This document shows, piece after piece, positions 1-64,000 of a stretch of 64,000 nucleotides of DNA. Position numbers and translations under genes: made by a program. The notes beneath the pieces were generated by a model. The model ran no database searches. It worked only from the letters and a program-made list of their open reading frames with translations, and was not told the DNA's origin. How positions within the stretch are numbered: position 1 is the first letter of the stretch; each line of letters begins with the position of its first letter. The stretch is from Candidatus Omnitrophota bacterium (GTDB taxonomy: Bacteria; Omnitrophota; Gorgyraeia; Gygaellales; Profunditerraquicolaceae): NCBI GenBank assembly GCA_041650495.1, contig JBAZLB010000002.1:165960-229959 (forward strand). The letters are read 5' to 3'.

Positions 1-486
1 CTTAAGGTCCACGCTGCGCGGGATTACCCTGATACGCTCATGCGGCAGGTTAAAATCATCTATCATATGCCGGGCGATAACATTGCTTAATACGATCACC
101 CGCTTGCCCCAGGACATAGGATAGCTAAAAAAGTGCGGTTTGTAATAACCATGGCAGGTAGTTATGAATATCCGCCTCATCCTTCGCGCGGCGAAATAGG
201 CAATCCAGGCCGGCACGCGCGAACGCGCATGGACAATATCAATTTCTTCTCTTGTGATGATCTTGGCTAACTCAGGGATCATCCTTATTATGGAAAAAAG
301 GGACTTCTTGTGCACGGGCAATTTATAATGCGTAACGCCGAAAGACTCCAATTCCTTTACCAGTTCCCCGCCGTTAGAGACCACCACCGCCTTATGCCCT
401 TTATTGACTAAATACATGGCCAAATCAAGCGTCCCTGTTTCTACGCCGCCTACATTCAACTCCGGCACAACCTGCAAGATATTCAT
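1..486 (-). CDS. Glycosyltransferase family 4, N-terminal 162 aa; ATG at 486..484, 3' end lies beyond window start
   Basis: Reverse-complement translation MNILQVVPELNVGGVETGTLDLAMYLVNKGHKAVVVSNGGELVKELESFG... runs open to position 1. This is a Glyco_trans_4-like N-terminal Rossmann domain. Sits directly downstream of the lpxL-ELM1 gene. Confidence 0.6.
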   Translation of the reverse strand, partial: MNILQVVPELNVGGVETGTLDLAMYLVNKGHKAVVVSNGGELVKELESFGVTHYKLPVHKKSLFSIIRMIPELAKIITREEIDIVHARSRVPAWIAYFAARRMRRIFITTCHGYYKPHFFSYPMSWGKRVIVLSNVIARHMIDDFNLPHERIRVIPRSVDLK

Positions 487-487
487 C

Positions 488-2440
488 TTAAATCACCCTG
501 GCCAGCGCCTGACTTATCACATCCCTGTCTTTGACCGTATGTATTAAGGGACGGCGCAGGAGCAAATCATTGATGGCATTGTTTATTTCATCTGGATTAA
601 CCAAATAAATATACTGCTTATCGGAAAAATATTTCAGAAAAGCCTTATGCCTGGATGTCTGAGGCAAATCAAATACTACCACGTATTTTCCGCTTGAGGC
701 CGCCTCGGAAATCATGGAAATACTCTCAGGCGATACTACCAGTATATCGCTTAACCCCAGTATGCCGCCTACGGCAAAGGGGAAATTCTTTTCGCTTTGG
801 ATGACCATAAATTTACAATAGGGGCTCACCCCAAGCTCACCCCTAATTAAACCTTCTATCTCATGGCTGCTGCGGCGCGAAGTAGTAACCAGAATATCCG
901 CCTGCCACTTTTCTGCGGCTGATTTTACCTGCCGGATGACTTGCGCTACTGCCTTTTTTGACAGGCGGAAGTCTTTCGTATCCCCCCCGATCAACAGGCC
1001 CAGCCCAATCCTGCCTGTAGACTTCTTGAACCCGGCTGCCTCACCCATCTCTTCTGCCTGGGCAATGATGGATTTCTCATCTAAAACAGTAAGCGCCGCT
1101 TCAGTAACTGCTATATTACGCCTTTTAGGCGGCCTGTCATGATGAGGCATAATTACCAGGTCAAACCTGTTTAAAGAAAGAAGCTGGGGGCGCATAATGA
1201 CAATGGACTTAGAAAGGCTGTCCCTAGAAAGTATGAAATTTACTGCGGATAGCGAAGCGCCGCAGGATATGATGATATCCGGCCTTAAATTAATCAAGGA
1301 AAGGTAGGTTTCTTCCTCCAGTGCCCAACGCAGGCAAAAAAGGCACCCTTGACAGCAATATCTTCCGGAAAAACAACTGCCCAACTTAAAAATATGGCGC
1401 CGGAATTCATCCTTGAATCTTACCTGAAGAGTCTCTACCCTGACATCTATTCCCTTTGCCTTAAGTTGACTGCAGGCTAATTGCGCCACTGCCTCAGCCT
1501 GGCGCAGGTGCCCTGTCTTGCTGTCGCTTAGAATCAGGACCTTGCGGCGGGAAGAATATTTCCATACTTTATATGTCCAGAGGTATTCCTGGGGATACCT
1601 TGAAATATATTTTTCAAAAACCCCCACTGCCTGCCTCAAGTTTATGCGCACAGTTTCATCTATATCCCCTGCTGTCTGTATCTTAAGCGGCTCCTCAATA
1701 ATAGTGCGGATATACGGGCCTTTGCTGCGCACATAAAAGACCGGAATAAGCGCTGCGCCGTATTTTACTGCCAGCTTTATCGCACCCGAAGACATGGAGG
1801 CATCCTGCCCCAGGAAATCAACTAAAGTCCCCGCCCTGCCCCCCTGGTCTAAACTCATACCTACGGCCTGATTTTCTTTCAGGGCAGCGATAACCCCCTT
1901 TAGCTGATTGCCCCGCTCAATGATACGGCAGCCTTTCTGGCGGCGGTAAGAATTAAGCAACTCACCCAGGCGGGGATACCTCTGCTGGCGGACAAAAAGG
2001 CTGAAAGGAAAACCTAAGTACAGGGAGATCATATTGGACAACTCCCAGCTGCCGGCATGCACCCCCAGGAAGATTATGCCTTTGCCCCGGCTGAATCCTT
2101 CTTTGATATGCTCAACACCTTCAAAGGTGACATATTTACGCATATATTCTTTATCCATGCGCGGGATAAAAAAGATCTCCATAAGGTTCTGCCCGTATGC
2201 ACGGTAGAAATCCTTAACAATATGGTTTAACCGGCAAGGAGGCAGCTTCCCTAAGAAAGCGGTCTTTATATTTGCGTAAGCTATGGCCTTATGACGCAGG
2301 TCAAAATAATAAAATAACTCACCGCATCTTCTGCCTAAATAAAGGCTCACCTTAAAAGGCAGCGCCCTGATAAAAGGGCCCAATGCCCTAAGCAGTATAC
2401 ACGCCCAGTAATCTATTATAGAATCCTTGTTCATCTTCAT
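488..2440 (-). CDS. Lipid A biosynthesis lauroyl/myristoyl acyltransferase (LpxL/HtrB-like) fused to a C-terminal ELM1/GtrOC1-family domain
   Basis: N-terminal half matches lysophospholipid acyltransferase LpxL-type (..FLGVHAGSWE..). C-terminal ~330 aa resembles the ELM1/DUF1022 family. Start chosen at MKMNKDS (ORF extends to 2488), overlapping the lpxK stop. Confidence 0.65.
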   Translation of the reverse strand: MKMNKDSIIDYWACILLRALGPFIRALPFKVSLYLGRRCGELFYYFDLRHKAIAYANIKTAFLGKLPPCRLNHIVKDFYRAYGQNLMEIFFIPRMDKEYMRKYVTFEGVEHIKEGFSRGKGIIFLGVHAGSWELSNMISLYLGFPFSLFVRQQRYPRLGELLNSYRRQKGCRIIERGNQLKGVIAALKENQAVGMSLDQGGRAGTLVDFLGQDASMSSGAIKLAVKYGAALIPVFYVRSKGPYIRTIIEEPLKIQTAGDIDETVRINLRQAVGVFEKYISRYPQEYLWTYKVWKYSSRRKVLILSDSKTGHLRQAEAVAQLACSQLKAKGIDVRVETLQVRFKDEFRRHIFKLGSCFSGRYCCQGCLFCLRWALEEETYLSLINLRPDIIISCGASLSAVNFILSRDSLSKSIVIMRPQLLSLNRFDLVIMPHHDRPPKRRNIAVTEAALTVLDEKSIIAQAEEMGEAAGFKKSTGRIGLGLLIGGDTKDFRLSKKAVAQVIRQVKSAAEKWQADILVTTSRRSSHEIEGLIRGELGVSPYCKFMVIQSEKNFPFAVGGILGLSDILVVSPESISMISEAASSGKYVVVFDLPQTSRHKAFLKYFSDKQYIYLVNPDEINNAINDLLLRRPLIHTVKDRDVISQALARVI

Positions 2441-3455
2441 TGATTTTAACCTGAATACGCAAGGCAAGCACCTTAATATCTTCCTCATGAAAAATAAAGA
2501 GGTAAGGCAGAAATTTTGCCGCGTCCTTTTCCGTAGTAATAACCGTGTTTACCCCTGCCTTCTTGGCTTCTTCAATTATGCGGTTTATGTCCTGCGGTGA
2601 ATAATGGTGGTGGTCGTTGAATACAATATGGCTGGCTGTCTCCATGCCCAGGACACCGGCCATTTTCAGGAAAGAATCCGGCTGGGCTATCCCGGAGGCT
2701 AAGACTACCGCCTTATCCTTAAAGCCGCGGGTATCCAAAAAAAGGCCCTCCCTGCCTAATTCATAAAAATACACCGGGACATAGGAAGAGCTAAAGACAG
2801 CTGCCGCAGGATTAACCCTGTTTAAAGAATGCCTTATATTTACCACCGCCTCTTTTCCTGCCCAATTAGTTTTAGTCAATACGAATATATCCGCTCTCCT
2901 AAGGCTAAAGAACCGCTCGCGCATTATGCCCCTGGGGATAAGATGGAAATTCCCAAAAGGACAACAGGCATCTATAGTTAATATCTCAAGGTCCTTACTC
3001 ACCCCCCACTGCTGGAAACCGTCATCTAAGATCACCGTATCGGCAGAATAATCCCTTATTGCCTTTTGCGCCCCGCGGATCCTGTCTTTATCCACTATCA
3101 CCGGTATATCCGGGAGGATATCTAAAAGCATAGCCGGCTCATCCCCCTGGCCTGCCTTCATTTTATACCCACGGCTTAATATCGCTACCTTATGCCCGTT
3201 TTGAGTCAAGTATTCTGCGATTAAGGCTACCAGGGGGGTCTTACCTGTGCCGCCGAGAGTAATATTACCCACACTGATAACCTTGCAGGCCAGTTTAACA
3301 GGCCTTATCCCTTTTAAGAAAGATAAAACGCCGACCGTAATACCATAAAACAAAGAAAGCAGATAAAATAAAGGCTTCCAGGCAAAGGAAAGCCTTCCCC
3401 TATATTTATCCGTAGCCAGGCTATACATAAAATCCTTTACCTTCAACATAAACAT
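2388..3455 (-). CDS. lpxK: Tetraacyldisaccharide 4'-kinase
   Basis: P-loop GNITLGGTGKTP and LpxK-like length and order. Adjacent to waaA and lpxL. Confidence 0.85.
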   Translation of the reverse strand: MFMLKVKDFMYSLATDKYRGRLSFAWKPLFYLLSLFYGITVGVLSFLKGIRPVKLACKVISVGNITLGGTGKTPLVALIAEYLTQNGHKVAILSRGYKMKAGQGDEPAMLLDILPDIPVIVDKDRIRGAQKAIRDYSADTVILDDGFQQWGVSKDLEILTIDACCPFGNFHLIPRGIMRERFFSLRRADIFVLTKTNWAGKEAVVNIRHSLNRVNPAAAVFSSSYVPVYFYELGREGLFLDTRGFKDKAVVLASGIAQPDSFLKMAGVLGMETASHIVFNDHHHYSPQDINRIIEEAKKAGVNTVITTEKDAAKFLPYLFIFHEEDIKVLALRIQVKINEDEQGFYNRLLGVYTA

Positions 3456-3502
3456 ACCTTAATATGCAATAAATCACAGGCAACAGGAATAATCCCCGGA
3501 TA

Positions 3503-3958
3503 CTAAAGAAGGCTGTCTTTATCAAAAGGCAAGACCGCACCGGAGGCCTGGTCAATCTTACGGATTACTTTCTCTCTCGGTTTGATATTATTGTTAATAA
3601 AGCCCTTAAGCATCTGCCTGTCTTCTTCTTTCATTTCCAAAAAAGAGATACCGAAACGGAAGGTCTTCTCCTGCCAGGGTATAGCCCAACGCACCTTAGC
3701 CAGGGCCTCTATGGGCCCGTAAAAGATAACTTCTCCGGTATTGTTTATCCCGGTAAGGGATATCCATATACGAAGGAATGCGTTCTGCGGCAGGGAAATA
3801 CCGGCCTGGATACCCATGCCCCCTTCGCTGACATCGATAGCCGTTGCCTCTATCGGCTCTTGCTGGCTGTATGTCCCGTTCCTGTAATCAAGGTATTGCC
3901 TGAATTTAACCGTAGCATTAAGGGCAAGCCTTTGAAAACGACGGCTGTCTTTAAACAT
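3503..3958 (-). CDS. PilZ-domain c-di-GMP receptor protein
   Basis: RRFQR (RxxxR) and DVSEGGMG (DxSxxG) PilZ motifs. Start taken at MFKDS, 3 nt after the upstream gene's stop. Confidence 0.65.
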   Translation of the reverse strand: MFKDSRRFQRLALNATVKFRQYLDYRNGTYSQQEPIEATAIDVSEGGMGIQAGISLPQNAFLRIWISLTGINNTGEVIFYGPIEALAKVRWAIPWQEKTFRFGISFLEMKEEDRQMLKGFINNNIKPREKVIRKIDQASGAVLPFDKDSLL

Positions 3959-3960
3959 GC

Positions 3961-4233
3961 TTAAATCTTTCCCGTAAGAATCAATACGCCTATGATCACA
4001 AAAAGAAACGCACCCATATACCTGATCAACTCCGGCCTTATATACCTGCTTAAGGCTGAGCCGAGAAAAACCGAGATAGCGGTGATTACTATATAGGCGG
4101 ATACGGAACCCAGCCACACCAGCAAAGGCTTACCGGACTTAGCAGCCATGCCTATGCCGACTAACTGGGTCTTATCCGCAAGCTCTGCCATAAATACCGC
4201 CGTAAACGTAGCAAATAACAGCCTCCAATCCAT
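3961..4233 (-). CDS. UPF0016 (GDT1/TMEM165) family single-repeat membrane protein
   Basis: Hallmark E-x-G-D-K-T motif (ELADKTQL), three TM helices, ~90 aa. Confidence 0.6.
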   Translation of the reverse strand: MDWRLLFATFTAVFMAELADKTQLVGIGMAAKSGKPLLVWLGSVSAYIVITAISVFLGSALSRYIRPELIRYMGAFLFVIIGVLILTGKI

Positions 4234-4273
4234 CCTTCCTCCTTTATAAAATTACTCCCGGGGCAGGGGCTTT

Positions 4274-5263
4274 TTAAATATCCAGATGCTCCCTGCGCTT
4301 AGCGCTAATGCGGCTTTCTATGCCTTTATTCAACGACCTCCTGTCTATCATAAAATTACTGCCGGGCAGAGTTTTAAGGTACTTCTTTATTTCCGTGGTA
4401 ATATCGGTAAGGGCAATAAGGTTAGGGATATTGCCTGAAATGTTATTGGCTATGGCAACGGATAAACTCATCAAAGGGATATTCCCCACCCGGCCGCTCC
4501 TATCGGTGGTAAATATAAAACCCTTCCCCCTGTCTTCTTCGGAATAAAAATCTCCTGATATCTGGTCAAAATCCGCGATAACCTCTTTGGCAATAAGTTC
4601 CGTCTTATCGGGTGAAGTTATCACCACAAAATCGTCTCCGCCTATATGCCCCAAGAAATCATCTTCATTGCCATACTTCTTGATATTCTTGGATAATATG
4701 GCGGCGGTATGCGTAATGACCCTGTCCCCTTTAATATGGCCGTATTTGTCATTGTATGTCTTGAAGTTATCGATATCTACGTAATGGAAAGAGAAATTCT
4801 GCCTGCTATGGATCTTCTCGGTAAGCCTTCTTTCTATGAGCCTGTTACCCGGCAGCCGGGTGAGCGCATTGGCGTTGAACTGGTGCGCTGCGCTTCTTAA
4901 AGCCAGGACTATCCTTATCTCCAGGTCAATAGGGTCAGGCGGCTTTATCAGGTAGTCATCCACTCCCTGTTCTATGCTTAATAAATCGCGCCTCAGTTGT
5001 TTTTTATCAATAAGCACGATGGTGGGGGTATAGGAAGTGAGGAAATCTTTTTTTATTTCCTTACAGACCTCAAGCCCCTTCTTATTGCCCAGGGCAGCAT
5101 CGATAATGACCAGGCTGGGATTGTCTCCTTTTATATGGGAGATGACATCGTCATTTTCCTCCAGGACCGCCACATGATATTCCCAGGACTTAAGCAGGTA
5201 AATCAATATCTCCCGCAACTTCAAGTCCGGTACTGCCAGGGCTATTTTAATCTCCGGGCTCAT
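4274..5263 (-). CDS. Response-regulator receiver fused to a GGDEF-family diguanylate cyclase domain with noncanonical GGDDF
   Basis: REC-like N-terminus (VIIDAALGNKKG) without the usual acidic DD pair. GGDEF fold elements present (LTRLPGNR, VDIDNFKTYNDKYGHIKGD) but the signature reads HIGGDDFVV. Confidence 0.75.
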   Translation of the reverse strand: MSPEIKIALAVPDLKLREILIYLLKSWEYHVAVLEENDDVISHIKGDNPSLVIIDAALGNKKGLEVCKEIKKDFLTSYTPTIVLIDKKQLRRDLLSIEQGVDDYLIKPPDPIDLEIRIVLALRSAAHQFNANALTRLPGNRLIERRLTEKIHSRQNFSFHYVDIDNFKTYNDKYGHIKGDRVITHTAAILSKNIKKYGNEDDFLGHIGGDDFVVITSPDKTELIAKEVIADFDQISGDFYSEEDRGKGFIFTTDRSGRVGNIPLMSLSVAIANNISGNIPNLIALTDITTEIKKYLKTLPGSNFMIDRRSLNKGIESRISAKRREHLDI

Positions 5264-5306
5264 AATCTCTTCTCCCCTTTTAGACCAAACGCCAAAAATC
5301 TTCCTT

Positions 5307-6587
5307 TTATAACTCCTGTCCCAGGCAATCAGCCAAAAGCATCAGGTTAGCTGCGCTAGCGCCTTTATTTTGCATGATTAATTCGCTGGCGCGTCTGCCC
5401 ATGCGGCTCATCTGTGAACAATCGCACAATAAATCCGTAACGCCCGTTACTATGTCTTTTTCGTTATGCACTAAAAGCGCAGCCTTATTTTCCAGAAATA
5501 ATTCCGCAATATCACGGAAGTTAAAGGTAAAGGGCCCGGTCAATATGGGTTTTGCCCACATTGCCGGCTCCAGCATATTATGCCCGCCTTTCCTCGCAAG
5601 GCTGCCTCCGACAAAAACAATATCTGCCAGGCGGTAAAAAGAAAGGAGCTGGCCGATGGTATCCAGTATAAAAACAGCCTGGCGCTCATGCCTCCAGGGA
5701 TTAGTTAAATCCATAAGGCTTATGCACAACGGCCTGAACCCAAACCTCTCTGCCAGGGCCGCTACCTCCGCAGCCCGCCATGGATGCCTGGGGGCAATCA
5801 GAAGTTTTAAAGAAGGAAATTCTCTGGTCAGTTTTTTATAAGCGCTTAAGATAATCCTTTCTTCCGGGCGATGGGTTGAACCGGCGACAAACAAAGGCCC
5901 AGGTTCACCCTGCATAACTTTAAGGCCGCTATCCATATGCTCTTTTTTAGAATCGCTTATATCGCAGATATCAAATTTCATATTCCCCGTTACCTTTATT
6001 TTCTCAGGCAGCACGCCTAAGCGTATAAGCCTGCCGGCATCATTTTCAGACTGCAGACAAAAAAGGGTGACCTTATTCAGTATCGGCCTGAACAGGAATT
6101 TTAGCCAGAGATACCCCTTAAAAGAACCATCAGATACCCGGCCGTTTACCACTACTATGGGTATATGCTTATTATAAAGGCAGGTTATCAAATTCGGCCA
6201 AATCTCTGTCTCCGCAATTACTAATATCTTAGGCTGTATTTTCTTCAAGGCCGCCTTAACACAAAAACTGAAATCCAGAGGAAGATAAAAAAGAAAATCC
6301 CCCGGGGAAAGCGCCCCTGCGGCAACCTTATTCCCCGTGGGGGTAACCGTAGATAATGCTATCTGCCTGCCGGGATAAAGATGACGCAGTCCTTCTATCA
6401 AATGCCTGACCGCCATCGCCTCTCCCACGCTTACCGCATGCACCCAAAGAGGGCTGTTTAGATTAAGCCCCCCGGGGAATAAACCCAGGCGCATAAAAAA
6501 CCCGCGGTGGAATTTACCTTTAAAGAAGTAAACCGGCAAATAAAACAATGCCACCAGTAAAAATATTAAATCATATATTAACCACAT
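5307..6587 (-). CDS. waaA: 3-deoxy-D-manno-octulosonic acid (Kdo) transferase
   Basis: N-terminal TM anchor, WVHAVSVGE motif, GT30 length. Confidence 0.85.
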   Translation of the reverse strand: MWLIYDLIFLLVALFYLPVYFFKGKFHRGFFMRLGLFPGGLNLNSPLWVHAVSVGEAMAVRHLIEGLRHLYPGRQIALSTVTPTGNKVAAGALSPGDFLFYLPLDFSFCVKAALKKIQPKILVIAETEIWPNLITCLYNKHIPIVVVNGRVSDGSFKGYLWLKFLFRPILNKVTLFCLQSENDAGRLIRLGVLPEKIKVTGNMKFDICDISDSKKEHMDSGLKVMQGEPGPLFVAGSTHRPEERIILSAYKKLTREFPSLKLLIAPRHPWRAAEVAALAERFGFRPLCISLMDLTNPWRHERQAVFILDTIGQLLSFYRLADIVFVGGSLARKGGHNMLEPAMWAKPILTGPFTFNFRDIAELFLENKAALLVHNEKDIVTGVTDLLCDCSQMSRMGRRASELIMQNKGASAANLMLLADCLGQEL

Positions 6588-6645
6588 ATTTCACCTATCC
6601 GCCCATGGATTTTGCCTATGGGGTATTTTAAAATGTCCCCTGCCG

Positions 6646-7506
6646 CTATGCCCGCGGATGGGCTTTATCATAAACTTTTTTCAGCCTTTCCGTGGTAAGG
6701 TGGGTATAAATCTGAGTTGTGGAAAGATTTGCGTGTCCTAAAAGCTCCTGCACGCTCCTTAAATCCGCACCACGGTTTAAAAGATGCGTCGCAAAAGAAT
6801 GCCTCAAGGTATGACAGGATACGCCCCGTTTAATACTGGCTAGTTTTATATATTTACCGACGATATTCCTTATGCCGCGCGTAGTTATGCGCCTGCCGTT
6901 TTTATTCAAAAACAAGACGTCCGCTTCCTTTTTCCTTTTATCCAAATAGCCTCTTATGGCGGACATCGCGGTATCCCCTATAGGTACCAGGCGTTCCTTC
7001 TTGCCTTTCCCGCGCACCTTAGCCACCCCCCCGATAAAATCTATATCCTCTATATTCAAAGCGGACAATTCCGCCACCCGCATGCCCGTGCTGTAGAATG
7101 TCTCAAGCACCGCCTTATCGCGCAGGCCACGCTCATCTTGCGGCTTAGCTGCGTCTATAAGAAAACCTACTTCTGCCTCGGTAAGAAAAAGAGGCAGGTG
7201 TTTTTCCTGCTTTGGGCTGGCCAGGGTAGATGCGGGATTTGTCTTGAGGTAGCCCTCCCGGGTCAGGAAACGGAAGAATGACCTCAGGGCGGAAAGCTGA
7301 CGCGCCACCGTACGGTTAACCAGGTTCTTCCCCTTAAGCACAGCCAGGTACTTTCTTAATACCAGATAATCTATCTTTTCCAAGGGCATATCTCCGATGA
7401 ATTTCCGGAAACCTTCCAGGTCAAGCTTATAATTCAATGTGGTATGGCTGGAATAATTCTTTTCAATCTCAAGGTAACGCATGAATTTTTCCAGGTGGCG
7501 CTCCAT
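6646..7506 (-). CDS. Tyrosine site-specific recombinase XerC/XerD family
   Basis: Catalytic residues ..HTLRHSFATHLL..GHANLSTTQIYTH, N-terminal SAM-like core-binding domain. Start at MERHLEKF avoids overlap with topA. Confidence 0.8.
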   Translation of the reverse strand: MERHLEKFMRYLEIEKNYSSHTTLNYKLDLEGFRKFIGDMPLEKIDYLVLRKYLAVLKGKNLVNRTVARQLSALRSFFRFLTREGYLKTNPASTLASPKQEKHLPLFLTEAEVGFLIDAAKPQDERGLRDKAVLETFYSTGMRVAELSALNIEDIDFIGGVAKVRGKGKKERLVPIGDTAMSAIRGYLDKRKKEADVLFLNKNGRRITTRGIRNIVGKYIKLASIKRGVSCHTLRHSFATHLLNRGADLRSVQELLGHANLSTTQIYTHLTTERLKKVYDKAHPRA

Positions 7507-7511
7507 AGTAG

Positions 7512-9506
7512 CTATCCTTCCTGTTGGGGTAGTGTCCTGGCGGTAAAGGTGCACTGGGGATATTTTGTGCATCCAAAGAAAGCCCCTTTACGGGAATGCC
7601 GCTCGATAATCTCACCACTACATCCAGGCTGGGGACATTTGATGCCGGTAGTAATGGATTTGGCGTTCTTACATTCAGGGTAGCTTGAGCAACTTAAGAA
7701 TTTGCCTTTACGCCCCCATTTTATCACCATGGACTTGCCGCATTTATCGCAAATTTCCTTGGTCTCTACTACTTCTTTTTTTATGTTTTCCTGCGCGAAA
7801 TCAATACTGACCTTGAAAGGGCCGTAGAAATCTTCCAGGATCTTTATCCTGTCTACTGAGCCTTCCTCTACGCCGTCAAGCTCATCTTCCATTAAAGCCG
7901 TAAATTTGGCATCAATAACTTTAGGAAAATACTCAACCAGTAAATCGCATATCTTAAACCCCAACTCCGTAGGATACAGATAGCCCTTAAGCCTGCGCAC
8001 ATAATCGCGATAAAGCAAAGTAGAAATAGTAGGCGCGTAAGTAGAAGGCCTGCCTATGCCTTCTTCTTCCAGTATTTTCACCAGGGAGCTATCCGAGAAA
8101 TGCGCAGGCGGCTTGGTAAAATGCTGAGAAGGTATTAACTGATGCAATTTTAATATCTGGCCTTTTTCCAGTTTAGGCAAAGACCTGTCTTCCTTCTCTT
8201 CTTCCTCTCCTTCTTTTGTATCTTGAGGATCGTTCTTATGGTTATAAACAGCGCTGAACCCGGCAAATATAAGGGTAGCTCCGGATGCGGAAAAGATATA
8301 TTTGCCCGCTTCTATATTTACAGTAGTGGACTCGTATACTGCCGCAGACATCTGGCTGGCCAGAAAACGGTTATAGATAAGTTCATATAATTTATACTGC
8401 TCCGGGCTGAGGTAGCCCTTAATACTCTCAGGCGACTTAGAAACAAGGGTCGGCCTGATAGCTTCATGCGCAGCCTGGGCGTGTTTCTTTAATTTATAAA
8501 CATTGGGTTCTTTGGGCAGATAGTCCCTGCCGAATTTATCCGTAATAAATCCACGCACCTCTTTGATCGCCTCCGGCGCAACGTGTGTAGAATCCGTGCG
8601 CATATAAGTAATCAGGCCCGTAGGGACAGGCTCTTTGATATCCACGCCTTCATAAAGTTGCTGCGCGATAAGCATGGTGCGCGCGCCGTTAAATCTAAGC
8701 TTATTAAAAGCCTCCTGCTGCAAGGTGCTGGTAATAAAGGGCGCAGGCGCAAAGCGTTTCTTCTCTATATTCTTTATATCCGCGACCCTGAACTCCCCCT
8801 TCTTTAAGTCCTCGGTAATAACATCCGCCTGGTCTTTATTTTGTATCTGGGCCTTTTGGCCTTCTATCTTGTCTAATTTAGAGAGGAATAAATTAGTGGA
8901 CTGGACATCGCTTAACTTGGCATGGATCTCCCAGTATTCCTGGGGGATAAAGCTGGTAATCTGCCTCTCTCTTTCTATGATCAATCTTAAAGCCACAGAC
9001 TGCACCCTGCCTGCGCTCAAACCCCGGGCCACCTTCTTCCAGAGCAAAGGACTCAAGAAATACCCCACTATCCTATCCAATATCCTGCGCCCGGCCTGCG
9101 CTTCAATCATATTCAGGTCAAATTCGCGCGGCTTGGCAAAGGCCTCCTTTACGGCCGCAGGGGTAATCTCATGGAATACCACCCGCAATACTTTTTTATC
9201 CTGGAAGATCCGGTTTTTTATCTGCCAGCCTATAGCCTCTCCCTCCCGGTCAGGGTCGGTAGCTATATAGATGATATCCTTACCCTTAGCCTCTTTCTTA
9301 AGGGCGGAGAGCACTTTTCTGCGCGTAGATATTATTACGTAAGAAGGCTCGAAATTATTCTCTATACTTACGCCGAGTTTACTTTTTGGCAAATCAATGA
9401 TGTGGCCCATGGAAGGGATTACCGTAAAATTTTCCCCCAGTATCCGGCTGATTGTCTTTGCCTTAGTCGGTGATTCTACTATAACCAGATAATTTCCTGC
9501 TTTCAT
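7512..9506 (-). CDS. topA: DNA topoisomerase I
   Basis: Toprim N-terminus (YLVIVESPTKAKTI), active-site region, C-terminal C4 zinc ribbons (CDKCGKSM..CSSYPECK; CPQPGCSG..CTKYPQC). Confidence 0.85.
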   Translation of the reverse strand: MKAGNYLVIVESPTKAKTISRILGENFTVIPSMGHIIDLPKSKLGVSIENNFEPSYVIISTRRKVLSALKKEAKGKDIIYIATDPDREGEAIGWQIKNRIFQDKKVLRVVFHEITPAAVKEAFAKPREFDLNMIEAQAGRRILDRIVGYFLSPLLWKKVARGLSAGRVQSVALRLIIERERQITSFIPQEYWEIHAKLSDVQSTNLFLSKLDKIEGQKAQIQNKDQADVITEDLKKGEFRVADIKNIEKKRFAPAPFITSTLQQEAFNKLRFNGARTMLIAQQLYEGVDIKEPVPTGLITYMRTDSTHVAPEAIKEVRGFITDKFGRDYLPKEPNVYKLKKHAQAAHEAIRPTLVSKSPESIKGYLSPEQYKLYELIYNRFLASQMSAAVYESTTVNIEAGKYIFSASGATLIFAGFSAVYNHKNDPQDTKEGEEEEKEDRSLPKLEKGQILKLHQLIPSQHFTKPPAHFSDSSLVKILEEEGIGRPSTYAPTISTLLYRDYVRRLKGYLYPTELGFKICDLLVEYFPKVIDAKFTALMEDELDGVEEGSVDRIKILEDFYGPFKVSIDFAQENIKKEVVETKEICDKCGKSMVIKWGRKGKFLSCSSYPECKNAKSITTGIKCPQPGCSGEIIERHSRKGAFFGCTKYPQCTFTARTLPQQEG

Positions 9507-9513
9507 ATCCAGG

Positions 9514-10608
9514 CTACCTCTTCATGAATTGGCCGCTGGGCAGCTTATGGATCAACCGCCTTACCTGCAGCCTGACTATTGTTTCTGAAATATCCGCCAC
9601 CCCCGCTCCTGTCTTCTCTATAATTTCATCAAGCAGCAAAGGCGAAGAAGACAGGAGATTATAAATGGTATTTTCTCTTTCGTTTAAATTATGAACAGGA
9701 TTATCCTTCTTGGGCAGAACGGGCTCATTCTTAGGGGCCAGGGGGATATTCAATTCCTCGACAATATCTTCTACGCAGGAAACCAACTTTGCCCCCTGTT
9801 TGATAAGCGCATTTGTGCCTAAAGAATTAAGGCAGTCCACCTTGCCAGGCAGGGCAAAAACCTCCCTGCCCTGTTCTAAGGCAAAATCAGCGGTAATAAG
9901 CGCCCCGCTGTTAAGAGAGGCCTCAACCACCAACACCCCTAAACTCAGGCCGCTGATGAGCCGGTTGCGCCTGGGGAAATTTTGCTTCAAAGGCCCTGTC
10001 TCAATAGGAAATTCTGAAATAACCGCTCCATTCTCGGAAATAACCCCGCTGAGCTCCTTGTTCTCCGGCGGGTATATATGCCTGAAACCGCTGCCCAAGA
10101 CAGCAATAGTCCTGCCTCGTTTTCTTAATGCCCCCCGGTGGGCGCAGGTATCTATACCGCGGGCCATACCTGATACCACCGTCAGGCCGCATTCAACCAG
10201 ATCTCCCGCAAACCTCTCGGCGCAGGAAAGGCCGTAAAAAGAAGCCTGGCGGGAGCCGACTACCGCCACACTTAAATTATCTTCTGCCCTAAGGCCTCCT
10301 TTCACATAAAGAACAATCGCAGGATCAGGCATATATTTGAGGTTAAGTGGGTAATCCGGGCTTTCCAATGTAAGAATATCCAGGCCCAATCCCTTAGCCA
10401 GGCTAATCTCCCTGTCTATATCTTCTTGCCTGAAAGAATGGATTTTAGAGGCGATGCCCTCTCCGATACCAGAGACCCTCGTTAATTCATCAGGTGATGC
10501 CTTAAATATATTCTCCGGTTTTCCAAAGTAAGACAAAAGCTTATTCAGCCTGATACTGCCTATATCTAAGACCATATTCAAGCCCACTAATGCTCTTACG
10601 GTATCCAT
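9514..10608 (-). CDS. dprA: DNA processing protein DprA (Smf)
   Basis: SAM-like N-terminus, Rossmann-like DprA core (..GMARGIDTCAHRGAL..), C-terminal winged helix. Confidence 0.8.
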   Translation of the reverse strand: MDTVRALVGLNMVLDIGSIRLNKLLSYFGKPENIFKASPDELTRVSGIGEGIASKIHSFRQEDIDREISLAKGLGLDILTLESPDYPLNLKYMPDPAIVLYVKGGLRAEDNLSVAVVGSRQASFYGLSCAERFAGDLVECGLTVVSGMARGIDTCAHRGALRKRGRTIAVLGSGFRHIYPPENKELSGVISENGAVISEFPIETGPLKQNFPRRNRLISGLSLGVLVVEASLNSGALITADFALEQGREVFALPGKVDCLNSLGTNALIKQGAKLVSCVEDIVEELNIPLAPKNEPVLPKKDNPVHNLNERENTIYNLLSSSPLLLDEIIEKTGAGVADISETIVRLQVRRLIHKLPSGQFMKR

Positions 10609-10622
10609 TTATCTGTCCTGCC

Positions 10623-12347
10623 TTAAAGAGCCTTCTTTAAATCCTGCAAGAAGGCCTCCTCTATTTTTGCCCCTGATTCCCTGGCCTTCTGCATATCCTC
10701 CCAGGCCCTGGCGTATTCCTTACGGTAAAAATATGCCACTGCCCGGTTATAGTAGGCATAGGCATGCCGGGGATTAATCTGCAAGGCTGAATTAAAATCC
10801 GCTATAGCCAGGCTATATTCCCCCTGGCCGGTATAAGCGAAACCGCGGTTGTAGTAAAACTCAAAGTCATTGGGATTTATTTTAATAGCGGCGGTAAAAT
10901 CGGCGGCTGCCGCGGAAAATTTCTTCTCTGCCAGATAAGCCAGCCCCCGGTTAAAATAGGCATCGGCATATTCAGGGTCTAAGATTATGGCCGTATCATA
11001 ATCACGGATAGCCCTTTTGATATCTCCTTTATTATGCAAGGCGAACCCCCGGTTGTTATATGGCCTGGCCTTACGGGGGGATTTAAGGACGGCATCGTTC
11101 CAAAGGCTAAATTCATCCTTCCAGCAAAAATTCCTGGCATACGTAAGGAAACAAAACCAGCTAAACAAAAATAATAACAACAAAACCATAGCCTTCATAC
11201 TTTTCCTGCCCAAAAGATAATGCAGGCCCGACACAAGAAAAATGCCATACCCGGCCATGGCTAGATAAAGCCGGTGTTCTGCGATCACATCCTGCAAAGG
11301 CAGGATGCCGGATTCCAGGGCTAACGTCAGGAAAAACCAGAAGATGCCGAAAGAAACCAATTTGTATTTTAGAGAAAACTTCAGGGCGCAGAAAAAGATA
11401 ACCAGGATAACGAATAGGCCGGATAAAGAAGAAAATCCAAGAAGGCTGTCTGCTATAGGATAATCATAATCCACATTCTGGTTCAAAGGCAGGAAAAGAA
11501 GCCTGAGATAAGTCAACAAGACCGCAGGCTGGGTGAAAAGGTACCGCCAGAAGGATATCCCGGTAAGCGGCCTGGAAGGACTAAGCATAGATGCCAGATT
11601 TACGAACTTGGTAAGAATGATAGTCAGGGGTATGACTAAAATAAGCAGGGAAAAAGGTAAAAGGTGCCTGCGGGATATTTTTTTGCCCGGGAAGAGAAAG
11701 AAATCGGAAAGTATGATCATCAAGGGAAGGGTCACGGATATTTCTTTAGAGAACATAGCCAGGATTGCGGTGAAAAGTGATGCGGCATAATAAAATCGAT
11801 TGCCAGAGCGCGCCCCTTCTTGCCGGATGAGACGCCACTTAAGATAAAGGATAAACGAAAGCAGATAGAAAAAGGCTGCCAGAAGAGTAGCCCGCTGGAT
11901 TATATATGTTACCGCCTCTGTCTGCAGGGGGTGAAGAAGAAATACCAAGGCCGTAAAAAGGGCAAGGATGCCGGCCCTGTTTTTTATTTGCGCCTTATCT
12001 AAACAAAAAGAAGGAAAAAGCAGCAGGGCGAGTCCATAAACAAGCATTGAAGAGCCTATGTGGATGATTATATTAACCAGGTGATAACCAAAAACATTGA
12101 GCTGTCCAATAAGGTAATTCAAGGAAAGGGAAAGATAAGTCAAAAAACGGGTAGGACAAAAATTCCAGAGGGCCTTAACATCCAGGGGGTGCCTGAGCAC
12201 CTGGTTCTTTTCGATATAGGGATGCTCGTCAAAATGAAATGAATTATTAAAGGTGTTGGAATAAATAAGCATGCCTAAAAGAAAGATAATAACAAAATGG
12301 ATTATCTTCATCTTGGGCCTGAGGTATTGCGGGCAGGCGTTTTGCAT
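10623..12347 (-). CDS. TMTC-like polytopic membrane protein with C-terminal TPR repeats
   Basis: Roughly 10 predicted TM helices followed by several 34-aa TPR units (YNRGFAL.., YFNRGLAY.., YYNRGFAY.., YYNRAVAY..). Confidence 0.55.
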   Translation of the reverse strand: MQNACPQYLRPKMKIIHFVIIFLLGMLIYSNTFNNSFHFDEHPYIEKNQVLRHPLDVKALWNFCPTRFLTYLSLSLNYLIGQLNVFGYHLVNIIIHIGSSMLVYGLALLLFPSFCLDKAQIKNRAGILALFTALVFLLHPLQTEAVTYIIQRATLLAAFFYLLSFILYLKWRLIRQEGARSGNRFYYAASLFTAILAMFSKEISVTLPLMIILSDFFLFPGKKISRRHLLPFSLLILVIPLTIILTKFVNLASMLSPSRPLTGISFWRYLFTQPAVLLTYLRLLFLPLNQNVDYDYPIADSLLGFSSLSGLFVILVIFFCALKFSLKYKLVSFGIFWFFLTLALESGILPLQDVIAEHRLYLAMAGYGIFLVSGLHYLLGRKSMKAMVLLLLFLFSWFCFLTYARNFCWKDEFSLWNDAVLKSPRKARPYNNRGFALHNKGDIKRAIRDYDTAIILDPEYADAYFNRGLAYLAEKKFSAAAADFTAAIKINPNDFEFYYNRGFAYTGQGEYSLAIADFNSALQINPRHAYAYYNRAVAYFYRKEYARAWEDMQKARESGAKIEEAFLQDLKKAL

Positions 12348-12419
12348 TTGTTCAGTTAGCCGGTGTGGGAGGAAGTCTTCTCATAAGGCTTTAGTTAGGT
12401 TTAAGTTTAAGGCTCATTA

Positions 12420-12926
12420 TCATTTTTTAAGGTTTAGTTTCAAGATCTTGCCTGCTACCTCTTTTACGGAAAGCTTTGAGGTGTCAATTGCCAGGGGGAC
12501 CTCCGCGTAATAAGGGGCGCGCAATTTAAACAAGAGCCGTATCTGCCCTTTGGGATCCTTGACATTTAAAAGGGGACGATGGCTAAAACCATGCGTCCTT
12601 TTCCATATAGTATCTATAGAGGCGCTCAAACAGATGGCCTTGCCCGTTTCCCGCATTATCTTTATATTATCCCTGTTTAAAACAATGCCTCCGCCGCAGG
12701 CTACCACGAAATTCTTCTCCCGGGATACCTCCTCCAGCGCCTGTTTCTCCAGCCTGCGGAAATAACGCTCTCCCTTTTCTTTAAATATATCGGCTATGGT
12801 CTCTTTAGCCTTTAAGGAAATCAACTCATCCAGGTCAAGAAAATGCCATTTCTTCCTTCTGGCTAATTCCCTGCCTACCGCAGTCTTTCCCGTACCCATA
12901 AATCCGACTAAATAAATATTGCCCAT
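12420..12926 (-). CDS. aroK: Shikimate kinase
   Basis: Walker A GFMGTGKT and length 168 aa. Confidence 0.85.
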   Translation of the reverse strand: MGNIYLVGFMGTGKTAVGRELARRKKWHFLDLDELISLKAKETIADIFKEKGERYFRRLEKQALEEVSREKNFVVACGGGIVLNRDNIKIMRETGKAICLSASIDTIWKRTHGFSHRPLLNVKDPKGQIRLLFKLRAPYYAEVPLAIDTSKLSVKEVAGKILKLNLKK

Positions 12927-13045
12927 ATTTTATATCTATAATTCTATCATAGGGTTAAGCCCCTGTCAACCACGCCCCATTAACGGAATCTCTTTACGCA
13001 GGAAATGAAACAGGGCCCACCGTAAAAACGGCGGGCCCTGATATT

Positions 13046-13306
13046 TCATCCCTGGTAAGCTGAAAGAATAACCTCTGTCAATTCCGCATGCGTCTCCTTG
13101 GAAACAGGATATACGGCATTGTACCAGCGTCCATCCTTTCCTTGCTGCCTAGGCATAGCCAGGAAAAGCCCCTTCTTGCCGTCTACTATACGCAGGCCTT
13201 TAATAATCAGGCCTCCTACCGCTATATCCACGAAGGCCTTAAGTTTAGACTCCCCCTCAATCTTATAAACGCGGTTAACCTGAAATACCCCCTCCATCAG
13301 TATCAC
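13046..13306 (-). CDS. spoVG: SpoVG-family protein
   Basis: 86 aa; ..KLKAFVDIAVGGLIIKGLRIVDGKKGLFLAMP.. matches the SpoVG fold. Confidence 0.7.
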   Translation of the reverse strand: MILMEGVFQVNRVYKIEGESKLKAFVDIAVGGLIIKGLRIVDGKKGLFLAMPRQQGKDGRWYNAVYPVSKETHAELTEVILSAYQG

Positions 13307-13390
13307 CCCCCTCCCGCCTTCTTCTCGCCGCCCCTTAAAGATTTCCGCGGTTCTGGCTCTGCCTACAATAGACGCAGGGGGTAATATTTT

Positions 13391-14428
13391 CTAACGGATT
13401 TTTTTTATATAAGAACAGAAGGCTTCTTTTATATCCCTAAGATTATCGCTGCCAAATTTCTCAAGGAGGGCATCGGCTAAGACATAAGCGCAGACAGCCT
13501 CCGCAACCACTCCGGCAGCCTCAACAGCGCAGGTGTCAGAACGCTGCACGGATGCCTTCATGGGCTTATGGGTTAGAATATTTACGGAATCAAGGGGGGC
13601 AAGGAGAGTAGCTATCGGCTTCATACAGGCGCGTAAGATAATATCCGCGCCGTTAGAAACCCCTCCCTCTATGCCTCCGGCGTTATTTGTCCTGCGGTAA
13701 TACCCGTGTTTCTTTGAGTAGAAGATCGCATCATGTACTGCGGAGCCAAACTTATCCGCGCAGGCAAAACCTAAGCCCACTTCAACCGCCTTAACCGCAG
13801 GTATAGACATTACGCCTGCTGCCATCCTCCCATCCAGGCGCCTGTCCGCATGCGCGTAACTTCCCAGGCCAGGAGGGACATTCCTCAACGTTACTTCAAA
13901 TATGCCTCCTAAAGTATCTTTGCTTTTAATCGCCTCTTCTACCTTCTTTTTTGCGGCGCCCAAAGAAAACCCTCCGATAGACAGGACCTTACTCGATACT
14001 ATGACGCCAAATTCACTTAAAAGCAGCTTACATATAGCCCCTATAGCTACCCTGCTTGCCGTCTCCCTGGCTGAAGCGCGTTCTAGAACATACCTGGCAT
14101 CTCTAAAGCCGTATTTTAAAATCCCCGCTAAATCCGCATGGCCCGGCCGCGGACAGAGAACTGCGGGTAATCTTTCTATGCTATGGTCACGGTTTGCAAT
14201 CAAGATTCCTATGGGACTGCCTAAGGTAAGGTGATTTTTCAAACCGCAGATTATCTCTGCTTTATCATGTTCTATCCTCATCCGGCTGCCCCGGCCATAC
14301 CCCTGCTGCCTGCGTTTGAGTTCCCTGTTTATAAACAAGGCCCTTACCCGCAAACCAGCGGGGATACCTTCCAATATTGCCATAAGGGCCTTACCATGCG
14401 ATTCCCCGGCAGTTAGATAACGTAGCAT
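13391..14428 (-). CDS. aroC: Chorismate synthase
   Basis: MLRYLTAGESHGKAL..GRSSARETA.. signatures. Confidence 0.9.
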   Translation of the reverse strand: MLRYLTAGESHGKALMAILEGIPAGLRVRALFINRELKRRQQGYGRGSRMRIEHDKAEIICGLKNHLTLGSPIGILIANRDHSIERLPAVLCPRPGHADLAGILKYGFRDARYVLERASARETASRVAIGAICKLLLSEFGVIVSSKVLSIGGFSLGAAKKKVEEAIKSKDTLGGIFEVTLRNVPPGLGSYAHADRRLDGRMAAGVMSIPAVKAVEVGLGFACADKFGSAVHDAIFYSKKHGYYRRTNNAGGIEGGVSNGADIILRACMKPIATLLAPLDSVNILTHKPMKASVQRSDTCAVEAAGVVAEAVCAYVLADALLEKFGSDNLRDIKEAFCSYIKKIR

Positions 14429-14443
14429 AAATTCCCCCTCCTT

Positions 14444-15016
14444 TTATTTACCCCACAGGCCGCGGCGGTTATCGCGCGCCTGCCGGTAGAGCTTGGAAAA
14501 CAAATCCGCATATTTAACATTCGGCGGGATAGTCATTAAAGAAGCATACCCTGCCTTTATAATCTCGGCATTGATAAAGGTGCCGTCCTTTAAATATACA
14601 TAAGCAAGTATACGGTTGTAACGGTCATACTTTTCTACGTCAAACTCAAGGCTCACCCTCTTGCCTTCGACCAGTTTCCGGGTAAAATCATAGGCCCGCC
14701 TGCCTAATTTCTGAATGGTGGTAATATCATTTCCGGACCTGCGGCTATCCCGGTATAATTTCCTTGATTCATGCATCTCAGGGGTATCCACTCCGATAAG
14801 GCGCACGCGTTCACCGTTGGCAAGTTCCAGGGTATCCCCGTCAATGGCCTTGGCGACTAAAACATCGGTGTATTTTTCGGAAACCCCGAAGGGAATGGTG
14901 AATTTTCCGTCTTCTGAGTAGTATATAGTGACCGGCTCATCCCCGTAAAGGTTTACTCCGCCTGACAAAGCCCATACTGCCGCCAAAATAATGATGCCCT
15001 TATTAAAATTCCCCAT
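14444..15016 (-). CDS. Secreted thermonuclease (SNase-like)
   Basis: Signal peptide, then DGDTLEL..VRLIGVDTPE SNase motifs. Confidence 0.75.
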   Translation of the reverse strand: MGNFNKGIIILAAVWALSGGVNLYGDEPVTIYYSEDGKFTIPFGVSEKYTDVLVAKAIDGDTLELANGERVRLIGVDTPEMHESRKLYRDSRRSGNDITTIQKLGRRAYDFTRKLVEGKRVSLEFDVEKYDRYNRILAYVYLKDGTFINAEIIKAGYASLMTIPPNVKYADLFSKLYRQARDNRRGLWGK

Positions 15017-15026
15017 TAATTACCCT

Positions 15027-15578
15027 CTATAATCGGTGGGCGACAATCCCTGCCATCACCGCTATATCCTCAAGACACAATATATGGCAGATACTGCGGT
15101 CAAAAAGCAGGTTTGCCTCGGGGCCGAATTCTTCATCCCCCCGCCAGAAAATAACCAATACGGGGATACCCGCAAAGGCCTCTATGCGTATGCTGACATC
15201 CCCTTTATCAAGTCTCTGTCCGTCAAAATGCTCAAAGACAGATAATATCTTATCAGGGCACTTACCGTATTTTGCAATGAGTACCTCGATAACTCTTTTT
15301 CTAAAAGCCGGATAATACCCATCTCCTCCTGCCAACTCCCGGAAATCAACCCATTCTCCTTCTAAGGCCGCTAGGCCTTCCTGCCTCTGCTTTAAATAAT
15401 GCAGGATAAGGATTGCCGTAAAATCACTGGCGGCAGTATTTTTCGATACCGAAAAGACCTTATGCCTGCTAAGATCTATCGTATATTCATCTGCCAAAAA
15501 ACGCACTCCGGTATTATCGCGGACTCCCGTTCTTGCTAAATCCTCCCAAGCCTTTTCTATGGCAGCTGAATACCCCAA
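15027..15578 (-). CDS. Hypothetical protein, possibly DUF3786-like
   Basis: Complete ORF with coding-like composition. N-terminal ..AIEKAWEDL.. is reminiscent of DUF3786, recalled from memory only. Confidence 0.4.
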   Translation of the reverse strand: MGYSAAIEKAWEDLARTGVRDNTGVRFLADEYTIDLSRHKVFSVSKNTAASDFTAILILHYLKQRQEGLAALEGEWVDFRELAGGDGYYPAFRKRVIEVLIAKYGKCPDKILSVFEHFDGQRLDKGDVSIRIEAFAGIPVLVIFWRGDEEFGPEANLLFDRSICHILCLEDIAVMAGIVAHRL

Positions 15579-15749
15579 AACTCACTCACCCCTTGCCCCG
15601 AAATACCTCAATAAACCCCGATAAGAAAATCTGCTTTTTCTTTTTATTCTACTCTTTTTGGGTAGATAAATCAATAAAATTAGATTATAATGGAAGGGTC
15701 TGCGTGCCTTGTTATCAAATAAGGATTTGGATTTTTCCCTTAAGAAAAG

Positions 15750-17627
15750 ATGATATACGACCGTTTCCAAAAAGAGGCTATTGATTATATAAACCAGGGG
15801 CACTCGGTTATAGTTTCTGCGCCCACCGGCGCAGGAAAGACCGCCATTGCCGAACACGTTATCCTAGCCTGCATAGAGAAAAAGATCGGCGCGATATATA
15901 CCGCCCCCATCAAGGCGCTCTCCAATCAGAAATTCCGCGACTTCCAAAAGCAATTCGGGGATAATATCGGCATACTCACCGGAGACGTCTCCTTAAACCC
16001 AAATGCCCCTGTGCTGATTATGACTACCGAGATATTCCGCAATAAAATACTCAATGACCCCAAAAGCCTTGATAAATACTCCTGGATCATCTTTGATGAG
16101 GTGCACTATCTGGATAACTATGAACGCGGGACAGTCTGGGAAGAATCGTTGATCTTCCTGCCCAAACATATGAAGATACTCTGCCTTTCCGCCACCATAC
16201 CCAACATAAAACAACTCTCCTTGTGGGTTGAGTCCATACACGATAAGACTGTAAAGGTAGTTATTGAGGATAAAAGGCCGGTGCCGCTGCATTTTTTCTT
16301 CCAGTGTTATGATGAAATAATCGATAACATCAACAGGATCAAAAGGGATTTTCCCGCGCGCCAAAACAAAATGAATACCCTGATAAATTATATACGCCAG
16401 GCCGAAGGCCTGCCCTGCATATATTTCGTCTTTGCCAGACGCAAGGCAGAAGAGCTTGCTGAAGGGCTGTACGAATACAACTTCCTGAATAAGAATGAGC
16501 AGGTTGAAATAAACAGGCTATATGATGAGCTATGTGAGCGTTTTGACTTAAAAAATGAACGGTCTGCCCAGATGCTCCTTCCCCTCATACAAAGGGGGAT
16601 CGCCTATCACCATGCCGGCATGCTCCCCACCTTAAAAGAGGCCATTGAACGGCTCTTCACCAGCCGCCTTTTAAAAGTAATCTTTACCACCGAAACCTTT
16701 GCCTTAGGGATAAATATGCCCAGCCGCTCGGTAATCTTTGATAATCTGAAGAAATTCTACGGCCATTATGTCAGGCCTTTAAAAACAAGGGATTTTTATC
16801 AGATGGCCGGCCGCGCCGGAAGACGCGGGATGGATAAAGAAGGCTTTGTTTACTGCCGTATAAATCCGATGAGGATAAATTTAGCGGATGTGCGACAGGT
16901 TATCTACGGACAAGCTGAAGAGGTGAAAAGCCAGCTTAACACCTCCTATGCCACTATACTTAACCTCTATGAAGTTTATAAAGAAGGCCTTTATAAAATA
17001 TATCCGTTATCCCTGCACTATTTCCAGGCAAAGAAACACGAACAAAAAGACGCCCTAAGGCTCATTGAAGCTAAGGTACACCTCTTGTCTGATTCAGGAT
17101 ATATCAAAGACAGGCAGCTTACCTCCAAAGGGCAATTCGCCAAAACCGTATACGGTTATGAATTGCTCCTGGCTGAGCTCTATGAAAGGAAGGTCCTTGA
17201 GCAGCTGGATGAATTCGGATTGGGGATAATCTCTACCGCTGTGGTATTTGAACCCAGAAAAAATCAGCATATGTCAGGCCTTTCTAAGACCAGCCGTAAG
17301 ATTAAACGGGCCTGCGAAGAGATATGCGCGGAAATAAAAGCCAAGGAAACCAAATACTGTGTGCACCCTTTAAGCAAAATACCGTATTTCCACCTGAGCA
17401 CCAGCATGGAGGCGTGGCTGCGCGGGACGAATTTTGACAAAATAGTGCAATTCACCGATACAGACGAAGGGGAAGTAGTGCGCTATTTCCGTATGGCGAT
17501 CCAGATACTCAGGCAGATAAACGAAGCCCCGGTAGTCTCCCACCTGTTAAAAGAACGGATAACCGAAGCTGTCAGGGTAATCAGGCGGGACATTATTGAT
17601 GCGGAAAAACAGCTGCGCGAGGGTTGA
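15750..17627 (+). CDS. Ski2-like DEAD/DEAH-box superfamily-2 helicase
   Basis: Motif I APTGAGKT, motif II DEVH, motif III SAT, motif VI QMAGRAGRRG. The only long plus-strand gene in the first 40 kb. Confidence 0.75.
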   Translation: MIYDRFQKEAIDYINQGHSVIVSAPTGAGKTAIAEHVILACIEKKIGAIYTAPIKALSNQKFRDFQKQFGDNIGILTGDVSLNPNAPVLIMTTEIFRNKILNDPKSLDKYSWIIFDEVHYLDNYERGTVWEESLIFLPKHMKILCLSATIPNIKQLSLWVESIHDKTVKVVIEDKRPVPLHFFFQCYDEIIDNINRIKRDFPARQNKMNTLINYIRQAEGLPCIYFVFARRKAEELAEGLYEYNFLNKNEQVEINRLYDELCERFDLKNERSAQMLLPLIQRGIAYHHAGMLPTLKEAIERLFTSRLLKVIFTTETFALGINMPSRSVIFDNLKKFYGHYVRPLKTRDFYQMAGRAGRRGMDKEGFVYCRINPMRINLADVRQVIYGQAEEVKSQLNTSYATILNLYEVYKEGLYKIYPLSLHYFQAKKHEQKDALRLIEAKVHLLSDSGYIKDRQLTSKGQFAKTVYGYELLLAELYERKVLEQLDEFGLGIISTAVVFEPRKNQHMSGLSKTSRKIKRACEEICAEIKAKETKYCVHPLSKIPYFHLSTSMEAWLRGTNFDKIVQFTDTDEGEVVRYFRMAIQILRQINEAPVVSHLLKERITEAVRVIRRDIIDAEKQLREG

Positions 17628-17674
17628 TAACAAAACTCCCTGACTCAAAGGCCTGAAGATTCCTACGTCAGGGT

Positions 17675-18127
17675 TTAAAAACTGACCTTTTCTCCTACCC
17701 GGACCTTATTTTTCCTGGTGAAACCGGCGTTAACCTCCAATATATATTTTACCTCTACGGGCGGGCTAAATTCCGGACAGTCTTGTCCCTGCCTGCAGGC
17801 AGGTACATCCTCATCTATAGCTACAATCTCTTTTTCCCGGTTTATCCAGATTATATCCAGAGGAAAGCGCATATTCTTCATCCAGAAACTATGCCGGCCT
17901 TGCCGGTCATAGACAAAAAGCATGCCTTTATCCCCTTCTAATTTCTCCCTGAACATCAGCCCGAGCTGCCGTTGCGGCTCGGAATCCACAACCTCAATCA
18001 CAACGCATACGCCTCCTATGCAGGCTTTCTTCTCAGGCTTAAAAGTACAGGAAGAACAATACAAGGCTGCCCAGAAAATAAAAATAATAACCAGGTGCAT
18101 TCTAAGACGCTTCTTTGTTTTATCCAT
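17675..18127 (-). CDS. DUF192 (COG1430) domain protein with signal/TM anchor
   Basis: GLMFRE..GMLFVY..MKNMRFPLDIIWIN conserved DUF192 pattern. Confidence 0.6.
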   Translation of the reverse strand: MDKTKKRLRMHLVIIFIFWAALYCSSCTFKPEKKACIGGVCVVIEVVDSEPQRQLGLMFREKLEGDKGMLFVYDRQGRHSFWMKNMRFPLDIIWINREKEIVAIDEDVPACRQGQDCPEFSPPVEVKYILEVNAGFTRKNKVRVGEKVSF

Positions 18128-18145
18128 GCCAAGCCCAAGGTTAAT

Positions 18146-19090
18146 TTATTTCTTGCTTCTCTTTTCTTTATATTCCCGGTAATCCACCAGGATCTGCTTA
18201 TGGTCAAAGGCAAATTCGTATTTTTCTATATCATCCAGACTTATCACTTTTATCCCCATAGCATCATCCCCTGCCTGCGGGAGGCCTTCAGCCTGCGCGA
18301 TAAATACCGTGCCTATGGTGTGGAAACGCGGGTCGCGTTCAGGGGAAGAATAAGTATGGAACTGCCTGGGTTCTTTAAGGTCTAAACCGGTTTCTTCTTT
18401 TGCCTCGCGCACCACCGCCTGCTCCAGGCTCTCCTTATAATCCACAAATCCCCCTGGTAAGGCCCAGCCAAAAGGAGGATTGCTGCGCTCGATTATTACT
18501 ATGCCACGTTCCAGTTCAATAATAGCATCCACCGTAACAAACGGGCTCTTCAGTTTATTGACGATATAATCCAGGTAGCCTAAGGCATTTTGCCGGAAGA
18601 TATCATAAGCCTCTTTATCGTATAGACAAAAACATACCTCTTCTAATTTATGGCTATCCTCTTTTAAATACCTGAGTACCTCCTGGGCCATAATCTTGGC
18701 ACCCGCCTTAAGAGGAAACCCCCCTGTGCCGCAACCTAATGCCGGAAAGGCGATTGATTTTATATTCAACTCCCCAGCCACCTTAAAGGCGCTGTGAGAG
18801 GCAGCGCGTATTTTATGTTCATCGGTCTTAAAATCCATCCCCATAGTCGCAGCATGAATGACATATTTTGCTTTCAGCGCCCCTGCCGAGGTATAAATCG
18901 CCTCTCCTATTTTTATTGGACCTTTCTTTATTGCCTCTTCTTCTATGCCTATGCCGCCCTTCTTCTTGATTACCCCTGCCACTCCCCCTCCCATTACTAA
19001 TTTATTGTTGGCGGCATTTACTATGGCATCCGTTGCTATCTCCGTAATATCCCCCTGCACAATGCTTATTTTCGTCTTATCAATAATCAT
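18146..19090 (-). CDS. Macro domain (ADP-ribose/O-acetyl-ADP-ribose processing) fused to NUDIX hydrolase
   Basis: N-terminal [25 protein letters not shown] macro signature. C-terminal Nudix box [24 protein letters not shown]. Confidence 0.75.
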
Positions 19091-19119
19091 ATTTGCCTCC
19101 GGATAAGAAATAAATATGC

Positions 19120-19767
19120 CTAACGATGCCTATTGAGTGCCCGTTTCAGGCAATACCTATCAACCGCGCATATACTGCAAAAAGGCGAAACAGGAAGACA
19201 GATATTCTGGCCGAAAGAAACCAGCACGGTATTTAATGCTATCCACTTGCGCCGAGGAAATATCTTCTTTAATTCTTCCTCGGTATGCGCAGGGACCTTT
19301 GTGTTAACCCACCCCAGCCGGTTGGATATCCTATGAACATGGGTATCCACACAGATAGAGGGTATTTTATACCCCAGGCCTAAGACTAAATTCGCGGTCT
19401 TCCTGCCTACCCCTTTAAAACCCAATAAGGCCTCCATTTCAGAAGGCACCTTTCCGCTGAATTCTCTGATCAGCCTGCGGCTGATATCTAATATAACCCT
19501 GGCTTTATTATGGTAAAAACCTACCGGATATATCAATTTCTCAATAAAACGGCGGCTTAACTTTGCCATCTCATCCGCATTACCGGCTGCCTTAAATAAC
19601 CTGTTGCTAGCCTCATTAGTGACCTTATCCTTGGTCCTTAAGCTTAAGATACAGGAAATCAAGACTTGATAAGGGCTGTGCTTGCGGGAAATCCGGGTAA
19701 CGGAGGGGACAACGAATTTCTTGGCCTGTTTCTCAATCGCCTCAAACGTAATCAAAGCCTTATGCAT
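19120..19767 (-). CDS. nth: Endonuclease III (DNA glycosylase/AP lyase)
   Basis: HhH-GPD motif [15 protein letters not shown], catalytic D, and C-terminal 4Fe-4S ligands [17 protein letters not shown]. Confidence 0.85.
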
Positions 19768-19789
19768 ATAATTGAGGGGGCAGTATTAT

Positions 19790-20356
19790 CTAGCGGACGC
19801 CAACTGCCCGCGTAAACTTGGCCCAGGCCGCATTAATCTGCGCGACCAGACTGCTGCTTCCTATCTGCCTTCTTTTCTCACTTAAATATTTCCTGAACTC
19901 AAGGGCAATCACCCTGTCAGGAATAGAATCTATTATCTTATAAGCCTCTTTTTTATTCAAGTCCCTTATTTTATAGATTGCTTCTTCTCTGGTCATATCT
20001 TCCCTTATGCCATAGCGGCGCACTATAAATGGACAGTCTTTTATGACGCTATATATTTTGGCATAGCGCCGCAGGAATTTTTCATCATCCATTTTATTTA
20101 ATACCGCTATATTATCTTTTTTTATCTTCTCCATATCTACCCCTAATAAAAACGCCTTGGCCAAAGACTTGAAGGTACCTGCTATTACCTTTTCTTCTAA
20201 TCCGCCGTTCTTTTCTTCTGCCGCCGGCAAAACAGATATATTGCCCAAAGTTAAAATACCGCAGAAAAAAAACATAAAACAAATCAAAAACCTTATCGTA
20301 AAAACCGGACCCAAGAGATAAGGACACCTTGAATTCATCAAAGTACGCCCTCTCAA
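19790..20356 (-). CDS. Hypothetical exported/membrane-anchored protein
   Basis: N-terminal hydrophobic segment and no recognizable domain. Confidence 0.35.
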   Translation of the reverse strand: MRGRTLMNSRCPYLLGPVFTIRFLICFMFFFCGILTLGNISVLPAAEEKNGGLEEKVIAGTFKSLAKAFLLGVDMEKIKKDNIAVLNKMDDEKFLRRYAKIYSVIKDCPFIVRRYGIREDMTREEAIYKIRDLNKKEAYKIIDSIPDRVIALEFRKYLSEKRRQIGSSSLVAQINAAWAKFTRAVGVR

Positions 20357-20389
20357 ACGGTAAGCTTATATCCAGCGGGGCATCTTAGG

Positions 20390-21112
20390 CTAAATATCCG
20401 TGGCCATAAAAGAAAGGTTCCTCTCGATAAAACCAAGAAGTTTTTTTTGTGTCTCGGCAGGTATATGGTAAAACTCTACCCCTATGCCGGGGTGAAGCTG
20501 GAGTTGTATCTGTTTATCCGGGATCCATACCACCCTGGCTTCAATCTCTATCTCTTCTGCGCTGGGAGCGAGTTTAAGCTTAAGAATAACCTCATCCCCT
20601 AATCTGAACTTGTCGCAGCCGAAGATATAAGCGCCTACGGCGCTCAGGTTCAATATGTCCAACTTCAGGCAAAGCGGAGGATCGGCAGTCTTTGACTTAA
20701 GCTCTATCTTGATATCAATAGGCAGGCGTTTAAAACGGCGGCGCAATTGCATCTTCTTGATGTTTTCTATCGCCTTGTCTTCCTTAAAGCTTCTTACCGC
20801 ATCATCCTCCGTTGCGTAAATATCAATCGCCCTATCCAGCCCGGAGATAGAAAAGACCCCCCTGACATGGGCCGGTATGTTGGTAAATTTCATCCTGCCG
20901 TCATTATTTGTTACCTCTTTATACGCCAGGGTTACAGCAGAGACACCCATATAATCTATAAAATCTACGTCTTCCAGATTGCATAATATATCGCAATAGC
21001 CATCGCGCAGGCACTGGCCTACTGCCTCAACCAGATTAGCCGAATCTACGTCAATACGGCCGCTCAAGTCCAATATAATTATGTTTTCTTTCTGTCTTGC
21101 CCTGATTTCCAT
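20390..21112 (-). CDS. STAS domain (anti-sigma-factor-antagonist-like) fused to a C-terminal PilZ domain
   Basis: N-terminal ..IIILDLSGRIDVDSANLVEAV..VDFIDYMGVSAV.. STAS/SpoIIAA-like. C-terminal RRRFKRLPIDIK (RxxxR) and DILNLSAVGAY (DxSxxG) PilZ motifs. Confidence 0.6.
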   Translation of the reverse strand: MEIRARQKENIIILDLSGRIDVDSANLVEAVGQCLRDGYCDILCNLEDVDFIDYMGVSAVTLAYKEVTNNDGRMKFTNIPAHVRGVFSISGLDRAIDIYATEDDAVRSFKEDKAIENIKKMQLRRRFKRLPIDIKIELKSKTADPPLCLKLDILNLSAVGAYIFGCDKFRLGDEVILKLKLAPSAEEIEIEARVVWIPDKQIQLQLHPGIGVEFYHIPAETQKKLLGFIERNLSFMATDI

Positions 21113-21114
21113 TT

Positions 21115-21300
21115 AATGAGCACATAACTTACGAGCACGCAGTGCGAATAAGTTATTTGTGCGAATTATCCTGATATATACGACCACGCAGCGCTTAGCT
21201 GGCGGGGTATGAGCCCATAACTTACGAACACGTAGTGTGAGTAAGTTATACGGCCGAATTATCCCGAAGCCTGCGATGAAGATTTCGAAGAAATCTTCAG
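21115..21300. repeat. Two tandem ~93-nt units of an intergenic hairpin element (ATAACTTACG..CGTAAGTTAT stem-loop plus GCGAATTATCCYGA box), followed by a 21-nt perfect palindrome
   Basis: Hairpins at 21124-21155 and 21217-21249. GCGAATTATCC box at 21161-21174 and 21253-21270. Palindrome GAAGATTTCGAAGAAATCTTC at 21278-21298. Confidence 0.7.
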
Positions 21301-21425
21301 GCGCTTAGGCAAGGGATGCTCCTTTTTGCTTTTTGGATTAAATAGAACCGTCCCCTTTTGACTTGTAATATTAACATAGCCAAGAAGCTCAATCAATAGA
21401 TTTTACCCATAAGACATAAGAAGCG

Positions 21426-21929
21426 CTAACTTATTTGCTGGCCCAGGAACATAATAGGCTGAAAATGCTCGATCTCTATAAGTTTCCACCTGCCCTTTTC
21501 CTTAATCAGCCTCACCCTTACTTCTTCCTTTTGGGCCTCCAGTATATTTTCTTTCTGTCCCTGGCTGTTTTTCCCTGCCACAAACGCCCTGACCTCAACG
21601 CGTGCCTGGTCCCTGGATTCATCTAACTTTATATCTATTTTATCCAGGTAAACAAATATATCACGGTAATAATCAAACGCCTGCCTGCCGGCATAAATCA
21701 AGCCCTGGCGGTCATTGCCGTATTTGTCCCGGTAATCCCAGGCAAGCATCTCTGAACAGGCTAAAAGGTTTTTCTTTTCCACTGCCTGTCTCGCCCGCAA
21801 TATAAACTTATAAACCCGTTTTTCTTCGCTAAGAAAGGCCCTGTTTATTCCCAGATACAAAATAAAAACGGCCAGCGCTATTAGGCCGTAACGTAAATAA
21901 ACCTTGTATTTACCCGCTTCGATGAACAA
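21426..21929 (-). CDS. Hypothetical membrane-anchored protein
   Basis: N-terminal TM helix and no recognized domain. Confidence 0.35.
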   Translation of the reverse strand: MFIEAGKYKVYLRYGLIALAVFILYLGINRAFLSEEKRVYKFILRARQAVEKKNLLACSEMLAWDYRDKYGNDRQGLIYAGRQAFDYYRDIFVYLDKIDIKLDESRDQARVEVRAFVAGKNSQGQKENILEAQKEEVRVRLIKEKGRWKLIEIEHFQPIMFLGQQIS

Positions 21930-21932
21930 GCC

Positions 21933-22463
21933 TTACCCCTCCCTGATATCTGCCGTATACATTCCACACATAGCCAGGGCACAGATGGTTTTGGCATCCG
22001 TTATCCTGCCTCTTTTAAATAAACGCATTACTTCACTTTTTTTCAATGCCATGCTTGTAATGATTTCATCCTGCTCTGGCAAAGGATGTTCTTTTTTCAG
22101 GTCGCTTGCTTTATAAATATTTATCTCCTCCGTAGAATACCCGGGGACAGGATAAATCTTACCCAGAAAAGTAAATTTCTTAGCCGAATAACCTGTCTCT
22201 TCTATGATCTCCCTGCGCGCACAAGTTAACGGGCCTTCACCTTCCTTTAGTGTCCCGGCCGGCAATTCATAAAGGTATTTATTTATCACCGGCCTGAACT
22301 GCCGTAGAAAAATAATAGTGTCCCTATTTAAAAACGGTATCACCAAGGCAGCCCCCGGATGCCAGATAACCTCTAAGTCCACGGTATATCCGTTAGGTAA
22401 CTTCACCCTTTTCTGCATAAGGCTGACCAGCCTGCCTTTATATATATGTTTTATCTTCTGCAA
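21933..22463 (-). CDS. NUDIX hydrolase (ADP-ribose pyrophosphatase-like)
   Basis: Nudix box GTLKEGEGPLTCARREIIEETGY. Confidence 0.75.
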   Translation of the reverse strand: MQKIKHIYKGRLVSLMQKRVKLPNGYTVDLEVIWHPGAALVIPFLNRDTIIFLRQFRPVINKYLYELPAGTLKEGEGPLTCARREIIEETGYSAKKFTFLGKIYPVPGYSTEEINIYKASDLKKEHPLPEQDEIITSMALKKSEVMRLFKRGRITDAKTICALAMCGMYTADIREG

Positions 22464-22464
22464 A

Positions 22465-22881
22465 TTATTCCCCGATGATCTTGACTAAAACCCTTTTTTT
22501 TCTCCTGCCGTCAAATTCTCCGTAGAATATCTGCTCCCACGGCCCAAAATCCAGCTTGCCTGCGGAGATTGCGACTACCACTTCCCTGCCCATAACCGTC
22601 CTTTTTAAATGCGCATCCCCGTTATCCTCACCCGTTTGATTATGGCGGTATTTATCTTTCCCGTAAGGAGCAAGTTTTTCAAGCCAGGCAGCAAAATCTT
22701 CATGCAGCCCTTCTTCGTCGTCATTTATAAAAACACTCGAAGTAATATGCATGGCAGAGATCAGGCACAACCCTTCCCTGACCCCGCTTTCTTTCAGGGC
22801 CGCCTCTACCTGGACAGTGATATTAATAAATTCCTGGCGGGAACGGGTATTAAACCATAGGTATTGGGTATAAGACTTCAT
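22465..22881 (-). CDS. YjbQ/UPF0047 family secondary thiamine-phosphate synthase-like protein
   Basis: 138 aa, ..[24 protein letters not shown].. typical of YjbQ. Confidence 0.7.
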
Positions 22882-22913
22882 GGATTTTTCCTTCTTCTTT
22901 TCTCCTGGATAGC

Positions 22914-23390
22914 TTATCTAGATATCTTTAATATTTTATAACACAGCACGCCTGCGGGGATTTTAATCTCTATGGTCTCCCCTTTCTTATGACCCATCAG
23001 GCCCTTGCCTAACGGCGAAGAAACAGAAATCTTGCCCTGCTCATAATCGGATTCCACTTCTGAAACAAGGGTATACTCCAACTCCTCTTCGGTTTTTATG
23101 TCTTTTAACTTAACCTTGGCCCCGATAAGCACTTCCTCACAACCGATATTCTCATGCTCAATGATACGTGCCCGGCTAAGCTTATCCTCAAGCTCGGAAA
23201 TCCTTGCTTCATTGAACGCCTGCTTGTCTTTGGCTGCCTCGTACTCGGCATTCTCCCTTAAATCCCCAAACCCCCTGGCCCGGGCTATCTCTTTGGATAT
23301 TTCTCTCCTGCAGGTATTCTTTAAATAATTTAATTCCCCCATTAACTTTTCATACCCCTCGCGCGTCAAATAAACATCCTCAAAATCCAT
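22914..23390 (-). CDS. greA: Transcription elongation factor GreA
   Basis: N-terminal coiled-coil with D41/E44-like acidic tip ([13 protein letters not shown]), C-terminal FKBP-like domain. RBS GGAGGT upstream. Confidence 0.85.
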
Positions 23391-23400
23391 AATTACCTCC

Positions 23401-23560
23401 TAATGAGCAGACAACTTACGGAGCGATTATTTTATCCATCTCCGACGTAAGTTGTAGCCCCTTATAAAGGGGCGTCTGCGAATTATCCCGAAGCGTACGC
23501 AGAAATTTTCTAGCGCTTGCGCTAGAAAAATTTCAAGTGCTTACGCAAGGGACATCCTGA
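23401..23560. repeat. Third copy of the hairpin/GCGAATTATCCCGAAGC/palindrome element
   Basis: TAATGAGCAGACAACTTACG...CGTAAGTTGT stem at 23411-23455. GCCCCTTATAAAGGGGC hairpin follows, then GCGAATTATCCCGAAGC at 23479-23495 and a 33-nt palindrome at 23502-23534. Tail GCAAGGGACATCC parallels GCAAGGGATGCTCC at 21310. Confidence 0.7.
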
Positions 23561-23598
23561 TAAACCCACCCTCATAACCCTAATTATGATAATGAGTT

Positions 23599-25068
23599 CT
23601 AAGCGCGAGAACCGTCCCCTGATTTTTTAATTAGCTTCCTGGCGACGCGTAAAGCCTCTTGTTTATCTTTTATCTTCCCGATCGCCTGAAGCTCCTCTAT
23701 CTCAGAAAGAATCTTTCCGATTAAAGGAGAAGGCGATATCTTGAGACTTTTTATCAAATCATCCCCTGTAATAAGGCGAGGGGGCTTTTTGGCCTTTGCG
23801 TTCTTAAAATACTCCCTGATCAGGCCGTAAACCCCCTTTTCATGCTGTATCCGCGACTCCTCTGAAGTCAGGGGCCCCTTGGTCGCCCGCTGGTCAGCCA
23901 AAGAAAGCAAAAGTATACTTAATGCCTCTCTTGCCGTATCCCGGAAATACCTGAACTTGGCCCGGGCAGTAATATGTTTATTATCCGCAAGATAACCAGG
24001 CCTAAGGTGCCAGAAGACCATCTTGCCTAAAGAATCTGCTTCGTCATTGGAAAGTTTAAGCCTCTTAGCTATTTCCTTGGTAATATTCCAACCTATGCGC
24101 TCATGGCCATGGAATTTAGTCTTTCCTTCCTCATGGACTAATGCCGCGGGTTTGCCTATATCATGAAGCAGTATCCCTAATTTTATTAATCCGCGCCTCT
24201 TCCTTTCACCCGATATGGCCTCATCAAGGTAGCCCTGGATATCCTTATTCCTCCCCGTTCTTTTCAACAACAATTCAAATTGCCTTAATGCCTCTAAGGT
24301 ATGCTGCCATACATCCAGGTGGTGATACGGCCCCTGTTTGACCCCGCGCATAACCTCGATCTCAGGGATGATGATATTCAGTATCTTCAGGCTGTCCAGC
24401 TTGCTGATAGCCTCAAATGCCAGGGGCCTTTGCAATATCTTAAACAGCTCATCCCGGATACGCTCAAAAGAAACCGCCGCTAAAAGCCCTGCCTCTGATT
24501 TTATTCTCTTTAAGACCTCCCCGTCTATCCTGAAACCAAAGACAGAAGAAAGGCTGAAGGCGCGCAGCATCCTTAAAGGGTCGTCACGAAAGGCCTTATC
24601 GTCCGTAAGCCTGATCAATCTTTCTTTTATATCTTTCCTGCCTGCGCAAGGGTCAATAATTCCTTTTTCCCCCGCTTTTAGATCCGAGGCTAAGGCATCC
24701 TTTAAAGAAAGGGCCATGCTATTGATAGTAAAATCGCGGTGCCGCAAATCCTCTTCTATTGACTTGCCGCGGAAATCCGCAAAATCCAGGGTATAGGTCT
24801 TATCTTTTATCCTCTTTACTACGCGCGCACAGCCGTGTTCTTTATCCAATAACACAAAACCGGCAGAAATCCGGCGGGCAAGATACCGGGCGAAATCAAC
24901 TGCCTTCTTTTTAAGACAAAAGTCAATATCAGGGCTACCCTTTCTTACCCCCAGGTAATTATCACGCAGGTATCCTCCCACTAGGTAAAGTTCAAGCTTA
25001 CTCTGCTCTGCCTCATGAAAAGCAGCCTTTAATAATGCCCTGTCCTCCTGAAAATCAAATAGCCTCAT
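23599..25068 (-). CDS. cca: CCA-adding tRNA nucleotidyltransferase with HD domain
   Basis: Pol-beta NTase head (GGYLRD..DIDF) plus HD motif (LLHDIGK). Confidence 0.8.
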   Translation of the reverse strand: MRLFDFQEDRALLKAAFHEAEQSKLELYLVGGYLRDNYLGVRKGSPDIDFCLKKKAVDFARYLARRISAGFVLLDKEHGCARVVKRIKDKTYTLDFADFRGKSIEEDLRHRDFTINSMALSLKDALASDLKAGEKGIIDPCAGRKDIKERLIRLTDDKAFRDDPLRMLRAFSLSSVFGFRIDGEVLKRIKSEAGLLAAVSFERIRDELFKILQRPLAFEAISKLDSLKILNIIIPEIEVMRGVKQGPYHHLDVWQHTLEALRQFELLLKRTGRNKDIQGYLDEAISGERKRRGLIKLGILLHDIGKPAALVHEEGKTKFHGHERIGWNITKEIAKRLKLSNDEADSLGKMVFWHLRPGYLADNKHITARAKFRYFRDTAREALSILLLSLADQRATKGPLTSEESRIQHEKGVYGLIREYFKNAKAKKPPRLITGDDLIKSLKISPSPLIGKILSEIEELQAIGKIKDKQEALRVARKLIKKSGDGSRA

Positions 25069-25163
25069 TTTACCTTTTTAGATAGGCACACCTCTGCCTG
25101 CGTGTTTGGATGTAGCAGACAGAAGAAAATCCCGCCTTGTATATTTGAGTTTTATAAAGATTG

Positions 25164-25574
25164 TTACTGGCTCTGTTTGAATACCTCTGATTGCTTTATC
25201 ACTTCGTCTTCCACAAAGATAGGCACATGCGCCCTCACTGCCAAGGCAATGCTATCGGAAGGGCGCGCGTCAACAGACCTGGTTTCCTGGGAATGCGTGG
25301 TTAAGATGATCTTGGCATGAAAGGTGGATTCCTCCAGTTTATCAATGATAATCTTTGTGATACTCGCGCCAAGATTCTCGATAGTGGAATAAAGCAGATC
25401 GTGGGTCAGGGGGCGGGGAGGGTTAAAACCGGCGATTTTCATTTTTATCGCTGAGGCTTCACCCAAGCCGATAACAATAGGCAGGAGGCGCTCTCCGTTC
25501 TTTTCCTTAAGGACAATCAACTGGTCGTGCCTTTTCTCATCGATAACAATCTTGTTCAATTCCATCTCTACCAT
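25164..25574 (-). CDS. Bifunctional nuclease (BFN/DUF151) family protein
   Basis: ..LLPIVIGLGEASAI...RPLTHDLL...ARPSDSIALAVR.. characteristic of DUF151. Confidence 0.7.
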   Translation of the reverse strand: MVEMELNKIVIDEKRHDQLIVLKEKNGERLLPIVIGLGEASAIKMKIAGFNPPRPLTHDLLYSTIENLGASITKIIIDKLEESTFHAKIILTTHSQETRSVDARPSDSIALAVRAHVPIFVEDEVIKQSEVFKQSQ

Positions 25575-25621
25575 ACCAGAGCCTCGCTTGCTTATGCTTC
25601 CTTAGATTCCCGGTAACAGGT

Positions 25622-26101
25622 TTATCTTATCCCCTTGGGACCACGTTTTCCCTTGCTGAGTATATCTTTTAATTCCACCATAAACTGCCCTACGTCTTTG
25701 AATTGGCGGTAAACGGAAGCAAACCTGACATAGGCTACGTCATCAATCCCTTTAAGCTTCTCCATCAATAACTCTCCTATGCGGGAAGAAGGCACTTCCC
25801 GGTCGGATTTCCTCTGGATAGCCCGCTCAACCTGAGTTGCAACCTCCTCCATCTTTTCCATCCCCACCGGCCTTTTTTCACAGGCCTTCATAATACCGGA
25901 GAGTATTTTTTTACGGTCAAAAGGCTGGCGCCTGCCGTCTTTTTTAATAACCATTAAAGATACTTCTTCTACATATTCATAAGTGGTAAAACGTTTGCCG
26001 CATTTCAGGCATTCGCGCCTGCGCCGGACCGCCGACTCCTCTTGTGTGGCCCGCGAATCAACAACCTTATCCTCCTTATGTCCGCAGTAGGGGCACCTCA
26101 T
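25622..26101 (-). CDS. nrdR: Transcriptional repressor NrdR
   Basis: [16 protein letters not shown] zinc ribbon followed by ATP-cone. Confidence 0.9.
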
Positions 26102-26574
26102 ATCTTCCTCACCCTTATCTTGGCTTTTTTAAGAAACTCCCGGGAGAAATCATCGGGGTAGTCTCCGGAAATAACAACCTCTTTAACCCCGGCATTGATC
26201 AGCATCTTGGCGCAGATTACGCAAGGATGGTTAGTAACATACAAAGTGCTACCCAGAGTGCCTACGCCATAAAAGGCAGCCTGAAGCAAAACGTTTTGCT
26301 CGGCGTGCAGCCCCCGGCAAAGTTCATGCCGCTGTCCGGAAGGGACCTTTAATCTTTCCCTGAGACAGCCGATATCCAGGCAGTGCTTGAGCCCTTTAGG
26401 CGCGCCGTTATATCCGGTAGCCAGTATTTTTTTATCTTTCACCAAAACCGCCCCCACCTTACGCCTTAGACAAGTAGCCCTCTTAGCCACAAGGCTTGAA
26501 ACCTCCAGGAAATATTCATCCCAGCTGGGCCGGTGTTTTATTGCCTTAGAAGAATGAATGTTTTTTTTCATCAT
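26098..26574 (-). CDS. dCMP/cytidine deaminase family (ComEB-like)
   Basis: HAEQNVL and PCVICAKML zinc-binding motifs. Start overlaps nrdR stop by 4 nt. Confidence 0.8.
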
Positions 26575-26591
26575 AATTTTTTATGCCCTCA

Positions 26592-27842
26592 TTATGCCCT
26601 GCGTAATTCCGGATAAAGAGGGAACTGCCGGGTTAATTTCAAAACCTTCTCTTTGACACGCTTAAGCTTATTTGGGCAAGAATCAGCCTCTATGGCCTCA
26701 TTGATCAAGAGGGCGATTTTGCGCATCTGCGCCTCTTTCATCCCGCGGCTGGTAACGGCAGCTGTCCCTAAACGGATGCCGCTGGTTACCCCCGGGCCCT
26801 TACGGTCAAACGGTATAAGATTCTTATTAACCGTGATACCTGCTTCTCCTAAGACTAAAGAGGCCTCGGCACCCGTAATGCACTTGGGGGTGAGGTCAAC
26901 CAACATCAGGTGCGTATCCGTTCCTCCTGAAACTATCCTGAAACCTAAGAGAGACAAATTGCGGGCAAGTTCCCGGGAATTGCGCACAACCTGCTTTTGG
27001 TAAACTTTAAAACCAGGTTGCATCGCCTCCTTAAAGGCAATAGCCTTGGCGGCAATAACATGCATAAGCGGCCCCCCTTGTATACCGGGAAAAATGCGCA
27101 TATCTATATTCTTGGCAAATTCATGCTTGCAGATTACAAACCCGCCGCGCGGGCCCCTTAATGTTTTATGGGTGGTAGAAGTAACAAAGTCCGCCCAGGG
27201 CACAGGGGAAGGATGGACCCCGGCTGAGACCAGGCCTGCTATATGCGCCATATCCACAAAAAGATAAGCGCCCACCTCATCGCAGATAGCGCGGAATTTC
27301 TGAAAATCTATTATGCGCGGATAGGCAGAGGCGCCGGCAAGTATCATCTTTGGCCTGTGTTTCTTTGCCAAAAACATAATCTCTTCATAGTCTAAGGTCT
27401 CGGTCTTGCGGTTGACGCCATAAGTTACTACATTATAAAACATCCCCGAGAAATTATGGGGATGCCCATGAGTAAGGTGCCCGCCGCAGGCAAGGTCCAT
27501 AGTTAAGACCGTCTCTTGCGGCTTCAAGGCGGCAAAATAAACAGCCATATTCGCCTGCGAACCGGAATGCGCCTGGACGTTCACGTGTTCAGCTGCGAAT
27601 AGTTTCTTTGCCCGCTCAACAGCCAACTCCTCTATCTTATCCACATATTCGCATCCACCGTACCAGCGGCGGTGGGGATAGCCCTCTGCGTATTTATTGG
27701 TTAAAACAGAGCCTTGCGCTTCCAGCACTGCCAAAGAGGCAAAATTTTCCGAGGCAATAAGTTCAAGATTATTCTGCTGGCGCATAATCTCTTCTTTTAT
27801 TGCCGCATAAATTACAGGGTCAGTATCTTTTATATGCCTCAA
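26592..27842 (-). CDS. glyA: Serine hydroxymethyltransferase
   Basis: PLP site [14 protein letters not shown] and full-length SHMT conservation. Confidence 0.9.
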
Positions 27843-28300
27843 ACCTTATCCCTCCTTATATCCCGCTCAATCTTGATTATCTGATTTAAACGCCTCCTAT
27901 GCCTGCCCCCTTCAAAAGGGGTGTTTAACCAGACACTGGCAATCCTCTTGGCCTGCGGCTCATGGACAAAGGCAGAGCCTAAAACCAGGATATTGCTGTC
28001 GTTATGCAGGCGGGAGAGCCTGGCTGCCTTAATATTATAGACAAGGGCAGCGCGCACACCGCTTAAACGGTTGGCAACAATACTATTGCCTATGCCGCTC
28101 TTGCATATTAATATCCCCTGCTGGCACCTGCCGAGAGAAATCTCCCGGGCCAGGTTATAGGCAATCACCGGATAGTCACAGCGTTCTAGAGAATAAGCGC
28201 CGAAATCCTCTACCCGGAATCCTTTATGAACTAAATAAACCTTTAACTTTTCCTTTAAGGCAAACCCCGCGTGGTCAGAACCGATAATTATCTTTTTCAT
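27839..28300 (-). CDS. rpiB: Ribose-5-phosphate isomerase B
   Basis: [29 protein letters not shown] RpiB/LacAB signature. 4-nt overlap with glyA. Confidence 0.85.
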
Positions 28301-28322
28301 TTCCTATTGCCTTCTTTGTCTT

Positions 28323-29387
28323 TTATATTATATCGCTGATCTTCTCTATCGCCTCTTTTATCACCCCGAAGACCTGGGCGTAAAAATCAGCCTCATATCC
28401 TATGGGGTCTGTAATATCCAGGTTATTATCCTCTATTTTAGCAAATTCCTTTAATAAAAACAGCCTATTTTTTACCCCCGGGGCAATTTTTAAAATATGC
28501 TCCTCATGCACATGTTCCATTACCAGTATTAAATCGGATTTTTTCAGCATCTCGGCAGTTACCCTTTTTGAACGATGGCCGGATACATCTAAGCCTTCTT
28601 GCATCAAGACTTCCCTGGCTTCAGCCGTTGCCCCGAAGCCGTCTGCCAGCATAATACCCGCGGATAAAACTTCTATGCCCTTTCTTCCTTTTTCTTTAAG
28701 CCTTTTCTTCAAAAGCGCTTCTGCCATTACCGAACGGCAGGAGTTACCGGTGCAAACAAAAAGCACGGTTTTTTTACCGGCAACCTCCTGTATATGGCTA
28801 GTCCCGATAAATCCTTCCCTGAGCACGGCCAAAGGCTCAACCGTCAAATCCACTACCGTTGACTCCTTGCCCAGGCGGGTCGGACCTGCGTCAATAGCAA
28901 ACTCTACCATGCCCTGTATATCTTTTATGGCGGCGGGGAAATCGCAAGGCGCTGTCCTGCCGGATATATTTGCGGAAGGGCAAACAATGGCCTTAACCGC
29001 GGATAATTTTATTATCTTTAGGGCAGCTTCCTCATCCGGCATACGCATACCGATGGTGCCTGAACCCTTCGCTTTCAATACCAGTGTCAACGGCCCGGGC
29101 CAGAAGGCATCCATAAGTTTGTATGCCTTAACCGGAATGTCCAAAGCCAGCTCTTCTACTTTGTCTTTATTGCTGATGAGCAGAGAAAAAGGCTTATCCT
29201 GCCTTTGGTTTTTTATCCTATAAAGCCTGGTCATGGCTTGGGTATTATCTTTATCCGCAGCTATGCCATACACTGTCTCCGTAGGCAAAACCACTAATCC
29301 CCCGCCTTTTAAAACCCGCGCCGCTTCCAACAGGCAGCCTTCATCAGGGTTTAACGGATCTACCTTTACTATCTTAGCCTGGGGCAT
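28323..29387 (-). CDS. L-threonylcarbamoyladenylate synthase (TsaC/YrdC/Sua5 domain) fused to a low-molecular-weight protein phosphatase (LMW-PTP)
   Basis: N-terminal YrdC fold (..VVLPTETVYGIAAD..). C-terminal 150 aa carry the P-loop CTGNSCRS (CX5R) and DP motif of LMW-PTP/arginine phosphatase. Confidence 0.75.
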   Translation of the reverse strand: MPQAKIVKVDPLNPDEGCLLEAARVLKGGGLVVLPTETVYGIAADKDNTQAMTRLYRIKNQRQDKPFSLLISNKDKVEELALDIPVKAYKLMDAFWPGPLTLVLKAKGSGTIGMRMPDEEAALKIIKLSAVKAIVCPSANISGRTAPCDFPAAIKDIQGMVEFAIDAGPTRLGKESTVVDLTVEPLAVLREGFIGTSHIQEVAGKKTVLFVCTGNSCRSVMAEALLKKRLKEKGRKGIEVLSAGIMLADGFGATAEAREVLMQEGLDVSGHRSKRVTAEMLKKSDLILVMEHVHEEHILKIAPGVKNRLFLLKEFAKIEDNNLDITDPIGYEADFYAQVFGVIKEAIEKISDII

Positions 29388-29394
29388 TCTTCAT

Positions 29395-29883
29395 TCAAAG
29401 GGTAATTTTTATTTTCTTAATCTGCGCGCACATCTCTTTCTTATGGCTGCTCAATACGGCCTTTATTCTTACATCCTCAATAGCCAGGACCTCCATAGCA
29501 AATATGGCAGCATTCCTTGCGCCGGCCTTGCCTATAGCCATGCAGGCAACCGGGATGCCGCTGGGCATCTGAACAGTAGAAAGCAATGAATCTAACCCTT
29601 TTAAGCTTTTTGTCTCAATGGGTATGCCGATAACAGGCAAGGTAGTATGAGCGGCAACTACCCCTGCTAAGGCAGCTGCACCTCCTGCGGCGGCAATGAA
29701 TATTTTCACTCCCCTGCCCGGGGCGCCCTCAATGTAACGCGCCAGCTCCTTGGGGCTGCGGTGCGCAGACAACACCTTGATCTCAAGACTCACCCCGAAT
29801 TTTTTAAGTAAATATGCTGCCTCCTGGACTATCTCCAGGTCTGATTTGCTCCCCATAATAATACTAACCGAAGCCCTTCTCAT
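29395..29883 (-). CDS. purE: N5-carboxyaminoimidazole ribonucleotide mutase
   Basis: IIMGSKSD..AGGAAALAGVVAA PurE signature. Confidence 0.9.
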   Translation of the reverse strand: MRRASVSIIMGSKSDLEIVQEAAYLLKKFGVSLEIKVLSAHRSPKELARYIEGAPGRGVKIFIAAAGGAAALAGVVAAHTTLPVIGIPIETKSLKGLDSLLSTVQMPSGIPVACMAIGKAGARNAAIFAMEVLAIEDVRIKAVLSSHKKEMCAQIKKIKITL

Positions 29884-29929
29884 CTCTTCCCCCTTGTCTT
29901 CAAATACTCTTTGATTATTGCCTGCTTAT

Positions 29930-31225
29930 TCAAGCAAGCGCCTTCATTGCAATATCCTTCCTGTAATGCATCCCGCGAAAATGAATCTTCTCTACAGCCT
30001 GATATGTCTTCTGGATTGCCTCTTTTATAGTACCACCCATGCCCGTAACCCCCAGCACTCTGCCTCCGTTGGTAATTATTTGCGTCTTGCCATTTACCTT
30101 AATCAGTTTTGTCCCGGCATGAAATACCATTATATCCTGCATACCCCCTGCCGCATCCAGGCCGGTTATTTCCTGGCCTTTCTCATAGTTCCCCGGATAT
30201 CCGCCAGAGGCGCAAACCACGCATACGCAGGCACGCCCATCCCAATGCAGGCTGCCAATCTCACTTAGCCGCCTTCTGCTTACCGCAAGCATGACCTCAA
30301 CCAGGTCAGACTTAAGCCTGGGCAAGACCGCCTGGGTTTCCGGGTCGCCGAAACGGACGTTAAACTCAAGGACCCGCGGCCCTTCCTTAGTCAGCATAAT
30401 TCCGGCATATAAAACACCTCGGTATTCTATCCCTTCTCTGGCCAGGCCGTCTATAATACGGTAAATGATCTTCTGCTGGATTTCCTTAAATAAGCCTTCA
30501 GTTACCGCCGGGGCAGGAGAATACGCGCCCATCCCGCCGGTATTTAAACCTTTGTCCTGGTCAAAGACACGCTTGTGGTCCTGGCTGGAGGCTAAAGGGA
30601 CGACTTCTTTGGAATCCGTAAAAACCAATATGGAAACTTCTTGGCCTTCCAGTAATTCCTCAATGACCACTCTGCTTCCGGCATCCTGGAATATCCTCTC
30701 CTCCATCATTGCCTTTACTGCCTGTCTTGCCTCATCTTGAGTATGTGCTACCACAACACCTTTGCCCTGGGCTAAACCGTCTGCCTTTACCACGCAAGGC
30801 CCCTGAAACTTATCAAGATGATTAAGGGCTTCCCTAGAATCCGAGAAGACCTTGAAAGAAGCAGTAGGCAGGCCATACTTAGCCATTAATTCCTTTGCAA
30901 ATACCTTGCTTGATTCAAGGCGCGTGGCCGCCTTATTGGGGCCGAAAATATCCAGGCCCTGGCGCTGAAATTCATCGGCAATGCCGCAGGAAAGCGCTGC
31001 TTCAGGCCCGACCACTGTCAGTCCTATTTCTTCCCGCCGGGCAAAATCCAGGAGCCCCTGCACATCCTCTGCCTTTATATCCAGGCATTCTGCCAGGGAA
31101 GATATGCCTGCGTTGCCAGGGGCGCAGAATATCTTGTCCACTAATTTAGACTGGGCGATCTTCCAGACCAGGGCATGTTCCCTGCCCCCTGAGCCCACAA
31201 CTAAAACCCTTATCTTTTCACTCAT
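29930..31225 (-). CDS. purD: Phosphoribosylamine-glycine ligase
   Basis: ATP-grasp domain, full-length PurD conservation. Confidence 0.9.
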   Translation of the reverse strand: MSEKIRVLVVGSGGREHALVWKIAQSKLVDKIFCAPGNAGISSLAECLDIKAEDVQGLLDFARREEIGLTVVGPEAALSCGIADEFQRQGLDIFGPNKAATRLESSKVFAKELMAKYGLPTASFKVFSDSREALNHLDKFQGPCVVKADGLAQGKGVVVAHTQDEARQAVKAMMEERIFQDAGSRVVIEELLEGQEVSILVFTDSKEVVPLASSQDHKRVFDQDKGLNTGGMGAYSPAPAVTEGLFKEIQQKIIYRIIDGLAREGIEYRGVLYAGIMLTKEGPRVLEFNVRFGDPETQAVLPRLKSDLVEVMLAVSRRRLSEIGSLHWDGRACVCVVCASGGYPGNYEKGQEITGLDAAGGMQDIMVFHAGTKLIKVNGKTQIITNGGRVLGVTGMGGTIKEAIQKTYQAVEKIHFRGMHYRKDIAMKALA

Positions 31226-31252
31226 ATTATCAGATCAAAAAACAGGCATTGT

Positions 31253-32488
31253 TTAACGCACAAAACCATTGGCGTCAATCAAAAATGCGGTAACCGGGTC
31301 ATAAACGCCTGCGCGGATAAATAACTTAAAAAATTGGTGTATGTCGGTAGCCAAGACAAGTATAAGTAAAACAGCCAGGGCGGCATAACGGTAATTGATA
31401 TTTTTAAATCTGCCGGCTAAAGAAAGGATGCCCAGGGCAGCAAGCGCCCTTAAGAATATATCCACAAATAACACCAGTCTCAAGTTAAAGAAAATAAGCA
31501 TACTGAATAATACCAGCCCCCCCAGGCTGTAGACAACCGCTAATCTTCTTCCGAAGCTATCCTGGAGGCGTACAAAAGAACACATCCCTGCCAGAGAGAA
31601 TATATAGACGCCGGGAGAAATGAGGAAGAAATCAATAAGGTATCTAAACCATGGCCCTTTCTGGAATTTCAGGGAATAGGCAATACTCCTGGGCATCTGG
31701 GAATAAGTAATATATGTATGTAAATAAGCCTGCAGGCCGCCTGCTATCCAGGCGCTGACCAGGAGGTAAATCAAAGGGGATAAAAATAAGGGCACTGCTA
31801 TGCGTAAAGGCATAACGCAATGCATTTCTTTGCGGTAATAAAAAGCAGCCAGCCCTAAGCAGGGATACAATAATAAAACCGACTCCTTGGCCAGGAAGGC
31901 AGTGGTAAGAAAAACTCCCAGGCATAACGCATCCCTCATCCTTTTATAACGCCAGCTGCGGTCGTAAAATAAAAATATCCCCGCCGCTAAGAAGGTAAAG
32001 AAGGAATCTGATAATGCCCGGCGGGATAAACCAGCGGCAAGCGGAGAAGTGACCAGTAATAAACAACTAAGGAATACTACGGATGGGCCAAACCACTCAC
32101 GCAGGAGAAAATACCCCAGGATAATCACCCCGATACCAGAGATAAGAGAGACCAGCGCCAGATTAAAGAAGCTGTAGCCGCCCAGGAGCTTACCGGCCAG
32201 CGTACAGGCAGCTATATAAGCTATACGCAAAGGAAGCGGCCCCTGCCTGAGGGTCTCATTATCAGGAAACTGCTGCACAATATAACGTATTGCCGCCGGA
32301 CCGTCTGTGCCCAGGGCTATGGCGAATATACGATACATCTGTTCATCAAATCCGCCCAAATGAGCGCCTGGAAAAGTCAACACCCGGAAGAACAAGGCCA
32401 ATAGTAAAAGCAGGATAAACAGTCTTTTCGGACAGGAAAAATATAAGGATAGAGAAGAAAGGAGTTTTAAAAGTAGCTTGCGCAACAT
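31253..32488 (-). CDS. Polytopic integral membrane protein of unknown function, possibly GT-C-like, inserted in the pur operon
   Basis: About 11 predicted TM helices and no soluble catalytic motif recognized. Confidence 0.45.
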   Translation of the reverse strand: MLRKLLLKLLSSLSLYFSCPKRLFILLLLLALFFRVLTFPGAHLGGFDEQMYRIFAIALGTDGPAAIRYIVQQFPDNETLRQGPLPLRIAYIAACTLAGKLLGGYSFFNLALVSLISGIGVIILGYFLLREWFGPSVVFLSCLLLVTSPLAAGLSRRALSDSFFTFLAAGIFLFYDRSWRYKRMRDALCLGVFLTTAFLAKESVLLLYPCLGLAAFYYRKEMHCVMPLRIAVPLFLSPLIYLLVSAWIAGGLQAYLHTYITYSQMPRSIAYSLKFQKGPWFRYLIDFFLISPGVYIFSLAGMCSFVRLQDSFGRRLAVVYSLGGLVLFSMLIFFNLRLVLFVDIFLRALAALGILSLAGRFKNINYRYAALAVLLILVLATDIHQFFKLFIRAGVYDPVTAFLIDANGFVR

Positions 32489-32516
32489 CCAGTTTTCTGT
32501 CTAAAAGGAGATTAAG

Positions 32517-33533
32517 CTAATATATCACTGCCTGTCTTTTCCCGGCGGTAACCTCACCGATTACCCAGGAACGCAGGTGCATCCTTGAGAAAGCTGCTTT
32601 TATTTGCAAGGCGCTTGCCGGTGAAACAATAAGGACCATGCCAATACCCATATTAAAAGTGCGGTAAAGGTCCCGTTGAGGTATATCCGCTTTTTTCTGT
32701 ATGATGTGAAAAATCTCCGGGGCATCCCATGCCTTTGCGTTTACCCTGATACCTAAGCCGGCAGGGAATATCCGGATGATCTTATCATAAAAAGCGCCTC
32801 CGGTAATATGGGCAATGCCTTTAATGGCAGGGGCCCTTGCGTTATTAAATATCTCCAAGGCCTTTAAAACAGGCTGCACATAAATAATGGTAGGCCTAAG
32901 TAACTGGGGGGAATATTTCTTAAGTTCTTTTTGGGAAAATACGCGGCGCACCAAAGAAAAGCCGTTGGAGTGCAGGCCGCTGGACTCTATGCCTAAGAGC
33001 ACATCCCCTTGCCTTATATTCTTGCCGTCAATTATCCTGGAGCCTTCAACTGCCCCTACGCAGAATCCCGCCAGGTCATATTCGCCTTTCTTATAAAATC
33101 CGGGCATCTCGGCAGTCTCCCCCCCCACAAGATGACATCCTGCCTGGCGGCATCCTTCGGTAATCCCTGCCACCACCTTGACTAATACCTTTTTTTCTAT
33201 CTTCCCGGTAGCAATATAATCCAGGAAGAAAAGCGGCCTGGCCCCTGTGCACAACACATCATTCACATTCATCCCCACCAGGTCAATACCTACGGTATCA
33301 TGCTTGTCCGCTAAAAAGGCGATCTTCAGTTTCGTGCCTACCCCGTCAGTAGAAGACACCAAATAAGGATGGCGGTAATCCCGGGCAGGGAACTTATACA
33401 TACCTCCAAAACCGCCTATGCCGCGGGTAAACGGTTTAATCGCTTCTACAAAAAGATTAGCCTTGTTTATATCCACCCCCGCCTTTTTATAAGTTACTTT
33501 ACGCATCAATATATACCTCCCTGGCCGCAGCAA
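32517..33533 (-). CDS. purM: Phosphoribosylformylglycinamidine cyclo-ligase
   Basis: AIR synthase N- and C-terminal domains (..SSTDGVGTKL..). Confidence 0.9.
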   Translation of the reverse strand: MLRPGRYILMRKVTYKKAGVDINKANLFVEAIKPFTRGIGGFGGMYKFPARDYRHPYLVSSTDGVGTKLKIAFLADKHDTVGIDLVGMNVNDVLCTGARPLFFLDYIATGKIEKKVLVKVVAGITEGCRQAGCHLVGGETAEMPGFYKKGEYDLAGFCVGAVEGSRIIDGKNIRQGDVLLGIESSGLHSNGFSLVRRVFSQKELKKYSPQLLRPTIIYVQPVLKALEIFNNARAPAIKGIAHITGGAFYDKIIRIFPAGLGIRVNAKAWDAPEIFHIIQKKADIPQRDLYRTFNMGIGMVLIVSPASALQIKAAFSRMHLRSWVIGEVTAGKRQAVIY

Positions 33534-34984
33534 TGAGACTCCAGGGAAAATTTTCCCTCTCCCTTTTGCGGCTTAAGCGGATACTTTCCTGTCCAACAGG
33601 CGGTGCAATAATTTTCGCTGGGATGTATCAGGCAATTCAACATCCCCTCCATACTTAAATACCCCAGGCTGTCTACCTCCAGATACCGCCTTATCCTTTC
33701 TATGCTCCCGTATTTATGGGCGATAAGCTCGCTAGGCTTATGGAAATCTATACCGTAGAAACAGGGAAAGCGGTGAGGCGGGCAGGATATGCGCAAATGC
33801 ACCTTTTTTACCCCTGCCTGGCGCAGGCTGCGTATGCGTATCTTGGAAGTAGTGCCCCGCACAATGGAATCATCCACAATGATAATACGCCTGCCGCGCA
33901 AGACACTCTTAAGCAGATTGAATTTAACCCTCACCCCAAGATCCCGGGAATCCTGCGCCGGCTGTATGAAGGTTCTGCCTACGTAATGGTTGCGTATAAT
34001 GCCCATTTCTAAGGGTATCCTTGAGCAATGAGAATAGCCCATAGCCGCGGAGAATCCGGAATCAGGCACAGGGATTACAAAATCAGCCTCTGCCGGATGC
34101 TCCTTAGCCAGTTGTTCCCCGAGCTTACGCCTGACCATATGCACGGTCTCACCAAAAACAATGGAATCCGGCCGGGAAAAATACACATGTTCAAAGGCGC
34201 AAAAGGCATGCCGGTTGCGTGGCTTAAGTTCTCTGGGTTTAACGGACCTAAGGCCGTTCTTATTGATAAGGACTATTTCACCAGGCAATACCTCGCGGAC
34301 GAAACGCGCCTGGATAAGGTCAAAGGCGCAGGTCTCAGAGGCCAGGCACCAGGCATCACCCAGCTTCCCCAGGCAGAGCGGCCTTATGCCTAAAGGGTCT
34401 CTGACACCGATAAGATTATCACTATCCATCATCACTAAAGAATAAGCGCCTTTAATACGCCTCAAGGCATAAATCAACCTGTCCTCAAGGCTTCTTGCCC
34501 GCGACCTGGCCATGAGATGAATGATAATCTCAGAATCCGTGGTGGTCTGAAAAATAGAACCTGCCTTTTCCAGGCCTTTGCGTAAAGTAAAAGAATTAAC
34601 CAGGTTCCCGTTATGGGCAATACATAAAGCGCCTTTAGCATACTCAAGAAGGAGCGGCTGGGAGTTCTTGATTACGCTTGAGCCGGTGGTTGAATAACGC
34701 ACATGGCCGATAGCCATACGCCCTCTCAGATGAGAAAGGGTTGAGCCGTCAAATACATCGCTGACCAGCCCCATGCCCTTATGCACAGAGACCACCCCGT
34801 TATTATTCACGGCTATGCCGCAGGCCTCCTGGCCCCTATGCTGCAAGGCATACAGGCCTAAATAATTCAGCCAGACAGCGTCGCGATGGTTAATGATACC
34901 GAACAAACCGCAATGTTCCTTAGGCTCGTCTTTATAAATATCTTCTGACATAGTCAACCCCGCTTTTAAAAACCAAGAAACCAT
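33506..34984 (-). CDS. purF: Amidophosphoribosyltransferase
   Basis: N-terminal nucleophile CGLFGI, PRTase domain (..IVDDSIVRGTTS..) and 4Fe-4S cysteines. Confidence 0.9.
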   Translation of the reverse strand: MVSWFLKAGLTMSEDIYKDEPKEHCGLFGIINHRDAVWLNYLGLYALQHRGQEACGIAVNNNGVVSVHKGMGLVSDVFDGSTLSHLRGRMAIGHVRYSTTGSSVIKNSQPLLLEYAKGALCIAHNGNLVNSFTLRKGLEKAGSIFQTTTDSEIIIHLMARSRARSLEDRLIYALRRIKGAYSLVMMDSDNLIGVRDPLGIRPLCLGKLGDAWCLASETCAFDLIQARFVREVLPGEIVLINKNGLRSVKPRELKPRNRHAFCAFEHVYFSRPDSIVFGETVHMVRRKLGEQLAKEHPAEADFVIPVPDSGFSAAMGYSHCSRIPLEMGIIRNHYVGRTFIQPAQDSRDLGVRVKFNLLKSVLRGRRIIIVDDSIVRGTTSKIRIRSLRQAGVKKVHLRISCPPHRFPCFYGIDFHKPSELIAHKYGSIERIRRYLEVDSLGYLSMEGMLNCLIHPSENYCTACWTGKYPLKPQKGEGKFSLESHCCGQGGIY

Positions 34985-35711
34985 CTCCTAAACCGCTTCT
35001 TCTGCCCGCATTCTTTCTGGGCCCCTGGGAAAATGTTATATACCTCTCCGGATGCGGCATCAGGCCAAAGACCCTGCCGCTTTCATCGCATATACCGGAT
35101 ATATTATCTTCTGAACCATTGGGGTTATCCGGATAACCGGTAGGATTACCTTCTTTATCGCAATACCGGAAAACCACCTGGCCTTTTTTCTCCAAACGCC
35201 CAAGCACAGCATCATCCCGCGTAATAAACTTCCCCTCCCCGTGCGCTACCGGAAGGTAAATCCTCTCAGGCAGCCCATTAGTCCAGGCGCACCTGCCGGA
35301 TAACTTAAGATAAACCCAGCGGTCCTCAAACTTCCCGGAGTCATTGATAACCAGGCTTGCCTCCTGTGATAAAGAACCATTGCCGGGCAAAAGCCCACTC
35401 TTCACCAGGACCTGAAAACCGTTGCAAATACCGATAATCAATTTCCCTTCTCTAAGAAAGGTGCATACCTCACTTTGAAGTTTATACCTTAACTCATTAG
35501 CCAGGATCTTGCCTGCCGACACATCGTCTCCGTAAGTAAAGCCTCCGGGTATAGCCAGCACCTGGTAATTCTTTAGTTTCCTCTTTCCTCCTGCCAGCAT
35601 ATTAATATGCACTAACTCTGCCTGAGCGCCCGCCTGATTAAAGGCAAAGGCAGTCTCCTGGTCACAGTTGGTGCCCGCGGTCCTTAAAACACATACCTTA
35701 GGCCTGGCCAT
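34932..35711 (-). CDS. purQ: Phosphoribosylformylglycinamidine synthase glutaminase subunit
   Basis: Class I GATase triad (..GICNGFQVL.. ; ..HGEG..). Confidence 0.85.
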   Translation of the reverse strand: MARPKVCVLRTAGTNCDQETAFAFNQAGAQAELVHINMLAGGKRKLKNYQVLAIPGGFTYGDDVSAGKILANELRYKLQSEVCTFLREGKLIIGICNGFQVLVKSGLLPGNGSLSQEASLVINDSGKFEDRWVYLKLSGRCAWTNGLPERIYLPVAHGEGKFITRDDAVLGRLEKKGQVVFRYCDKEGNPTGYPDNPNGSEDNISGICDESGRVFGLMPHPERYITFSQGPRKNAGRRSGLGDGFLVFKSGVDYVRRYL

Positions 35712-36360
35712 AGAATCTCTTTATCGCCTTGACTACATCTTGGGGTTTATCCGCTATCGTGAATATTTTTAATTCCTCCCGGGTAATATTCCCGTTTACT
35801 GCCACAGTATCCGTAAGCCATTTAAGCATTCCCTGCCAGTATTGCCTGCCAAAAAGCACTACGGGAAACCCGGGGATCCTATGTGTCTGGATAAGGTTTA
35901 TGGCCTCGAAGAATTCATCCAGCGTGCCGTAGCCTCCCGGCATGATCACGAATGCCTTGGCATACTTGACAAACATAACTTTACGCACAAAAAAGTAACG
36001 GAAATCAAGCAGGATATCCACATAAGGATTTGGCTTCTGTTCACTGGGTATCTGAATATTCAAACCTATGGATTTACCCTTAGCCCTCTTTGCGCCTTTA
36101 TTGGTCGCCTCCATAATGCCCGGGCCGCTTCCCGTAATAATAGCATACCCCTCCCTGGCCAAAAGATAAGCCACCTCTTCAGCTAACTTATAATACTTGT
36201 CCCCTGGCTTGGTGCGGCTGGAGCCAAAGACAGAGACTGCCTTGCCGATACGTGAAAGCACTTCAAAGCCGTCTACAAACTCCGACATAATCCTGAATAT
36301 GCGCCAGGTATCCTCATGCAGAAGATCTCCGCTTAAAGCCTTATCCTTACCCATAGACAA
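35698..36360 (-). CDS. LOG-family (TIGR00730) Rossmann-fold nucleotide-binding protein
   Basis: ..VFGSSR...ITGSGPGIMEA...PGGYGTLDEF.. LOG signature. Confidence 0.8.
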   Translation of the reverse strand: MSMGKDKALSGDLLHEDTWRIFRIMSEFVDGFEVLSRIGKAVSVFGSSRTKPGDKYYKLAEEVAYLLAREGYAIITGSGPGIMEATNKGAKRAKGKSIGLNIQIPSEQKPNPYVDILLDFRYFFVRKVMFVKYAKAFVIMPGGYGTLDEFFEAINLIQTHRIPGFPVVLFGRQYWQGMLKWLTDTVAVNGNITREELKIFTIADKPQDVVKAIKRFYGQA

Positions 36361-36372
36361 TCTCCTTTTTCT

Positions 36373-39321
36373 TTACCACCTTAAAGGCGCCTGCCATGCC
36401 TCTTTTAATTCGGAAATATCCGCGGACAGGCAAACTTCTCCGTCTAGACCGCGTATCCTTAATTCCTTATTTTGAGAGATATGCCCGATTATTCCAAAAG
36501 GAAGGCCTGTCAAGACCCGCTCAAGCTTACAGCGGTGTTCTCTTTTGACCTCCAGGATAAAACGGGAATTTGATTCTGAGAATAAAACTAAATCGTTCCT
36601 CTTTTTCCCGCCCCCCAGCCCATATTCGCCTTCTCTCATCCGGCAAGGGACCCCGGATAAAAATGCCTCTACCCCAAGGCCGCCTGAAAAAGCCATCTCT
36701 GCCAACGCCACCCCTATGCCGCCTTCGGAACAGTCGTGCATAGCTTGAACCAGGCCTAAAGAAGAAACCTTAGAAAGTGCCTGAAAAATACGTTTTGCGG
36801 CCTTAGGATAAACCCTGGGCACATTATTACCGATAAAGCCGCCAAGCAAGTCGTAATAATGAGAACCTCCTAGTTCATTATAGGTATAACCCACAGCATA
36901 AACCAAATCCCCCGCATTCTTAGCCTCCATTGACACCACCTTGTCTGTCGTATCCATCACCGCCATGGCAGAAATCAGCAGGGTCCCGGGTATAGCTAGG
37001 GATTTTCTGTTTACCTTATATTCGTTATTCAGGCTGTCCTTACCGGAAATAAAAGGCACGCCGAAACCCTTGGCAGTATCATAACAGCCAAGGGCAGCCC
37101 TCACCAGGCTGCCGAGCCTGTCCGGTTTATCGGGGTTTCCCCAGCAAAAATTATCCAAAATAGCCGCCCGTTCAAGGGAGCCGCCGACTGAGATAATCTG
37201 ACGCAGGGCTTCGTCTATGCAAGAAGCTGCCATCCAATAAGGGTCAATAAAACCATAGCGGAAATTTATACCGTTGGAAACAATCAGGCCTTTGCGGGAA
37301 GAGAGCACCGGCCTGACCACCGCCGCATCTGTAGGCCCGTCATTTGATATCCCTACCAGCGGTTTTAATACCGAGCCTCCCTGCACCTCATGGTCATACT
37401 GCCTGATAACCCATTCTTTAGAACAGATATCATAACGGCCAAGCAGTTTAAGAAGAAACGGCTTAAGGTCTTTGAAGACAGCAGGCCTTGGCTCTTTGTG
37501 CTGTGATTGAATAAATACTGCTTTCTTCTCTATTTGCGGCAGGCCATCATGCAGGAAACGCATATCCAGGCGGCAAACCAGGCTATCTTCATAATATAAC
37601 TCCAGGCGCCCTGTGCCGGTAAATTCTCCGATTACCGTTGCCTCAACATTCTCATCGTCAAAAACCTTCTTCAGGCGCGCGATATTATTCCTAGGAACCG
37701 AAAGGACCATCCGCTCCTGTGATTCAGAGATCCAAATCTCCGTATAAGAAAGGCCTTTATATTTAAGAGGGACCTCCTCCAGGCATACCCTGGCGCCTAA
37801 CTCCTGCCCCATCTCACCTACCGCCGAAGAAAGCCCTCCTGCCCCGCAATCGGTTATTGCGCTGTATAAACCGGCGTCGCGCGCCTTAAGCAGGGCATCC
37901 AGCATCTTCTTTTCCTGAATGGGATTGCCGATTTGCACCGCGCCGCTTGATATTTCTTCTGACTGATGGGTCAGTTCCCCCGAAGAAAAAGTAGCCCCGT
38001 GTATACCGTCCCTGCCGGTCTTGCCTCCCACTACTACAATAAATTCCCCCTTCTTAGGATGCTTAAAAGACTTATCCCTGGGCAGGATGCCTACGGTGCC
38101 GCAATAAACCAGGGGGTTGCCGACAAAACCTTTATCAAATAATACCGCGCCGTTAACCGTAGGTATGCCCATTTTATTGCCGTAATCCCTAACCCCAGAT
38201 ACCACCCCTTTCATTATTCTTTTGGGATGCAGGGCGCCTGCGGGCAGACTGCTAAAAGGATAATCCACAGGGCCAAAACAGAAGACATCCGTATTTAATA
38301 CGGGTTTTGCCCCCAGCCCCGTGCCCATGGGATCGCGTATCACCCCCCCCACGCCTGTATTCGCCCCGCCAAAAGGCTCAAGCGCAGAAGGGTGATTATG
38401 CGTCTCCACTTTAAAGCAGGCATTGTATTTCTCATCAAACCTGATCACCCCGGCATTATCTTTAAACACAGATACGCACCAGGGCTTATTTAACTCCCGG
38501 GTGGCTCTCATGATGGTAGATTTCAGCAGGTTATTGATTACCTTTTGTTTACCCCTGCCTTTTTCTCCCAATAACCGCTGGCTATAGCGGATCTTGCCAC
38601 GGAAGGTCTTATGCATACAGTGCTCTGACCATGTCTGGGCGATAGTCTCCAATTCGCAATCAGTGGGGTTGCATCCGCTGCGCTGAAAATAATTTTTTAT
38701 CTGGCGCATCTCCGTAAGATTCAGAAAAAGCTGCCCCTTACGGCTTATCTCACGCAGTTTTCTATCAGAAGCGCCTAATAAATCAACAGTTACTAAATTA
38801 AACTTATACCCCGGATGAAGCGCCCCTTGCTTTAAGGAAGCGGCTTTCTTTATGCTGACAGGTTTAACTACATGCTGGATTAATTTGTTATAAAGAAGTT
38901 TTTCTGAAATAGTCTTAAGTTGACGCGGGCTGATCTTGCCTTTTATGGTATACAACCTGGCCGACTTCACGGATATAACCCCTTTTACCCCTAAGTCGCT
39001 GATGCCTTTTAATATGGACTCTTCACTGGGCTCCATCACCCCGGCATTATAGGCCACCTCAACCGTCATAGTGGAATCTTTTCTTGCCGCAGGCGCTCCG
39101 GAAGAAGACAGACGGTACCCTTGAAAAACCTCATCCGTAAGAAGCTCCTTTGCTATTTTTTCTGCCTCATTACGCGTTATATCTCCTTCTATATTATAAA
39201 CCTGCGTAAAATAAACCGCGGCAACAGATTTTATCCCCAAATCCTGGATATCCCTGGCAATGCCGCAGCCTAAGGCATCAAATATGCCGCGTTTGTTTTT
39301 TATTTCTATCCGGTATATCAT
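36373..39321 (-). CDS. purL: Phosphoribosylformylglycinamidine synthase subunit PurL with fused N-terminal PurS domain
   Basis: First ~80 aa from MIYRIEIKNK are PurS-like. Remainder is small-type PurL with duplicated AIRS-like domains. The ORF extends to 39372 if an earlier start is used. Confidence 0.8.
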   Translation of the reverse strand: MIYRIEIKNKRGIFDALGCGIARDIQDLGIKSVAAVYFTQVYNIEGDITRNEAEKIAKELLTDEVFQGYRLSSSGAPAARKDSTMTVEVAYNAGVMEPSEESILKGISDLGVKGVISVKSARLYTIKGKISPRQLKTISEKLLYNKLIQHVVKPVSIKKAASLKQGALHPGYKFNLVTVDLLGASDRKLREISRKGQLFLNLTEMRQIKNYFQRSGCNPTDCELETIAQTWSEHCMHKTFRGKIRYSQRLLGEKGRGKQKVINNLLKSTIMRATRELNKPWCVSVFKDNAGVIRFDEKYNACFKVETHNHPSALEPFGGANTGVGGVIRDPMGTGLGAKPVLNTDVFCFGPVDYPFSSLPAGALHPKRIMKGVVSGVRDYGNKMGIPTVNGAVLFDKGFVGNPLVYCGTVGILPRDKSFKHPKKGEFIVVVGGKTGRDGIHGATFSSGELTHQSEEISSGAVQIGNPIQEKKMLDALLKARDAGLYSAITDCGAGGLSSAVGEMGQELGARVCLEEVPLKYKGLSYTEIWISESQERMVLSVPRNNIARLKKVFDDENVEATVIGEFTGTGRLELYYEDSLVCRLDMRFLHDGLPQIEKKAVFIQSQHKEPRPAVFKDLKPFLLKLLGRYDICSKEWVIRQYDHEVQGGSVLKPLVGISNDGPTDAAVVRPVLSSRKGLIVSNGINFRYGFIDPYWMAASCIDEALRQIISVGGSLERAAILDNFCWGNPDKPDRLGSLVRAALGCYDTAKGFGVPFISGKDSLNNEYKVNRKSLAIPGTLLISAMAVMDTTDKVVSMEAKNAGDLVYAVGYTYNELGGSHYYDLLGGFIGNNVPRVYPKAAKRIFQALSKVSSLGLVQAMHDCSEGGIGVALAEMAFSGGLGVEAFLSGVPCRMREGEYGLGGGKKRNDLVLFSESNSRFILEVKREHRCKLERVLTGLPFGIIGHISQNKELRIRGLDGEVCLSADISELKEAWQAPLRW

Positions 39322-39396
39322 GGTATGTCTCTTTGAGAAACCAAAAAAGGCAGGGTATGTATTTTGCTGCAACGCTGCGGTAAGGCCAGGGCCGTC

Positions 39397-40689
39397 CTAT
39401 AACTTCAGCCTCTTAAAGATCTTATCGACGTTGCGCAGGTAATAATCTAAATTGAATATGGAGGAAATCTCCCCCCGTGAAAAACGGCCCAGAAATCCCT
39501 TATCCGCAAGAATGACTTTCTGAAAATCCTCATTTTTATTCCAGGCCTGCATAGCGCATCGCTGGACTAGATCATAGGCGCGCGTGCGGCTTAGGCCCTT
39601 ATCCATAAGAGCAATCAAGAGGCGCTGGGAAAATATCAAACCCCTGCTTTTCGCCAGGTTAGCCAGCATATTATCCGGATGCACCATGAGCCCGTCTATG
39701 ACCTGGATAAACTTATCCAGCATGTAATCCAAGGCCAGGGTTGAATCCGGCATAATTATCCGCTCTACGGAAGAATGGCTTATATCGCGCTCATGCCAAA
39801 GGGCCACATCCTCCAAGGCTGCCAGGGCGTTGCCGCGCAATATACGCGCTAAACCGCATATCCTCTCGCATATTATCGGATTTCTCTTATGCGGCATAGC
39901 AGAAGACCCCTTCTGCCCCCGGCCAAAAGGCTCCTCTGCCTCCATGACCTCTGTCCTCTGCAGGTGCCTTATCTCTAAGGCGAATTTCTCAAGGCTCGCG
40001 CCGATGAGCGCAAGGGTGGCCATATATTGAGCATATACATCCCGTTGTATAACCTGGGTAGAAATAGGGGCGGGTTTTAAACCGAGTTTACGGCAGACAT
40101 AATTTTCTATCTCCGGGTCAATATTGGCGTATGTGCCTACTGCCCCGGAAATCTTGCCTAAAGAAACCGCATCCTGTGCCTGGACTAAACGCTTTATGTT
40201 GCGCCCTGTCTCATCAAACCATAGCGCCAGCTTCAAACCGAAGGTAGTCGGCTCAGCATGCACGCCATGGGTACGGCCGATACAAACCATATCCCGGTAT
40301 TTTCTGGCCTTGCGGGCAAGCAGGGCATGCAATATCTTTAAATCATTCAGCAGTATATCAGAGGCAGCTTTTAATTGCACCCCTAAAGTAGTATCTAAAA
40401 GGTCAGAAGAAGTAAGGCCCAGATGCAGGTACCTGGCATCCGCTCCGATATTCTCTGCCAGGTTATTCACAAAGGCTACTACATCATGCTGCGTCTTCTC
40501 TTCTATTTTTTTAATTTTCCGCAGGTCAAATTTAGCCTTCTGCTTGATCCGGGAAACCGCTGCCTTAGGCACCCTACCCTTCCTGGCCAGCGCCTCTAAA
40601 GCAATTATCTCTATGGCAAGCATGGTCTTAAATTTAAACTCATCCTGCCAAATCTTATCCATCTGGGGCAGGCTATAACGCGGGATCAT
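39397..40689 (-). CDS. purB: Adenylosuccinate lyase
   Basis: Fumarase/ASL signature GSSAMPHKRNP. Confidence 0.9.
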   Translation of the reverse strand: MIPRYSLPQMDKIWQDEFKFKTMLAIEIIALEALARKGRVPKAAVSRIKQKAKFDLRKIKKIEEKTQHDVVAFVNNLAENIGADARYLHLGLTSSDLLDTTLGVQLKAASDILLNDLKILHALLARKARKYRDMVCIGRTHGVHAEPTTFGLKLALWFDETGRNIKRLVQAQDAVSLGKISGAVGTYANIDPEIENYVCRKLGLKPAPISTQVIQRDVYAQYMATLALIGASLEKFALEIRHLQRTEVMEAEEPFGRGQKGSSAMPHKRNPIICERICGLARILRGNALAALEDVALWHERDISHSSVERIIMPDSTLALDYMLDKFIQVIDGLMVHPDNMLANLAKSRGLIFSQRLLIALMDKGLSRTRAYDLVQRCAMQAWNKNEDFQKVILADKGFLGRFSRGEISSIFNLDYYLRNVDKIFKRLKL

Positions 40690-40801
40690 TATTCAAACCT
40701 CCTTAAATTAAAGAAAACAACTCTTTTATTATAACAAAGATGCGCCCATTTATCAACACATTCGTATGCCCGTATATCAACACACGCCTAAATATACCCG
40801 C

Positions 40802-41746
40802 CTAACCGGATATATTAAACTCCTCCCCGCCCACCCGCTTAAAAGGATGCCCTTCGGCATCACAAGGGTTACAGAATCCGTAATCCTGACAGAGAAAAAA
40901 CCCTCCGGGTAATACGATATGCAGGTTTTTGGCGAATATATTCCCCATTTTTTCTCCATGCCCGGTATAAAGTTTATAATGGCAATTATACATATCCCCG
41001 CTAGGAGAGAAAAGCACCTTATTCATCCGGCAATAAACAGGGCGTTTCTCCTTCTGGGAGAAACCCTCTGTGTAATCTTGATAATTATATATGCCATCCT
41101 CCTGCTGATAATTAATGTCATAGCCTTCTTTACAGGGGTATAATTTCCCCTGGTAATACCCCAGGAAACGCTGCACCTTGACTAAAGGATGCGCCTTTAA
41201 TAATTCCTTTTTATAACGCTGTATCTCCTCCATATGCCCGGGGTGGCCGACTATAAATATGGTGTGCACTTTAAAGCCTGTCTTTTTGACCTTAAGCATA
41301 TTCTCAATAAATTTATCCAGGGGGGTATAAAGAAAATGAAAGGAGCCGTTGAATTTGAGGTAGTACCTTTTTCTGATCTGCCTTAATTGCGCGGCATTGC
41401 CGGAAAAAAAGGGAGAGGTAAAATTGGAGGTAACGGTAATATTCCAGTTACGGTCAAGGTTATTGAGGATATAAACGAAGTCCGGATGCAGAGTAGGCTC
41501 TCCCCCGGTAATGGAGATCTTCTTTCTTTTGGCTGGCCTGAAGAAACGCCGTTTAACCCTGCCGGTAATGGAATTCAGAGCATCCACCCATTCCTTCCCG
41601 GAAACAAGGGGATAATGGGCTATCGGCTGGTTAGGTAAAGAAATCTTCTGCACGCAATAATCGCATTTAAAGGTGCAGGCTAAAGTCAGAAAAACCCCGA
41701 AGTAAGATTCAAAAGGCGCCTCAATTATTTTTCTTTCTAAAGACAA
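40802..41746 (-). CDS. Radical SAM enzyme with Cys-rich C-terminal (SPASM/twitch-like) extension, substrate unknown
   Basis: CTFKCDYC (CX3CX2C) cluster motif, GGEPTL glycine-rich SAM motif. C-terminal YCRMN..NCHYKLY..FLCQDYGFCNPCD auxiliary-cluster-like cysteines. Confidence 0.7.
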   Translation of the reverse strand: MSLERKIIEAPFESYFGVFLTLACTFKCDYCVQKISLPNQPIAHYPLVSGKEWVDALNSITGRVKRRFFRPAKRKKISITGGEPTLHPDFVYILNNLDRNWNITVTSNFTSPFFSGNAAQLRQIRKRYYLKFNGSFHFLYTPLDKFIENMLKVKKTGFKVHTIFIVGHPGHMEEIQRYKKELLKAHPLVKVQRFLGYYQGKLYPCKEGYDINYQQEDGIYNYQDYTEGFSQKEKRPVYCRMNKVLFSPSGDMYNCHYKLYTGHGEKMGNIFAKNLHIVLPGGFFLCQDYGFCNPCDAEGHPFKRVGGEEFNISG

Positions 41747-41955
41747 TTTTCTTCCTTTCTCATATGCATCCCCTGCCTGGATATCCTCTCACTTAAAGGC
41801 TGCCCTTAATTATAACACCAATAGCCAGAACATAAAATTTAATTTTTAAAGATACCTGCTTAGTGCTATAATGAGGCCTATAGCTACCTCTTAAGAGAAA
41901 GAGACCAAGAAGATTGAGATTGGCATACAATAACCTTGTTAAAAAGGAGGCTTAT

Positions 41956-42234
41956 ATGCCTGAAGATCTTAATGTATTTGAATTGATAAGGCTGGTCTTT
42001 TCCTGGCTCAACCCTATAATATTTGTCATAGGGGTTCTCTTATTAGCGGCTACTGAAAAAACATTTAAGAAAATAGAAGAATTCTTTGACCAGGAGAAAG
42101 GGTTTAAGAAAAGAGTGGTGCCGCTTTTGGAGAAAGATGCCTTTAATTTCCAGCAATGGACCATGAAAAACAGGCGGATAATCGGCCTGTTTTCTATTAT
42201 TTATGTTATCTGGTCAGCCACCATATTAAGGTAA
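41956..42234 (+). CDS. Small (92 aa) two-TM membrane protein, hypothetical
   Basis: Strong RBS AAAAGGAGG 7 nt upstream of the ATG at 41956. TATAAT-like box at ~41866. Hairpin terminators follow. Confidence 0.45.
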   Translation: MPEDLNVFELIRLVFSWLNPIIFVIGVLLLAATEKTFKKIEEFFDQEKGFKKRVVPLLEKDAFNFQQWTMKNRRIIGLFSIIYVIWSATILR

Positions 42235-42296
42235 TTTTCCCCGCTTAATCCTGCCGGGAATTCCCCCGGTATTTTCAGCCCAAGCTTAGGAATAAA

Positions 42297-42333
42297 TAAA
42301 AACCAGTAATCTTCTTGCTGGTTTTTATTTATT
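42297..42333 (+). terminator. Rho-independent terminator, possibly bidirectional
   Basis: AAAAACCAG-TAATCTTCTTG-CTGGTTTTTATTTATT: 8-9 bp stem then T-run, with an A-run upstream. A smaller CCGGG..CCCGG TATTTT hairpin lies at 42254-42275. Confidence 0.5.
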
Positions 42334-42386
42334 GCAGGGCTCAACTCCCCTTTAAGCCTATCTGCGATTCTAATCTTCTTACTCAG

Positions 42387-42545
42387 CTATTTTTGTCTTA
42401 ACAGGACAATGCCGCTTATTACAGACAATATTATGGTTACGTAATTATAGATAGCCCAGTAAGTGGCGTTATTCATAGCCATGCCTATAATTGTATAAAT
42501 CGCCAAAACCAACAACAACAGCCCGATTACTTGGTTCTTTTTCAT
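42387..42545 (-). CDS. Small hydrophobic protein (52 aa), hypothetical
   Basis: MKKNQVIGLLLLVLAIYTIIGMAMNNATYWAIYNYVTIILSVISGIVLLRQK. RBS GGAGGCGG upstream, preceded by the ATGAATAAAAACCAATTAA motif. Confidence 0.35.
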   Translation of the reverse strand: MKKNQVIGLLLLVLAIYTIIGMAMNNATYWAIYNYVTIILSVISGIVLLRQK

Positions 42546-42579
42546 AACCGCCTCCAAACGACTGTTAATTGGTTTTTAT

Positions 42580-42840
42580 TCATCTAATAATGTTTATAAT
42601 AAAGAATACCACCGCTACTATGGAGAAACCAGCTAAGAATATCCCCATTATTTTAGTATTGCGGATTTCTTTTTGCATAGAGATGGGTTCAATACGCCAA
42701 TTTATCTTTTCATAAAACTTCTTTTGGATTTCAATAGTCAGTTCAGGTTTAAAAAAGACGAATAGGCCGATTATAATGCTAGCCATAGGAAGTAAGATTA
42801 GAATAAACTGTGTATTTATAATCCAATCGATTACTCTCAT
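42580..42840 (-). CDS. Small two-TM membrane protein (86 aa), hypothetical
   Basis: Start ATG overlaps the upstream gene's TGA (ATGA), RBS GGGAGAG. Translationally coupled to the 42837..43286 gene. Confidence 0.4.
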   Translation of the reverse strand: MRVIDWIINTQFILILLPMASIIIGLFVFFKPELTIEIQKKFYEKINWRIEPISMQKEIRNTKIMGIFLAGFSIVAVVFFIINIIR

Positions 42841-43286
42841 CTCTCCCGCAATGTCCTTAGTGCCCATAGGATAAAGCGGATGGGCAAGAAAATCAAATAG
42901 AGGATCAATACTTTAACTATAAATACTTTACCGAAAAAAGAAATTGATAATTCAGACCTATAAACCGCATTAGAATTTACACAGCTTGATTCTCCTAAAT
43001 CAGATTTAATACGTGCCGTATCTATAAATTCCCTTATCCGTTTTTCAATAAGTTTTGGCGGTGGATGAAGAGCTTCTTTTATAATCTCTTTAGAATTATA
43101 ACCACTACGAATCTCTGGATATATATTTATAGTGTATGTTTCTCCGTTAAGAAACTCCAATTTATATTTTGGAAATACAACGGGCATTTCAGGAAGAAAA
43201 CGCAGGATTACATACAATACAACAGCTAACCCTATTATTATCATCCCTTCTATCGCTATTATCCGCTTAATCTTTTTCTTATCCAT
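42837..43286 (-). CDS. Membrane protein (149 aa) with N- and C-terminal TM segments, hypothetical
   Basis: Complete ORF in the low-GC islet, preceded by the ATGAATAAAAACCAATTAA motif. Confidence 0.4.
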   Translation of the reverse strand: MDKKKIKRIIAIEGMIIIGLAVVLYVILRFLPEMPVVFPKYKLEFLNGETYTINIYPEIRSGYNSKEIIKEALHPPPKLIEKRIREFIDTARIKSDLGESSCVNSNAVYRSELSISFFGKVFIVKVLILYLIFLPIRFILWALRTLRER

Positions 43287-43673
43287 TCTTGATCACTCAA
43301 GCAACTATTAATTGGTTTTTATTCATCTTTTCTTAAAGGTCTTTAATTTGTCTCTATACATCTGCTTCCTTTCTCTTAATAACCTTGATATATCCTTCTG
43401 TCTTCTTGTAATTCTTTCTCTTGGCATTACCTAAAATATTCCTTTTCCCTAAATGTACTTACCGCATGTTTTGCAATTAGTGAACTTGCTATATAGATCT
43501 CCTTTTGCAGAATAAAAAAGCAACCCCCTATTTTAAAGAATTACCCTTAGATTTTGCCTATTTTGGCCCTATAACCACTCTTTTGTGGTTGTAGGTGTAT
43601 TATATCATTTTTAAAGTATCATTTAAGGATTTTTGCAAAACTCTTCGCGATAGAAAGAAATCCGCTCAGACCA

Positions 43674-43711
43674 ACAAAAAAGCGGAGACTCTTAATCCCA
43701 GAATCTCCGCC
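43674..43711 (-). terminator. Rho-independent terminator ending the RND...DUF2934 transcript
   Basis: Minus strand GGCGGAGA-TTCTGGGATTAAGAG-TCTCCGC followed by TTTTTTG. Confidence 0.55.
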
Positions 43712-43945
43712 TTCTCTTTTATATGGTTGCGGGGGTCAGTATACTAAAGAACTATACTTCTGAATCAAAAGCAACCATATTATATAGAAATAGAGCAAAT
43801 ATCAAAAAATCATGGACATAAGAGATAGATTTTATGTCCGCTTTGTCCGGTCATTTTTGGATAGAAATTGCATAACTCTTTGGGAGATTAAGAGATAAGG
43901 TTGTCCACCTCTCTTTATCCGGACATAGGCAATAAATTACTGCTT

Positions 43946-44116
43946 TTAGAAACTACAGCCTAGTAATTCTTTCTTCATTTGGCTTTTTACAATTTTTTCA
44001 GCCTGCAGCCAATAATCTAAATCACGGCTATGCTTACACCCATCCTTTTTCCAGAGCTCTTCCGCCTTTACTCTTATATAATCGGTTAGGTCAATTTCTT
44101 TACTTTTCTTTTTCAT
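43946..44116 (-). CDS. DUF2934-family small protein (56 aa)
   Basis: MKKKSKEIDLTDYIRVKAEELWKKDGCKHSRDLDYWLQAEKIV.. matches the DUF2934 A-x-E-x-W...G...D...W..AE pattern as I recall it. RBS AAAGGAG. Below the 60-aa ORF-track cutoff. Confidence 0.5.
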   Translation of the reverse strand: MKKKSKEIDLTDYIRVKAEELWKKDGCKHSRDLDYWLQAEKIVKSQMKKELLGCSF

Positions 44117-44134
44117 AACAACTCCTTTCTTGGG

Positions 44135-45355
44135 CTAATTTGTATTTATCCCTGGCGGAGTTTTCTTCCAATTATATCCTTGTGCCGCTTCTTCATAGCC
44201 CAACTTAAAAAGCTCTCGCATTTCAACGGGGTCAAAAAGCTCCCTGGCTTTTGATACATGGGTTGCCGGGATATAAGCAAGATTAAAATCTCCCTTACCA
44301 TCTTTCGTAAATAAATATAACTGAAAAAGATCTCCTATGCTCTGGGCGTTTGTGATCGTATCTACGGCACGTTCAGTTATCGCGAAAAGAGTATCATGAA
44401 CTTCTTTATAGACAGGATCTACATAACCGTTCCTTATCACGTAAATTTTATACTTATTCCTGTGGACATCGATGCTCTTTTCTTTAAGCGCTTTATCAAA
44501 CCCCTGCAGTACATCGTAAAGAAAAAAAACCTGCTTACTTATCCCGCCGTCAACATGCATTTCATCATAGACTCTGTCACCGACCTCTACGTCCAAATAA
44601 ACCGGAGGACAAGCAATGGGTATAGATGCCGATGCCAATATAACCCTGCGAAACAACTCTAAGGCTTTATCATCTCCTATAGAGGCAACCTTACCCATAT
44701 CCCAGATAACAAGCCGCTCTGCATCAAGATTAGTCGTGCCTATATAAAGCCTGCGGCCTCCATTATACTCAATAGCTATTTCCTTCATTAATCGCGCATC
44801 GAAATAGCGCTCAATCAAAAGCTTTAATGGAGTGGTGCTGGCGATGGAATTACTGAAAGGAATTCTTATACGTGGCGAGCGTACCCGCATAATGTCTTTC
44901 GTAGAATACTGCGTGTATATTTCCTTTAATTTTTCATCGTAGCTGCTGCCCAAAAAAGCAAACGGCGCAGTTATCGCTCCGGTGCTTATGCCGGTAACCA
45001 CCTTAAAAACCGGCCGTGTGCCAGATTGCGACCAACCACTCAACAATCCGGCACCGTAGGCGCCGTTAGCCGCGCCCCCTGAGATAGCAAGCATTGAATA
45101 TGTCCGACTGGCTTTGAAATTAAAAAAAAGCGGGCCTTCTCTTTCTTCCTGCTCCAACAACTTAACATAATCATTTTTAAAAGAATCACTGGGGCTACCG
45201 CTGAACGCCCTGATATCCTGCATGCCGAAAACCCGCGCGCTACTTAATAAATCCGGCGGGATAGCATGCCGTACGCTTGCGCACCCGGAAATAAAAAAAA
45301 TGAATATACTAAATAAATATAGTAGTTTTCTTGTCACTATCCGTCTATACATCAA
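44135..45355 (-). CDS. Patatin-like phospholipase, predicted lipoprotein
   Basis: Lipobox FISGCAS. Oxyanion/G-rich SGGAANGAYGAG, nucleophile elbow GISTG, catalytic DGG (VDGGIS). Confidence 0.8.
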   Translation of the reverse strand: MMYRRIVTRKLLYLFSIFIFFISGCASVRHAIPPDLLSSARVFGMQDIRAFSGSPSDSFKNDYVKLLEQEEREGPLFFNFKASRTYSMLAISGGAANGAYGAGLLSGWSQSGTRPVFKVVTGISTGAITAPFAFLGSSYDEKLKEIYTQYSTKDIMRVRSPRIRIPFSNSIASTTPLKLLIERYFDARLMKEIAIEYNGGRRLYIGTTNLDAERLVIWDMGKVASIGDDKALELFRRVILASASIPIACPPVYLDVEVGDRVYDEMHVDGGISKQVFFLYDVLQGFDKALKEKSIDVHRNKYKIYVIRNGYVDPVYKEVHDTLFAITERAVDTITNAQSIGDLFQLYLFTKDGKGDFNLAYIPATHVSKARELFDPVEMRELFKLGYEEAAQGYNWKKTPPGINTN

Positions 45356-45812
45356 AATTTTCCATAGATTCTAAGGAATCAATAAGCATTGAAATGCCGC
45401 TTTCTATCATTCTTTTATCCTCTTCTCTCAACCCCCCAACAAGCACCCTGAAAAATTGTTTTCTGTGCGCCTCAAATTTTGCTAAATAATGCTTCCCCTT
45501 ATCCGTAAGCGCAACAGTCACTTTCCTTCGGTCTTTATCGTCTCGCTGGCGGGCGAGTAGTTTATGCTTAACAAGCTGATCGGCAAGATTCGTTGCAAAT
45601 GCGCCGGAAATAGACAAATCTTTTCTTATTCTATTCATCTCAACCGGCTTGCCGCTGCGCAGAAGAGATAAAACATGGAATTCAGAAAAAGAAACCCTTT
45701 GGCTCAAAGAATAATGCTGAGCGCGGGCATGCAAGCTCCGCATAAGCCTCTGGAGCAAGCCGGAAAGCCTTAAATAATAAGACTCTTCAAACACTGAGCT
45801 CTCCTTTTTCAA
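45345..45812 (-). CDS. MarR-family transcriptional regulator
   Basis: Winged-helix MarR core (..LSISGAFATNLADQLVKHKLLARQRDDKDRRKVTVALTDKG..). Confidence 0.8.
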   Translation of the reverse strand: MKKESSVFEESYYLRLSGLLQRLMRSLHARAQHYSLSQRVSFSEFHVLSLLRSGKPVEMNRIRKDLSISGAFATNLADQLVKHKLLARQRDDKDRRKVTVALTDKGKHYLAKFEAHRKQFFRVLVGGLREEDKRMIESGISMLIDSLESMENFDV

Positions 45813-46353
45813 TAAACGACAGGCTTATAGCAACTACCTCTGGATCGTATAACAAACCGCTATTTTGTTTAATTTCCTGCAGGGCTACATCCATACTTAA
45901 TGCCGGTCTATACACCTGTGGAGAAACCATTGTATCAACCACATCGGCAACGGTGACTATTCTTGTGACAGGATTAATGTCCCTGGCGTGCAGGCCGAAT
46001 GGATAGCCTGAGCCATTTAGTCTCTCGTGGTGCTGAAGCGCAACCTCCGCAGCTATGGATTCAGGCCTTATGTCTTTCAAGAAATGATAACCCAACTCCG
46101 GATGCTTCCTCATTATCGCAAACTCATTGTCATCAAGAGCGCCGCGCTTATTAAGGATCTCTTCCGGTATTTTAATCTTTCCGATATCATGAACAATTGC
46201 TGCAAAATGGATGTGCTTAATATCTGCGTCGGAATAACTCATTTTTTGAGCAATAGCGCACGCAAACCGGGCAACACGCCTTCCATGAGTATGGATCGTT
46301 TCGTTCTCGCTTAACATCTTCACGATTAAAAACAACGAGTCAAATTTTTTCAT
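45787..46353 (-). CDS. Stand-alone HD-GYP domain phosphodiesterase (c-di-GMP)
   Basis: HDIGK metal-binding motif and HHERLNGSGYP signature. Confidence 0.8.
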   Translation of the reverse strand: MKKFDSLFLIVKMLSENETIHTHGRRVARFACAIAQKMSYSDADIKHIHFAAIVHDIGKIKIPEEILNKRGALDDNEFAIMRKHPELGYHFLKDIRPESIAAEVALQHHERLNGSGYPFGLHARDINPVTRIVTVADVVDTMVSPQVYRPALSMDVALQEIKQNSGLLYDPEVVAISLSFIEKGELSV

Positions 46354-46357
46354 TCCC

Positions 46358-49300
46358 TTAATGTTTTATAAACCTTTTCTCAAAACATTGAAGATACCAA
46401 AAGACAACCGGCACGAGAACAAAAGTAAAAATGATCGAGGCCAGCATCCCGCCGATCATCACCGCGCCCATCGACTGCTTGATCTTGCTCAAGCTCCACA
46501 ATTGCGGTAACACGCCCAAGATAATGGCAAGCGAGGTCATGATAATCGCCCGGAATTTATCCGAGGCACCCTGCCAAAGCGCATCCTTGACCGCCACCCC
46601 CTCTTTCATCTTTACCAGGGTCTGATCCAGGAGCAAGATCGCATTATTCACCACCATACCTACCAGCATGACCATACCCATCATCGAAGCCACATTCATG
46701 CTCTGGTTGAGATAAAATAGTCCTAGAACCATTCCGGCGACAGAGGCAAGCACCGTAGTCATAACCGCCAAAGGATAAGCGATCAGCGAATTCATGATCG
46801 CGCACAATAACATAAATGTCAGAATGATCGCCAAAATAAATGCCCGACCCAATTCAACATTCGTCTCTTCCATATACTCCGAATATCCGGAGTATTTATA
46901 GCTATAGCCGTCGGGAAACTTAAGCGCCTTGAACTGTTTATCCAACTTCTTACTGACGATCCCCATGGAGCTCTTGCCCAAATAACCGTCAATGCGGATA
47001 ATCCTGTTGCGGTCACGGCGCCAGATGGTTGGAACGGCCTTATCGGTCTTTAACTCTCCTAGTTCGTTGATAGGAATAAGCCCTTTGCGCGAAAGAATGG
47101 ATATTTCCTTGATATCGTCAAAATTCTGAGCATAGACATCATCCATCTCCACGTTAACCTTATATTCTTCGCCTTTCTCTTTGTAAATATTGGAATCCTC
47201 GCCGTAAATGGAGTGCCGCATCACTGCTCCCACGCTAGCCGCGTTAAGTCCGAACTCGTTAAGCTTCCCCTCATTGGGAATTAGGCTCATCTGCTTCTTG
47301 GGGCTTTTATACGAAAGGACTACGCTTTGGAAATCGCCGCTTTTATACATTGCCTCTTTCATCTGCCGGGCCAAGTCCGCCATAACCGTGTAATCCGCGC
47401 CGTAAAGATCTATAGCTACGTCGCCTTCAGACATTGAGCTCATACCCTGCCGTACGCAATACGCTTCTGTATCCGGAATCTTGGAGATAAAAACAATCAG
47501 GTCGTCGATAATCTGCATATCACTGCGTTTGCGCTTGGTTGAAGGGGCCAGGTCCAAGGTAATCTTGGCGTTTTCCACGCCGTTTTGTCCGATATTGGAC
47601 AAGTAAGCGCTTTTCTCGGGTATCGTCTCCAAGTAAGCTTCGATACGCCTGACCACCTCCTCGGTGCGTTCGATGGTCGAGCCTTGAGGAAGGGAAAAGT
47701 TGATGACAATCTTGTTCTCGTCAGACTTGGGATGGAAATCATTCTCCACATAGGGGAAAAGCAAGAACGAACCGATCAGCGCTAAACAGCAAAAAGCAAT
47801 GGTCGAGCGCGGAAAACGGAACATAAGCTCAAATATATGCTTATACTGCTTCTTAAGAAATTCCATGGAGCCATCCATAGAAGCCGGGATCATTTTTATC
47901 CTGTAGCCGATCATCTGCATCAGCCCGGGCAGGGAAGGTTTCTTGGCTGTCTTGGACTGAAGCATTGCCGCGCACAACATTGGAGTCAGCGAGAACGAAG
48001 CCAGTAATGAAAAACAGGTAGCATAAACCACTGTCAGGCCGAATGCTCTCATCATCAGTCCAACCATCCCACCCATCATGGCGATTGGCATAAATACAAC
48101 CAGATTGGTGCCGGTGGAGGCGATGATCGGGATGATAACTTCCTTAGTCCCGTCAATCGCCGCCTTTTCCGGGTTGTCGTGGCGACTCAAATGCACCATC
48201 ACGTTCTCCAAAATCACCAAGGCGTTGGAAATAAGCGTCCCGATTACCGCAGCAATGGCAAGCAGGGTCATCATGTTAATGGAAAAACCCGACATCCACA
48301 TGGGAAACAGCGTAGAGATAATCGAGGTAGGAATAATGACTGCGGAAATAAAAGACATATCCCATCGGCCCAAAAACAGCAACAACAGGATTATAGTCAA
48401 AATGATGCCTATAAATATGTTCCATTCAGTATCCAGGGTTTCATTGACGATAAAAGTCGTGGTGTCGGTGGCGATTTCCAAATGCATTCCCTGCGGCAAC
48501 CCTTTCTGGAACTCCGCCAGTCTCTTGCGCATCTGCTGAGAGATGAACACCGCGTTACCATCGGAAGCCTTATTGACGGAAAGGCCAACTACGGGTTTGC
48601 CCTTATAGCGGGCGATAGTAGAGATCTTCTTAAAGCCATCCTCTACTACCGCAATGTCCTTTAGGCGGAACTCTCCGCCGTCGGATGAGACCAGGAGAGT
48701 ATCAGCGATCTCTTCTACGCTTGTGAATTCTCCGGTAAAACGCACGCTAAGAGCATCAAAACCTTTCTCGATATCCCCAGCAGGGACATTCTTATTGCGG
48801 GCCATGAGGGCCCCAACCACCTCGCTGATACTGATATAATGCTGCTTCATAAGCATGGGATCCAAACGGACATTAATCTGGCGCTTTTTGCCTCCGTATA
48901 CGTCAACCTTGGCCACGCCGCGGATAGATGAGAATTTGGTCTTTAGAGTTTTGTCTGCGTATTCGTATATTTCGCGCAGGTCGCCGGAGTCACCGGTCAA
49001 AACTATGTCTAGCACCGGCTCGATTAAAGGATCGTATTTCTCGATTACCGGTTTTTCTATCGCGTCCGGCAGGTCGTTAAGGATGGCCTCAACTTTATCC
49101 TTAACCTCTATGGACTTGACATTGACGTCAGCGGAAAGCAGGAATTCTACGAAGATATATCCGAAACTATCATAGGACTGGCTTTTGAGTTTCTTGACCT
49201 CAGAAACCTCGGAAATAGCGTCTTCGATCTTTTTGACTACCAGTGTCTCCACCTCCAGAGGGGTCGCCCCCGGATATGCCACGGAAACCGTGACAATCGG

Positions 49301-49420
49301 AAAATCGACCTTCGGAGTCTTCTCAATCATCAGGTTAGAATAACTGAACAGCCCCAAGACCACGAATACCAACACGAACATGACCGTGGTGACCTTATGT
49401 TTAACAAAATACTCTATCAT
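46358..49420 (-). CDS. RND efflux transporter permease (AcrB/HAE1-like)
   Basis: 1020 aa, 12 TM helices with two large periplasmic loops, typical AcrB family architecture. Confidence 0.9.
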   Translation of the reverse strand: MIEYFVKHKVTTVMFVLVFVVLGLFSYSNLMIEKTPKVDFPIVTVSVAYPGATPLEVETLVVKKIEDAISEVSEVKKLKSQSYDSFGYIFVEFLLSADVNVKSIEVKDKVEAILNDLPDAIEKPVIEKYDPLIEPVLDIVLTGDSGDLREIYEYADKTLKTKFSSIRGVAKVDVYGGKKRQINVRLDPMLMKQHYISISEVVGALMARNKNVPAGDIEKGFDALSVRFTGEFTSVEEIADTLLVSSDGGEFRLKDIAVVEDGFKKISTIARYKGKPVVGLSVNKASDGNAVFISQQMRKRLAEFQKGLPQGMHLEIATDTTTFIVNETLDTEWNIFIGIILTIILLLLFLGRWDMSFISAVIIPTSIISTLFPMWMSGFSINMMTLLAIAAVIGTLISNALVILENVMVHLSRHDNPEKAAIDGTKEVIIPIIASTGTNLVVFMPIAMMGGMVGLMMRAFGLTVVYATCFSLLASFSLTPMLCAAMLQSKTAKKPSLPGLMQMIGYRIKMIPASMDGSMEFLKKQYKHIFELMFRFPRSTIAFCCLALIGSFLLFPYVENDFHPKSDENKIVINFSLPQGSTIERTEEVVRRIEAYLETIPEKSAYLSNIGQNGVENAKITLDLAPSTKRKRSDMQIIDDLIVFISKIPDTEAYCVRQGMSSMSEGDVAIDLYGADYTVMADLARQMKEAMYKSGDFQSVVLSYKSPKKQMSLIPNEGKLNEFGLNAASVGAVMRHSIYGEDSNIYKEKGEEYKVNVEMDDVYAQNFDDIKEISILSRKGLIPINELGELKTDKAVPTIWRRDRNRIIRIDGYLGKSSMGIVSKKLDKQFKALKFPDGYSYKYSGYSEYMEETNVELGRAFILAIILTFMLLCAIMNSLIAYPLAVMTTVLASVAGMVLGLFYLNQSMNVASMMGMVMLVGMVVNNAILLLDQTLVKMKEGVAVKDALWQGASDKFRAIIMTSLAIILGVLPQLWSLSKIKQSMGAVMIGGMLASIIFTFVLVPVVFWYLQCFEKRFIKH

Positions 49421-50109
49421 TGAGTCAATTCCTTCTTATCTGTTTTTCCGGCGTTTACTACCCGCAGCCGGTCATTATCCTCAAGCATACTCTGTCCGCT
49501 AAAGATTACTTTATCCCCGGATTGCAGCCCTTCGGAGATTATCGCGCCATAGCCGTTGCGTAACCGGATAACCACTTTGCCTTTCTTGGCGAAGCCATTC
49601 TCATCTTTCCAGACAAAATATTCGTCTCCGGCGATATCTAATACTTCATTGGAAACGGCTAATACGTTATGCAGCGTCGTGGTATGAGCGCGAACCACTA
49701 ACGCAACTCCCGGATCCCGAGGCTTATTGAACTCTATTTCTACCGGAAACATACCGGCGTCCATATCTAATTCCGCGCCTATGCTTTTTAATCGGGCGCA
49801 AACAACAGATTTATCGGCCGGATCGTATATCTCTTGCCCTTCCCGAAGCGCATTCTTTACTTCACCGGTGACAAAACCGCGGGCAAGGCGTCCGTCAATA
49901 ATTCTGACCGTAAACTGGGCGTAGACGGGGACATCCTCAGTCTTAATCACCCGAACCTCAACCGGCTTTCCGGCCTTCTTCCATTCCTCATAGAAACTGA
50001 CGATTGCCTTTCCGCGAGCCGCCTTGACCGCCTGGATACGTATTACGACGGAAGCTAAACTAACGATAATAATTATTAAGTATACCGTCTCTCGCTTAAG
50101 GTTTTTCAT
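49417..50109 (-). CDS. Short periplasmic adaptor (membrane fusion protein, HlyD/AcrA family)
   Basis: N-terminal TM anchor, beta-barrel/lipoyl-like segments, 4-nt overlap with the RND gene. Only 230 aa, so the alpha-hairpin appears reduced. Confidence 0.6.
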   Translation of the reverse strand: MKNLKRETVYLIIIIVSLASVVIRIQAVKAARGKAIVSFYEEWKKAGKPVEVRVIKTEDVPVYAQFTVRIIDGRLARGFVTGEVKNALREGQEIYDPADKSVVCARLKSIGAELDMDAGMFPVEIEFNKPRDPGVALVVRAHTTTLHNVLAVSNEVLDIAGDEYFVWKDENGFAKKGKVVIRLRNGYGAIISEGLQSGDKVIFSGQSMLEDNDRLRVVNAGKTDKKELTQ

Positions 50110-51460
50110 ATTCGTATTTTTCGGTTACTAATTTCTCGATTTTTGCCAGCGTTATATTTATATTGTAAAGCGTGGCTTCCTTATTGAGCCTTTGGTTAGT
50201 CAAAAGAAGTTCCGCAGTGTTAAGATCGGTGATACTGACCTGGCCAGAAGAAAACATCTCCTGTGTCTGTTTAAAGGCCTCTTCGGCAAGGTTTACTGCT
50301 TCGATGTTTGCTTCAAGATTGTCCTTATACTGTTCATATTCTAAATAAGCTTTCTTAAGCTCCAACAATAAATCTTTTCCTGCCTGTTCTTTCCTGAGAA
50401 CAGCAATTTCTTTATCCGCTTTAGCTTGACTCAACTGAGCCTCCTTTGCTCCTCCCTCCCAAATCGGGATACTCACCTTAAGGCCGGCGGCAGAGTAATT
50501 ATCGAGTTCGTCCCAAGCAGTAGTTTTATTGGAATCGCTGCGATAATTCATAGAGGCAAACGCCGAAATCGTAGGCAGAAAATTTGCATACTTGCTTTTT
50601 ACGTTCGCCTCGGTAGAGTAGATTGTTTTACCAAGTTCCTGCAAATAAGGTTCATATGCGTACATGGCATTCACCAGCGTTTCATAATTAAAATCAGCAT
50701 ATTGTTCTTGAAAATTTCCCTCAAGTTCAATCTTCCGGTCAAGATCAATATCAATAATCCTTCTTAAGGTTTCAGTGGCGGCATCGAATTGGGTGCGGGC
50801 TTCATTGACTGCCGGAATCCTAGCCGAGACATCGGCATTCATTTTAACGATCTCATATTTCGAGCTACGGCCTCCGTAAGAGCGCTGCCCGAGCAATTTT
50901 TTATTCTCAAGAACATCTACATATGATTTCTCGGCTATAGCTAGCGTATTTTTAGCAAGCAGGCAGCTATAGTAAGTTAATTTTGCGGCAAAAATAACTT
51001 CTTGCCTGCTTGCTTCACTGTTAAAACGAGTCGCTTCGACCGCATTCTTAGCCGAATCTATTGCGTACATCACTTTGCCAAACGACCAAACAAGCTGCGA
51101 AGCGCTTAAGCCGTTATCTAATGAATGGTCGTAATACTTGCCGGCGGCTTTAGCCGGGTAATCCATATTGTTAGTCCAAGTCGATTGGCCGCTAATATGC
51201 AGCAATGCCTCGGAGCGAACTTCTCCGTAAACCCCCTTGCTTCTCTTAACCTCGCTATCCTTTATTTTTAATTCCTCGCTGTTTTCCAAGGCACGTCTGA
51301 TAGTTTCATCAAGGCTAATTTGCAAAGCAGAACTTATCTGAGAACCATCTGCCAGGGCGATATTAAAGATAAACGCTACGATAGCACACAAACTTGTAAT
51401 AAATAACATTGGTCTTTTCATTGCTGTATTATCACCTCTAATCTTCTTAGGAAAAGCCAC
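50096..51460 (-). CDS. TolC-family outer-membrane efflux channel
   Basis: Signal peptide and two OEP repeats with coiled-coil-rich sequence. Overlaps the adaptor gene. Confidence 0.8.
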   Translation of the reverse strand: MAFPKKIRGDNTAMKRPMLFITSLCAIVAFIFNIALADGSQISSALQISLDETIRRALENSEELKIKDSEVKRSKGVYGEVRSEALLHISGQSTWTNNMDYPAKAAGKYYDHSLDNGLSASQLVWSFGKVMYAIDSAKNAVEATRFNSEASRQEVIFAAKLTYYSCLLAKNTLAIAEKSYVDVLENKKLLGQRSYGGRSSKYEIVKMNADVSARIPAVNEARTQFDAATETLRRIIDIDLDRKIELEGNFQEQYADFNYETLVNAMYAYEPYLQELGKTIYSTEANVKSKYANFLPTISAFASMNYRSDSNKTTAWDELDNYSAAGLKVSIPIWEGGAKEAQLSQAKADKEIAVLRKEQAGKDLLLELKKAYLEYEQYKDNLEANIEAVNLAEEAFKQTQEMFSSGQVSITDLNTAELLLTNQRLNKEATLYNINITLAKIEKLVTEKYEYEKP

Positions 51461-51596
51461 AATCTATGCTCCGATATGAACATCATGTCATTCTATGAAC
51501 ATATGTTCATAAACATAATATAACATTCACAATACCTTTTGTCAAGGTGATTTTAATATTTTAGTAAACTATGCGGAATTGGTATTATGGTGGGAA
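51461..51596. promoter_or_regulatory. Promoter/operator region of the efflux operon with TetR-type palindromes
   Basis: Perfect 18-bp palindrome TATGAACATATGTTCATA plus a half-site ATGAACATCATGTCAT. The related imperfect palindrome TGAACGATTGTTCA lies upstream of tetR at ~52245. AATATAACATTCA is shared between both regions. Confidence 0.5.
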
Positions 51597-52208
51597 CTAT
51601 TTATTTGCAGTACCGTTTAGGAATAATCTAAGAATTACGCCAGACAAATCAATTAAATTGTCGTTCTTCTCCTTCTTCTCTTCCAGCCATCTTTGAATAA
51701 TCGTTTTTATAATAGAAGTAAACACCTCCGCGATCTGTCCCGCATCAAAATCCCTGCTGACAACTCCCTGCTCTTGCGCTTCCTTCAGTAGGCTTGTTGT
51801 ATATTCTTGCATTTGTAGCCCGGTGGGAGATTTTAAGATTCTTCTTTCCGACAATAATTCGTTTCCCTCAGAAATAAATATACGAAAAAAATCCTGGTTC
51901 TTTTCAAAAAAGACTAAGCCTTCTTGCACAAAAATCTCCAGCTTCCTTCTTGTATCTTTCACCTGCCCTATCTTTTCCTTAATTGTAACTTGCAAACTTT
52001 TCATCTTCTCTTCAAGCAAAGCAAAATAAAGGGCATCCTTATCTTTAAAATGTAGATAAACCGTTCCGGTAGCGTACTGTGCTTCTTTTGCAATATCTCT
52101 TATTGTCGCCTCGTGGTACCCTTTTAAAGCAAATAAGTGCTCGGCTGCTTTCAGGATATCGGACCTGCGCAATTGCCTATCTCTTTCTTTTCTGCTTAAC
52201 ACGGTCAT
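51597..52208 (-). CDS. TetR/AcrR-family transcriptional repressor
   Basis: N-terminal HTH (..ATIRDIAKEAQYATGTVYLHF..), ~200 aa. Confidence 0.8.
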   Translation of the reverse strand: MTVLSRKERDRQLRRSDILKAAEHLFALKGYHEATIRDIAKEAQYATGTVYLHFKDKDALYFALLEEKMKSLQVTIKEKIGQVKDTRRKLEIFVQEGLVFFEKNQDFFRIFISEGNELLSERRILKSPTGLQMQEYTTSLLKEAQEQGVVSRDFDAGQIAEVFTSIIKTIIQRWLEEKKEKNDNLIDLSGVILRLFLNGTANK

Positions 52209-52469
52209 CTTTACTCCTATGAATTATGAATAATGTCTAAATAATGAACGATTGTTCACAATTAAATATAACATTCAAACAGTCTTCTGTCAAGGCAATT
52301 TCTAAAATTTGAGAGGTGAACCCGATAAGGACGCCCATACCTTGCCATAAAGGAATGGCAAGTATGCGGCTTTCTGCCGCAGAAATACGGCACGGCAGAA
52401 AGACTCTCTGTATATAGCTATATTTTAATTTTAAAAGAACTCCGTCCTCTCCTCTGCCCTCATAATTTT

Positions 52470-52513
52470 AACTATAAATAAAAGAGCGCCTTACGTATCT
52501 GTAAGACGCTCTT
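52470..52513 (-). terminator. Rho-independent terminator immediately 3' of the tRNA-fMet gene
   Basis: Minus strand AAGAGCG-TCTTACAGATACGTAAGG-CGCTCTT followed by TTATTTAT. Confidence 0.55.
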
Positions 52514-52521
52514 ATGATTTA

Positions 52522-52838
52522 TTGCGGGGGTGCGATTTGAACGCACGACCTTTAGGTTATGCATGCTACTACAGTTTTCACTGCTCTGTCATAAGCGCTT
52601 ATGACAGATTTGTAGTCTGGACTATACCTTGACCGAAATTATCTCGGCCTCTGCCGTCTAGTCTCTACACCTTTCCGTTAGAAACTCTAGCGGACTTGGT
52701 TCGGTATTACCTTTTTTGACTCTGCGGCTCCACCGAATTTGGCAGACTATCCTTCGGCCGTTTCCGGCCGAGGAGCCCATCGGACAACACATTTGTGTCC
52801 ATTGAGCCTAATGAGCTACCGGACTGCTCCACCCCGCG
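52522..52838 (-). tRNA. Initiator tRNA-fMet (anticodon CAU) split by a ~243-nt group-I-like insert in the anticodon loop
   Basis: Exon 1 (52838-52805) is CGCGGGGTGGAGCAGTCCGGTAGCTCATTAGGCT. Exon 2 (52561-52522) is CATAACCTAAAGGTCGTGCGTTCAAATCGCACCCCCGCAA. Joined, they give a canonical cloverleaf almost identical to E. coli tRNA-fMet as I recall it, with C1xA72 mismatch, anticodon loop CUCAUAA and T-loop TTCAAAT. CCA is not encoded. Confidence 0.8.
52562..52804 (-). ncRNA. Probable group I (self-splicing) intron, ~243 nt, inserted after U33 of tRNA-fMet
   Basis: 5' exon ends in U and the insert ends in G (group I U/omega-G rule). Internal AAGGTGTAGAGACTAGACGGCAGAG (plus 52647-52672) resembles the P7/J8-7 catalytic core of cyanobacterial tRNA group I introns (GGTGCAGAGACTCGACGGGAG, recalled from memory). 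No ORF inside. Confidence 0.65.
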
Positions 52839-52888
52839 ATATCTACCACTTATTTCATTATCTTAAGAGAAAGAACAAGGATAGCTAT

Positions 52889-52897
52889 ATTATACCA
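52889..52897 (-). promoter_or_regulatory. Extended -10 element (TGGTATAAT) of a putative promoter for the tRNA-fMet transcript
   Basis: Minus strand CATGGTATAATATAGC lies ~55 nt upstream of the tRNA 5' end. The -35 is weak (TTGCCT at a non-ideal spacing). Confidence 0.4.
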
Positions 52898-52935
52898 TGC
52901 TATCCGCCTAAAGAAAGGCAATAATCTATTTTCTT

Positions 52936-53205
52936 TTACGGGACTATCTTGACTGGTATCTCCCCCTTACGCACCACACCCATCTTTTCCCGGGCAATCT
53001 TCTCCTGGTAAAACGGGTCTTTCTGTAACAGGTTTATCTCCTGCTGCAAAAGGGAGTTTTCTATATTCAACTTCTTTATCTTCTGGCTTAACTGGCGGTT
53101 CTTATCCCTTAATTCCTGTAATTTGGTAAACCCCGGGAGGAATAATATAAAAATAACAGCCAATATACCAAAAATCCAGAATGCCCTTTTTAATGTTTCC
53201 GGCAT
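52936..53205 (-). CDS. Septum formation initiator FtsB/DivIC-like protein
   Basis: N-terminal TM helix followed by a coiled coil (..LQELRDKNRQLSQKIKKLNIENSLLQQEINLLQKDP..). Confidence 0.7.
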   Translation of the reverse strand: MPETLKRAFWIFGILAVIFILFLPGFTKLQELRDKNRQLSQKIKKLNIENSLLQQEINLLQKDPFYQEKIAREKMGVVRKGEIPVKIVP

Positions 53206-54470
53206 TATTTCTTCCAGATTTTCCCACTATAAATTGCCTTCTTGCCTAATGCCTCTTCTATGCGCAATAACTCGTTATATTTGCAAACCCTGTCCGTACG
53301 CGAAAGCGAGCCGGTCTTAATCTGGCCTACAGCCGTAGCTACTGCCAGATGGGCGATAGTAGTATCTTCGGTCTCACCGGAGCGGTGGGATATAACCGCC
53401 TTATATTTATTTTTCTTAGCCATTCTCACTACTTCCAGGGTTTCAGACAAAGAACCGATCTGGTTGACCTTGATTAATATGGAATTGGCAATCTTATCTT
53501 CTATGCCTTTTTTAAAGATCTTGGGGTTGGTCACAAATATGTCATCCCCTACCAGTTGAAGCTTCAGGCCAAGTGCAGATGTCATCTCCTGCCAGCCTGA
53601 AGTATCATGCTCGGAAAGGCCGTCCTCTATTGAGATAAGCGGATATTTATCCATCCAGCCTGCGTATATATTAATTAAGTCCGCGGAACTCTTGCGGGAA
53701 TTCTCAAATTGATAGGCGCCATCACGGTAAAAAGAACTCGCCGCGCAATCTAAGGCAAGGAAAATATCCTTACCCGGCTCATACCCCGCCCTTTTTATTG
53801 CCTGGAGTATAAGCCCTATTGCCTCTTCATTGGATTTCAGGTTAGGCGCAAAACCCCCCTCATCCCCCACAGAAGTAGACAGGCCTTGCGATTTTAAAAG
53901 CGCCTTCAGGTTATGAAAAACCTCCGTAGCATACCTCAGGGCCTCGCTGAAAGTAGGTGCCCCAACCGGCATAATCATGAATTCCTGGATATCAAGGTTG
54001 TTGTCCGCATGCATGCCGCCGTTTAATATGTTCATCATGGGAACAGGCAGTATTTTAGCGCTATCTCCTCCCAGATACTTATAAAGGGGCTGCTTCTTAG
54101 ATAAAGCCGCTGCCTTAGCCACTGCCAAGGAGACTCCCAATATAGCATTTGCCCCCAGCTTGGACTTATTATCCGTGCCATCCAGCTCAATAAGGAGTTT
54201 ATCTATCTTATTAAAATCAGGGCTTAATCCTTTAATGCGTCCGGAAATTACCCCATTCACATTGGCAACCGCTTTCAAAACCCCCTTACCCAGGTATTTT
54301 GACTTATCCCCATCCCTTAATTCCAGGGCCTCGTTTTCTCCGGTAGAGGCTCCTGAAGGCACAGCTGAACGGCCCATCACTCCGGAATCAAGGATTACAT
54401 CTACTTCTACCGTAGGATTGCCGCGTGAATCCAGTATTTGCCTGGCGAATACGTTCTTAATCTTGGCCAT
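53205..54470 (-). CDS. eno: Enolase
   Basis: [25 protein letters not shown].. and SHRSGETED enolase signature. Start at the internal ATG (ORF extends to 54599). Confidence 0.9.
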
Positions 54471-54624
54471 TTTTTCTCTCCTGTTGTTTAAATAGAAGTT
54501 TAGATTAGCATAATAGCATTTCTTAGTCAAGGGAAAACAGCCATACTGCTGCCTTTTTAGGATTATAAACAGCTGGGGAAAGATTTTAGTTGCAAGCATG
54601 ACAGGGGTTTGCTACTATTTTCAT

Positions 54625-55542
54625 ATGCAAAAGGTAAGGATCGGGGTTATCGGGATAGGGCATTTAGGCAGTATACATGCCAAAATATATAAAGAAATAG
54701 AGAACTGCTCCCTGACAGCTGTCTGCGATATAGACCAAAGGCGCCTGGCAGAGGTATCAGGTGAATTAGGCGTAATAGGCTTAAACGACTACAGGCAGCT
54801 TTTTGGCAAAGTAGATGCGGTAAGTGTGGCAGTCCCTACTAAACTGCACTATGAAATAGCCGCGGCATGCCTGAAGCATAAAATCCACTGTCTGGTAGAA
54901 AAACCTTTTACCACCAACCTCAAAGAAGCAGACCGGCTCATTGACCTGGCTAAAAAAAATAAGCTCACCCTTCAAGTCGGCCACATAGAAAGGTTCAACT
55001 CCGCCTTCTCCGCCACCCAAAGACTTATTAAGGCGCCTAAATTTATAGAATGCCACCGCCTGAGCACTTTCCCCAACCGCTCCCTGGATGTCGGGGCAGT
55101 GCTGGATATTATGATCCACGATATAGATATAATCTTAGGGTTAGTCCCCTGCGGGATCAAAAAGATTGAGTCTGTGGGCGTAAACGTCCTTACGCCTTTT
55201 GAAGATATCGCCAATAGCCGTATTACCTTTAAAAACGGCTGTGTAGCCAACCTTACTGCCAGCCGCGTATCTGATGAAGTGATGCGTAAAATAAGGATAT
55301 TCCAGGAGGATACCTATATTTCCCTGGATTATAAAGAAGCAAAGGCAAGTGTATATAAAAAAGAAGGTTCCACCATCACTAAAACCGACCTGCCCATTGA
55401 AAAGGAACAACCCCTCCAGAAGGAACTGAAGGATTTTATTGATTGCCTACTCCAAGACAGAGACCCCCTGGTCTCAGGCCCCGTTGCCCGGGAAGCCCTG
55501 AAGGTAGCCTTGACCATCCAAAAGCAGATATGGCAGAAATAA
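54625..55542 (+). CDS. Gfo/Idh/MocA-family NAD(P)-dependent oxidoreductase (GnnA-like?) immediately upstream of lpxB
   Basis: N-terminal Rossmann GVIGIGHLGSIHA and a C-terminal alpha/beta domain. Stop overlaps the lpxB start. Confidence 0.75.
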   Translation: MQKVRIGVIGIGHLGSIHAKIYKEIENCSLTAVCDIDQRRLAEVSGELGVIGLNDYRQLFGKVDAVSVAVPTKLHYEIAAACLKHKIHCLVEKPFTTNLKEADRLIDLAKKNKLTLQVGHIERFNSAFSATQRLIKAPKFIECHRLSTFPNRSLDVGAVLDIMIHDIDIILGLVPCGIKKIESVGVNVLTPFEDIANSRITFKNGCVANLTASRVSDEVMRKIRIFQEDTYISLDYKEAKASVYKKEGSTITKTDLPIEKEQPLQKELKDFIDCLLQDRDPLVSGPVAREALKVALTIQKQIWQK

Positions 55543-56669
55543 AAAACCTGATGATTATCTGCGGTGAGCCATCCGGAGACCTGCATGCGGGGAACCTGGC
55601 GCAGGAAATAAAGAAACTAAACCCCGCGATCAAGATCACCGGGGTAGGAGGCGCTTCTTTAAAGCGCTCAGCTGATGAGATCATCTGCGATATAAAAGAA
55701 CTGGCTGTTTTTGGATTCTTTGACGTCATAAAGAAACTCCCCCGTTTCTTCCGTTTAAAAAGGACTGTTCTTGAGAAAATAGAAAAAGACAGGCCGGATG
55801 CGCTGATACTGGTTGATTTTTCAGGCTTCAACTTGAGGCTGGCTAAGGCCATAAATAAAAAGATCACTGTTATATACTATGTAAGCCCGCAGGTATGGGC
55901 CTCGCGCAAAGGCCGCCTTAAGACTATTAAAAAATATATCCATAAAATGGTCGTCCTCTTTAAATTTGAAGAGGAATTTTACCATAAATGCGGGATTGAC
56001 GCTGTCTGCGCAGGACACCCTCTTTTAGACATAGTAACTCCCAGTCTAACAAAGCAAGAATTACTCTCAAGCCTTAAATTCTCACCCCATAAAAAGACCA
56101 TCGCATTACTGCCGGGCTCGCGCAACCAGGAAATAAAGAATATACTGCCGATAATGCTCGCTGCCTCTTCTATTATCGCAAGAAAAATACCCTCTCAATT
56201 TATAATTGCCAAATCCCCGCATGTAGAAGAGAATATATATCTTAATGAAATAAACAGATTTAAATTAGACGTTAAGATGCTGGAAGGAAAAACCTATGAC
56301 TGTCTGGAAATCGCGGATTTCTGCCTGGTCTGCTCCGGTACAGCAACCCTTGAGACAGCTATTATGCAGAAGCCTTTCTGTATAGTTTACAAGATGAATA
56401 CGCTAAATTACCTGCTTTACCGGCCCCAGGTGAAAGTCCCTTATATCGGGATGGTAAATATAGTGGCGGGAGAGAATATTATCCCTGAGTTCATACAATT
56501 CAAAGCCAATCCGGCAAAGATAGCTGAAGAAGCCTTGAATATCCTGAATAACCCAGACCGGCTAAGACAGATAAAAGAAGGTCTCTTTAAGGTAAAGGCG
56601 TCTCTCGGAGAGAATGGGGCAGGCCTGCGCGCGGCAAAAATAATCCTGGACTACTTAACAAAGCAATAA
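55530..56669 (+). CDS. lpxB: Lipid-A-disaccharide synthase
   Basis: MAEIKNLMIICGEPSGDLHAGNL.. GT19 N-terminus and full-length LpxB conservation. Confidence 0.85.
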   Translation: MAEIKNLMIICGEPSGDLHAGNLAQEIKKLNPAIKITGVGGASLKRSADEIICDIKELAVFGFFDVIKKLPRFFRLKRTVLEKIEKDRPDALILVDFSGFNLRLAKAINKKITVIYYVSPQVWASRKGRLKTIKKYIHKMVVLFKFEEEFYHKCGIDAVCAGHPLLDIVTPSLTKQELLSSLKFSPHKKTIALLPGSRNQEIKNILPIMLAASSIIARKIPSQFIIAKSPHVEENIYLNEINRFKLDVKMLEGKTYDCLEIADFCLVCSGTATLETAIMQKPFCIVYKMNTLNYLLYRPQVKVPYIGMVNIVAGENIIPEFIQFKANPAKIAEEALNILNNPDRLRQIKEGLFKVKASLGENGAGLRAAKIILDYLTKQ

Positions 56670-56699
56670 ACAACCCCCTTTTTATCCTGAAGATCTCTG

Positions 56700-57077
56700 C
56701 TAAGGGGACTCACTCAGAATTTCCTCTATAGTCTCTAATAAATCCTGATGATAGGCCAATTTATCAAAATAACCCCGGGCACCGACCTCCTGGCACCGCT
56801 CGGACAGACCACGGGAATCCAACTCTTTACAAGTCAGGAATAAAATATCAATTTTTCTTGTAGCGGCATTATTCTTTAGCTTCTTGGCAGTCTCATAACC
56901 ATCCATCTTCGGCATAACGATATCCAATAAGATCAGGTCAGGCTTCGCAGACTTAGCCTTAGCCAGGGCCTCTTCTCCGCTCTGGGCGATTAAAACCGTA
57001 TAGCCCTTGTTGTCCAGCCTCATTTTCATCAACTCCGCGGCATCCCTCTCGTCATCCACAATCAAAATCTTCTTCAT
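56700..57077 (-). CDS. Single-domain response regulator (CheY-like receiver)
   Basis: ILIVDDE, phospho-acceptor D in LILLDIVMP, T/K residues conserved. 125 aa. Confidence 0.8.
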   Translation of the reverse strand: MKKILIVDDERDAAELMKMRLDNKGYTVLIAQSGEEALAKAKSAKPDLILLDIVMPKMDGYETAKKLKNNAATRKIDILFLTCKELDSRGLSERCQEVGARGYFDKLAYHQDLLETIEEILSESP

Positions 57078-57091
57078 TTTACTCCTCCCCC

Positions 57092-57131
57092 AAAAATAAA
57101 AAACGACTCTTACCTGGCATAAGAATCGTCG
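57092..57131 (-). terminator. Rho-independent terminator between the secreted hypothetical gene and the response-regulator gene
   Basis: Minus strand CGACGATTCTT-ATGCCAGGT-AAGAGTCGT followed by TTTTTTATTTTTGG. Confidence 0.5.
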
Positions 57132-57228
57132 GTATAAAACTTTATTTTCCAGGCGCCATTTACCACCTCGCTTGGATTCTGTATCTATTCTTATTCTATC
57201 TCATACCTAAACCGCGGTCAATATAAAT

Positions 57229-57663
57229 TCACCCTTTCTTTACCACCCTGAATGAGCAAAAGGCACGTTCACTCTTCCTTCCCCAGAAGGAGACCTCCCG
57301 TACTGACCAGGTATAGACCTGGCCGTCCTCAAAAATCCCGGAGTTGATCTCTATAAAGGGGATTTTCGCTGGCAGGGCCTGTTTGAAAATAAGATTGGAG
57401 GCATACATATTATAACCTTTATATAACCTGAATTCACAATGGTCTGCCTCTACCAGGTTGACTATGCTCCATTTAAATTCAAGAGAACCTTTCCCGGTCA
57501 AGACGGCTTCCTCGCTGACAGGGTGTATTAACCTGGGTTCAGGGGGCAGGCTAAGCCCACTTCCTGCCGAAGGAATACTGTAGCTTATGGCAAAAGAGGG
57601 CAAAAGTAATAACGTAGACATAAACGCCGCTGCCGCTAGAACCAGTTTAATCGCTAAGCGCAT
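57229..57663 (-). CDS. Hypothetical secreted protein
   Basis: Signal peptide (..AAAAFMSTLLLLPSFA), no known domain. Confidence 0.4.
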   Translation of the reverse strand: MRLAIKLVLAAAAFMSTLLLLPSFAISYSIPSAGSGLSLPPEPRLIHPVSEEAVLTGKGSLEFKWSIVNLVEADHCEFRLYKGYNMYASNLIFKQALPAKIPFIEINSGIFEDGQVYTWSVREVSFWGRKSERAFCSFRVVKKG

Positions 57664-57693
57664 TCTTGCCTCCTTTTAAGAATAAGTCTTAAA

Positions 57694-58806
57694 TTAAGAC
57701 GCAGCCTTTGCCATGGCAATACGTTCATCAATAGGCGGGTGGTCAAAGAAAAATAGCTTTATCAGCCAATGCGGATTACGGTCAGCCAGATTCTGCAGGG
57801 CGAGTTTTTCCATCGCGGAAATAAAAGCGCTGTTGTGGCCGGTTACCTTAACCGCTAATGCATCTGCCTGGCGTTCAAACCTGCGGCTGAGATAATTCTG
57901 CAAAGGCTGGATAATTATCCCCAGGACAAACATATATATTATTATCAAGGGGACAGCTGCGATATCCGTTAGAGAGGAAAGCCCGAAAAACCTCAAAGGC
58001 AAAGCGCTTGTTGAAAACAACAGGTATAAAGAAAATATAATCGCGCAGGAATTGATAAGGACAAGCTTTAAAAGATGCCTGAGGCGGTAATGGCTGAACT
58101 CATGGGCCAGGATTACTTCTATCTCATCAGGGCTGTATTTACCCTTCAGGGTATCCGCAAGCAGTATGCGCTTACCGGAGCCTAAACCGACAAAGGCCGC
58201 GTTTGCCTTCAGGGTCTTCTTGCTGAAATCTATCTCATAAACGCCCAATAATTTAACCTGCATCTTAGAGGCTAATGCCAGGATGCGTTCTTTAAGGGCA
58301 GTATCGGATAAATCTTTATATTTAAAAAACAGGGGTATTATGACCAGGGGCGTGAGCTTTGCCAGGACTAAACTGAAGAATATCCAGAATAAAGAAACAA
58401 TGGCCCACCATGTTGCAGGATAATGCCTGGCCAGGTAATAAAAAGCGCCTAAAAGAATAAGCAGAATAACATAAGATAAGATTGCCGCTTTGAACTGGTC
58501 CTTAAGCCAGCCGGAGAATTTCTGTCCGGAGAGGGAAAATTTATGCTCCAGGATAAAAGATTGGTATAGATTAAGCGGAAAATCCAAAAGGTAGTAACCA
58601 GAAAAGAGGATTATTGAATATAAAGGAAGGGTGAAAATGCCGCCTGCCGCATTTTCTATATGCATTGCCAGGGTCTTTGCCAGGCCGAAATATTGAAAAA
58701 TAAAAAGCAGGCCTAAGATGTATACGGTATCTAAAACAGCCAAACCGTAACGCAAGGAAGAATAACGCTTAGCCTGCCCTGCCCTTGCGGTATCCTCAAC
58801 AACCAT
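57694..58806 (-). CDS. M48-family (Ste24/HtpX-like) zinc metallopeptidase, membrane-bound
   Basis: Multiple TM helices, HEXXH as HEFSHY, and a downstream E (..EKLALQN..). Confidence 0.75.
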   Translation of the reverse strand: MVVEDTARAGQAKRYSSLRYGLAVLDTVYILGLLFIFQYFGLAKTLAMHIENAAGGIFTLPLYSIILFSGYYLLDFPLNLYQSFILEHKFSLSGQKFSGWLKDQFKAAILSYVILLILLGAFYYLARHYPATWWAIVSLFWIFFSLVLAKLTPLVIIPLFFKYKDLSDTALKERILALASKMQVKLLGVYEIDFSKKTLKANAAFVGLGSGKRILLADTLKGKYSPDEIEVILAHEFSHYRLRHLLKLVLINSCAIIFSLYLLFSTSALPLRFFGLSSLTDIAAVPLIIIYMFVLGIIIQPLQNYLSRRFERQADALAVKVTGHNSAFISAMEKLALQNLADRNPHWLIKLFFFDHPPIDERIAMAKAAS

Positions 58807-58808
58807 TC

Positions 58809-59057
58809 TTATGCCTTTGCCTTTTTCTCCTGCGGCAGGACATTAATACATGTCCTCATCTTCCCGCCGGGGGTCTTCCTGCGGGTAAAATAAACCTTCC
58901 CCGGGCATAGGGCAAAGACCGTGCCCATGCCTTTTACGTTCTTGCCCGGTTTGTAGGTATTTATTCCCCTGCATAGTATCTCCCCCGTCTTTACCGGCTG
59001 CCCTGCGGATACCTTAATCGATTCATCTTTCTTGGGTGTTGCCTTTCCACCAGCCAT
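58809..59057 (-). CDS. Divergent ribosomal protein bL27-like protein
   Basis: Core ..VKTGEILCRGINTYKPGKNVKGMGTVFALCPGKVYF.. aligns with the bL27 RQRGTKxHPGxNVGxGxDHTLFA block. The invariant N-terminal AHKKGGGS motif is replaced by MAGGKATPKKDES. No rplU upstream. Confidence 0.45.
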   Translation of the reverse strand: MAGGKATPKKDESIKVSAGQPVKTGEILCRGINTYKPGKNVKGMGTVFALCPGKVYFTRRKTPGGKMRTCINVLPQEKKAKA

Positions 59058-59144
59058 ATGATTGCCTCCTTATATCGCCCTTATCACCCCTGCGGATGCC
59101 TCAAGCGGATTTAACAAATGAAAAAATATAATAGCATACAACCT

Positions 59145-60539
59145 TTATTTGAGCAAGACTTCTTCGCCTTTCAAAGGAAGATAAACGGGTATCCCCTTTG
59201 CCGAAAGGCTGTTAAATAACACCTGAGATTGCTCCTCATCCCCGTGCACCAGGTACACGCCCTTTAAGGGAAGGCAGGATTGGATAAAATCTGCCAGGCC
59301 GTTCTTATCGGCATGCCCGGAAAAGGCATTTATCACCACTACTTCGGCATTAAGCTCATACTCAACGCCGAATATCCTGACTATCTTTGCCTTATCTACT
59401 ATTTTCTTTCCCAGGGTATCCTTTGCCATATATCCCACCACCAGGACAATATTCCGGGAATCCTCAATATTATTTTTCAGATGATGCAAGATGCGCCCTG
59501 ACTCGCACATGCCTGAACCTGCGATAATGATCATCGAACGCTTGTCATTGTTCAGCGCCTTTGATTCTTCCTGGGCGCGTATATATCTTAAATTCAACAG
59601 CTCAAAAGGCCCCTCTCCTTTTTCTATGGCCTTGCGTGTTAGGGGATTCATGTAATCCAGATGGTATTTAAATAAGTCGGTGATGTCTGTGGCCAGGGGA
59701 CTATCCACATAAATGGGGATAGCAGGTATGGCATTCTCCTTCAGGAGTTCAGCCAGAAAATATATCACCTCCTGGGCGCGTTCCAGGGTAAATGACGGAA
59801 TAAGTATTTTACCTTTGCGTTCAACCGCCCGGTTTATGGCATCGGCAAGTTTGTGCTTTGCCTCCTCGATGGGGGCATGCAGTCTTGCCCCGTATGTGCT
59901 TTCGATCACCAGATAATCAAGCGCAGGCGGCAGGACCGGGTCATTAAGCATGGGCAGGTTCTTTCTGCCCAGGTCCACCGCATATCCCAACCGTATATTG
60001 CGCGGGCCTTCTTTTATATCCAGGGTTATAATGCTTGAGCCTAAGATATGCCCGGCATCATAGAGGGTGACATGGATATCCTTGTTCAGGCAGAACCTTT
60101 GATTATAGGAAAGACAACGGAATATCTTGCCTGCCTTTATTGCCTCCTTACGCGTATAAAGAGGCCTGCGCAAAGGAAGGCCGAGCCTGCGGTTGATCTT
60201 ATTGAGGTAACGGGTGTCTTCTTCCTGTATTTTGCCTGAATCCTCAAGCATGAGGCGGGATAGATCCTTGGTGGCATGCGTGGTATATATTTTACAACTC
60301 AGCCCCCTCTTTATCAGGGTAGGGATATTTCCGCAGTGGTCTATATGCGCATGGGATAAAATAAGGGCGTTTAATTTACGGGGGTTATAATTCAGGACAG
60401 TATTTACCTGGTAAAATTCATCACGGTGGCCGTGGAATAACCCCGCGTCCAAAAGGATACCGCAGCGGCCGGTAGAGACCATGTGGGATGAGCCTGTTAC
60501 TGTCCTGACGCCGCCTAAGAATTTTATGGTTACCGGCAT
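59145..60539 (-). CDS. MBL-fold/beta-CASP metallo-hydrolase (CPSF/RNase J-like RNA-metabolizing nuclease)
   Basis: HAHIDHCG zinc motif, beta-CASP motifs (D..H..H), ~460 aa. Confidence 0.75.
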   Translation of the reverse strand: MPVTIKFLGGVRTVTGSSHMVSTGRCGILLDAGLFHGHRDEFYQVNTVLNYNPRKLNALILSHAHIDHCGNIPTLIKRGLSCKIYTTHATKDLSRLMLEDSGKIQEEDTRYLNKINRRLGLPLRRPLYTRKEAIKAGKIFRCLSYNQRFCLNKDIHVTLYDAGHILGSSIITLDIKEGPRNIRLGYAVDLGRKNLPMLNDPVLPPALDYLVIESTYGARLHAPIEEAKHKLADAINRAVERKGKILIPSFTLERAQEVIYFLAELLKENAIPAIPIYVDSPLATDITDLFKYHLDYMNPLTRKAIEKGEGPFELLNLRYIRAQEESKALNNDKRSMIIIAGSGMCESGRILHHLKNNIEDSRNIVLVVGYMAKDTLGKKIVDKAKIVRIFGVEYELNAEVVVINAFSGHADKNGLADFIQSCLPLKGVYLVHGDEEQSQVLFNSLSAKGIPVYLPLKGEEVLLK

Positions 60540-60550
60540 GATACAGGAAG

Positions 60551-62107
60551 TTAAGTTACAAAGAGGTTGCGGGAGGAGAATTTCCCGTCCGTGGTCAGGT
60601 TGACCCCCAGACGTTTAAGCCCTACCTCATCCCCCGGGGTGGGTATATGGGTCATATGCACTTCGCATCCTTTTAATTCAATTAACCTTTGCATGGTCAA
60701 TTCGGCGGTATGGTTGGTAGTGGCGCTGATGGAAAGGGCGATAAGCGTCTCCTCTAAATCCAGGCTTTCGGAGTCAGTATCCAATATCCCCTCTTTTAAT
60801 TTCGCGATCTGGCTTATAACATGCGGGGACAAAAGGAGGATCTCATCCGGTATATTAGCCAAAACCTTTACCGCGTTCAATATCAGGCTGGATGCCGCAT
60901 GCATAAGTTTTGAATTCTTTCCCGTAATAATCCTGCCGTCATTTAACTGGATGGCCGCTCCGCAATATATGCCTTCATGGCCTTTGCCTTTTGCCTCTGC
61001 CTCCTCCGCCGCCTTCCTGGCTACTTCCACCACCAGCCTGTCCGTAATCTTAACCCCTAATTCCTCCATCAGGAGCACAACCCTTTCCACTGTTTCCTTT
61101 TTTTCTATCCCCAGGACATACTCGGTATTATACCTGAAATACCTGCGGATTAATTCCTGCTTGGATGCCTCCTGCACAATCTTATCATCCACAATGCCGA
61201 ACCCCGCGCGGTTAACCCCCATATCGGTAGGAGAATTATAAGCGGGCAGATTGACATTTCTTTCAAATATCTTGCCCAATATGAGTTTTAGTATGGGAAA
61301 ACTCTCCACATCGCGGTTATAGTTTACAGCCATCTTATTGTATTTATTCAAATGAAAGGGGTCAACGAGGTTGAAGTCCTGTATATCCGCGGTAGCCGCC
61401 TCATATGCCACGTTCACCGGATGTTTAAGCGGAAGGTTCCATATCGGAAAGGTCTCAAATTTAGCATACCCCGCGTTTACGCCGCGCTTGTTTTCGTGGT
61501 AGAGCTGAGAAAGGCAAATAGAGAGTTTCCCGCTGTTAGGCCCGGGGGCAGTAACCACCACAATCGGCCTCCTGGTCTCTATATACTCATTCTTGCCGAA
61601 ACCCTTCTCACTGGTTATTAAATCCACATCCGCAGGATAGCCTTCTATGGGATGGTGCAGATAAACCTTGACGTTCCTGCGCTCCAATTTATTTTTAAAT
61701 ACTACGGCTGAAGGCTGGTTGGTAAAACGCGTAATCACCACCGCCAGTATATCCAGCCCCCATTTTCTCAAGTCATCAATCAACTTGAATGTGGCGGCAT
61801 CGTAAGTAATGCCAAAATCGCCCCTGACCCTGCCCTTTTCTATATCCGCGGCATATATACAAAGGACGATATCAATCTTATCCTTCAATAACTGCAATAA
61901 TCTTATCTTTACGTTAGGTTCATACCCCGGTAATACGCGCGCGGCGTGGTAATCAAAACAGAGTTTCCCGCCAAACTCCAGGTAAAGCTTATTGTCAAAC
62001 TTCTTTACCCGGTCTAAAATAGCTGCGGTCTGTTCTTTAAGGTATTTCTCGTTATCAAAACCTATTTTCTTAGGCATATTTTTCTGATCCCCCAAACCAA
62101 CAGTCAT
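60551..62107 (-). CDS. DUF1846 (UPF0371) family protein
   Basis: N-terminal ..FDNEKYLKEQTAAILDRV..YLEFGGKL..YHAARVLPGYEPN.. matches DUF1846 as I recall it. 518 aa. Confidence 0.6.
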   Translation of the reverse strand: MTVGLGDQKNMPKKIGFDNEKYLKEQTAAILDRVKKFDNKLYLEFGGKLCFDYHAARVLPGYEPNVKIRLLQLLKDKIDIVLCIYAADIEKGRVRGDFGITYDAATFKLIDDLRKWGLDILAVVITRFTNQPSAVVFKNKLERRNVKVYLHHPIEGYPADVDLITSEKGFGKNEYIETRRPIVVVTAPGPNSGKLSICLSQLYHENKRGVNAGYAKFETFPIWNLPLKHPVNVAYEAATADIQDFNLVDPFHLNKYNKMAVNYNRDVESFPILKLILGKIFERNVNLPAYNSPTDMGVNRAGFGIVDDKIVQEASKQELIRRYFRYNTEYVLGIEKKETVERVVLLMEELGVKITDRLVVEVARKAAEEAEAKGKGHEGIYCGAAIQLNDGRIITGKNSKLMHAASSLILNAVKVLANIPDEILLLSPHVISQIAKLKEGILDTDSESLDLEETLIALSISATTNHTAELTMQRLIELKGCEVHMTHIPTPGDEVGLKRLGVNLTTDGKFSSRNLFVT

Positions 62108-62180
62108 ATTATATTAGAAGGCTTGAGGGTTGTAAAGACAATATAGCCGGAGATAGGATAGTAACCTCTTGCGGTCGGCT

Positions 62181-62213
62181 TAAAAAAGAGGCGTTCGCAT
62201 GCGAACGCCTCTT
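62181..62213 (-). terminator. Rho-independent terminator of gdhA
   Basis: Minus strand perfect palindrome AGAGGCGTTCGC-AT-GCGAACGCCTCT followed by TTTTTTAAG. Confidence 0.65.
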
Positions 62214-62236
62214 TGTGCCCTCTCTTTCAACCCTGC

Positions 62237-63589
<1,353 letters not shown>

Positions 63590-63609
63590 TTATGTCCCTG
63601 AAATAGCTT

Positions 63610-64000
63610 TCAGGGGCCTCTCTTATCCAGGTAAGTAATGATGCCGGATGCTGCTTTCTTGGCCATGCCCATGGCCTCAATAACTGTGCCTTCCCCCCCC
63701 ACGATATCGCCTCCGGCAAAAACCCCCCTGATAGAGGTCTCCATAGTTTCATTATTCACGATGATATCTCCATATTGATCTGTCTTTAACCCGGGGGTGA
63801 CTTTAGTCATTATCTGATTGGCCTTAAGGCCTACGGCAATGACCCCCAAATCGCATGAAAGCTTAAAATCACTGCCAATTATATCAACCGGCCTTCTCCT
63901 GCCTGAACTGTCCGGCTCACCCAGCTGGCAGGCCAGGCAGCTGATTTTCTTAACAAAACCCTTTTCATCTCCGCTGAATTCCTGCGGCTTGACCAGAAAC
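63610..64000 (-). CDS. C-terminal part of a GltD-family FAD/NAD(P) oxidoreductase (glutamate synthase small-subunit-like); 5' end lies beyond window end
   Basis: ..GVFAGGDIVGGEGTVIEAMGMAKKAASGI.. C-terminal FAD-binding motif. Frame stays open to position 64000. Confidence 0.55.
   Translation of the reverse strand, partial: FLVKPQEFSGDEKGFVKKISCLACQLGEPDSSGRRRPVDIIGSDFKLSCDLGVIAVGLKANQIMTKVTPGLKTDQYGDIIVNNETMETSIRGVFAGGDIVGGEGTVIEAMGMAKKAASGIITYLDKRGP

Follow-up and report, generated by a model that had tools for sequence, protein, structure and literature searches.

In a 64-kb stretch of Candidatus Omnitrophota DNA (the window), two intergenic regions carry similar hairpin-rich sequence directly before a gene for a STAS-PilZ protein and before greA. 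We asked whether this sequence is a dedicated regulatory leader of the two genes or belongs to something more widely distributed. Omnitrophota are an uncultured phylum of ultra-small-celled bacteria with compact genomes and, to our knowledge, nothing is known of their gene expression. The source organism of the window has been seen in 2-3 metagenome samples only.

Two loci in the window carry a modular repeat

The intergenic region of locus A (21113-21425) precedes the STAS-PilZ gene and that of locus B (23391-23598) precedes greA; both are set among minus-strand genes (CCA-adding enzyme, greA, yjbQ, NUDIX, hypothetical, STAS-PilZ). A repeat search of the window matched 21116-21174 with 21209-21267 (83%) and 21255-21286 with 23479-23510 (81%). 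The motif CGTAAGTTRTNNGCTCAT has three exact minus-strand occurrences, at 21116, 21209 and 23403; with three mismatches the total was five matches where 0.74 were expected, a number reached in 1 of 100 shuffles. A second motif, GCTTCGGGATAATTCGC, occurs twice in the window, at 21254 and 23478. Both intergenic regions folded far better than shuffled sequences on either strand (z −4.4 to −7.9), and a covariance model of the module that we call D1, built from relatives and run with filters off, found only the three known D1 copies in the 64 kb. Repeat search, motif counts, folding and covariance model thus agree that the hairpin-rich repeat at both loci, proposed in an earlier note on this DNA, is genuine.

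The unit had been described as a composite of ~190 nt. The repeat itself stands, but it is not a single composite, since it is modular: D1, of ~57 nt, has three copies in the window, and a second module, D2, of 55-67 nt, is present in two of the three. Locus A consists of two tandem units and locus B of one (Table 1). Similarly, the box, palindrome and tail that had been attributed to each unit are found in two of the three copies. The gene-proximal copy (21114-21206) has an intact D1 and a decayed D2; it has neither the palindrome nor the GCAAGGGA tail, its box reads GCGAATTATCCTGA, and its D2 has kept CTAAGCGCTG, homologous to the D2 3′ arm, and lost the apical hairpin. Box and tail pair with each other (TCCC...GGGA) and form the base of D2, while the palindromes are the apical stem-loops of D2. 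One has 9-bp arms with a 3-nt loop and the other 15/16-nt arms with a 1-nt bulge. Of the two other D1 copies, A1 has a degenerate outer helix, with GTAT in place of TAAT, and B is 85 nt long owing to the inserted internal hairpin GCCCCTTATAAAGGGGC (23465-23481).

Table 1. Features of the repeat and its surroundings at loci A and B, in window coordinates
Feature	Position	Strand	Basis or location	Sequence
D1, copy A2 (gene-proximal)	21114..21168	−	cmsearch 65.7 bits, E 1.4e-15	plus strand: TAAT-GA-GCAC-ATAACTTA..TAAGTTAT-TT-GTGC-GA-ATTA
Decayed D2, copy A2	21169..21206	−	compared by sequence with 21262-21316	
D1, copy A1	21207..21261	−	cmsearch 45.0 bits, E 1.1e-09	
D2 type I, copy A1	21262..21316	−	alignment with 14 relatives	TCCC-GAA-GCCTGCG..GAAGATTTC-GAA-GAAATCTTC..CGCTTAGGC-AA-GGGA
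12-mer, locus A	21344..21355	−	~6-17 nt downstream of predicted transcription start	GGGGACGGTTCT
Candidate sigma-70 promoter, upstream of whole locus-A element	21368..21396	−	read from sequence	
D1, copy B	23401..23485	−	cmsearch 25.6 bits; nhmmer 23401-23487; strict pattern match	
D2 type I, copy B	23486..23552	−	alignment with relatives; fold	TCCC-GAA-GCGTACGC..long A/U-rich stem..GTGCTTACGC-AA-GGGA
Small hairpin	23563..23598	−	MFE structure; between CCA-adding-enzyme stop codon and D2	AACTCATTATCATAATTAGGGTTATGAGGGTGGGTT
12-mer, locus B	23608..23619	−	within CCA-adding enzyme ORF	GGGGACGGTTCT

The coordinates bear out the statement that the element lies immediately upstream of both start codons. 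The STAS-PilZ start codon (21112-21110) is 1 nt from the end of D1 copy A2 and has no SD; on the gene side of D1 copy B, an SD (CCTCC on the plus strand, 23396-23400) is followed by the greA start codon (23390-23388). The candidate promoter of locus A has the form TTGATT (21396-21391), 17 nt, TGT-TAATAT (−10 at 21373-21368). It scores 8/12, under the cut-off of the promoter scanner, and its form is that of clear promoters beside elements in other loci. The description of the element as a 5′ leader is therefore plausible at locus A; at locus B the element is an intercistronic spacer. Upstream of both elements stands the 12-mer GGGGACGGTTCT (two window matches versus 0.21 expected; elsewhere only in locus L069), which at locus B encodes part of the last 10 residues of the CCA-adding enzyme (..KKSGDGSRA*). 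A sigma-54 promoter at this 12-mer was rejected, the GC at −12 being absent in locus A. We also rejected, as a further copy, the exact 12-mer ATCCCGCCGAAT at 14519-14530, which is coding sequence and forms no hairpin.

Both modules are covarying hairpins

On the plus strand, which is antisense to the genes, D1 reads TAAT-GA-GCNC-(10-bp helix AYAACTTAYG/CRTAAGTTRT)-GA-(short helix, loop)-GA-...-(0-2 nt bulge)-GNGC-GA-ATTA. This 57-nt hairpin contains an AACTTA/TAAGTT helix that hardly varies and has two 2×2 loops, both symmetric: they are tandem G·A when read on the antisense strand and U·C when read in gene sense. D2 is an optional long hairpin, more variable than D1 and of several types. Type I directly follows D1 on the window plus strand and reads TCCC-GAA-GCNNR...A/U-rich stem, GAA-type loop...YGCTTANGC-AA-GGGA. 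Besides single units there are tandem units, of which locus A is an example, and inverted pairs. There is also a variant, D1′, in which the arms of the 10-bp helix are swapped and the polarity of the G·A loops is unchanged.

In the D1 alignment, 96.3% of cells were paired, and sliding the partner columns cut pairing to 26-43%. Double-change cells numbered 114, against 32.8±4.6 in shuffles. Positions left free in our search pattern covary as well: pair 11-57 was GC (n=27), AU (n=21), CG (n=14) or UA (n=1). In D2 type I, 8 of 15 pairs showed compensatory change among 15 copies. Both hairpins thus covary, and the condition that the first description had named as refuting it, an element unique to the two loci and free of covariation, does not hold. 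Covariation in palindromic DNA repeats shows that the hairpin matters, not that its RNA form matters.

The element had been said to match no recognisable riboswitch class, and Rfam gave no match to it either. A scan of the window at gathering score returned 0 hits, a permissive scan of 20900-23800 returned chance hits only (E of 2.4 or more), and a scan of six related loci returned only FMN, tRNA and group I intron, all elsewhere than the element. A tRNA/tmRNA search found none.

The repeat family is specific to and widespread in Omnitrophota

We scanned a strict D1 pattern against one genome per species and obtained 83 stretches, ~78 of them true copies with the full hairpin, in ~46 assemblies. 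Chance matches were estimated at ~4, and five were seen, in other phyla and without structure. Nearly all family copies were in assemblies labelled Omnitrophota/Omnitrophica, and a few stood under the labels Planctomycetia, 'bacterium', Nitrospirota and Margulisiibacteriota (labels as given). The covariance model and an HMM (cmsearch, nhmmer), run over the loci plus the window (~650 kb), detected 113 non-overlapping D1 copies, all of them between ORFs; as many as six model matches fell within a single 8-kb locus. Eight times, D1 and D1′ formed an inverted pair at a distance of 150-300 nt. The copy census that the earlier note had proposed therefore reveals a widespread family. A phage or plasmid origin was rejected, the scan of a viral collection having given one chance match with no hairpin. 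We found no description of Omnitrophota repeats in the literature. We conclude that the element is a previously undescribed intergenic repeat, modular, palindromic and dispersed, which is widespread in Candidatus Omnitrophota and specific to this phylum.

Copies are oriented and placed at gene boundaries

Where the flanking genes are co-directional, 75 of 86 copies read D2, D1, next gene, and the other 11 are inverted (87% oriented). D1 usually ends 0-16 nt before an SD or start codon. SD and start codon lay within 40 nt downstream of D1 in 34 copies (..GCTCATTA-AGGAGG-N5-8-ATG), and a start codon lay within 8 nt of D1, with no SD and a peak at +3, in 32 copies. Some SD-less calls may be mis-called starts (e.g. 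in locus L005). D1 was followed by a clear TTGACA-N16-18-TAtAAT promoter in 11 copies and by another unit, a terminator or a short ORF in 33. Inverted copies turn this same D1 outer end, TAATGAGC, towards the gene before them, whose stop codon is either part of that end or adjacent to it. Between divergent genes, two units stand head to head with D1 outermost (loci L074, L063, L020, L059 and L081). Small ORFs in the elements had no conserved frame.

Co-transcription of the element with its neighbouring genes is very likely, because some copies are part of ribosomal-protein operons (L063, L071), others follow clear TTGACA-N17-TAGTAT promoters (L025, L040) and one, in L047, stands between an FMN riboswitch terminator and ribBA. 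The element is not an intrinsic terminator: none was called in the elements, and the gene-sense sequence after D1 is UCAUUAAA and that after D2 is AUAAUUCG, with no U tract. True terminators with T tracts stand beside some copies (L008, L023, L035).

The two strands of D1 differ in content. SD-like tetramers were present in 47/113 copies on the antisense strand and in 6/113 on the gene-sense strand, ATG counts were 178 versus 106, and in 81 of 90 copies the antisense D1 was the more stable hairpin. The orientation bias is thus explicable by selection, because the antisense D1 has more SD-like tetramers, more ATGs and stabler hairpins, all of which could do harm next to a ribosome-binding site.

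Gene neighbours are diverse and sites vary between genomes

The 82 ORFs adjoining D1 belong to unrelated families of diverse housekeeping genes, among them those for ribosomal proteins (L3, L22, L14, L9, S9, L35, S20, L25), EF-Tu, EF-G, DnaK, GyrB, ACP, RibH, FtsA, IlvB/D, ArgF and Fur. The sole recurrent context is the rib operon, with D1 between ribBA and ribH in three different MAGs. Orthologues of greA on six related contigs (65-72% identity) have 12-146 nt upstream and no D1. A relative, L079, shares synteny with window 23.6-30.8 kb (68% nucleotide identity). Its CCA-enzyme gene is preceded by a D1 that the window lacks, and its STAS-PilZ gene has no D1, against two in the window. The closest comparison of a filled and an empty site is one orthologous gene (85% nucleotide identity) that has an ordinary AAGGAAAAATG in L069 and, in its place in L072, a 390-nt D1/D2 array ending GCTCATTAAATATG; this pair has no alignable junction. 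Since the neighbours are diverse, greA orthologues lack D1 and sites vary, the element is not tied to greA or STAS-PilZ.

Repeat copies tend to resemble copies in the same genome. Of 82 decided comparisons, 42 had their best D2-side match in the same assembly, although only a small share of all comparisons are within one assembly, and near-identical copies were found within PCWA01, CAKKQZ01 and L069. We saw no transposase or other recurrent partner protein in the 587 kb (647 ORFs) around copies, and in these loci no IS-sized inverted pair encloses a transposase. Eight composites have an outward-facing D1 and D1′ as their two ends; most copies have D1 at a single end. TA flanks the outer side of the D1 core in 61-63 of 66 copies; this TA is also in the basal helix, and the inner-side TA is fixed by the search pattern.

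Comparison with known repeat systems

The family belongs to the known class of interspersed intergenic palindromic repeats, within which its phylum-wide conservation and its placement at gene boundaries stand out. With the REP/BIME/REPIN systems of Enterobacteria and Pseudomonas it shares multicopy imperfect extragenic palindromes arranged singly, in tandem or as inverted doublets, co-transcription with neighbours, genome-specific subfamilies and long persistence in a lineage. However, REPs measure 20-40 nt against 57 nt for D1, and there is no sequence similarity. Known REP superfamilies carry a GTAG or CGTC tetranucleotide at one palindrome end (PMC3733652); D1 has no such tag, its consensus feet being TAAT-GA-GC and GC-GA-ATTA, and CGTC occurs in D1 only within the GCAGAC/GTCTGC variant. 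Nor was a RAYT seen in the loci around copies, and D1 is strongly oriented and abuts the downstream start codon, not the 3′ end of the upstream gene.

The BOX elements of Streptococcus pneumoniae are likewise highly structured, modular hairpin boxes in variable number, intergenic and near genes. Their modules and sequences differ from ours, and BOX is limited to a species group whereas D1 spans a phylum. We know of no report of a fixed spacing between BOX and start codons.

Correia/NEMIS, the TA-targeting MITEs of Neisseria, resemble our element in their TA flanks, in the inverted ends of full composites, in lying just upstream of genes, in −10-like hexamers at their ends and in being co-transcribed; Correia transcripts are cut by RNase III. 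In our family, by contrast, each 'terminal repeat' is a 57-nt hairpin, most copies are one-ended, the −10-like box has no −35 partner, a target-site duplication is only putative, and there is no sequence similarity. ERIC/IRU are also long (>100 nt) imperfect palindromes in transcribed intergenic regions of operons, but ERIC is a single long palindrome found in either orientation, whereas the present element is modular and 87% oriented.

Probably a dispersed repeat carried into mRNA

We favour the view that the element is a dispersed repeat of the REP/BOX/Correia/MITE kind, co-transcribed as a leader or intercistronic spacer, and not a dedicated regulator, and we consider this view probably correct. 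Such a repeat would spread as DNA among gene boundaries, with sites differing between related genomes, and the TA flanks would fit a TA-targeting mechanism. It would be carried into mRNA at both loci, forming a ~250-nt STAS-PilZ leader at locus A and the spacer between two cistrons at locus B. Copies would be retained almost only with the pyrimidine-looped strand, poor in SD-like motifs and ATG, in the mRNA; the opposite orientation would put decoy GGAG/AUG and more stable hairpins before ribosome-binding sites. Placed 0-16 nt 5′ of an SD or start codon, the stem-loops would act as punctuation and insulate the ribosome-binding site. D2 and the AU-rich D2/D1 junction would be a likely RNase target, leaving D1 as a protective 5′ hairpin; this processing step is speculation by analogy with REP and Correia.

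Several observations count against this explanation. No transposase or recurrent partner protein accompanies the copies in the 587 kb around them. The conservation of D1 across the whole phylum is unusual for a selfish MITE and implies a conserved trans-acting protein or function. It is the antisense strand whose structure looks optimised, which a function at the mRNA level does not predict, and the 11 copies upstream of a canonical promoter are not in a leader.

Alternative explanations

D1 could instead be an exapted mRNA element, bound by a conserved protein or the ribosome, that serves as a landing pad or 5′ stabiliser, replaces the SD and sets the expression of the downstream ORF. About 30 copies have a start codon 2-5 nt after ..GCTCATTA with no SD, and at the orthologous gene described above the SD of L069 is replaced in L072 by a D1 that abuts the ATG. 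Together, these findings keep a role in translation initiation open. Highly expressed genes are prominent among the neighbours, the placement between ribBA and ribH recurs, and the D1 core is conserved phylum-wide. However, positions are mostly not conserved between genomes, 11 copies precede promoters, another 11 are inverted and abut stop codons, the structural optimisation lies on the other strand, and some of the starts called SD-less may be mis-assigned. We therefore regard this explanation as possible but rather unlikely.

The antisense strand presents a puzzle of its own. Its two G·A tandems are conserved, also in 33 copies outside the selection by the search pattern, and the inner G·A pair is kept even though its helix position shifts by 1-2 bp. 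The apical loops on this strand are C-GAA-G, C-AAA-G and GNNA/GNA, and its unpaired positions are A-rich. Counts of G·U pairs in D2 (121 on the antisense strand versus 95) weakly favour the antisense strand as the functional one, while in D1 the G·U and A·C counts (44 versus 46) are uninformative on this point. The structure of this strand points to single-strand recognition, possibly of DNA, by a conserved protein.

The functional molecule might accordingly be the strand antisense to the genes (the window plus strand), most plausibly as single-stranded DNA: a REP/REPIN-like hairpin of which one strand is recognised by a conserved HUH/Y1-type or other transposase, with the gene-orientation bias as a by-product of orientation relative to replication. 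Besides the persistence of the G·A loops, this is supported by the apical loops, which belong to the class of the d(GCGAAGC) mini-hairpin, by the greater stability of D1 on this strand and by the eight inverted D1/D1′ doublets, which are REPIN-like. The d(GCGAAGC) hairpin is a very stable DNA mini-hairpin. In the window, moreover, 59 of 66 ORFs are on one strand, so that gene and replication direction are confounded. On the other hand, D1 occurs in both orientations in loci where all genes point one way (L014, L019, L081), and its orientation is thus not fixed per replichore. The tag of known REP superfamilies is missing, no Y1 transposase was seen in the loci around copies, and D1 adjoins start and stop codons too precisely for a purely replication-driven placement. 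On balance, we think this reading unlikely.

On a further reading, D1 would mark gene boundaries and be recognised in trans, by the ribosome or a conserved protein of Omnitrophota, through its sheared G·A tandems and the AACUUA/UAAGUU helix. Its position 2-5 nt before AUG would then allow SD-independent initiation or cleavage to near-leaderless mRNAs. If true, this would be a phylum-wide portable alternative to the SD; we consider it quite improbable.

That the element is a portable promoter, with GATAAT at the D2/D1 junction as the −10 and transcription starting at the D1 foot, is highly improbable. Such a hint had been drawn from the GATAAT hexamer, and almost every D1 indeed has NATAAT at its gene-distal foot, in some copies the perfect TATAAT, while divergent intergenic regions can consist almost wholly of two head-to-head units (L074, L063). 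Yet ~80 aligned copies show no consistent −35 at 16-18 nt and no TG extension, the promoter scan was empty within elements, and genuine promoters in the same loci are clear (TTGACA-N17-TAtAAT with TGn). The TAAT is accounted for by its pairing with ATTA in the basal helix, and the element also lies inside operons, including those for ribosomal proteins, and both downstream and upstream of canonical promoters.

A gene-specific cis-regulatory leader for greA and STAS-PilZ (riboswitch, attenuator or protein-binding leader) is almost certainly not the explanation: the element is highly structured and precedes both genes, and GGGGACGGTTCT could pair with the D2 base as an alternative structure, but neighbours across the family are unrelated, greA orthologues do without the element, Rfam has no match, and the hairpins covary freely around no conserved junction that resembles a ligand pocket.

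Other candidates were rejected outright. An independent antisense sRNA would have no room for its promoter, since in most copies the start codon is ≤20 nt from the D1 5′ end on that strand. A hammerhead ribozyme is suggested by the resemblance of UAAUGAGC..GCGAAUUA to CUGAUGAG..CGAAA, but G5, C3 and A15.1 are missing and, by eye, there is no three-way junction. The G·A tandems of D1 lack the 3-nt bulge of a K-turn. An integron attC site does not agree with copies scattered among housekeeping genes and operons, the likeness of GCATAAC..GTTATGC to R″/R′ cores being partial, and for a dif site the resemblance is again partial and the genomic context wrong.

Implications for Omnitrophota genomes

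A hairpin conserved throughout the phylum that fills many gene junctions, often in place of the SD region, would affect operon and promoter prediction as well as the assembly and binning of Omnitrophota MAGs. It would also affect gene calling, with ORFs extended into the element, as exemplified by the C-terminus of the CCA-adding enzyme in the window. The element could serve to trace a conserved partner that acts in trans, perhaps a transposase, RNase or RNA-binding protein, and it is a clear test case for the question of whether dispersed repeats are parasites that the host tolerates or serve as recruited mRNA punctuation. Next to the stop codon of the CCA-adding enzyme gene, the arms of the small hairpin AACTCATTATCATAATTAGGGTTATGAGGGTGGGTT look, by eye, like two facing D1 outer ends (CTCATTA / TTATGAGGG).

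D1 in the rib operon and in 5' leaders

The only recurrent orthologous position seen for D1, the 57-nt hairpin module of the dispersed Omnitrophota repeat, was the junction of ribBA and ribH, where it was found in three different MAGs (Table). The accompanying D2, the optional and variable long hairpin, was of a different type in each of them. This junction may be a hot spot for insertion, or else a site favoured by selection. In one of these, the Omnitrophota MAG with locus L068, a tRNA gene (291-363) is followed ~85 nt downstream by a group I intron (448-741; 100.8 bits).

Upstream of ribBA, D1 lies in opposite orientation behind an FMN riboswitch and a terminator in L047. This layout shows that a 5' leader can also hold the antisense-type strand of D1, which carries the G·A loops and usually lies opposite to genes. 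The order in L008 is matching, with terminator, D1, D2 and ribBA. At a further locus (L072), a small Cys-rich ORF has its entire upstream region occupied by a D1/D2 array, one module of which bears a nested extra hairpin.

Coordinates of D1-associated features and other repeats (L-numbers, loci in other genomes)
Locus	Position	Feature	Details
L047	3954-4316	FMN riboswitch aptamer, terminator, D1, ribBA	aptamer 87.9 bits; D1 at 4190-4248
L011	4301-4359	D1 between ribBA and ribH	
L047	5661-5718	D1 between ribBA and ribH	
L068	3390-3449	D1 between ribBA and ribH	
L072	4493-4860	D1/D2 array	~390 nt; two or more D1 modules, several D2 modules
L017	606-810	D2-D1 unit, 24-26 nt segment on each side	segment encodes mini-ORF ATGATGCCCTGGATGAAGAAATAA, MMPWMKK*
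L053	7218-7410	as L017	as L017
L024	299-344	chimeric copy	5' half D1'-type AAGTTCAGAC, 3' half D1-type GGGCGAATTA
L059	5136-5183	chimeric copy	as L024
L047	5526-5573	chimeric copy	as L024
Window	51517-51562 / 52265-52310	intergenic direct-repeat pair	74% identity; ~745 nt apart
Window	42555-42585 / 43298-43328	intergenic direct-repeat pair	90% identity; ~745 nt apart

Signs of insertion, duplication and recombination

The doubled segment flanking the D2-D1 unit in two loci is either a long duplication that arose on insertion or the result of a tandem duplication of the unit together with its flank. The chimeric copies join D1 to D1', the variant with swapped arms of the 10-bp helix, and look like products of recombination between neighbouring inverted copies through this common helix.

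In the window, the final ~10 codons (..KKSGDGSRA*; 23599-23630, minus strand) of the CCA-adding enzyme ORF are encoded by the module GGGGACGGTTCT. This repeat-associated module is also present at 21344-21355, where it is non-coding. Because the orthologue in the syntenic relative L079 diverges exactly after ..KLI, the C-terminus looks, from this sequence comparison, like the outcome of an element insertion.

Strand bias and other repeats in the window

The gene-strand bias is extreme, with 59 of the 66 long ORFs on the minus strand, and gene-relative and replication-relative orientation are therefore inseparable within the window. The two additional direct-repeat pairs are unrelated to D1 and D2. 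The pair at 51517 and 52265 contains TTGTCAAGG, which on the opposite strand resembles a -35 box.

Follow-up and report, generated by a model that had tools for sequence, protein, structure and literature searches.

A lineage-wide gene-start module of Omnitrophota, with a possible role in translational coupling, at a locus of small membrane-protein genes

The vsa/vsp genes of mycoplasmas and the lipoprotein genes of Borrelia have near-identical 5' ends that take in the start codon and the opening codons of the signal peptide, with reshuffled sequence downstream. Such systems rely on inverted sites and a dedicated recombinase, are confined to one locus and produce phase or antigenic variation. 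In integrons, attC sites, which are imperfect inverted repeats of 57-141 bp, lie between the cassettes. In engineered bicistronic designs (BCDs) an easily initiated short first cistron contains the Shine-Dalgarno sequence of the second gene and overlaps it at ATGA (PMC5995908; reviewed in PMC8601185). The SVM signal (PF12113) is an N-terminal signal-peptide sequence common to otherwise unrelated phytoplasma effectors (PMC8026896). Here we compare with these systems a motif found twice in a 64,000-nucleotide stretch of DNA (the window) from a Candidatus Omnitrophota MAG.

The closest likeness is to the bicistronic designs. In the tiny ORF opened by one motif copy (uORF1) lies GGAGG, the Shine-Dalgarno of the 52-aa gene that follows, and uORF1 ends on that gene at ATGA; the pair reproduces the BCD layout exactly. 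However, the module to which the motif belongs is natural, lineage-wide and conserved at the nucleotide level over unrelated loci, it also serves as an in-frame N-terminus, and its function is one that we infer. As with SVM, unrelated secreted proteins of one lineage share a conserved, putative N-terminal signal sequence, but the module spans only ~10 residues, about 40% of its copies are separate tiny ORFs and no link to mobile units was seen; PF12113 had no match (E<=1e-3) in ten MNKKQLIV proteins. The vsa/vsp systems similarly combine a near-identical start region on many different genes with reshuffling behind it, whereas copies of the module lie in direct orientation, are scarce within any one genome and extend over different species, with no recombinase found. 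Attenuators of the erm, cat or trp type also place a very short ORF just upstream of, and overlapping, a gene's ribosome-binding site. A regulatory leader-peptide attenuator is nevertheless not supported, since the motif has no alternative RNA structure that would hide the downstream Shine-Dalgarno or form a terminator, and peptide, frame and length are not conserved among copies. Folds of 81 and 141 nt at the two copies gave z-scores of -1.33, -0.06, +0.26 and +0.07, none of them stable, and the motif contains no palindrome, hairpin or internal inverted repeat. Finally, co-oriented AT-rich small genes that vary between relatives, with a short repeat at each junction, recall an integron array. 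This candidate was also set aside, because the repeat is 31 nt long, direct, devoid of attC architecture and part of coding sequence, and no integrase was seen.

Genes and signals of the locus

The motif, AGATGAATAAAAACCAATTAA, is a 21-mer that occurs exactly twice in the 64 kb, any match appearing in 0 of 100 shuffles, and it forms the core of a 31-nt direct repeat with 90% identity (Table 1). The original prediction had correctly placed two copies upstream of small genes; its motif was one letter short (20 nt) and lay 7-10 nt off, at 42558-42578 and 43298-43318 instead of 42565-42585 and 43308-43328. Each copy opens a tiny ORF, as had been proposed: MNKNQLIVA-stop (uORF2) and MNKNQLTVVWRRL-stop (uORF1). 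Read from the sequence, the minus-strand chain comprises six cistrons (34 aa, uORF2, 149 aa, 86 aa, uORF1 and 52 aa), preceded by an extended -10 promoter and a structured leader. Four of the five cistron junctions are ATGA stop/start overlaps, including the 149/86 junction already reported to join two small genes, and the remaining one (uORF2/149-aa) is a 10-nt gap; the chain thus has the same-strand overlapping or abutting stops and starts of a translationally coupled polycistronic operon.

Table 1. Positions of genes, motif copies and predicted signals in the window
Feature	Position	Strand	Remarks
Promoter-like site 5' of 92-aa gene	41845..41872	+	TTTAAA, 16 nt, TG-TATAAT; 10/12 consensus, TG before -10; consensus match only
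92-aa two-TM protein gene	41956..42234	+	AAAGGAGG upstream; two hairpins downstream
Two terminator hairpins	42252..42333	.	GCCGGGAATTCCCCCGG + U-rich tail, then 19-bp A/U-flanked palindrome 42291-42333
52-aa two-TM protein gene	42545..42387	-	MKKNQVIGLLLL...
ATGA overlap uORF1/52-aa	42545-42542	-	
uORF1	42583..42542	-	MNKNQLTVVWRRL, stop; ATG overlaps 86-aa stop, stop overlaps 52-aa ATG (offset -4)
Motif copy 1, 31-nt repeat	42555-42585	-	exact 21-mer 42565-42585
ATGA overlap 86-aa/uORF1	42583-42580	-	
86-aa two-TM protein gene	42840..42580	-	start overlaps 149-aa stop (ATGA); GC3 low
ATGA overlap 149-aa/86-aa	42840-42837	-	
149-aa protein gene	43286..42837	-	without good Shine-Dalgarno of its own
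uORF2	43326..43297	-	MNKNQLIVA, stop; ATG overlaps 34-aa stop; stop 10 nt before 149-aa ATG (offset +10)
Motif copy 2, 31-nt repeat	43298-43328	-	exact 21-mer 43308-43328
ATGA overlap 34-aa/uORF2	43326-43323	-	
34-aa highly basic microprotein ORF	43427..43323	-	MPRERITRRQKDISRLLRERKQMYRDKLKTFKKR; missed by gene callers
Conserved promoter + structured leader	43607..43510	-	
Leader: extended -10	43607-43599	-	TGATATAAT
Leader: hairpin P1	43595-43568	-	
Leader: mini-ORF position	43572-43558	-	ATA GGG CCA AAA TAG; ATG in most other copies
Leader: hairpin P2	~43547-43518	-	U6 43519-43514
Intrinsic terminator ending patatin-DUF2934 transcript	43710..43675	-	GGCGGAGAUUCUGGGAUUAAGAGUCUCCGC + U6; -23.1 kcal/mol, z -5.08; predicted
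56-aa DUF2934 protein gene	44116..43946	-	PF11154, E 2.3e-10, 40.4 bits vs cut-off 22

All the small genes of the original prediction were recovered. The plus-strand two-TM 92-aa gene has the expected ribosome-binding site (AAAGGAGG) and tandem terminator hairpins (z -5.96); an exhaustive HMMER search (E<=1e-3) found 33 proteins, all about 90-105 aa, that align end to end, and the 92-aa protein has 32 remote relatives; this conserved ~92-95-aa family has no Pfam entry and no named domain. The three minus-strand membrane-protein genes (52, 86 and 149 aa) likewise all have homologues. The 52-aa protein is 60-81% identical to homologues in L199, L036 and L033, the first two of which also have a motif uORF ahead of the gene, and has weak, sub-threshold holin-like matches. 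Homologues of the 86-aa protein, which weakly matches DUF6199 below the cut-off, occur in L055 (69%) and L052 (66%), and the L052 protein itself begins MNKKQLIV, with the module as its own N-terminus. The 149-aa protein, built of a TM helix, a small beta-beta-alpha-alpha-beta domain and a C-terminal helical hairpin ending WALRTLRER, has 27 homologues in a family specific to Omnitrophota. As had been noted, none of these four proteins has a recognisable domain: the 52-, 86-, 92- and 149-aa products all fall below curated cut-offs (Pfam, NCBIfam, PHROGs, PADLOC).

The ~650 nt described as non-coding turned out to hold the DUF2934 gene, a conserved 34-aa ORF, a terminator and the conserved promoter with its structured leader. 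The DUF2934 gene begins 18 nt past the patatin stop with AAAGGAG 6 nt upstream, and is called as a gene in L001 too. The 34-aa ORF is 91-94% identical at the amino-acid level in L013, L010, L085, L088 and L117, with a motif copy directly 3' in every case. At conserved degenerate codons its third-position identity is 0.44-0.53 against L013/L010 and 0.76-0.81 against L088/L117, and the low values argue for purifying selection on the peptide, which has no family or PDB match. Standard annotation misses this strongly conserved gene together with the 4-25-codon ORFs, all of which fall into gene-calling blind spots.

The leader DNA is 76-83% identical to six other loci and has matches in ~25 other loci (nhmmer, E<0.01). 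Its MFE is -28.5 kcal/mol (z -4.96), and across 16 copies pairing is found in 93.7% of cells for P2, with some compensatory changes, and in 74% for the inner helix of P1. No Rfam family matched the leader; elsewhere in 41000-45000 there were two sub-threshold matches (E 0.28 and 0.62). A G+C-containing stem-loop followed by a U tract, as in intrinsic terminators, is present at leader P2, at 43710-43675 and at 42291-42333. The last of these is an inverted repeat with 95% complementarity (z -5.96 on the plus and -5.75 on the minus strand) and is predicted to work on both strands, ending the convergent 92-aa gene and the minus-strand operon.

Base composition and neighbourhood

The AT-rich islet of the original prediction is real: GC is 0.382, 0.340, 0.320, 0.344 and 0.390 in the five 500-nt bins of 42001-44500, compared with 0.43-0.52 elsewhere in the window and 0.463 +/- 0.023 for 54 background genes. 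With amino-acid content allowed for, GC3 is abnormal only in the 86-aa, 149-aa, 34-aa and DUF2934 genes (empirical p <= 0.003) and marginally so in the patatin gene (p 0.026). The proposed comparison of codon usage with the genome therefore reveals an anomaly in these four genes but not in the 92-aa and 52-aa genes, which have normal GC3 and host-like codon usage. In six of six relatives examined, the 149-aa homologue has a lower GC3 than its neighbours, and thus the bias goes wherever the family goes. That the islet owes its low GC to recent horizontal acquisition is consequently only weakly supported, and for the 149-aa family low GC by itself is a poor indicator of horizontal transfer.

The islet lies on a synteny break. 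The radical SAM-purB-purL order is kept in L230, where the opposite side is eno-divIC; among the genomes available, the nearest relatives with the radical SAM gene of this flank reach just 73% identity and surround it with other neighbours, and the islet gene families occupy quite different neighbourhoods in relatives. No tRNA was found inside the 64-kb window, no integrase was seen there, and no structural variants separate the window from the independent assemblies L001 and L002. The idea of horizontally acquired accessory DNA thus survives in its accessory part, given the varied neighbourhoods and the synteny break; recent acquisition finds little support, with the GC3 bias a family trait and no tRNA or integrase seen.

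These observations bear on the first reading of the locus as a recently acquired low-GC islet that holds a toxin/immunity or membrane-stress cassette under MNKNQL leader peptides. The low GC, the abnormal GC3 of four genes, the synteny break, the small membrane proteins and the sub-threshold holin-like matches of the 52-aa protein are all compatible with it. However, Pfam, NCBIfam and PHROGs returned no toxin, immunity, defence or phage family above cut-off for the small proteins; PADLOC left all six small proteins without a match and gave the flanking genes nothing beyond generic phospholipase and radical-SAM matches; neither plasmid DNA nor viral sequence matched; the tRNA/integrase hallmark is absent; the 149-aa family has low GC3 in all six other genomes and the 92- and 52-aa genes look host-like; and no attenuator structure exists at the motif copies. 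We consider this reading extremely improbable. The region is instead a typical Omnitrophota locus for small exported and membrane proteins.

Spread and conservation of the module

Judged by its sequence, the motif is this genome's version of a ~30-nt, Omnitrophota-wide gene-start module rather than an upstream element specific to the islet. The module reads AA-ATG AAT AAA AAA CAA TTA ATA GTT GCT TGG (MNKKQLIVAW), ATGAATAAAAAACAATTAATAGTTGCTTGG. The search of other genomes suggested at the outset showed that it recurs across Omnitrophota. When one genome per species was scanned with the 20-mer, 95 stretches came up; about half lie in Omnitrophota MAGs, almost all of these preceded by ATG, and the remainder are chance matches in AT-rich genomes. 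A metagenome scan queried with a degenerate back-translation of MNKKQLIV reached at least 120 loci, a sample that was chosen by peptide and so gives no gauge of how often copies decay. Among the matches listed, 91 copies are of Omnitrophota type (52 in long ORFs and 38 in ORFs no longer than 25 aa); again among the matches listed, ~57% of copies form the genuine N-terminus of proteins that are unrelated to one another (secreted, lipoprotein or membrane) and ~42% are ORFs of 4-25 codons that stop at, or a few bases from, the start of the next gene. The mature domains behind the long ORFs are unrelated (Trypsin_2, DUF3142, LprI, BamE-like, or none), and lipobox or AxA sites are visible by eye in many, for example ...LNLTSC, ...LLSGC and ...PSFAGD. 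None of 2.9 million viral contigs contains the motif, and no description of it was found in the searchable literature.

Conservation extends to the letters. The exact 24-mer is present in 48% of copies, against an expectation from the same contigs of 0.75% with gene-body codon usage or 2.4% with first-10-codon usage, and after collapsing to unrelated flanks the exact 23-mer is found in 39 of 76 contexts (51%). Mismatch counts are bimodal, with 0-1 in 50 of these contexts and 3-6 in 23. Upstream, only AA at -2/-1 is conserved, and downstream conservation ends past codon 10. Window copy 2 differs from copy 1 of L013 at 1 of 23 nt, whereas the adjacent gene shows just 69% identity at synonymous third positions. 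Exact copies are few, at one to three per locus set.

Proposed translational coupling and gene exchange

We favour, at somewhat better than even confidence, the explanation that this is a portable translation-start and coupling module, reused as an N-terminus or as a coupling uORF, where genes get reshuffled. In long ORFs the module would provide a signal peptide or N-terminal anchor with its charged n-region and with the first part of its hydrophobic core. As an uORF, it would act as a portable, unstructured, A-rich unit on which ribosomes ending one small gene restart before being handed to the next gene, whose Shine-Dalgarno is in many cases embedded in the leader cistron (GTT TGG AGG). Because the module begins ATGA it supplies the stop codon of the preceding gene too, and its near-identity wherever it is found suggests that it would also be a junction for the exchange of downstream genes between loci.

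The layout of the uORFs is consistent with this explanation. In 46 of 61 distinct uORFs an ORF of >=40 aa starts nearby, 31 with an SD-like sequence; the other 15 have no such ORF within 60 nt, some being cut off by contig ends. Offsets between stop and next start peak at -4 (the ATGA overlap, n=10), and -8, +1 and +10 come next with four cases apiece. On the other side, the stop of an upstream ORF overlaps the module's ATG as ATGA in 30 of 132 copies, and 13 more end 0-4 nt away. The small genes co-occur with the module and are conserved elsewhere, as the original prediction had asked: besides homologues, other Omnitrophota loci contain uORFs paired with the 149-aa family (L013, L104, L098, L110, L167 and L228), the 52-aa family (L036 and L199) and a zinc-ribbon family (L020, L093, L180 and L228). 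The gene behind the 34-aa ORF and module varies, being the 149-aa gene in the window, a 104-aa zinc-ribbon gene in L013 and L010, a 133-aa gene in L088 and a 58-aa gene in L117. Coupling by itself does not explain the retention of the exact nucleotides and, since many downstream genes have a Shine-Dalgarno of their own, it may be dispensable.

The uORFs could instead be non-functional scars, slowly decaying stubs left by rearrangements of a signal-peptide gene family whose 5' end is the module. Degenerate secondary copies, such as MNKK-stop in L159, the frameshifted MDKNN-stop after a 1-nt deletion in L010 and ATA for ATG in copy 2 of L013, would look like decaying relics; L013 and L010 have further-decayed third copies; uORF peptides vary freely in length and past residue 8-10; and some look as if the C-terminal end of a 149-aa-family protein had been joined to an N-terminus (MNKKQLIVAW-AVRTLGER-stop), which suggests internal deletions. 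We regard this account as unlikely, though it deserves weight, because the exact 23-mer is at least as frequent in peptide-encoding uORF copies (23 of 38) as in true N-termini (24 of 52), uORF stops fall preferentially at the next start codon, most often as ATGA, and a uORF keeps its partner gene across genomes in which 17-41% of the synonymous third positions sampled in adjacent genes have changed.

The exactness of the sequence, 20-60-fold over codon-usage expectation, together with the bimodal mismatch counts, would also fit a ~30-nt mRNA or DNA binding site through which a lineage-specific regulator co-controls a regulon of envelope and exported proteins. Such a regulator could be an RNA-binding protein, a small RNA or a transcription factor. 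The usual target of repressors and sRNAs is the translation start, which is where the module lies, and wherever the highly conserved, basic 34-aa microprotein is encoded, a copy follows directly. Yet no partner was identified, complementarity between leader RNA and module is not significant (z -1.5 to +0.5), the module has neither palindrome nor hairpin and copies per genome are few, and we hold such a site to be very unlikely.

Slightly further down in our estimation, and likewise improbable, is a homologous or site-specific recombination site of a cassette-like system that swaps small exported-protein genes between loci, much as occurs in mycoplasmas at the conserved 5' ends of genes for variable surface proteins. 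Different genes do follow the 34-aa ORF and module in different genomes, and family order varies with the module at each junction. In addition, both window copies, 743 nt apart, have AAAAACC where orthologous positions in relatives have AAAAAAC, which suggests conversion between the copies, although the MNKNQL variant is also found in L134 and L117. Against this, no recombinase was seen beside the loci examined, copies are direct and not inverted, L001, L002 and the window show no structural variants, there is no attC-like inverted repeat, and 24-30 nt is short for RecA-dependent exchange. A broader proposal, which we rate as distinctly unlikely, makes the module a signal for a lineage-specific recombination or RNA-binding factor that would underlie both cassette-like swapping and co-regulation, with the 34-aa microprotein and the mini-ORF leader as candidate parts.

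The translation-start and coupling module that we favour would be nature's parallel to the engineered bicistronic design, and it raises the question of which process (translation, regulation or recombination) keeps its nucleotides identical. The Omnitrophota, none of them in culture, are bacteria of very small size that probably depend on hosts, with a lifestyle presumably mediated by their surface and secreted proteins. One start sequence, nearly letter-identical on dozens of unrelated exported-protein genes, provides a handle for finding the exported repertoire of this lineage.

The low-GC stretch and its setting

The DNA between the radical SAM and patatin genes had been described as AT-rich relative to its flanks, and this holds: positions 42001-44500 have a GC content of 0.32-0.39 in 500-nt bins compared to 0.43-0.52 elsewhere in the window. 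The expected GC3 of each gene was derived from its encoded residues and from codon frequencies in 54 background genes, and significance was judged against background segments of equal length. The 149-aa (-0.21), 34-aa (-0.25), DUF2934 (-0.17) and 86-aa (-0.14) genes deviate abnormally (p <= 0.003), the patatin gene is marginal (p 0.026), and the 92-aa, 52-aa and radical SAM genes show no anomaly. Homologues of the 149-aa gene have GC3 values 0.06-0.22 below those of neighbouring long ORFs in six of the six other genomes checked (L013, L010, L003, L005, L006 and L008; L numbers denote DNA loci from other genomes or metagenomes compared with the window). AT-richness characterises the 149-aa family rather than the window, and low GC3 alone therefore cannot date a transfer into this genome. 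For the original prediction of horizontally acquired DNA, codon usage gives a divided answer, with four abnormal genes on one side and two normal small genes and a family-wide bias on the other. A second low-GC patch is present in the window (GC 0.356-0.386), and a pair of background genes with GC3 lower than all others sits at it.

The radical SAM-purB-purL block is kept in L230, where its other side is eno-divIC, and in L229 the other side of the radical SAM block is truA/rplM. These differing neighbours place the window locus at a synteny break. The nearest genomes are ~73% identical in the flanking gene and are too distant for comparison to prove an insertion. The window contains no tRNA. 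A phage origin was rejected because the 23-mer pattern has 0 matches in viral contigs, and a plasmid origin because 1.26 kb of the operon has no plasmid match. The proposal of a toxin/immunity or other defence cassette found no support, PADLOC and PHROGs being negative. An idea that ties the radical SAM gene to the small genes in RiPP production was also rejected, since relatives without the small genes still have this gene next to purB and its composition is normal. Radical SAM genes also lie within 1-2 kb of 149-aa homologues at L004/L005 and L006, two further contexts that are unrelated, one of them beside an Smr gene. This proximity is probably coincidence, because the window radical SAM gene is a conserved purB neighbour.

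Small genes, a microprotein and a leader element

The four small genes are present essentially at their predicted positions and, as anticipated, their products lack a recognisable domain, with nothing above curated cut-offs in Pfam, NCBIfam, PADLOC or PHROGs. They belong to conserved families that recur beside a start module, a ~30-nt gene-start sequence encoding MNKKQLIVAW. The 149-aa protein shares 100% identity with a hypothetical protein from a Candidatus Omnitrophota MAG, and ENA contig k141_879708 matches the window. The 27 homologues of the 149-aa family (44-83% identity) come almost entirely from Omnitrophota and lie in neighbourhoods very different from one another. The 52-aa and 86-aa genes have homologues at other retrieved loci, and an 86-aa family protein in L052 itself starts MNKKQLIV. 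The 92-aa protein, seemingly an orphan by word-indexed search, has 32 remote relatives of equal length in an exhaustive HMMER search.

A further 650 nt had been taken as non-coding, a view that does not survive: the stretch holds a DUF2934 gene, a 34-aa ORF, a terminator and a conserved element of ~100 nt. The DUF2934 gene shares a transcript with the patatin gene. Between its stop and its terminator 102 nt of non-coding DNA are conserved (74% identity to L221), with repeated TGTCCG(G)/CCGGACA words that could pair with each other or be bound by a regulator. The 34-aa ORF was overlooked by gene callers; its very basic product is 91-94% identical in five other genomes, and the third positions of its conserved degenerate codons are just 44-53% identical to those of L013 and L010. 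The peptide has been kept despite many synonymous changes, and the ORF therefore encodes a real, selected microprotein. It has no match among PDB sequences, and a start-module copy always lies directly 3' of its gene.

Coordinates of features in the window and at compared loci
Feature	Locus	Position	Strand	Details
Start-module repeat, two copies	window	42555-42585; 43298-43328		31-nt direct repeat
34-aa ORF	window	43427..43323	minus	product MPRERITRRQKDISRLLRERKQMYRDKL...
34-aa ORF copies	L013; L010; L085; L088; L117	6462-6563; 1754-1855; 127-228; 2831-2932; 2239-2340
Leader element	window	43607..43510	minus	76-83% identity to other Omnitrophota loci
Leader copies	L134; L173; L172; L227; L099	2676-2777; 6063-6160; 489-588; 2336-2434; 1256-1329		~20 more
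Intrinsic terminator	window	43710..43675	minus	z -5.08
Solitary P2 hairpin	L143; L203; L217	~10301-10339; ~6051-6117; ~3694-3745		and others
Conserved non-coding stretch	window; L221	43832-43933; 5028-5129
DUF2934 gene, 56 aa	window	44116..43946	minus	40.4 bits vs cut-off 22
Second low-GC patch	window	51501-52500
Lowest-GC3 background genes	window	51597-52208; 50096-51460
Radical SAM genes near 149-aa homologues	L004/L005; L006	6461-7872; 7940-9382

The conserved element, which we call the leader, has nhmmer matches at E<0.01 in ~25 other loci and no Rfam family; a scan of 41000-45000 (E<=1) gave two sub-threshold matches alone, at the bidirectional terminator. It begins on the minus strand with a conserved extended -10 (GTGATATAAT), followed by hairpin P1, whose 3' arm includes both an SD-like GGAGGTGG and the start codon (ATG) of a mini-ORF of 4 codons, an A/U linker, a terminator-like hairpin P2 (GGCAACUCUC/GGGGGUUGCC) with U6, and, 5-25 nt past P2-U6, the SD of the next gene. 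P1 hides both the SD and the ATG of the mini-ORF, which reads MRLK, MRLR, MGFK, MEVK and others, with its stop within a conserved AAAUAGG. In 16 leader copies, 93.7% of cells are paired for P2 and 74% for the inner helix of P1, and four pairs have changed on both sides. The window copy has a folding energy of -28.5 kcal/mol (z -4.96); its mini-ORF starts with ATA in place of ATG, and its P2 contains two G.U pairs. Solitary copies of the P2 hairpin (GGCAACTCTCTAAAATAGGGGGTTGCC plus a T-tract) are also seen just past stop codons, and compensatory variants occur, such as GGCAGA/TCTGCC in L121. Judged by its sequence, P2 is a conserved, predicted terminator module that is reused across Omnitrophota genomes. 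The leader may act as an attenuator that depends on the ribosome, as a small RNA or as a 5' stabiliser.

A lineage-wide start module

A duplicated motif was part of the original prediction, and two copies do exist, 7-10 nt from where they had been placed. The 21-mer AGATGAATAAAAACCAATTAA, the core of the direct repeat, occurs exactly twice in 64 kb, with no match from shuffles; L013 and L010, which are close relatives, have the motif two to three times around the 150-aa gene. Scanning one genome per species with AATAAAAAMCAATTAAYAGT returned 95 stretches. Roughly half are in Omnitrophota MAGs or MAGs with the same genes, and in this half almost every copy follows an ATG; the remainder, such as one in the Pelagibacter HU gene, are attributable to chance in AT-rich genomes. 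The full consensus is AA-ATGAATAAAAAACAATTAATAGTTGCTTGG, and the module is found lineage-wide near conserved small-gene families. One class of copies forms the genuine N-termini, with the character of a signal peptide or an anchor, of diverse proteins whose mature domains are unrelated (Trypsin_2, DUF3142, LprI, BamE-like, or none known); a second class opens short ORFs, 4-25 codons long, whose stops lie at the next gene.

When metagenomes were scanned with the degenerate back-translation ATGAAYAARAARCARYTNATHGT, at least 120 loci were obtained, and HU and a clostridial family were removed. The matches listed include at least 91-93 Omnitrophota-type copies, 48% of which carry the exact 24-mer, against expectations for the same contigs of 0.75% (codon usage of gene bodies) and 2.4% (codon usage of the first ten codons). 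After contexts were collapsed (flanks <=60% identical), the exact 23-mer was present in 39 of 76 independent contexts, with bimodal mismatch counts. Upstream of the ATG the AA alone is conserved, and downstream conservation stops past codon 10. The window motif represents a start module shared across the lineage, and its conservation exceeds the level that codon usage would give. Synonymous variants occur, such as ATGAACAAGAAACAGCTTATTGTTATGTGG in the MNKKQLIVMWVGIA... family, indicating that the peptide is also selected in real proteins, and some copies are decaying, having lost the ATG, shifted frame or gained an early stop.

The module also opens a small two-TM domain that is tandemly fused in proteins of L193 (a 171-aa ORF), L217, L154 and L202, which contain internal repeats MN(K/R)KQ.IV.W-TM-...-(I/L)YTL(R)(D/N)KKK. 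Six loci with the module and Omnitrophota-type small genes (L036, L026, L068, L079, L093 and L018) have record titles naming Planctomycetia, Planctomycetales or Phycisphaerales, and L036 encodes a homologue of the 52-aa protein at 79%; these may be mislabelled bins, or the module may reach beyond Omnitrophota. We found no mention of MNKKQLIV in the searchable literature, and a 2026 preprint on 176 complete Omnitrophota genomes (10.64898/2026.06.07.730766) does not mention the module.

Proposed coupling and exchange at the module

An ORF of at least 40 aa starts near 46 of 61 distinct short ORFs, and the commonest offset between the short ORF's stop and the next start is -4 (ATGA). SD-like sequence is present in 31 of the short ORFs and is often the module's own GTT TGG AGG. 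The module opens with ATGA and so doubles as the stop of the preceding gene: this stop overlaps the module ATGA in 30 of 132 copies and lies 0-4 nt away in 13 more. The window operon is a chain of six overlapping cistrons with four ATGA junctions. Within it, one module copy opens uORF1, before the 52-aa gene, and the other uORF2, before the 149-aa gene; the latter lacks a good SD and starts 10 nt past the uORF2 stop, and its expression would plausibly depend on re-initiation after uORF2.

Each copy had been read as possibly encoding a tiny leader peptide; neither is associated with stable RNA structure, and an attenuator is unsupported. Sigma-70, sigma-54 and ECF promoters were rejected since the conserved bases, judged by eye, are off -35/-10 and -24/-12 and since most copies of the motif overlap the stop of the gene before them. 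A small-RNA target was likewise rejected, as complementarity between the motif and the conserved leader RNA next to it is not significant. A relic, a regulator site and a recombination site are less probable alternative readings of the module.

The gene that follows the 34-aa ORF and module differs among genomes: in the window it is the 149-aa gene, L013 and L010 have a gene for a zinc-ribbon membrane protein of 104 aa at this place, and in L088 and L117 the proteins encoded there are 133 and 58 aa long, respectively. Pairings of a uORF with the 149-aa, 52-aa and zinc-ribbon genes are each found in several genomes. Both window copies contain AAAAACC where relatives have AAAAAAC at the orthologous positions, which hints at conversion between the two copies, although this reading is weakened by the MNKNQL variant in L134, L117 and L143. 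We envision that module identity could promote the exchange of downstream genes. The nearest natural analogue is the phytoplasma SVM motif (PMC8026896), a signal-peptide start shared by unrelated proteins, although the two have no sequence relationship. The favoured reading is that the module functions as a portable unit of initiation and coupling, comparable to engineered bicistronic designs (PMC5995908, PMC8601185).

Follow-up and report, generated by a model that had tools for sequence, protein, structure and literature searches.

Gene organization of the locus

The analysed window, the whole 64-kb stretch of DNA, belongs to a Candidatus Omnitrophota bacterium and contains, on the minus strand between positions 43946 and 52208, eight genes coding, in this order, for a TetR-family repressor, a TolC-like outer membrane factor (OMF), a periplasmic adaptor, an RND transporter, a stand-alone HD-GYP protein, a MarR-family regulator, a patatin-like lipoprotein (hereafter lipase) and a DUF2934 protein. 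The genes and coordinates given in an earlier note on this DNA were confirmed, seven of the eight by Pfam matches and the adaptor, the exception, by the NCBIfam model RND_mfp and its BesA-like fold. The features of the locus are:

52265-52293, minus strand: tetR promoter, TTGACA-17-TATATT with extended -10 (TGTTATATT); scan score 11/12
52245-52258, no strand: putative TetR operator O1, palindrome TGAACGATTGTTCA, immediately 3' of the tetR -10
51597-52208, minus strand: TetR-family repressor, FadR-like, 203 aa; Pfam TetR_N, E 4.6e-17
51517-51545, minus strand: operon promoter, twin of the tetR promoter, TTGACA-17-TATATT with extended -10
51477-51509, no strand: putative operators O2a, TGAACATATGTTCA (51496-51509), and imperfect O2b, TGACATGATGTTCA (51477-51490)
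50096-51460, minus strand: TolC-like OMF; Pfam OEP, E 3.4e-47; NCBIfam TolC family, below cutoff
49417-50109, minus strand: short periplasmic adaptor, predicted hairpin-less and BesA-like, 230 aa; NCBIfam RND_mfp, E 4.8e-13
46358-49420, minus strand: RND inner-membrane transporter, HAE1-like, 1020 aa; Pfam ACR_tran, E 6e-213
45787-46353, minus strand: stand-alone HD-GYP, predicted cyclic-dinucleotide phosphodiesterase, 188 aa; Pfam HD_5, E 2.2e-32
45345-45812, minus strand: MarR-family regulator, 155 aa from TTG or 149 aa from GTG at 45794; Pfam MarR, E 1.5e-8
44135-45355, minus strand: patatin-like lipid acyl hydrolase, lipoprotein; Pfam Patatin, E 9.6e-22
43946-44116, minus strand: DUF2934 small protein, 56 aa; Pfam DUF2934, E 2.3e-10; AAGGAG 5' of the gene
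43674-43717, minus strand: strong intrinsic terminator, GC-rich stem GGCGGAGA/TCTCCGC followed by a T-run

The locus is flanked by eno, ftsB, tRNA-fMet, purB and purL, a synteny shared with loci L006 and L010, and is chromosomal by these housekeeping flanks. The purine biosynthesis and glycolysis genes nearby are uninformative on lifestyle in either direction.

The operon genes are spaced by -26 to +18 nt. OMF and adaptor genes overlap by 14 nt and adaptor and RND genes by 4 nt, the RND stop codon is followed by the HD-GYP gene after 4 nt, and the lipase and DUF2934 genes are 18 nt apart, with the AAGGAG within this gap. The HD-GYP/MarR and MarR/lipase overlaps of 26 and 11 nt described previously stand, as does the 4-nt gap, and 8 nt is an alternative for both overlaps. 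The 26-nt value applies to the TTG start of MarR and the 8-nt one to its GTG at 45794; a GGAG lies six nt 5' of this GTG, a start that agrees with the gene calls of relatives.

The strong terminator at 43711-43674 is also confirmed (when 43655-43945 is folded, the minimum-free-energy structure includes its 17-bp stem; z = -4.05 for the region), and a weak hairpin with a T-run (around 43838-43795), absent from the earlier description, precedes it. In the interior of the operon, the search for separating elements retrieved merely weak terminator-like hairpins and promoter matches of 9/12, none of them credible; the promoter scan addressed sigma-70 consensus sites only, and promoter-like matches were overall at chance level (16 observed versus 19.3 +/- 5.0 expected). 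Considering the tight or overlapping junctions, the lack of a credible internal promoter or terminator and the single operator-bearing promoter before the OMF gene, we infer that the seven genes from OMF to DUF2934 are co-transcribed as one TetR-controlled unit.

Promoters, operators and the TetR-family repressor

Only two extended -10 promoters are present in the window, 5' of tetR and of the OMF gene, and only two TGAAC-N4-GTTCA palindromes, one after each of these promoters. The pump unit was previously described as TetR-controlled, which fits the evidence, with the correction that a promoter and operator are dedicated to tetR and that a 136-nt spacer, in which the second promoter and operator lie, sets this gene apart from the OMF gene. 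A promoter of the same type is observed 5' of the tetR orthologs in eight loci (L002, L003, L006, L010, L014, L030, L036 and L038), all of which also keep the O2 pairing of a full palindrome with a second half-site (GTTCA). In orthologous loci the first operon gene is preceded by the same promoter type and the position of O1 is maintained, the whole promoter and operator architecture being kept in at least eight species-level genomes. In 695 kb of related loci, approximately 23 of the 27 TGAAC-N4-GTTCA sequences are located at tetR or operon promoters.

The repressor most resembles the acyl-CoA-sensing FadR regulators. Its best NCBIfam match, over the full length, is Bacillus FadR (77.7 bits versus a cutoff of 200 bits), and its best PDB matches are acyl-CoA-binding FadR proteins (3whb, 1vi0, 5gp9 and 3vpr; E around 1e-12). 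Since this similarity is well under the curated family cutoffs, any ligand proposed for TetR is a guess.

As in the AcrR-acrAB, TtgR-ttgABC and CmeR-cmeABC systems, a TetR-family repressor with palindromic operators over sigma-70 promoters seems to control itself and an adjacent RND pump. Nevertheless, tetR is here co-directional with the operon, whereas it is divergent in AcrR-type systems, the operon has four extra genes, and the ligand-binding domain is closer to FadR acyl-CoA sensors than to AcrR or TtgR. A fatty-acid-induced TetR/RND pair is FarR-FarE of Staphylococcus aureus.

The efflux pump

The OMF has a signal of the signal-peptidase-I type without lipobox, as judged from its N-terminal sequence and a lipobox scan, and its true start is likely the ATG at 51421. 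No Pfam match was obtained for the adaptor, and its match to RND_mfp is confined to the C-terminal half. Its AlphaFold2 model (pLDDT 87) presents a transmembrane helix followed by an all-beta structure, and the best fold matches are the Borrelia BesA structures 4kku, 4kkt and 4kks. The best PDB match of the RND transporter is MdtB, and in the alignment the DD pair is replaced by SN and the lysine by N, Ser398, Asn399 and Asn925 standing where AcrB has its proton relay residues D407, D408 and K940. This substitution is kept in all RND orthologs, whereas canonical RND transporters of the same phylum retain DD and K. The pump had been called canonical, a description that does not apply: by sequence alignment and structural model, its adaptor lacks the hairpin and its RND subunit lacks the D407/D408/K940 relay, the latter also being a difference from the pumps of AcrR-type systems.

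Borrelia burgdorferi BesABC is likewise a tripartite RND system whose adaptor has no alpha-hairpin (PMC3807786, PMC2279261). BesA is the best match of our adaptor among all PDB chains, yet sequence identity is 11-12%, and the adaptor described here has 230 aa and an N-terminal transmembrane helix. We know of no HD-GYP or lipase genes associated with BesABC.

The patatin-like lipoprotein

The lipase sequence includes a lipobox (ISGC, with Cys25), Ser124 in a GISTG motif and Asp269 in a DGG motif, and Gly24, Cys25, Ser124 and Asp269 are invariant across 45 homologs. Its AlphaFold2 model, of only moderate confidence (pLDDT 67), matches Pat17, CapE/CapV and PlpD over approximately 350 residues in their patatin fold. 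The glycine-rich loop is GGAANG instead of the usual GGGx[R/K]G.

Since Omnitrophota were proposed to be epibionts or predators, the lipase may be regarded as an offensive or scavenging enzyme acting on host or prey membranes, with the pump and TetR shielding the producing cell from the lysolipids and fatty acids that this action sets free. The predicted export of the lipase, its structural relatives among secreted patatin enzymes (PlpD, ExoU and VipD), the resemblance of TetR to fatty-acyl sensors and the reported association of the phylum with predation in preprints are in line with such a role. We nonetheless consider it unlikely: the lipobox implies retention on the own membranes unless the lipase is surface-exposed, genes for a secretion system are lacking next to it, and homologs with 40-45% identity are present in free-living Proteobacteria and Planctomycetota.

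The HD-GYP protein

Alignment with PmGH (4mcw) and V-cGAP3 (5z7c) revealed that all metal-binding and GYP motifs (H, HDIGK, H, HHERLNGSGYP and D) are present in the HD-GYP protein, and the catalytic motif residues are invariant in 11 orthologs. The catalytic domain is the same as in PmGH, V-cGAP3 and RpfG, but here it constitutes the whole protein (188 aa), with no receiver or sensor domain, and in the HHERLNGSGYP motif of this protein and its closest relatives N replaces D. The substrate could be cGAMP instead of c-di-GMP, because the best PDB match is the cGAMP-specific V-cGAP3. Loci L006 and L010 each encode a protein that by motif inspection reads as PAS-GGDEF-HD-GYP, by which this lineage would have c-di-GMP synthesis.

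The match to V-cGAP3 could also be read as a sign of a CBASS-like module, in which the patatin would be a CapV-type effector switched on by a cyclic dinucleotide and the HD-GYP protein a V-cGAP-type signal-degrading enzyme; CapE and CapV are among the fold matches of the lipase, and CBASS phospholipase models match it, albeit weakly (PADLOC, 54 bits; NCBIfam, 27.6 bits versus a cutoff of 200 bits). We regard this as highly improbable and largely refuted, as cyclic dinucleotides act in the cytoplasm, whereas the invariant lipoprotein signal places the lipase outside it, neither the cluster nor its flanks encode a CD-NTase or another cyclase, and the lipase and the HD-GYP protein are each found without the other. 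Furthermore, the likeness to CapV (14-20% identity) goes no further than the patatin fold in general.

Of 22 loci with this pump type, about 17 have the HD-GYP gene behind the RND gene (13/15 lipase-anchored and 4/6 adaptor-anchored loci), starting 3-40 nt past it, and three of these approximately 17 loci have no lipase. By comparison, in 78 control loci centred on generic HD-GYP genes, RND, OMF and patatin genes were absent from the neighbourhood.

Distribution and variation in Omnitrophota

At least 13 species-level genomes of Omnitrophota share the OMF-adaptor-RND-HD-(MarR)-lipase order, with 50-80% protein identity, so the comparison of synteny does not refute the proposed arrangement. We compared 41 evaluable species-level loci around the lipase gene. 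In 22, a tripartite pump chain (RND, MFS or MacB) is directly 5' of the lipase gene, on the same strand and with the lipase last (15 short-adaptor RND, five MFS, one MacB and one other RND); three further lipase loci lack a pump but retain this TetR with its promoter and operator. About 40% of the lipase homologs of the phylum adjoin no pump. The same TetR, promoter and operator drive, in different genomes, an RND pump with HD-GYP and lipase, a TolC-HlyD-MFS pump with lipase, a PAS/radical-SAM pair with lipase, or the lipase by itself; in L030, where there is no pump, the operator-bearing promoter is 18 nt 5' of the lipase ORF (our own ORF call).

[quoted passage not shown] The lipase is linked to RND, MFS and MacB operons, which have the OMF and a HlyD-type adaptor in common, and the OMFs of these operons all lack a lipobox, while that of the lipase is invariant. 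YbjP binds non-lipidated TolC of Escherichia coli in AcrAB and MacAB pumps (PDB entries; PMC13082787, PMC13095208), an association with RND or ABC pumps (PMC13082787) that parallels the link of the lipase to three pump classes. However, YbjP, a small DUF3828 protein that is not an enzyme, is encoded outside pump operons and is unrelated to the lipase, which has a complete patatin fold, and the link of the lipase to pumps is one of genomic association alone. Given also the approximately 40% of homologs away from any OMF, and the lipases of L030, L002 and L003 that are TetR-controlled with no pump, docking seems to have a low probability.

The four genes behind the RND gene had been presented as one extension of the efflux operon, but they do not behave as a single module. 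HD-GYP and lipase are independent add-ons, as three loci have pump and HD-GYP only and others pump and lipase only, and they are possibly unrelated in purpose, since each occurs without the other. MarR and DUF2934 are sporadic, variable components. MarR, whose best NCBIfam matches are MprA and FabT (both below cutoff), is restricted at this position to certain lineages (L010, L014, L043, L082-84, L087 and L167), and a DUF2934 homolog is found behind the lipase in L002, L003, L006, L010, L014, L034, L035, L082 and L084. Nucleotide homology with close relatives ends at 43966, 20 nt within the 3' end of the DUF2934 gene.

Such variability could mean that HD-GYP, MarR, lipase and DUF2934 are mere neighbours, functionally unrelated to the pump and transcribed from their own unrecognised promoters, having been brought together by a variable accessory region or by horizontal shuffling. 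In fact, the region 3' of the RND gene is shuffled between close relatives (L085 has 90% nucleotide identity through the pump, followed by MarR-DUF2889-lipase-ACP, with HD-GYP absent), recombinase, HTH_17 and methylase genes are located near the locus in L081 and L085, and the promoter scan was limited to the sigma-70 consensus. We consider this explanation quite improbable, because the genes are on a single strand, with 4-nt gaps or overlaps and no internal consensus promoter or strong terminator, their order is kept across many species, the locus in the window is placed between syntenic housekeeping genes, and none of the 78 generic HD-GYP loci has a pump neighbour.

A putative amphiphile stress regulon

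With slightly better than even confidence, we propose that this chromosomal locus is an amphiphile/fatty-acid stress regulon, repressed by a TetR that also regulates itself, in which hydrolysis of acyl esters in the periplasm and turnover of cyclic dinucleotides are coupled with efflux. Of the twin promoters, one would drive tetR and the other the seven-gene string. The ligand that releases TetR would be amphipathic and of lipid type, for instance a long-chain acyl-CoA or a fatty acid, a suggestion based on TetR being, over its whole length, most like FadR-type TetRs. Derepression would yield one polycistronic mRNA, with translational coupling through overlapping stop and start codons, and the pump would expel amphiphiles across the envelope. 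The lipase would be exported and lipid-anchored, facing the periplasm, where its Ser124-Asp269 dyad may hydrolyse acyl-ester lipids (such as lysophospholipids, phospholipids that are misplaced or lipids of foreign origin), either detoxifying them or supplying products to the pump. Since the HD-GYP protein lacks a sensor domain, the operon promoter alone would determine how much of it is present, and once the regulon is on it would lower c-di-GMP (or 3'3'-cGAMP), tying chemical stress to a change of behaviour. MarR may be a lineage-specific second regulatory input. The coupling of efflux to c-di-GMP turnover and membrane remodelling advanced in the earlier note remains a proposal; the wiring is kept in many related species, no published description of it was found, and its function is what we infer.

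The arrangement had also been considered undescribed. This holds for an HD-GYP or patatin gene within an efflux operon, on which our literature search found no paper, but not for the co-transcription of a lipase with an RND pump. The nearest precedent is Burkholderia llpE, which codes for an alpha/beta-hydrolase. In the llpE-ceoA-ceoB-opcM and llpE-bpeE-bpeF-oprC operons, the gene for this periplasmic lipase-like protein shares its transcript with a tripartite RND pump, a regulator being dedicated to the operon, and the protein is dispensable for efflux of known antibiotics (PMC1557404, PMC5587915). There, llpE is the first gene, annotated as lipase/carboxyl esterase and not as a patatin, the regulator is of the LysR type and HD-GYP, MarR and DUF2934 are absent, whereas here a patatin-fold lipoprotein is encoded at the 3' end and has links to MFS and ABC pumps as well.

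Gene Organization and Regulatory Signals

The operon under study, from an uncultivated phylum, encodes a tripartite pump under TetR regulation together with accessory genes that are unusual and conserved. ORF calling in the window placed eight open reading frames in series on the minus strand, between positions 43946 and 52208, seven of which could be named by Pfam:

51597-52208, minus, TetR regulator (TetR_N, E 4.6e-17)
50096-51460, minus, OEP/TolC-like OMF (OEP, E 3.4e-47, two matched stretches)
49417-50109, minus, adaptor, 230 aa (no Pfam match; C-terminal half only of NCBIfam RND_mfp)
46358-49420, minus, AcrB-family RND (ACR_tran, residues 1-1009, E 6e-213)
45787-46353, minus, HD-GYP protein, 188 aa (HD_5, E 2.2e-32)
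45345-45812, minus, MarR regulator with a winged-helix MarR domain (MarR, E 1.5e-8, 34.8 bits, above the 24.6-bit cutoff)
44135-45355, minus, patatin lipase (named by Pfam)
43946-44116, minus, DUF2934 protein (40.4 bits, above the 22-bit gathering cutoff)

The junctions of the accessory genes, read in the earlier note as a 4-nt gap and overlaps of 26 and 11 nt, were found again in the window: 4 nt separate the RND and HD-GYP genes, the HD-GYP and MarR genes overlap by 26 nt (8 nt with the alternative GTG start of MarR at 45794, which has GGAG upstream and agrees with the MarR gene calls in relatives) and the MarR and lipase genes by 11 or 8 nt. The OMF and adaptor genes overlap by 14 nt, the adaptor and RND genes by 4 nt, and the 18-nt gap between the lipase and DUF2934 genes contains AAGGAG.

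A consensus scan retrieved two 11/12 promoters with an extended -10 box, one before tetR (52293-52265) and one in the 136-nt spacer between tetR and the OMF gene (51545-51517), which under a stricter pattern are the sole two in the 64-kb window. Just downstream of each -10 box lies one of the window's only two TGAAC-N4-GTTCA palindromes (at 52245 and 51496). TetR, with its N-terminal HTH and these putative operators at its own and its target promoters, is predicted to be an autoregulated repressor. Internal promoters or terminators, which the earlier note had named as signals that would separate the genes, were searched for in the operon interior, where promoter matches reached 9/12 at best, a chance frequency, and terminator-like hairpins were only weak and lay within coding sequence. 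Given two promoters with putative operators and weak interior signals only, we consider that tetR has a promoter of its own through which it is autoregulated, and that the seven genes downstream are likely to form one polycistronic unit. That the HD-GYP, MarR, lipase and DUF2934 genes are instead transcribed independently of the pump is unlikely, in view of the gene overlaps, the common strand and the conservation of the arrangement.

A strong terminator had been placed only after DUF2934; the hairpin at 43717-43674 is indeed a strong intrinsic terminator, and a weaker hairpin with a T-run precedes it by about 100 nt. The approximately 660 nt after DUF2934 (43300-43945, minus strand) are non-coding, AT-rich (32-34% GC) and not conserved in close relatives. 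They contain a promoter-like sequence (43805-43777, 9/12), followed by a 10-bp stem and the strong terminator, so that an RNA roughly 100 nt long could be made there. Between DUF2934 and the terminator, the sole Rfam match was to a snoRNA, at chance level, and the whole window had none at gathering thresholds.

Conservation of the Locus in Related Genomes

We collected 80 loci around lipase homologs, one genome per species, compared them by tblastn, ORF calling and clustering, and annotated the cluster representatives with Pfam (loci are designated by L and a number). ORFs in these loci were called by a longest-ORF heuristic; HD-GYP in L018 and L034 was settled by tblastn, the gene being split in L034. 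A second sample, independent of the lipase, was anchored on the adaptor and includes six loci on long contigs (L166-L171), so that all counts cover pumps near a lipase or an adaptor of these families and not all Omnitrophota pumps. Wherever the source is named, lipase homologs at 63-92% identity belong to Candidatus Omnitrophota MAGs; the short adaptor family (221-249 aa; 209-236 aa in the 44 homolog clusters recovered) has Omnitrophota in every named match, and the window adaptor is 100% identical to a protein of an Omnitrophota MAG.

Conserved synteny, on which the earlier note had made its operon depend, was observed. Of the Omnitrophota-type loci, 41 had 3 kb or more of upstream sequence; in 22 of these 41, a tripartite pump lies directly upstream of the lipase on the same strand, and in 15 species-level loci this is the chain found in the window. 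Three further loci hold pump-less, TetR-led lipase chains, and approximately 40% of the lipase homologs are located away from pumps.

Gene chains upstream of the lipase
OMF, short adaptor, RND (window type): 15 loci
TetR, OMF, HlyD adaptor, MFS: 5 loci
OMF, HlyD adaptor, MacB, DUF6515: 1 locus
Another RND type: 1 locus
TetR, PAS/HisKA, B12-radical-SAM, lipase (no pump): L002, L003
TetR, lipase (no pump): L030

The regulatory module accompanying tetR reads CTTGACAAAA, then TGAATG(G/T)TATATT, then ATGAACAnnnGTTCAT with the second half-site, and is kept before tetR and before the next gene; in L030 the copy after tetR stands before the lipase alone. Approximately 23 of the 27 palindromes in 695 kb of loci sit at tetR or operon promoters. 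Since the same module is found ahead of RND, MFS, PAS/radical-SAM or lone-lipase genes, TetR and the lipase appear as the constant pair, and the intervening pump as the variable part.

The palindrome TGAACATATGTTCA also occurs in L005 (16476) and L007 (20350), 32-38 nt upstream of what seems, by eye, to be a gene for a DUF134-type regulator, the first of a cluster that resembles arsenic-resistance loci and includes permease, methyltransferase and thioredoxin-like genes; it could be a further regulon member or a coincidence. In L007, L009, L012, L023, L034 and L041, another TetR-like regulator of 220-226 aa overlaps the OMF gene of this pump type, with a TATAG-N4-CTATA palindrome in the spacer at its promoter; there, the regulator has been swapped and the pump, HD-GYP and lipase genes are retained.

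HD-GYP follows the RND gene directly in 13 of the 15 window-type lipase-anchored loci and in four of the six adaptor-anchored ones (approximately 17/22 when L085, which lacks it, is counted).

Accessory genes in the adaptor-anchored loci
Pump and lipase: L166
Pump, HD, MarR and lipase: L167
Pump and HD only: L168, L169, L171
Pump only: L170

The nucleotide sequence of L085 matches that of the window at 90% identity across the pump genes as far as the RND stop codon, past which L085 encodes MarR, DUF2889, lipase and ACP, HD-GYP being absent. Generic HD-GYP genes (42-52% identity) had no RND, OMF or patatin neighbour in any of 78 metagenome loci, and the sole close ortholog recovered in that scan, L087, shows the order HD-MarR-lipase. 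MarR is present in L010, L014, L043, L082-84, L087 and L167, and a DUF2934 gene comes after that of the lipase in L002, L003, L006, L010, L014, L034, L035, L082 and L084. HD-GYP/MarR/patatin modules beside RND pumps, for which the earlier note had proposed a search, do recur, but not as a fixed block: loci with pump and HD-GYP only, together with loci holding the lipase and no HD-GYP (e.g., L085), point to HD-GYP and lipase as two independent recurrent add-ons, and MarR and DUF2934 appear facultative.

Other genes recur beside the lipase. A 481-aa B12-binding radical SAM protein is encoded immediately before it in L002 and L003 (4-nt overlap), and across L002, L003, L014, L023 and L025 such a gene abuts the lipase or is inserted between RND and HD-GYP/lipase, making it a second recurrent lipase partner. 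An acyl-carrier-protein-like gene (PP-binding) follows the lipase in L081 (11296-11598) and L085 (11383-11631), and 4HBT thioesterase, SDR, GST and DoxX genes precede it in L081; by its gene content, this neighbourhood beside the RND-MarR cluster appears lipid- or detoxification-flavoured. In the closest relatives, the lipase/DUF2934 genes are followed by one for a Pfam-less protein of 249-251 aa (L082, 2811-3566; L166, 12966-13721; L167, 13986-14735), a counterpart of which is absent from the window.

The Pump Proteins

The RND protein aligns over its full length with MdtB, CmeB and AcrB, its best PDB matches, and is a 12-TM permease of the AcrB/AcrD/AcrF type, scoring 634 bits with NCBIfam RND_permease_2, under the 1250-bit cutoff. 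At the positions of AcrB D407/D408 (TM4) and K940 (TM10) it carries S398, N399 and N925, a proton relay site without the Asp-Asp/Lys set. The substitution is found in all RND orthologs checked (approximately 22); canonical RND proteins of the same phylum, in L033, L036 and L081, keep DD and K. In the AlphaFold2 model of the adaptor (pLDDT 87), a TM helix is followed by all-beta domains and the alpha-hairpin is absent; its best PDB fold matches are to Borrelia BesA, described as a hairpin-less adaptor (PMC3807786). Adaptor orthologs carry the RND-MFP_C domain.

The window pump thus shares with AcrAB-TolC-type HAE1 systems a full-length RND permease and a TolC/OEP OMF encoded with the pump, but differs from them in lacking the Asp-Asp/Lys relay and the adaptor alpha-hairpin. 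Its earlier description as a canonical TolC/adaptor/RND unit has to be given up, judging from the residue alignment and the adaptor model. We found no description in the literature of a relay-less, hairpin-less RND pump subclass; Borrelia BesB was considered as a parallel relay-less RND, an idea that was dropped because the paper is silent on the relay. If the coupling proposed below holds, a conserved RND without the canonical relay, paired with a hairpin-less adaptor, would inform our view of how such pumps assemble and are energised.

TetR, HD-GYP and Lipase Proteins

The best matches of TetR are the acyl-CoA-sensing FadR proteins of Bacillus, with scores far under the family cutoffs: FadR is the best full-length NCBIfam match (77.7 bits against a 200-bit cutoff), and FadR proteins are the top PDB matches (E approximately 1e-12).

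The HD-GYP protein consists of the catalytic domain only, without a sensor. Aligned to PmGH (4mcw) and V-cGAP3 (5z7c), it retains all metal-ligand motifs (H, HD, H, HH, D) and GYP, the motif reading HHERLNGSGYP against HHExxDGxGYP (D to N); metal and catalytic residues are invariant in its orthologs, and it is a predicted cyclic-dinucleotide phosphodiesterase. By motif inspection, L006 and L010 encode a protein reading PAS-GGDEF-HD-GYP, so the lineage can presumably make c-di-GMP.

The lipase has a signal peptide, MMYRRIVTRKLLYLFSIFIFFISGC, with a lipobox judged by eye against the consensus. All 45 homologs compared share G24 and C25 without exception, and likewise G122-I-S124-T-G126 and D269-G-G, the Ser-Asp dyad. 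The model, of moderate confidence, shows a patatin fold along the entire length, and Foldseek matched it to Pat17, CapE, CapV and PlpD (probability 1.00). The glycine-rich loop GGAANG (G93-G98) is a conserved variant of GGGx[R/K]G in which the basic residue is missing. Invariant lipobox, Ser-Asp dyad and modelled patatin fold together indicate that the lipase should be an exported, lipid-anchored acyl hydrolase. A CBASS/CapV-type antiphage module was rejected: there is no cyclase (CD-NTase) in the cluster or flanks, the lipase carries an export signal where a cytoplasmic effector would be expected, and PADLOC and NCBIfam matches are weak.

Proposed Function

An amphiphile/lipid stress regulon is the best-supported reading of these sequences. 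The sequences show which genes are present, how they are packed, how the regulatory signals are laid out and that all this is conserved; from them we infer the ligand, substrates and physiological output as follows. A lipid-like ligand would release TetR from the putative operators at both promoters, and a single mRNA would then yield pump, phosphodiesterase, MarR, lipase and DUF2934. The pump would expel amphiphiles, the lipase would hydrolyse acyl-ester lipids on the periplasmic side, and the sensor-less HD-GYP would lower cyclic-dinucleotide levels in proportion to induction. An offensive lipase, predatory or scavenging, accompanied by self-protective efflux, is a less likely alternative.

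Another role for the lipase is suggested by YbjP, an E. coli lipoprotein that binds non-lipidated TolC in both the AcrAB and MacAB pumps (PMC13082787). We hypothesized that the lipase may dock on the OMF in a similar manner, adding lipase activity, since the pumps to which it is linked, of three classes, have OMFs that are uniformly devoid of a lipobox. Nevertheless, the likeness goes no further than being a lipoprotein and having an OMF without lipidation: the lipase has a patatin fold, the DUF3828 domain is absent and the protein is unrelated to YbjP. As approximately 40% of its homologs also lie away from pumps, we regard docking as unlikely. We are similarly doubtful of a broader proposal for Omnitrophota, in which the patatin lipoprotein would be a dedicated enzymatic accessory of TolC-type ducts, docking on OMFs without lipidation whether the pump is of the RND, MFS or ABC class, and acting there on lipids of the envelope or of foreign origin. 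Its partner RND would represent a distinct subclass (hairpin-less adaptor, no Asp-Asp/Lys relay), and the operon would hard-wire the sensor-less HD-GYP, each induction of the pump thereby causing a direct fall in cyclic dinucleotides.

Lipase-like genes co-transcribed with an RND pump are known from Burkholderia, in llpE-ceoAB-opcM and llpE-bpeEF-oprC (PMC1557404, PMC5587915). The arrangement, presented in the earlier note as not described, is therefore not new in that respect, but the literature yielded no efflux operon with an HD-GYP gene among its members; an Acidithiobacillus paper places an adenylate cyclase, not an HD-GYP, beside an RND pump. Nor did we find a description of a patatin lipoprotein tied to tripartite pumps, or an account of such an arrangement in the literature on Omnitrophota with patatin or phospholipase.

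Accessory genes in efflux operons hint at what pumps do in nature apart from conferring antibiotic resistance. Throughout a poorly known phylum, a predicted exported lipase is paired time and again with three tripartite pump classes, and a sensor-less enzyme, predicted to be a cyclic-dinucleotide phosphodiesterase, with a single RND type, itself unusual. If the proposed coupling is real, transcription would directly connect chemical or lipid stress with the level of a second messenger, and the locus would be a natural system for understanding why pump operons include lipase-like genes, of which Burkholderia llpE is an example. Thanks to the putative palindromic operator and the small size of the regulon, these hypotheses are testable in a heterologous host, although the organism is uncultivated.

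Genomic Context

The operon is flanked upstream by enolase, FtsB/DivIC and initiator tRNA genes and downstream by a radical SAM enzyme, purB and purL. Enolase and tRNA-Met also lie ahead of tetR in L006 and L010, with purB-purL downstream in L010. These housekeeping flanks and their synteny rule out a mobile island, and argue that the window locus is chromosomal and vertically inherited in its lineage. In the relatives L081 and L085, the locus lies beside recombinase, HTH_17 and methylase genes.

The interval between DUF2934 and purB looks like a variable spot. In L006 and L010, genes for a chagasin-like small protein and a 1150-aa PAS-GGDEF-HD-GYP protein were recognized by eye approximately 0.4 kb past the lipase, before purB; in the window (41900-43300), a low-GC patch holds the radical SAM gene instead, along with small ORFs of 149, 95 and 106 aa.

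Upstream of tetR (52522-52838, minus strand), the anticodon loop of an initiator-type tRNA-Met(CAU) is split by a group I intron of approximately 243 nt. The tRNA surfaced only through the intron match (Rfam RF00028, 45 bits, E 3.8e-10, just below the gathering score of 50), ARAGORN reporting no tRNA in the window. The spliced tRNA has 74 nt, a C1:A72 mismatch and no encoded CCA. Group I introns in tRNA-fMet are known from cyanobacteria; to our knowledge, one in Omnitrophota may be new. Since the orthologous tRNA is uninterrupted in L010 and L006, the intron is a lineage-specific insertion.
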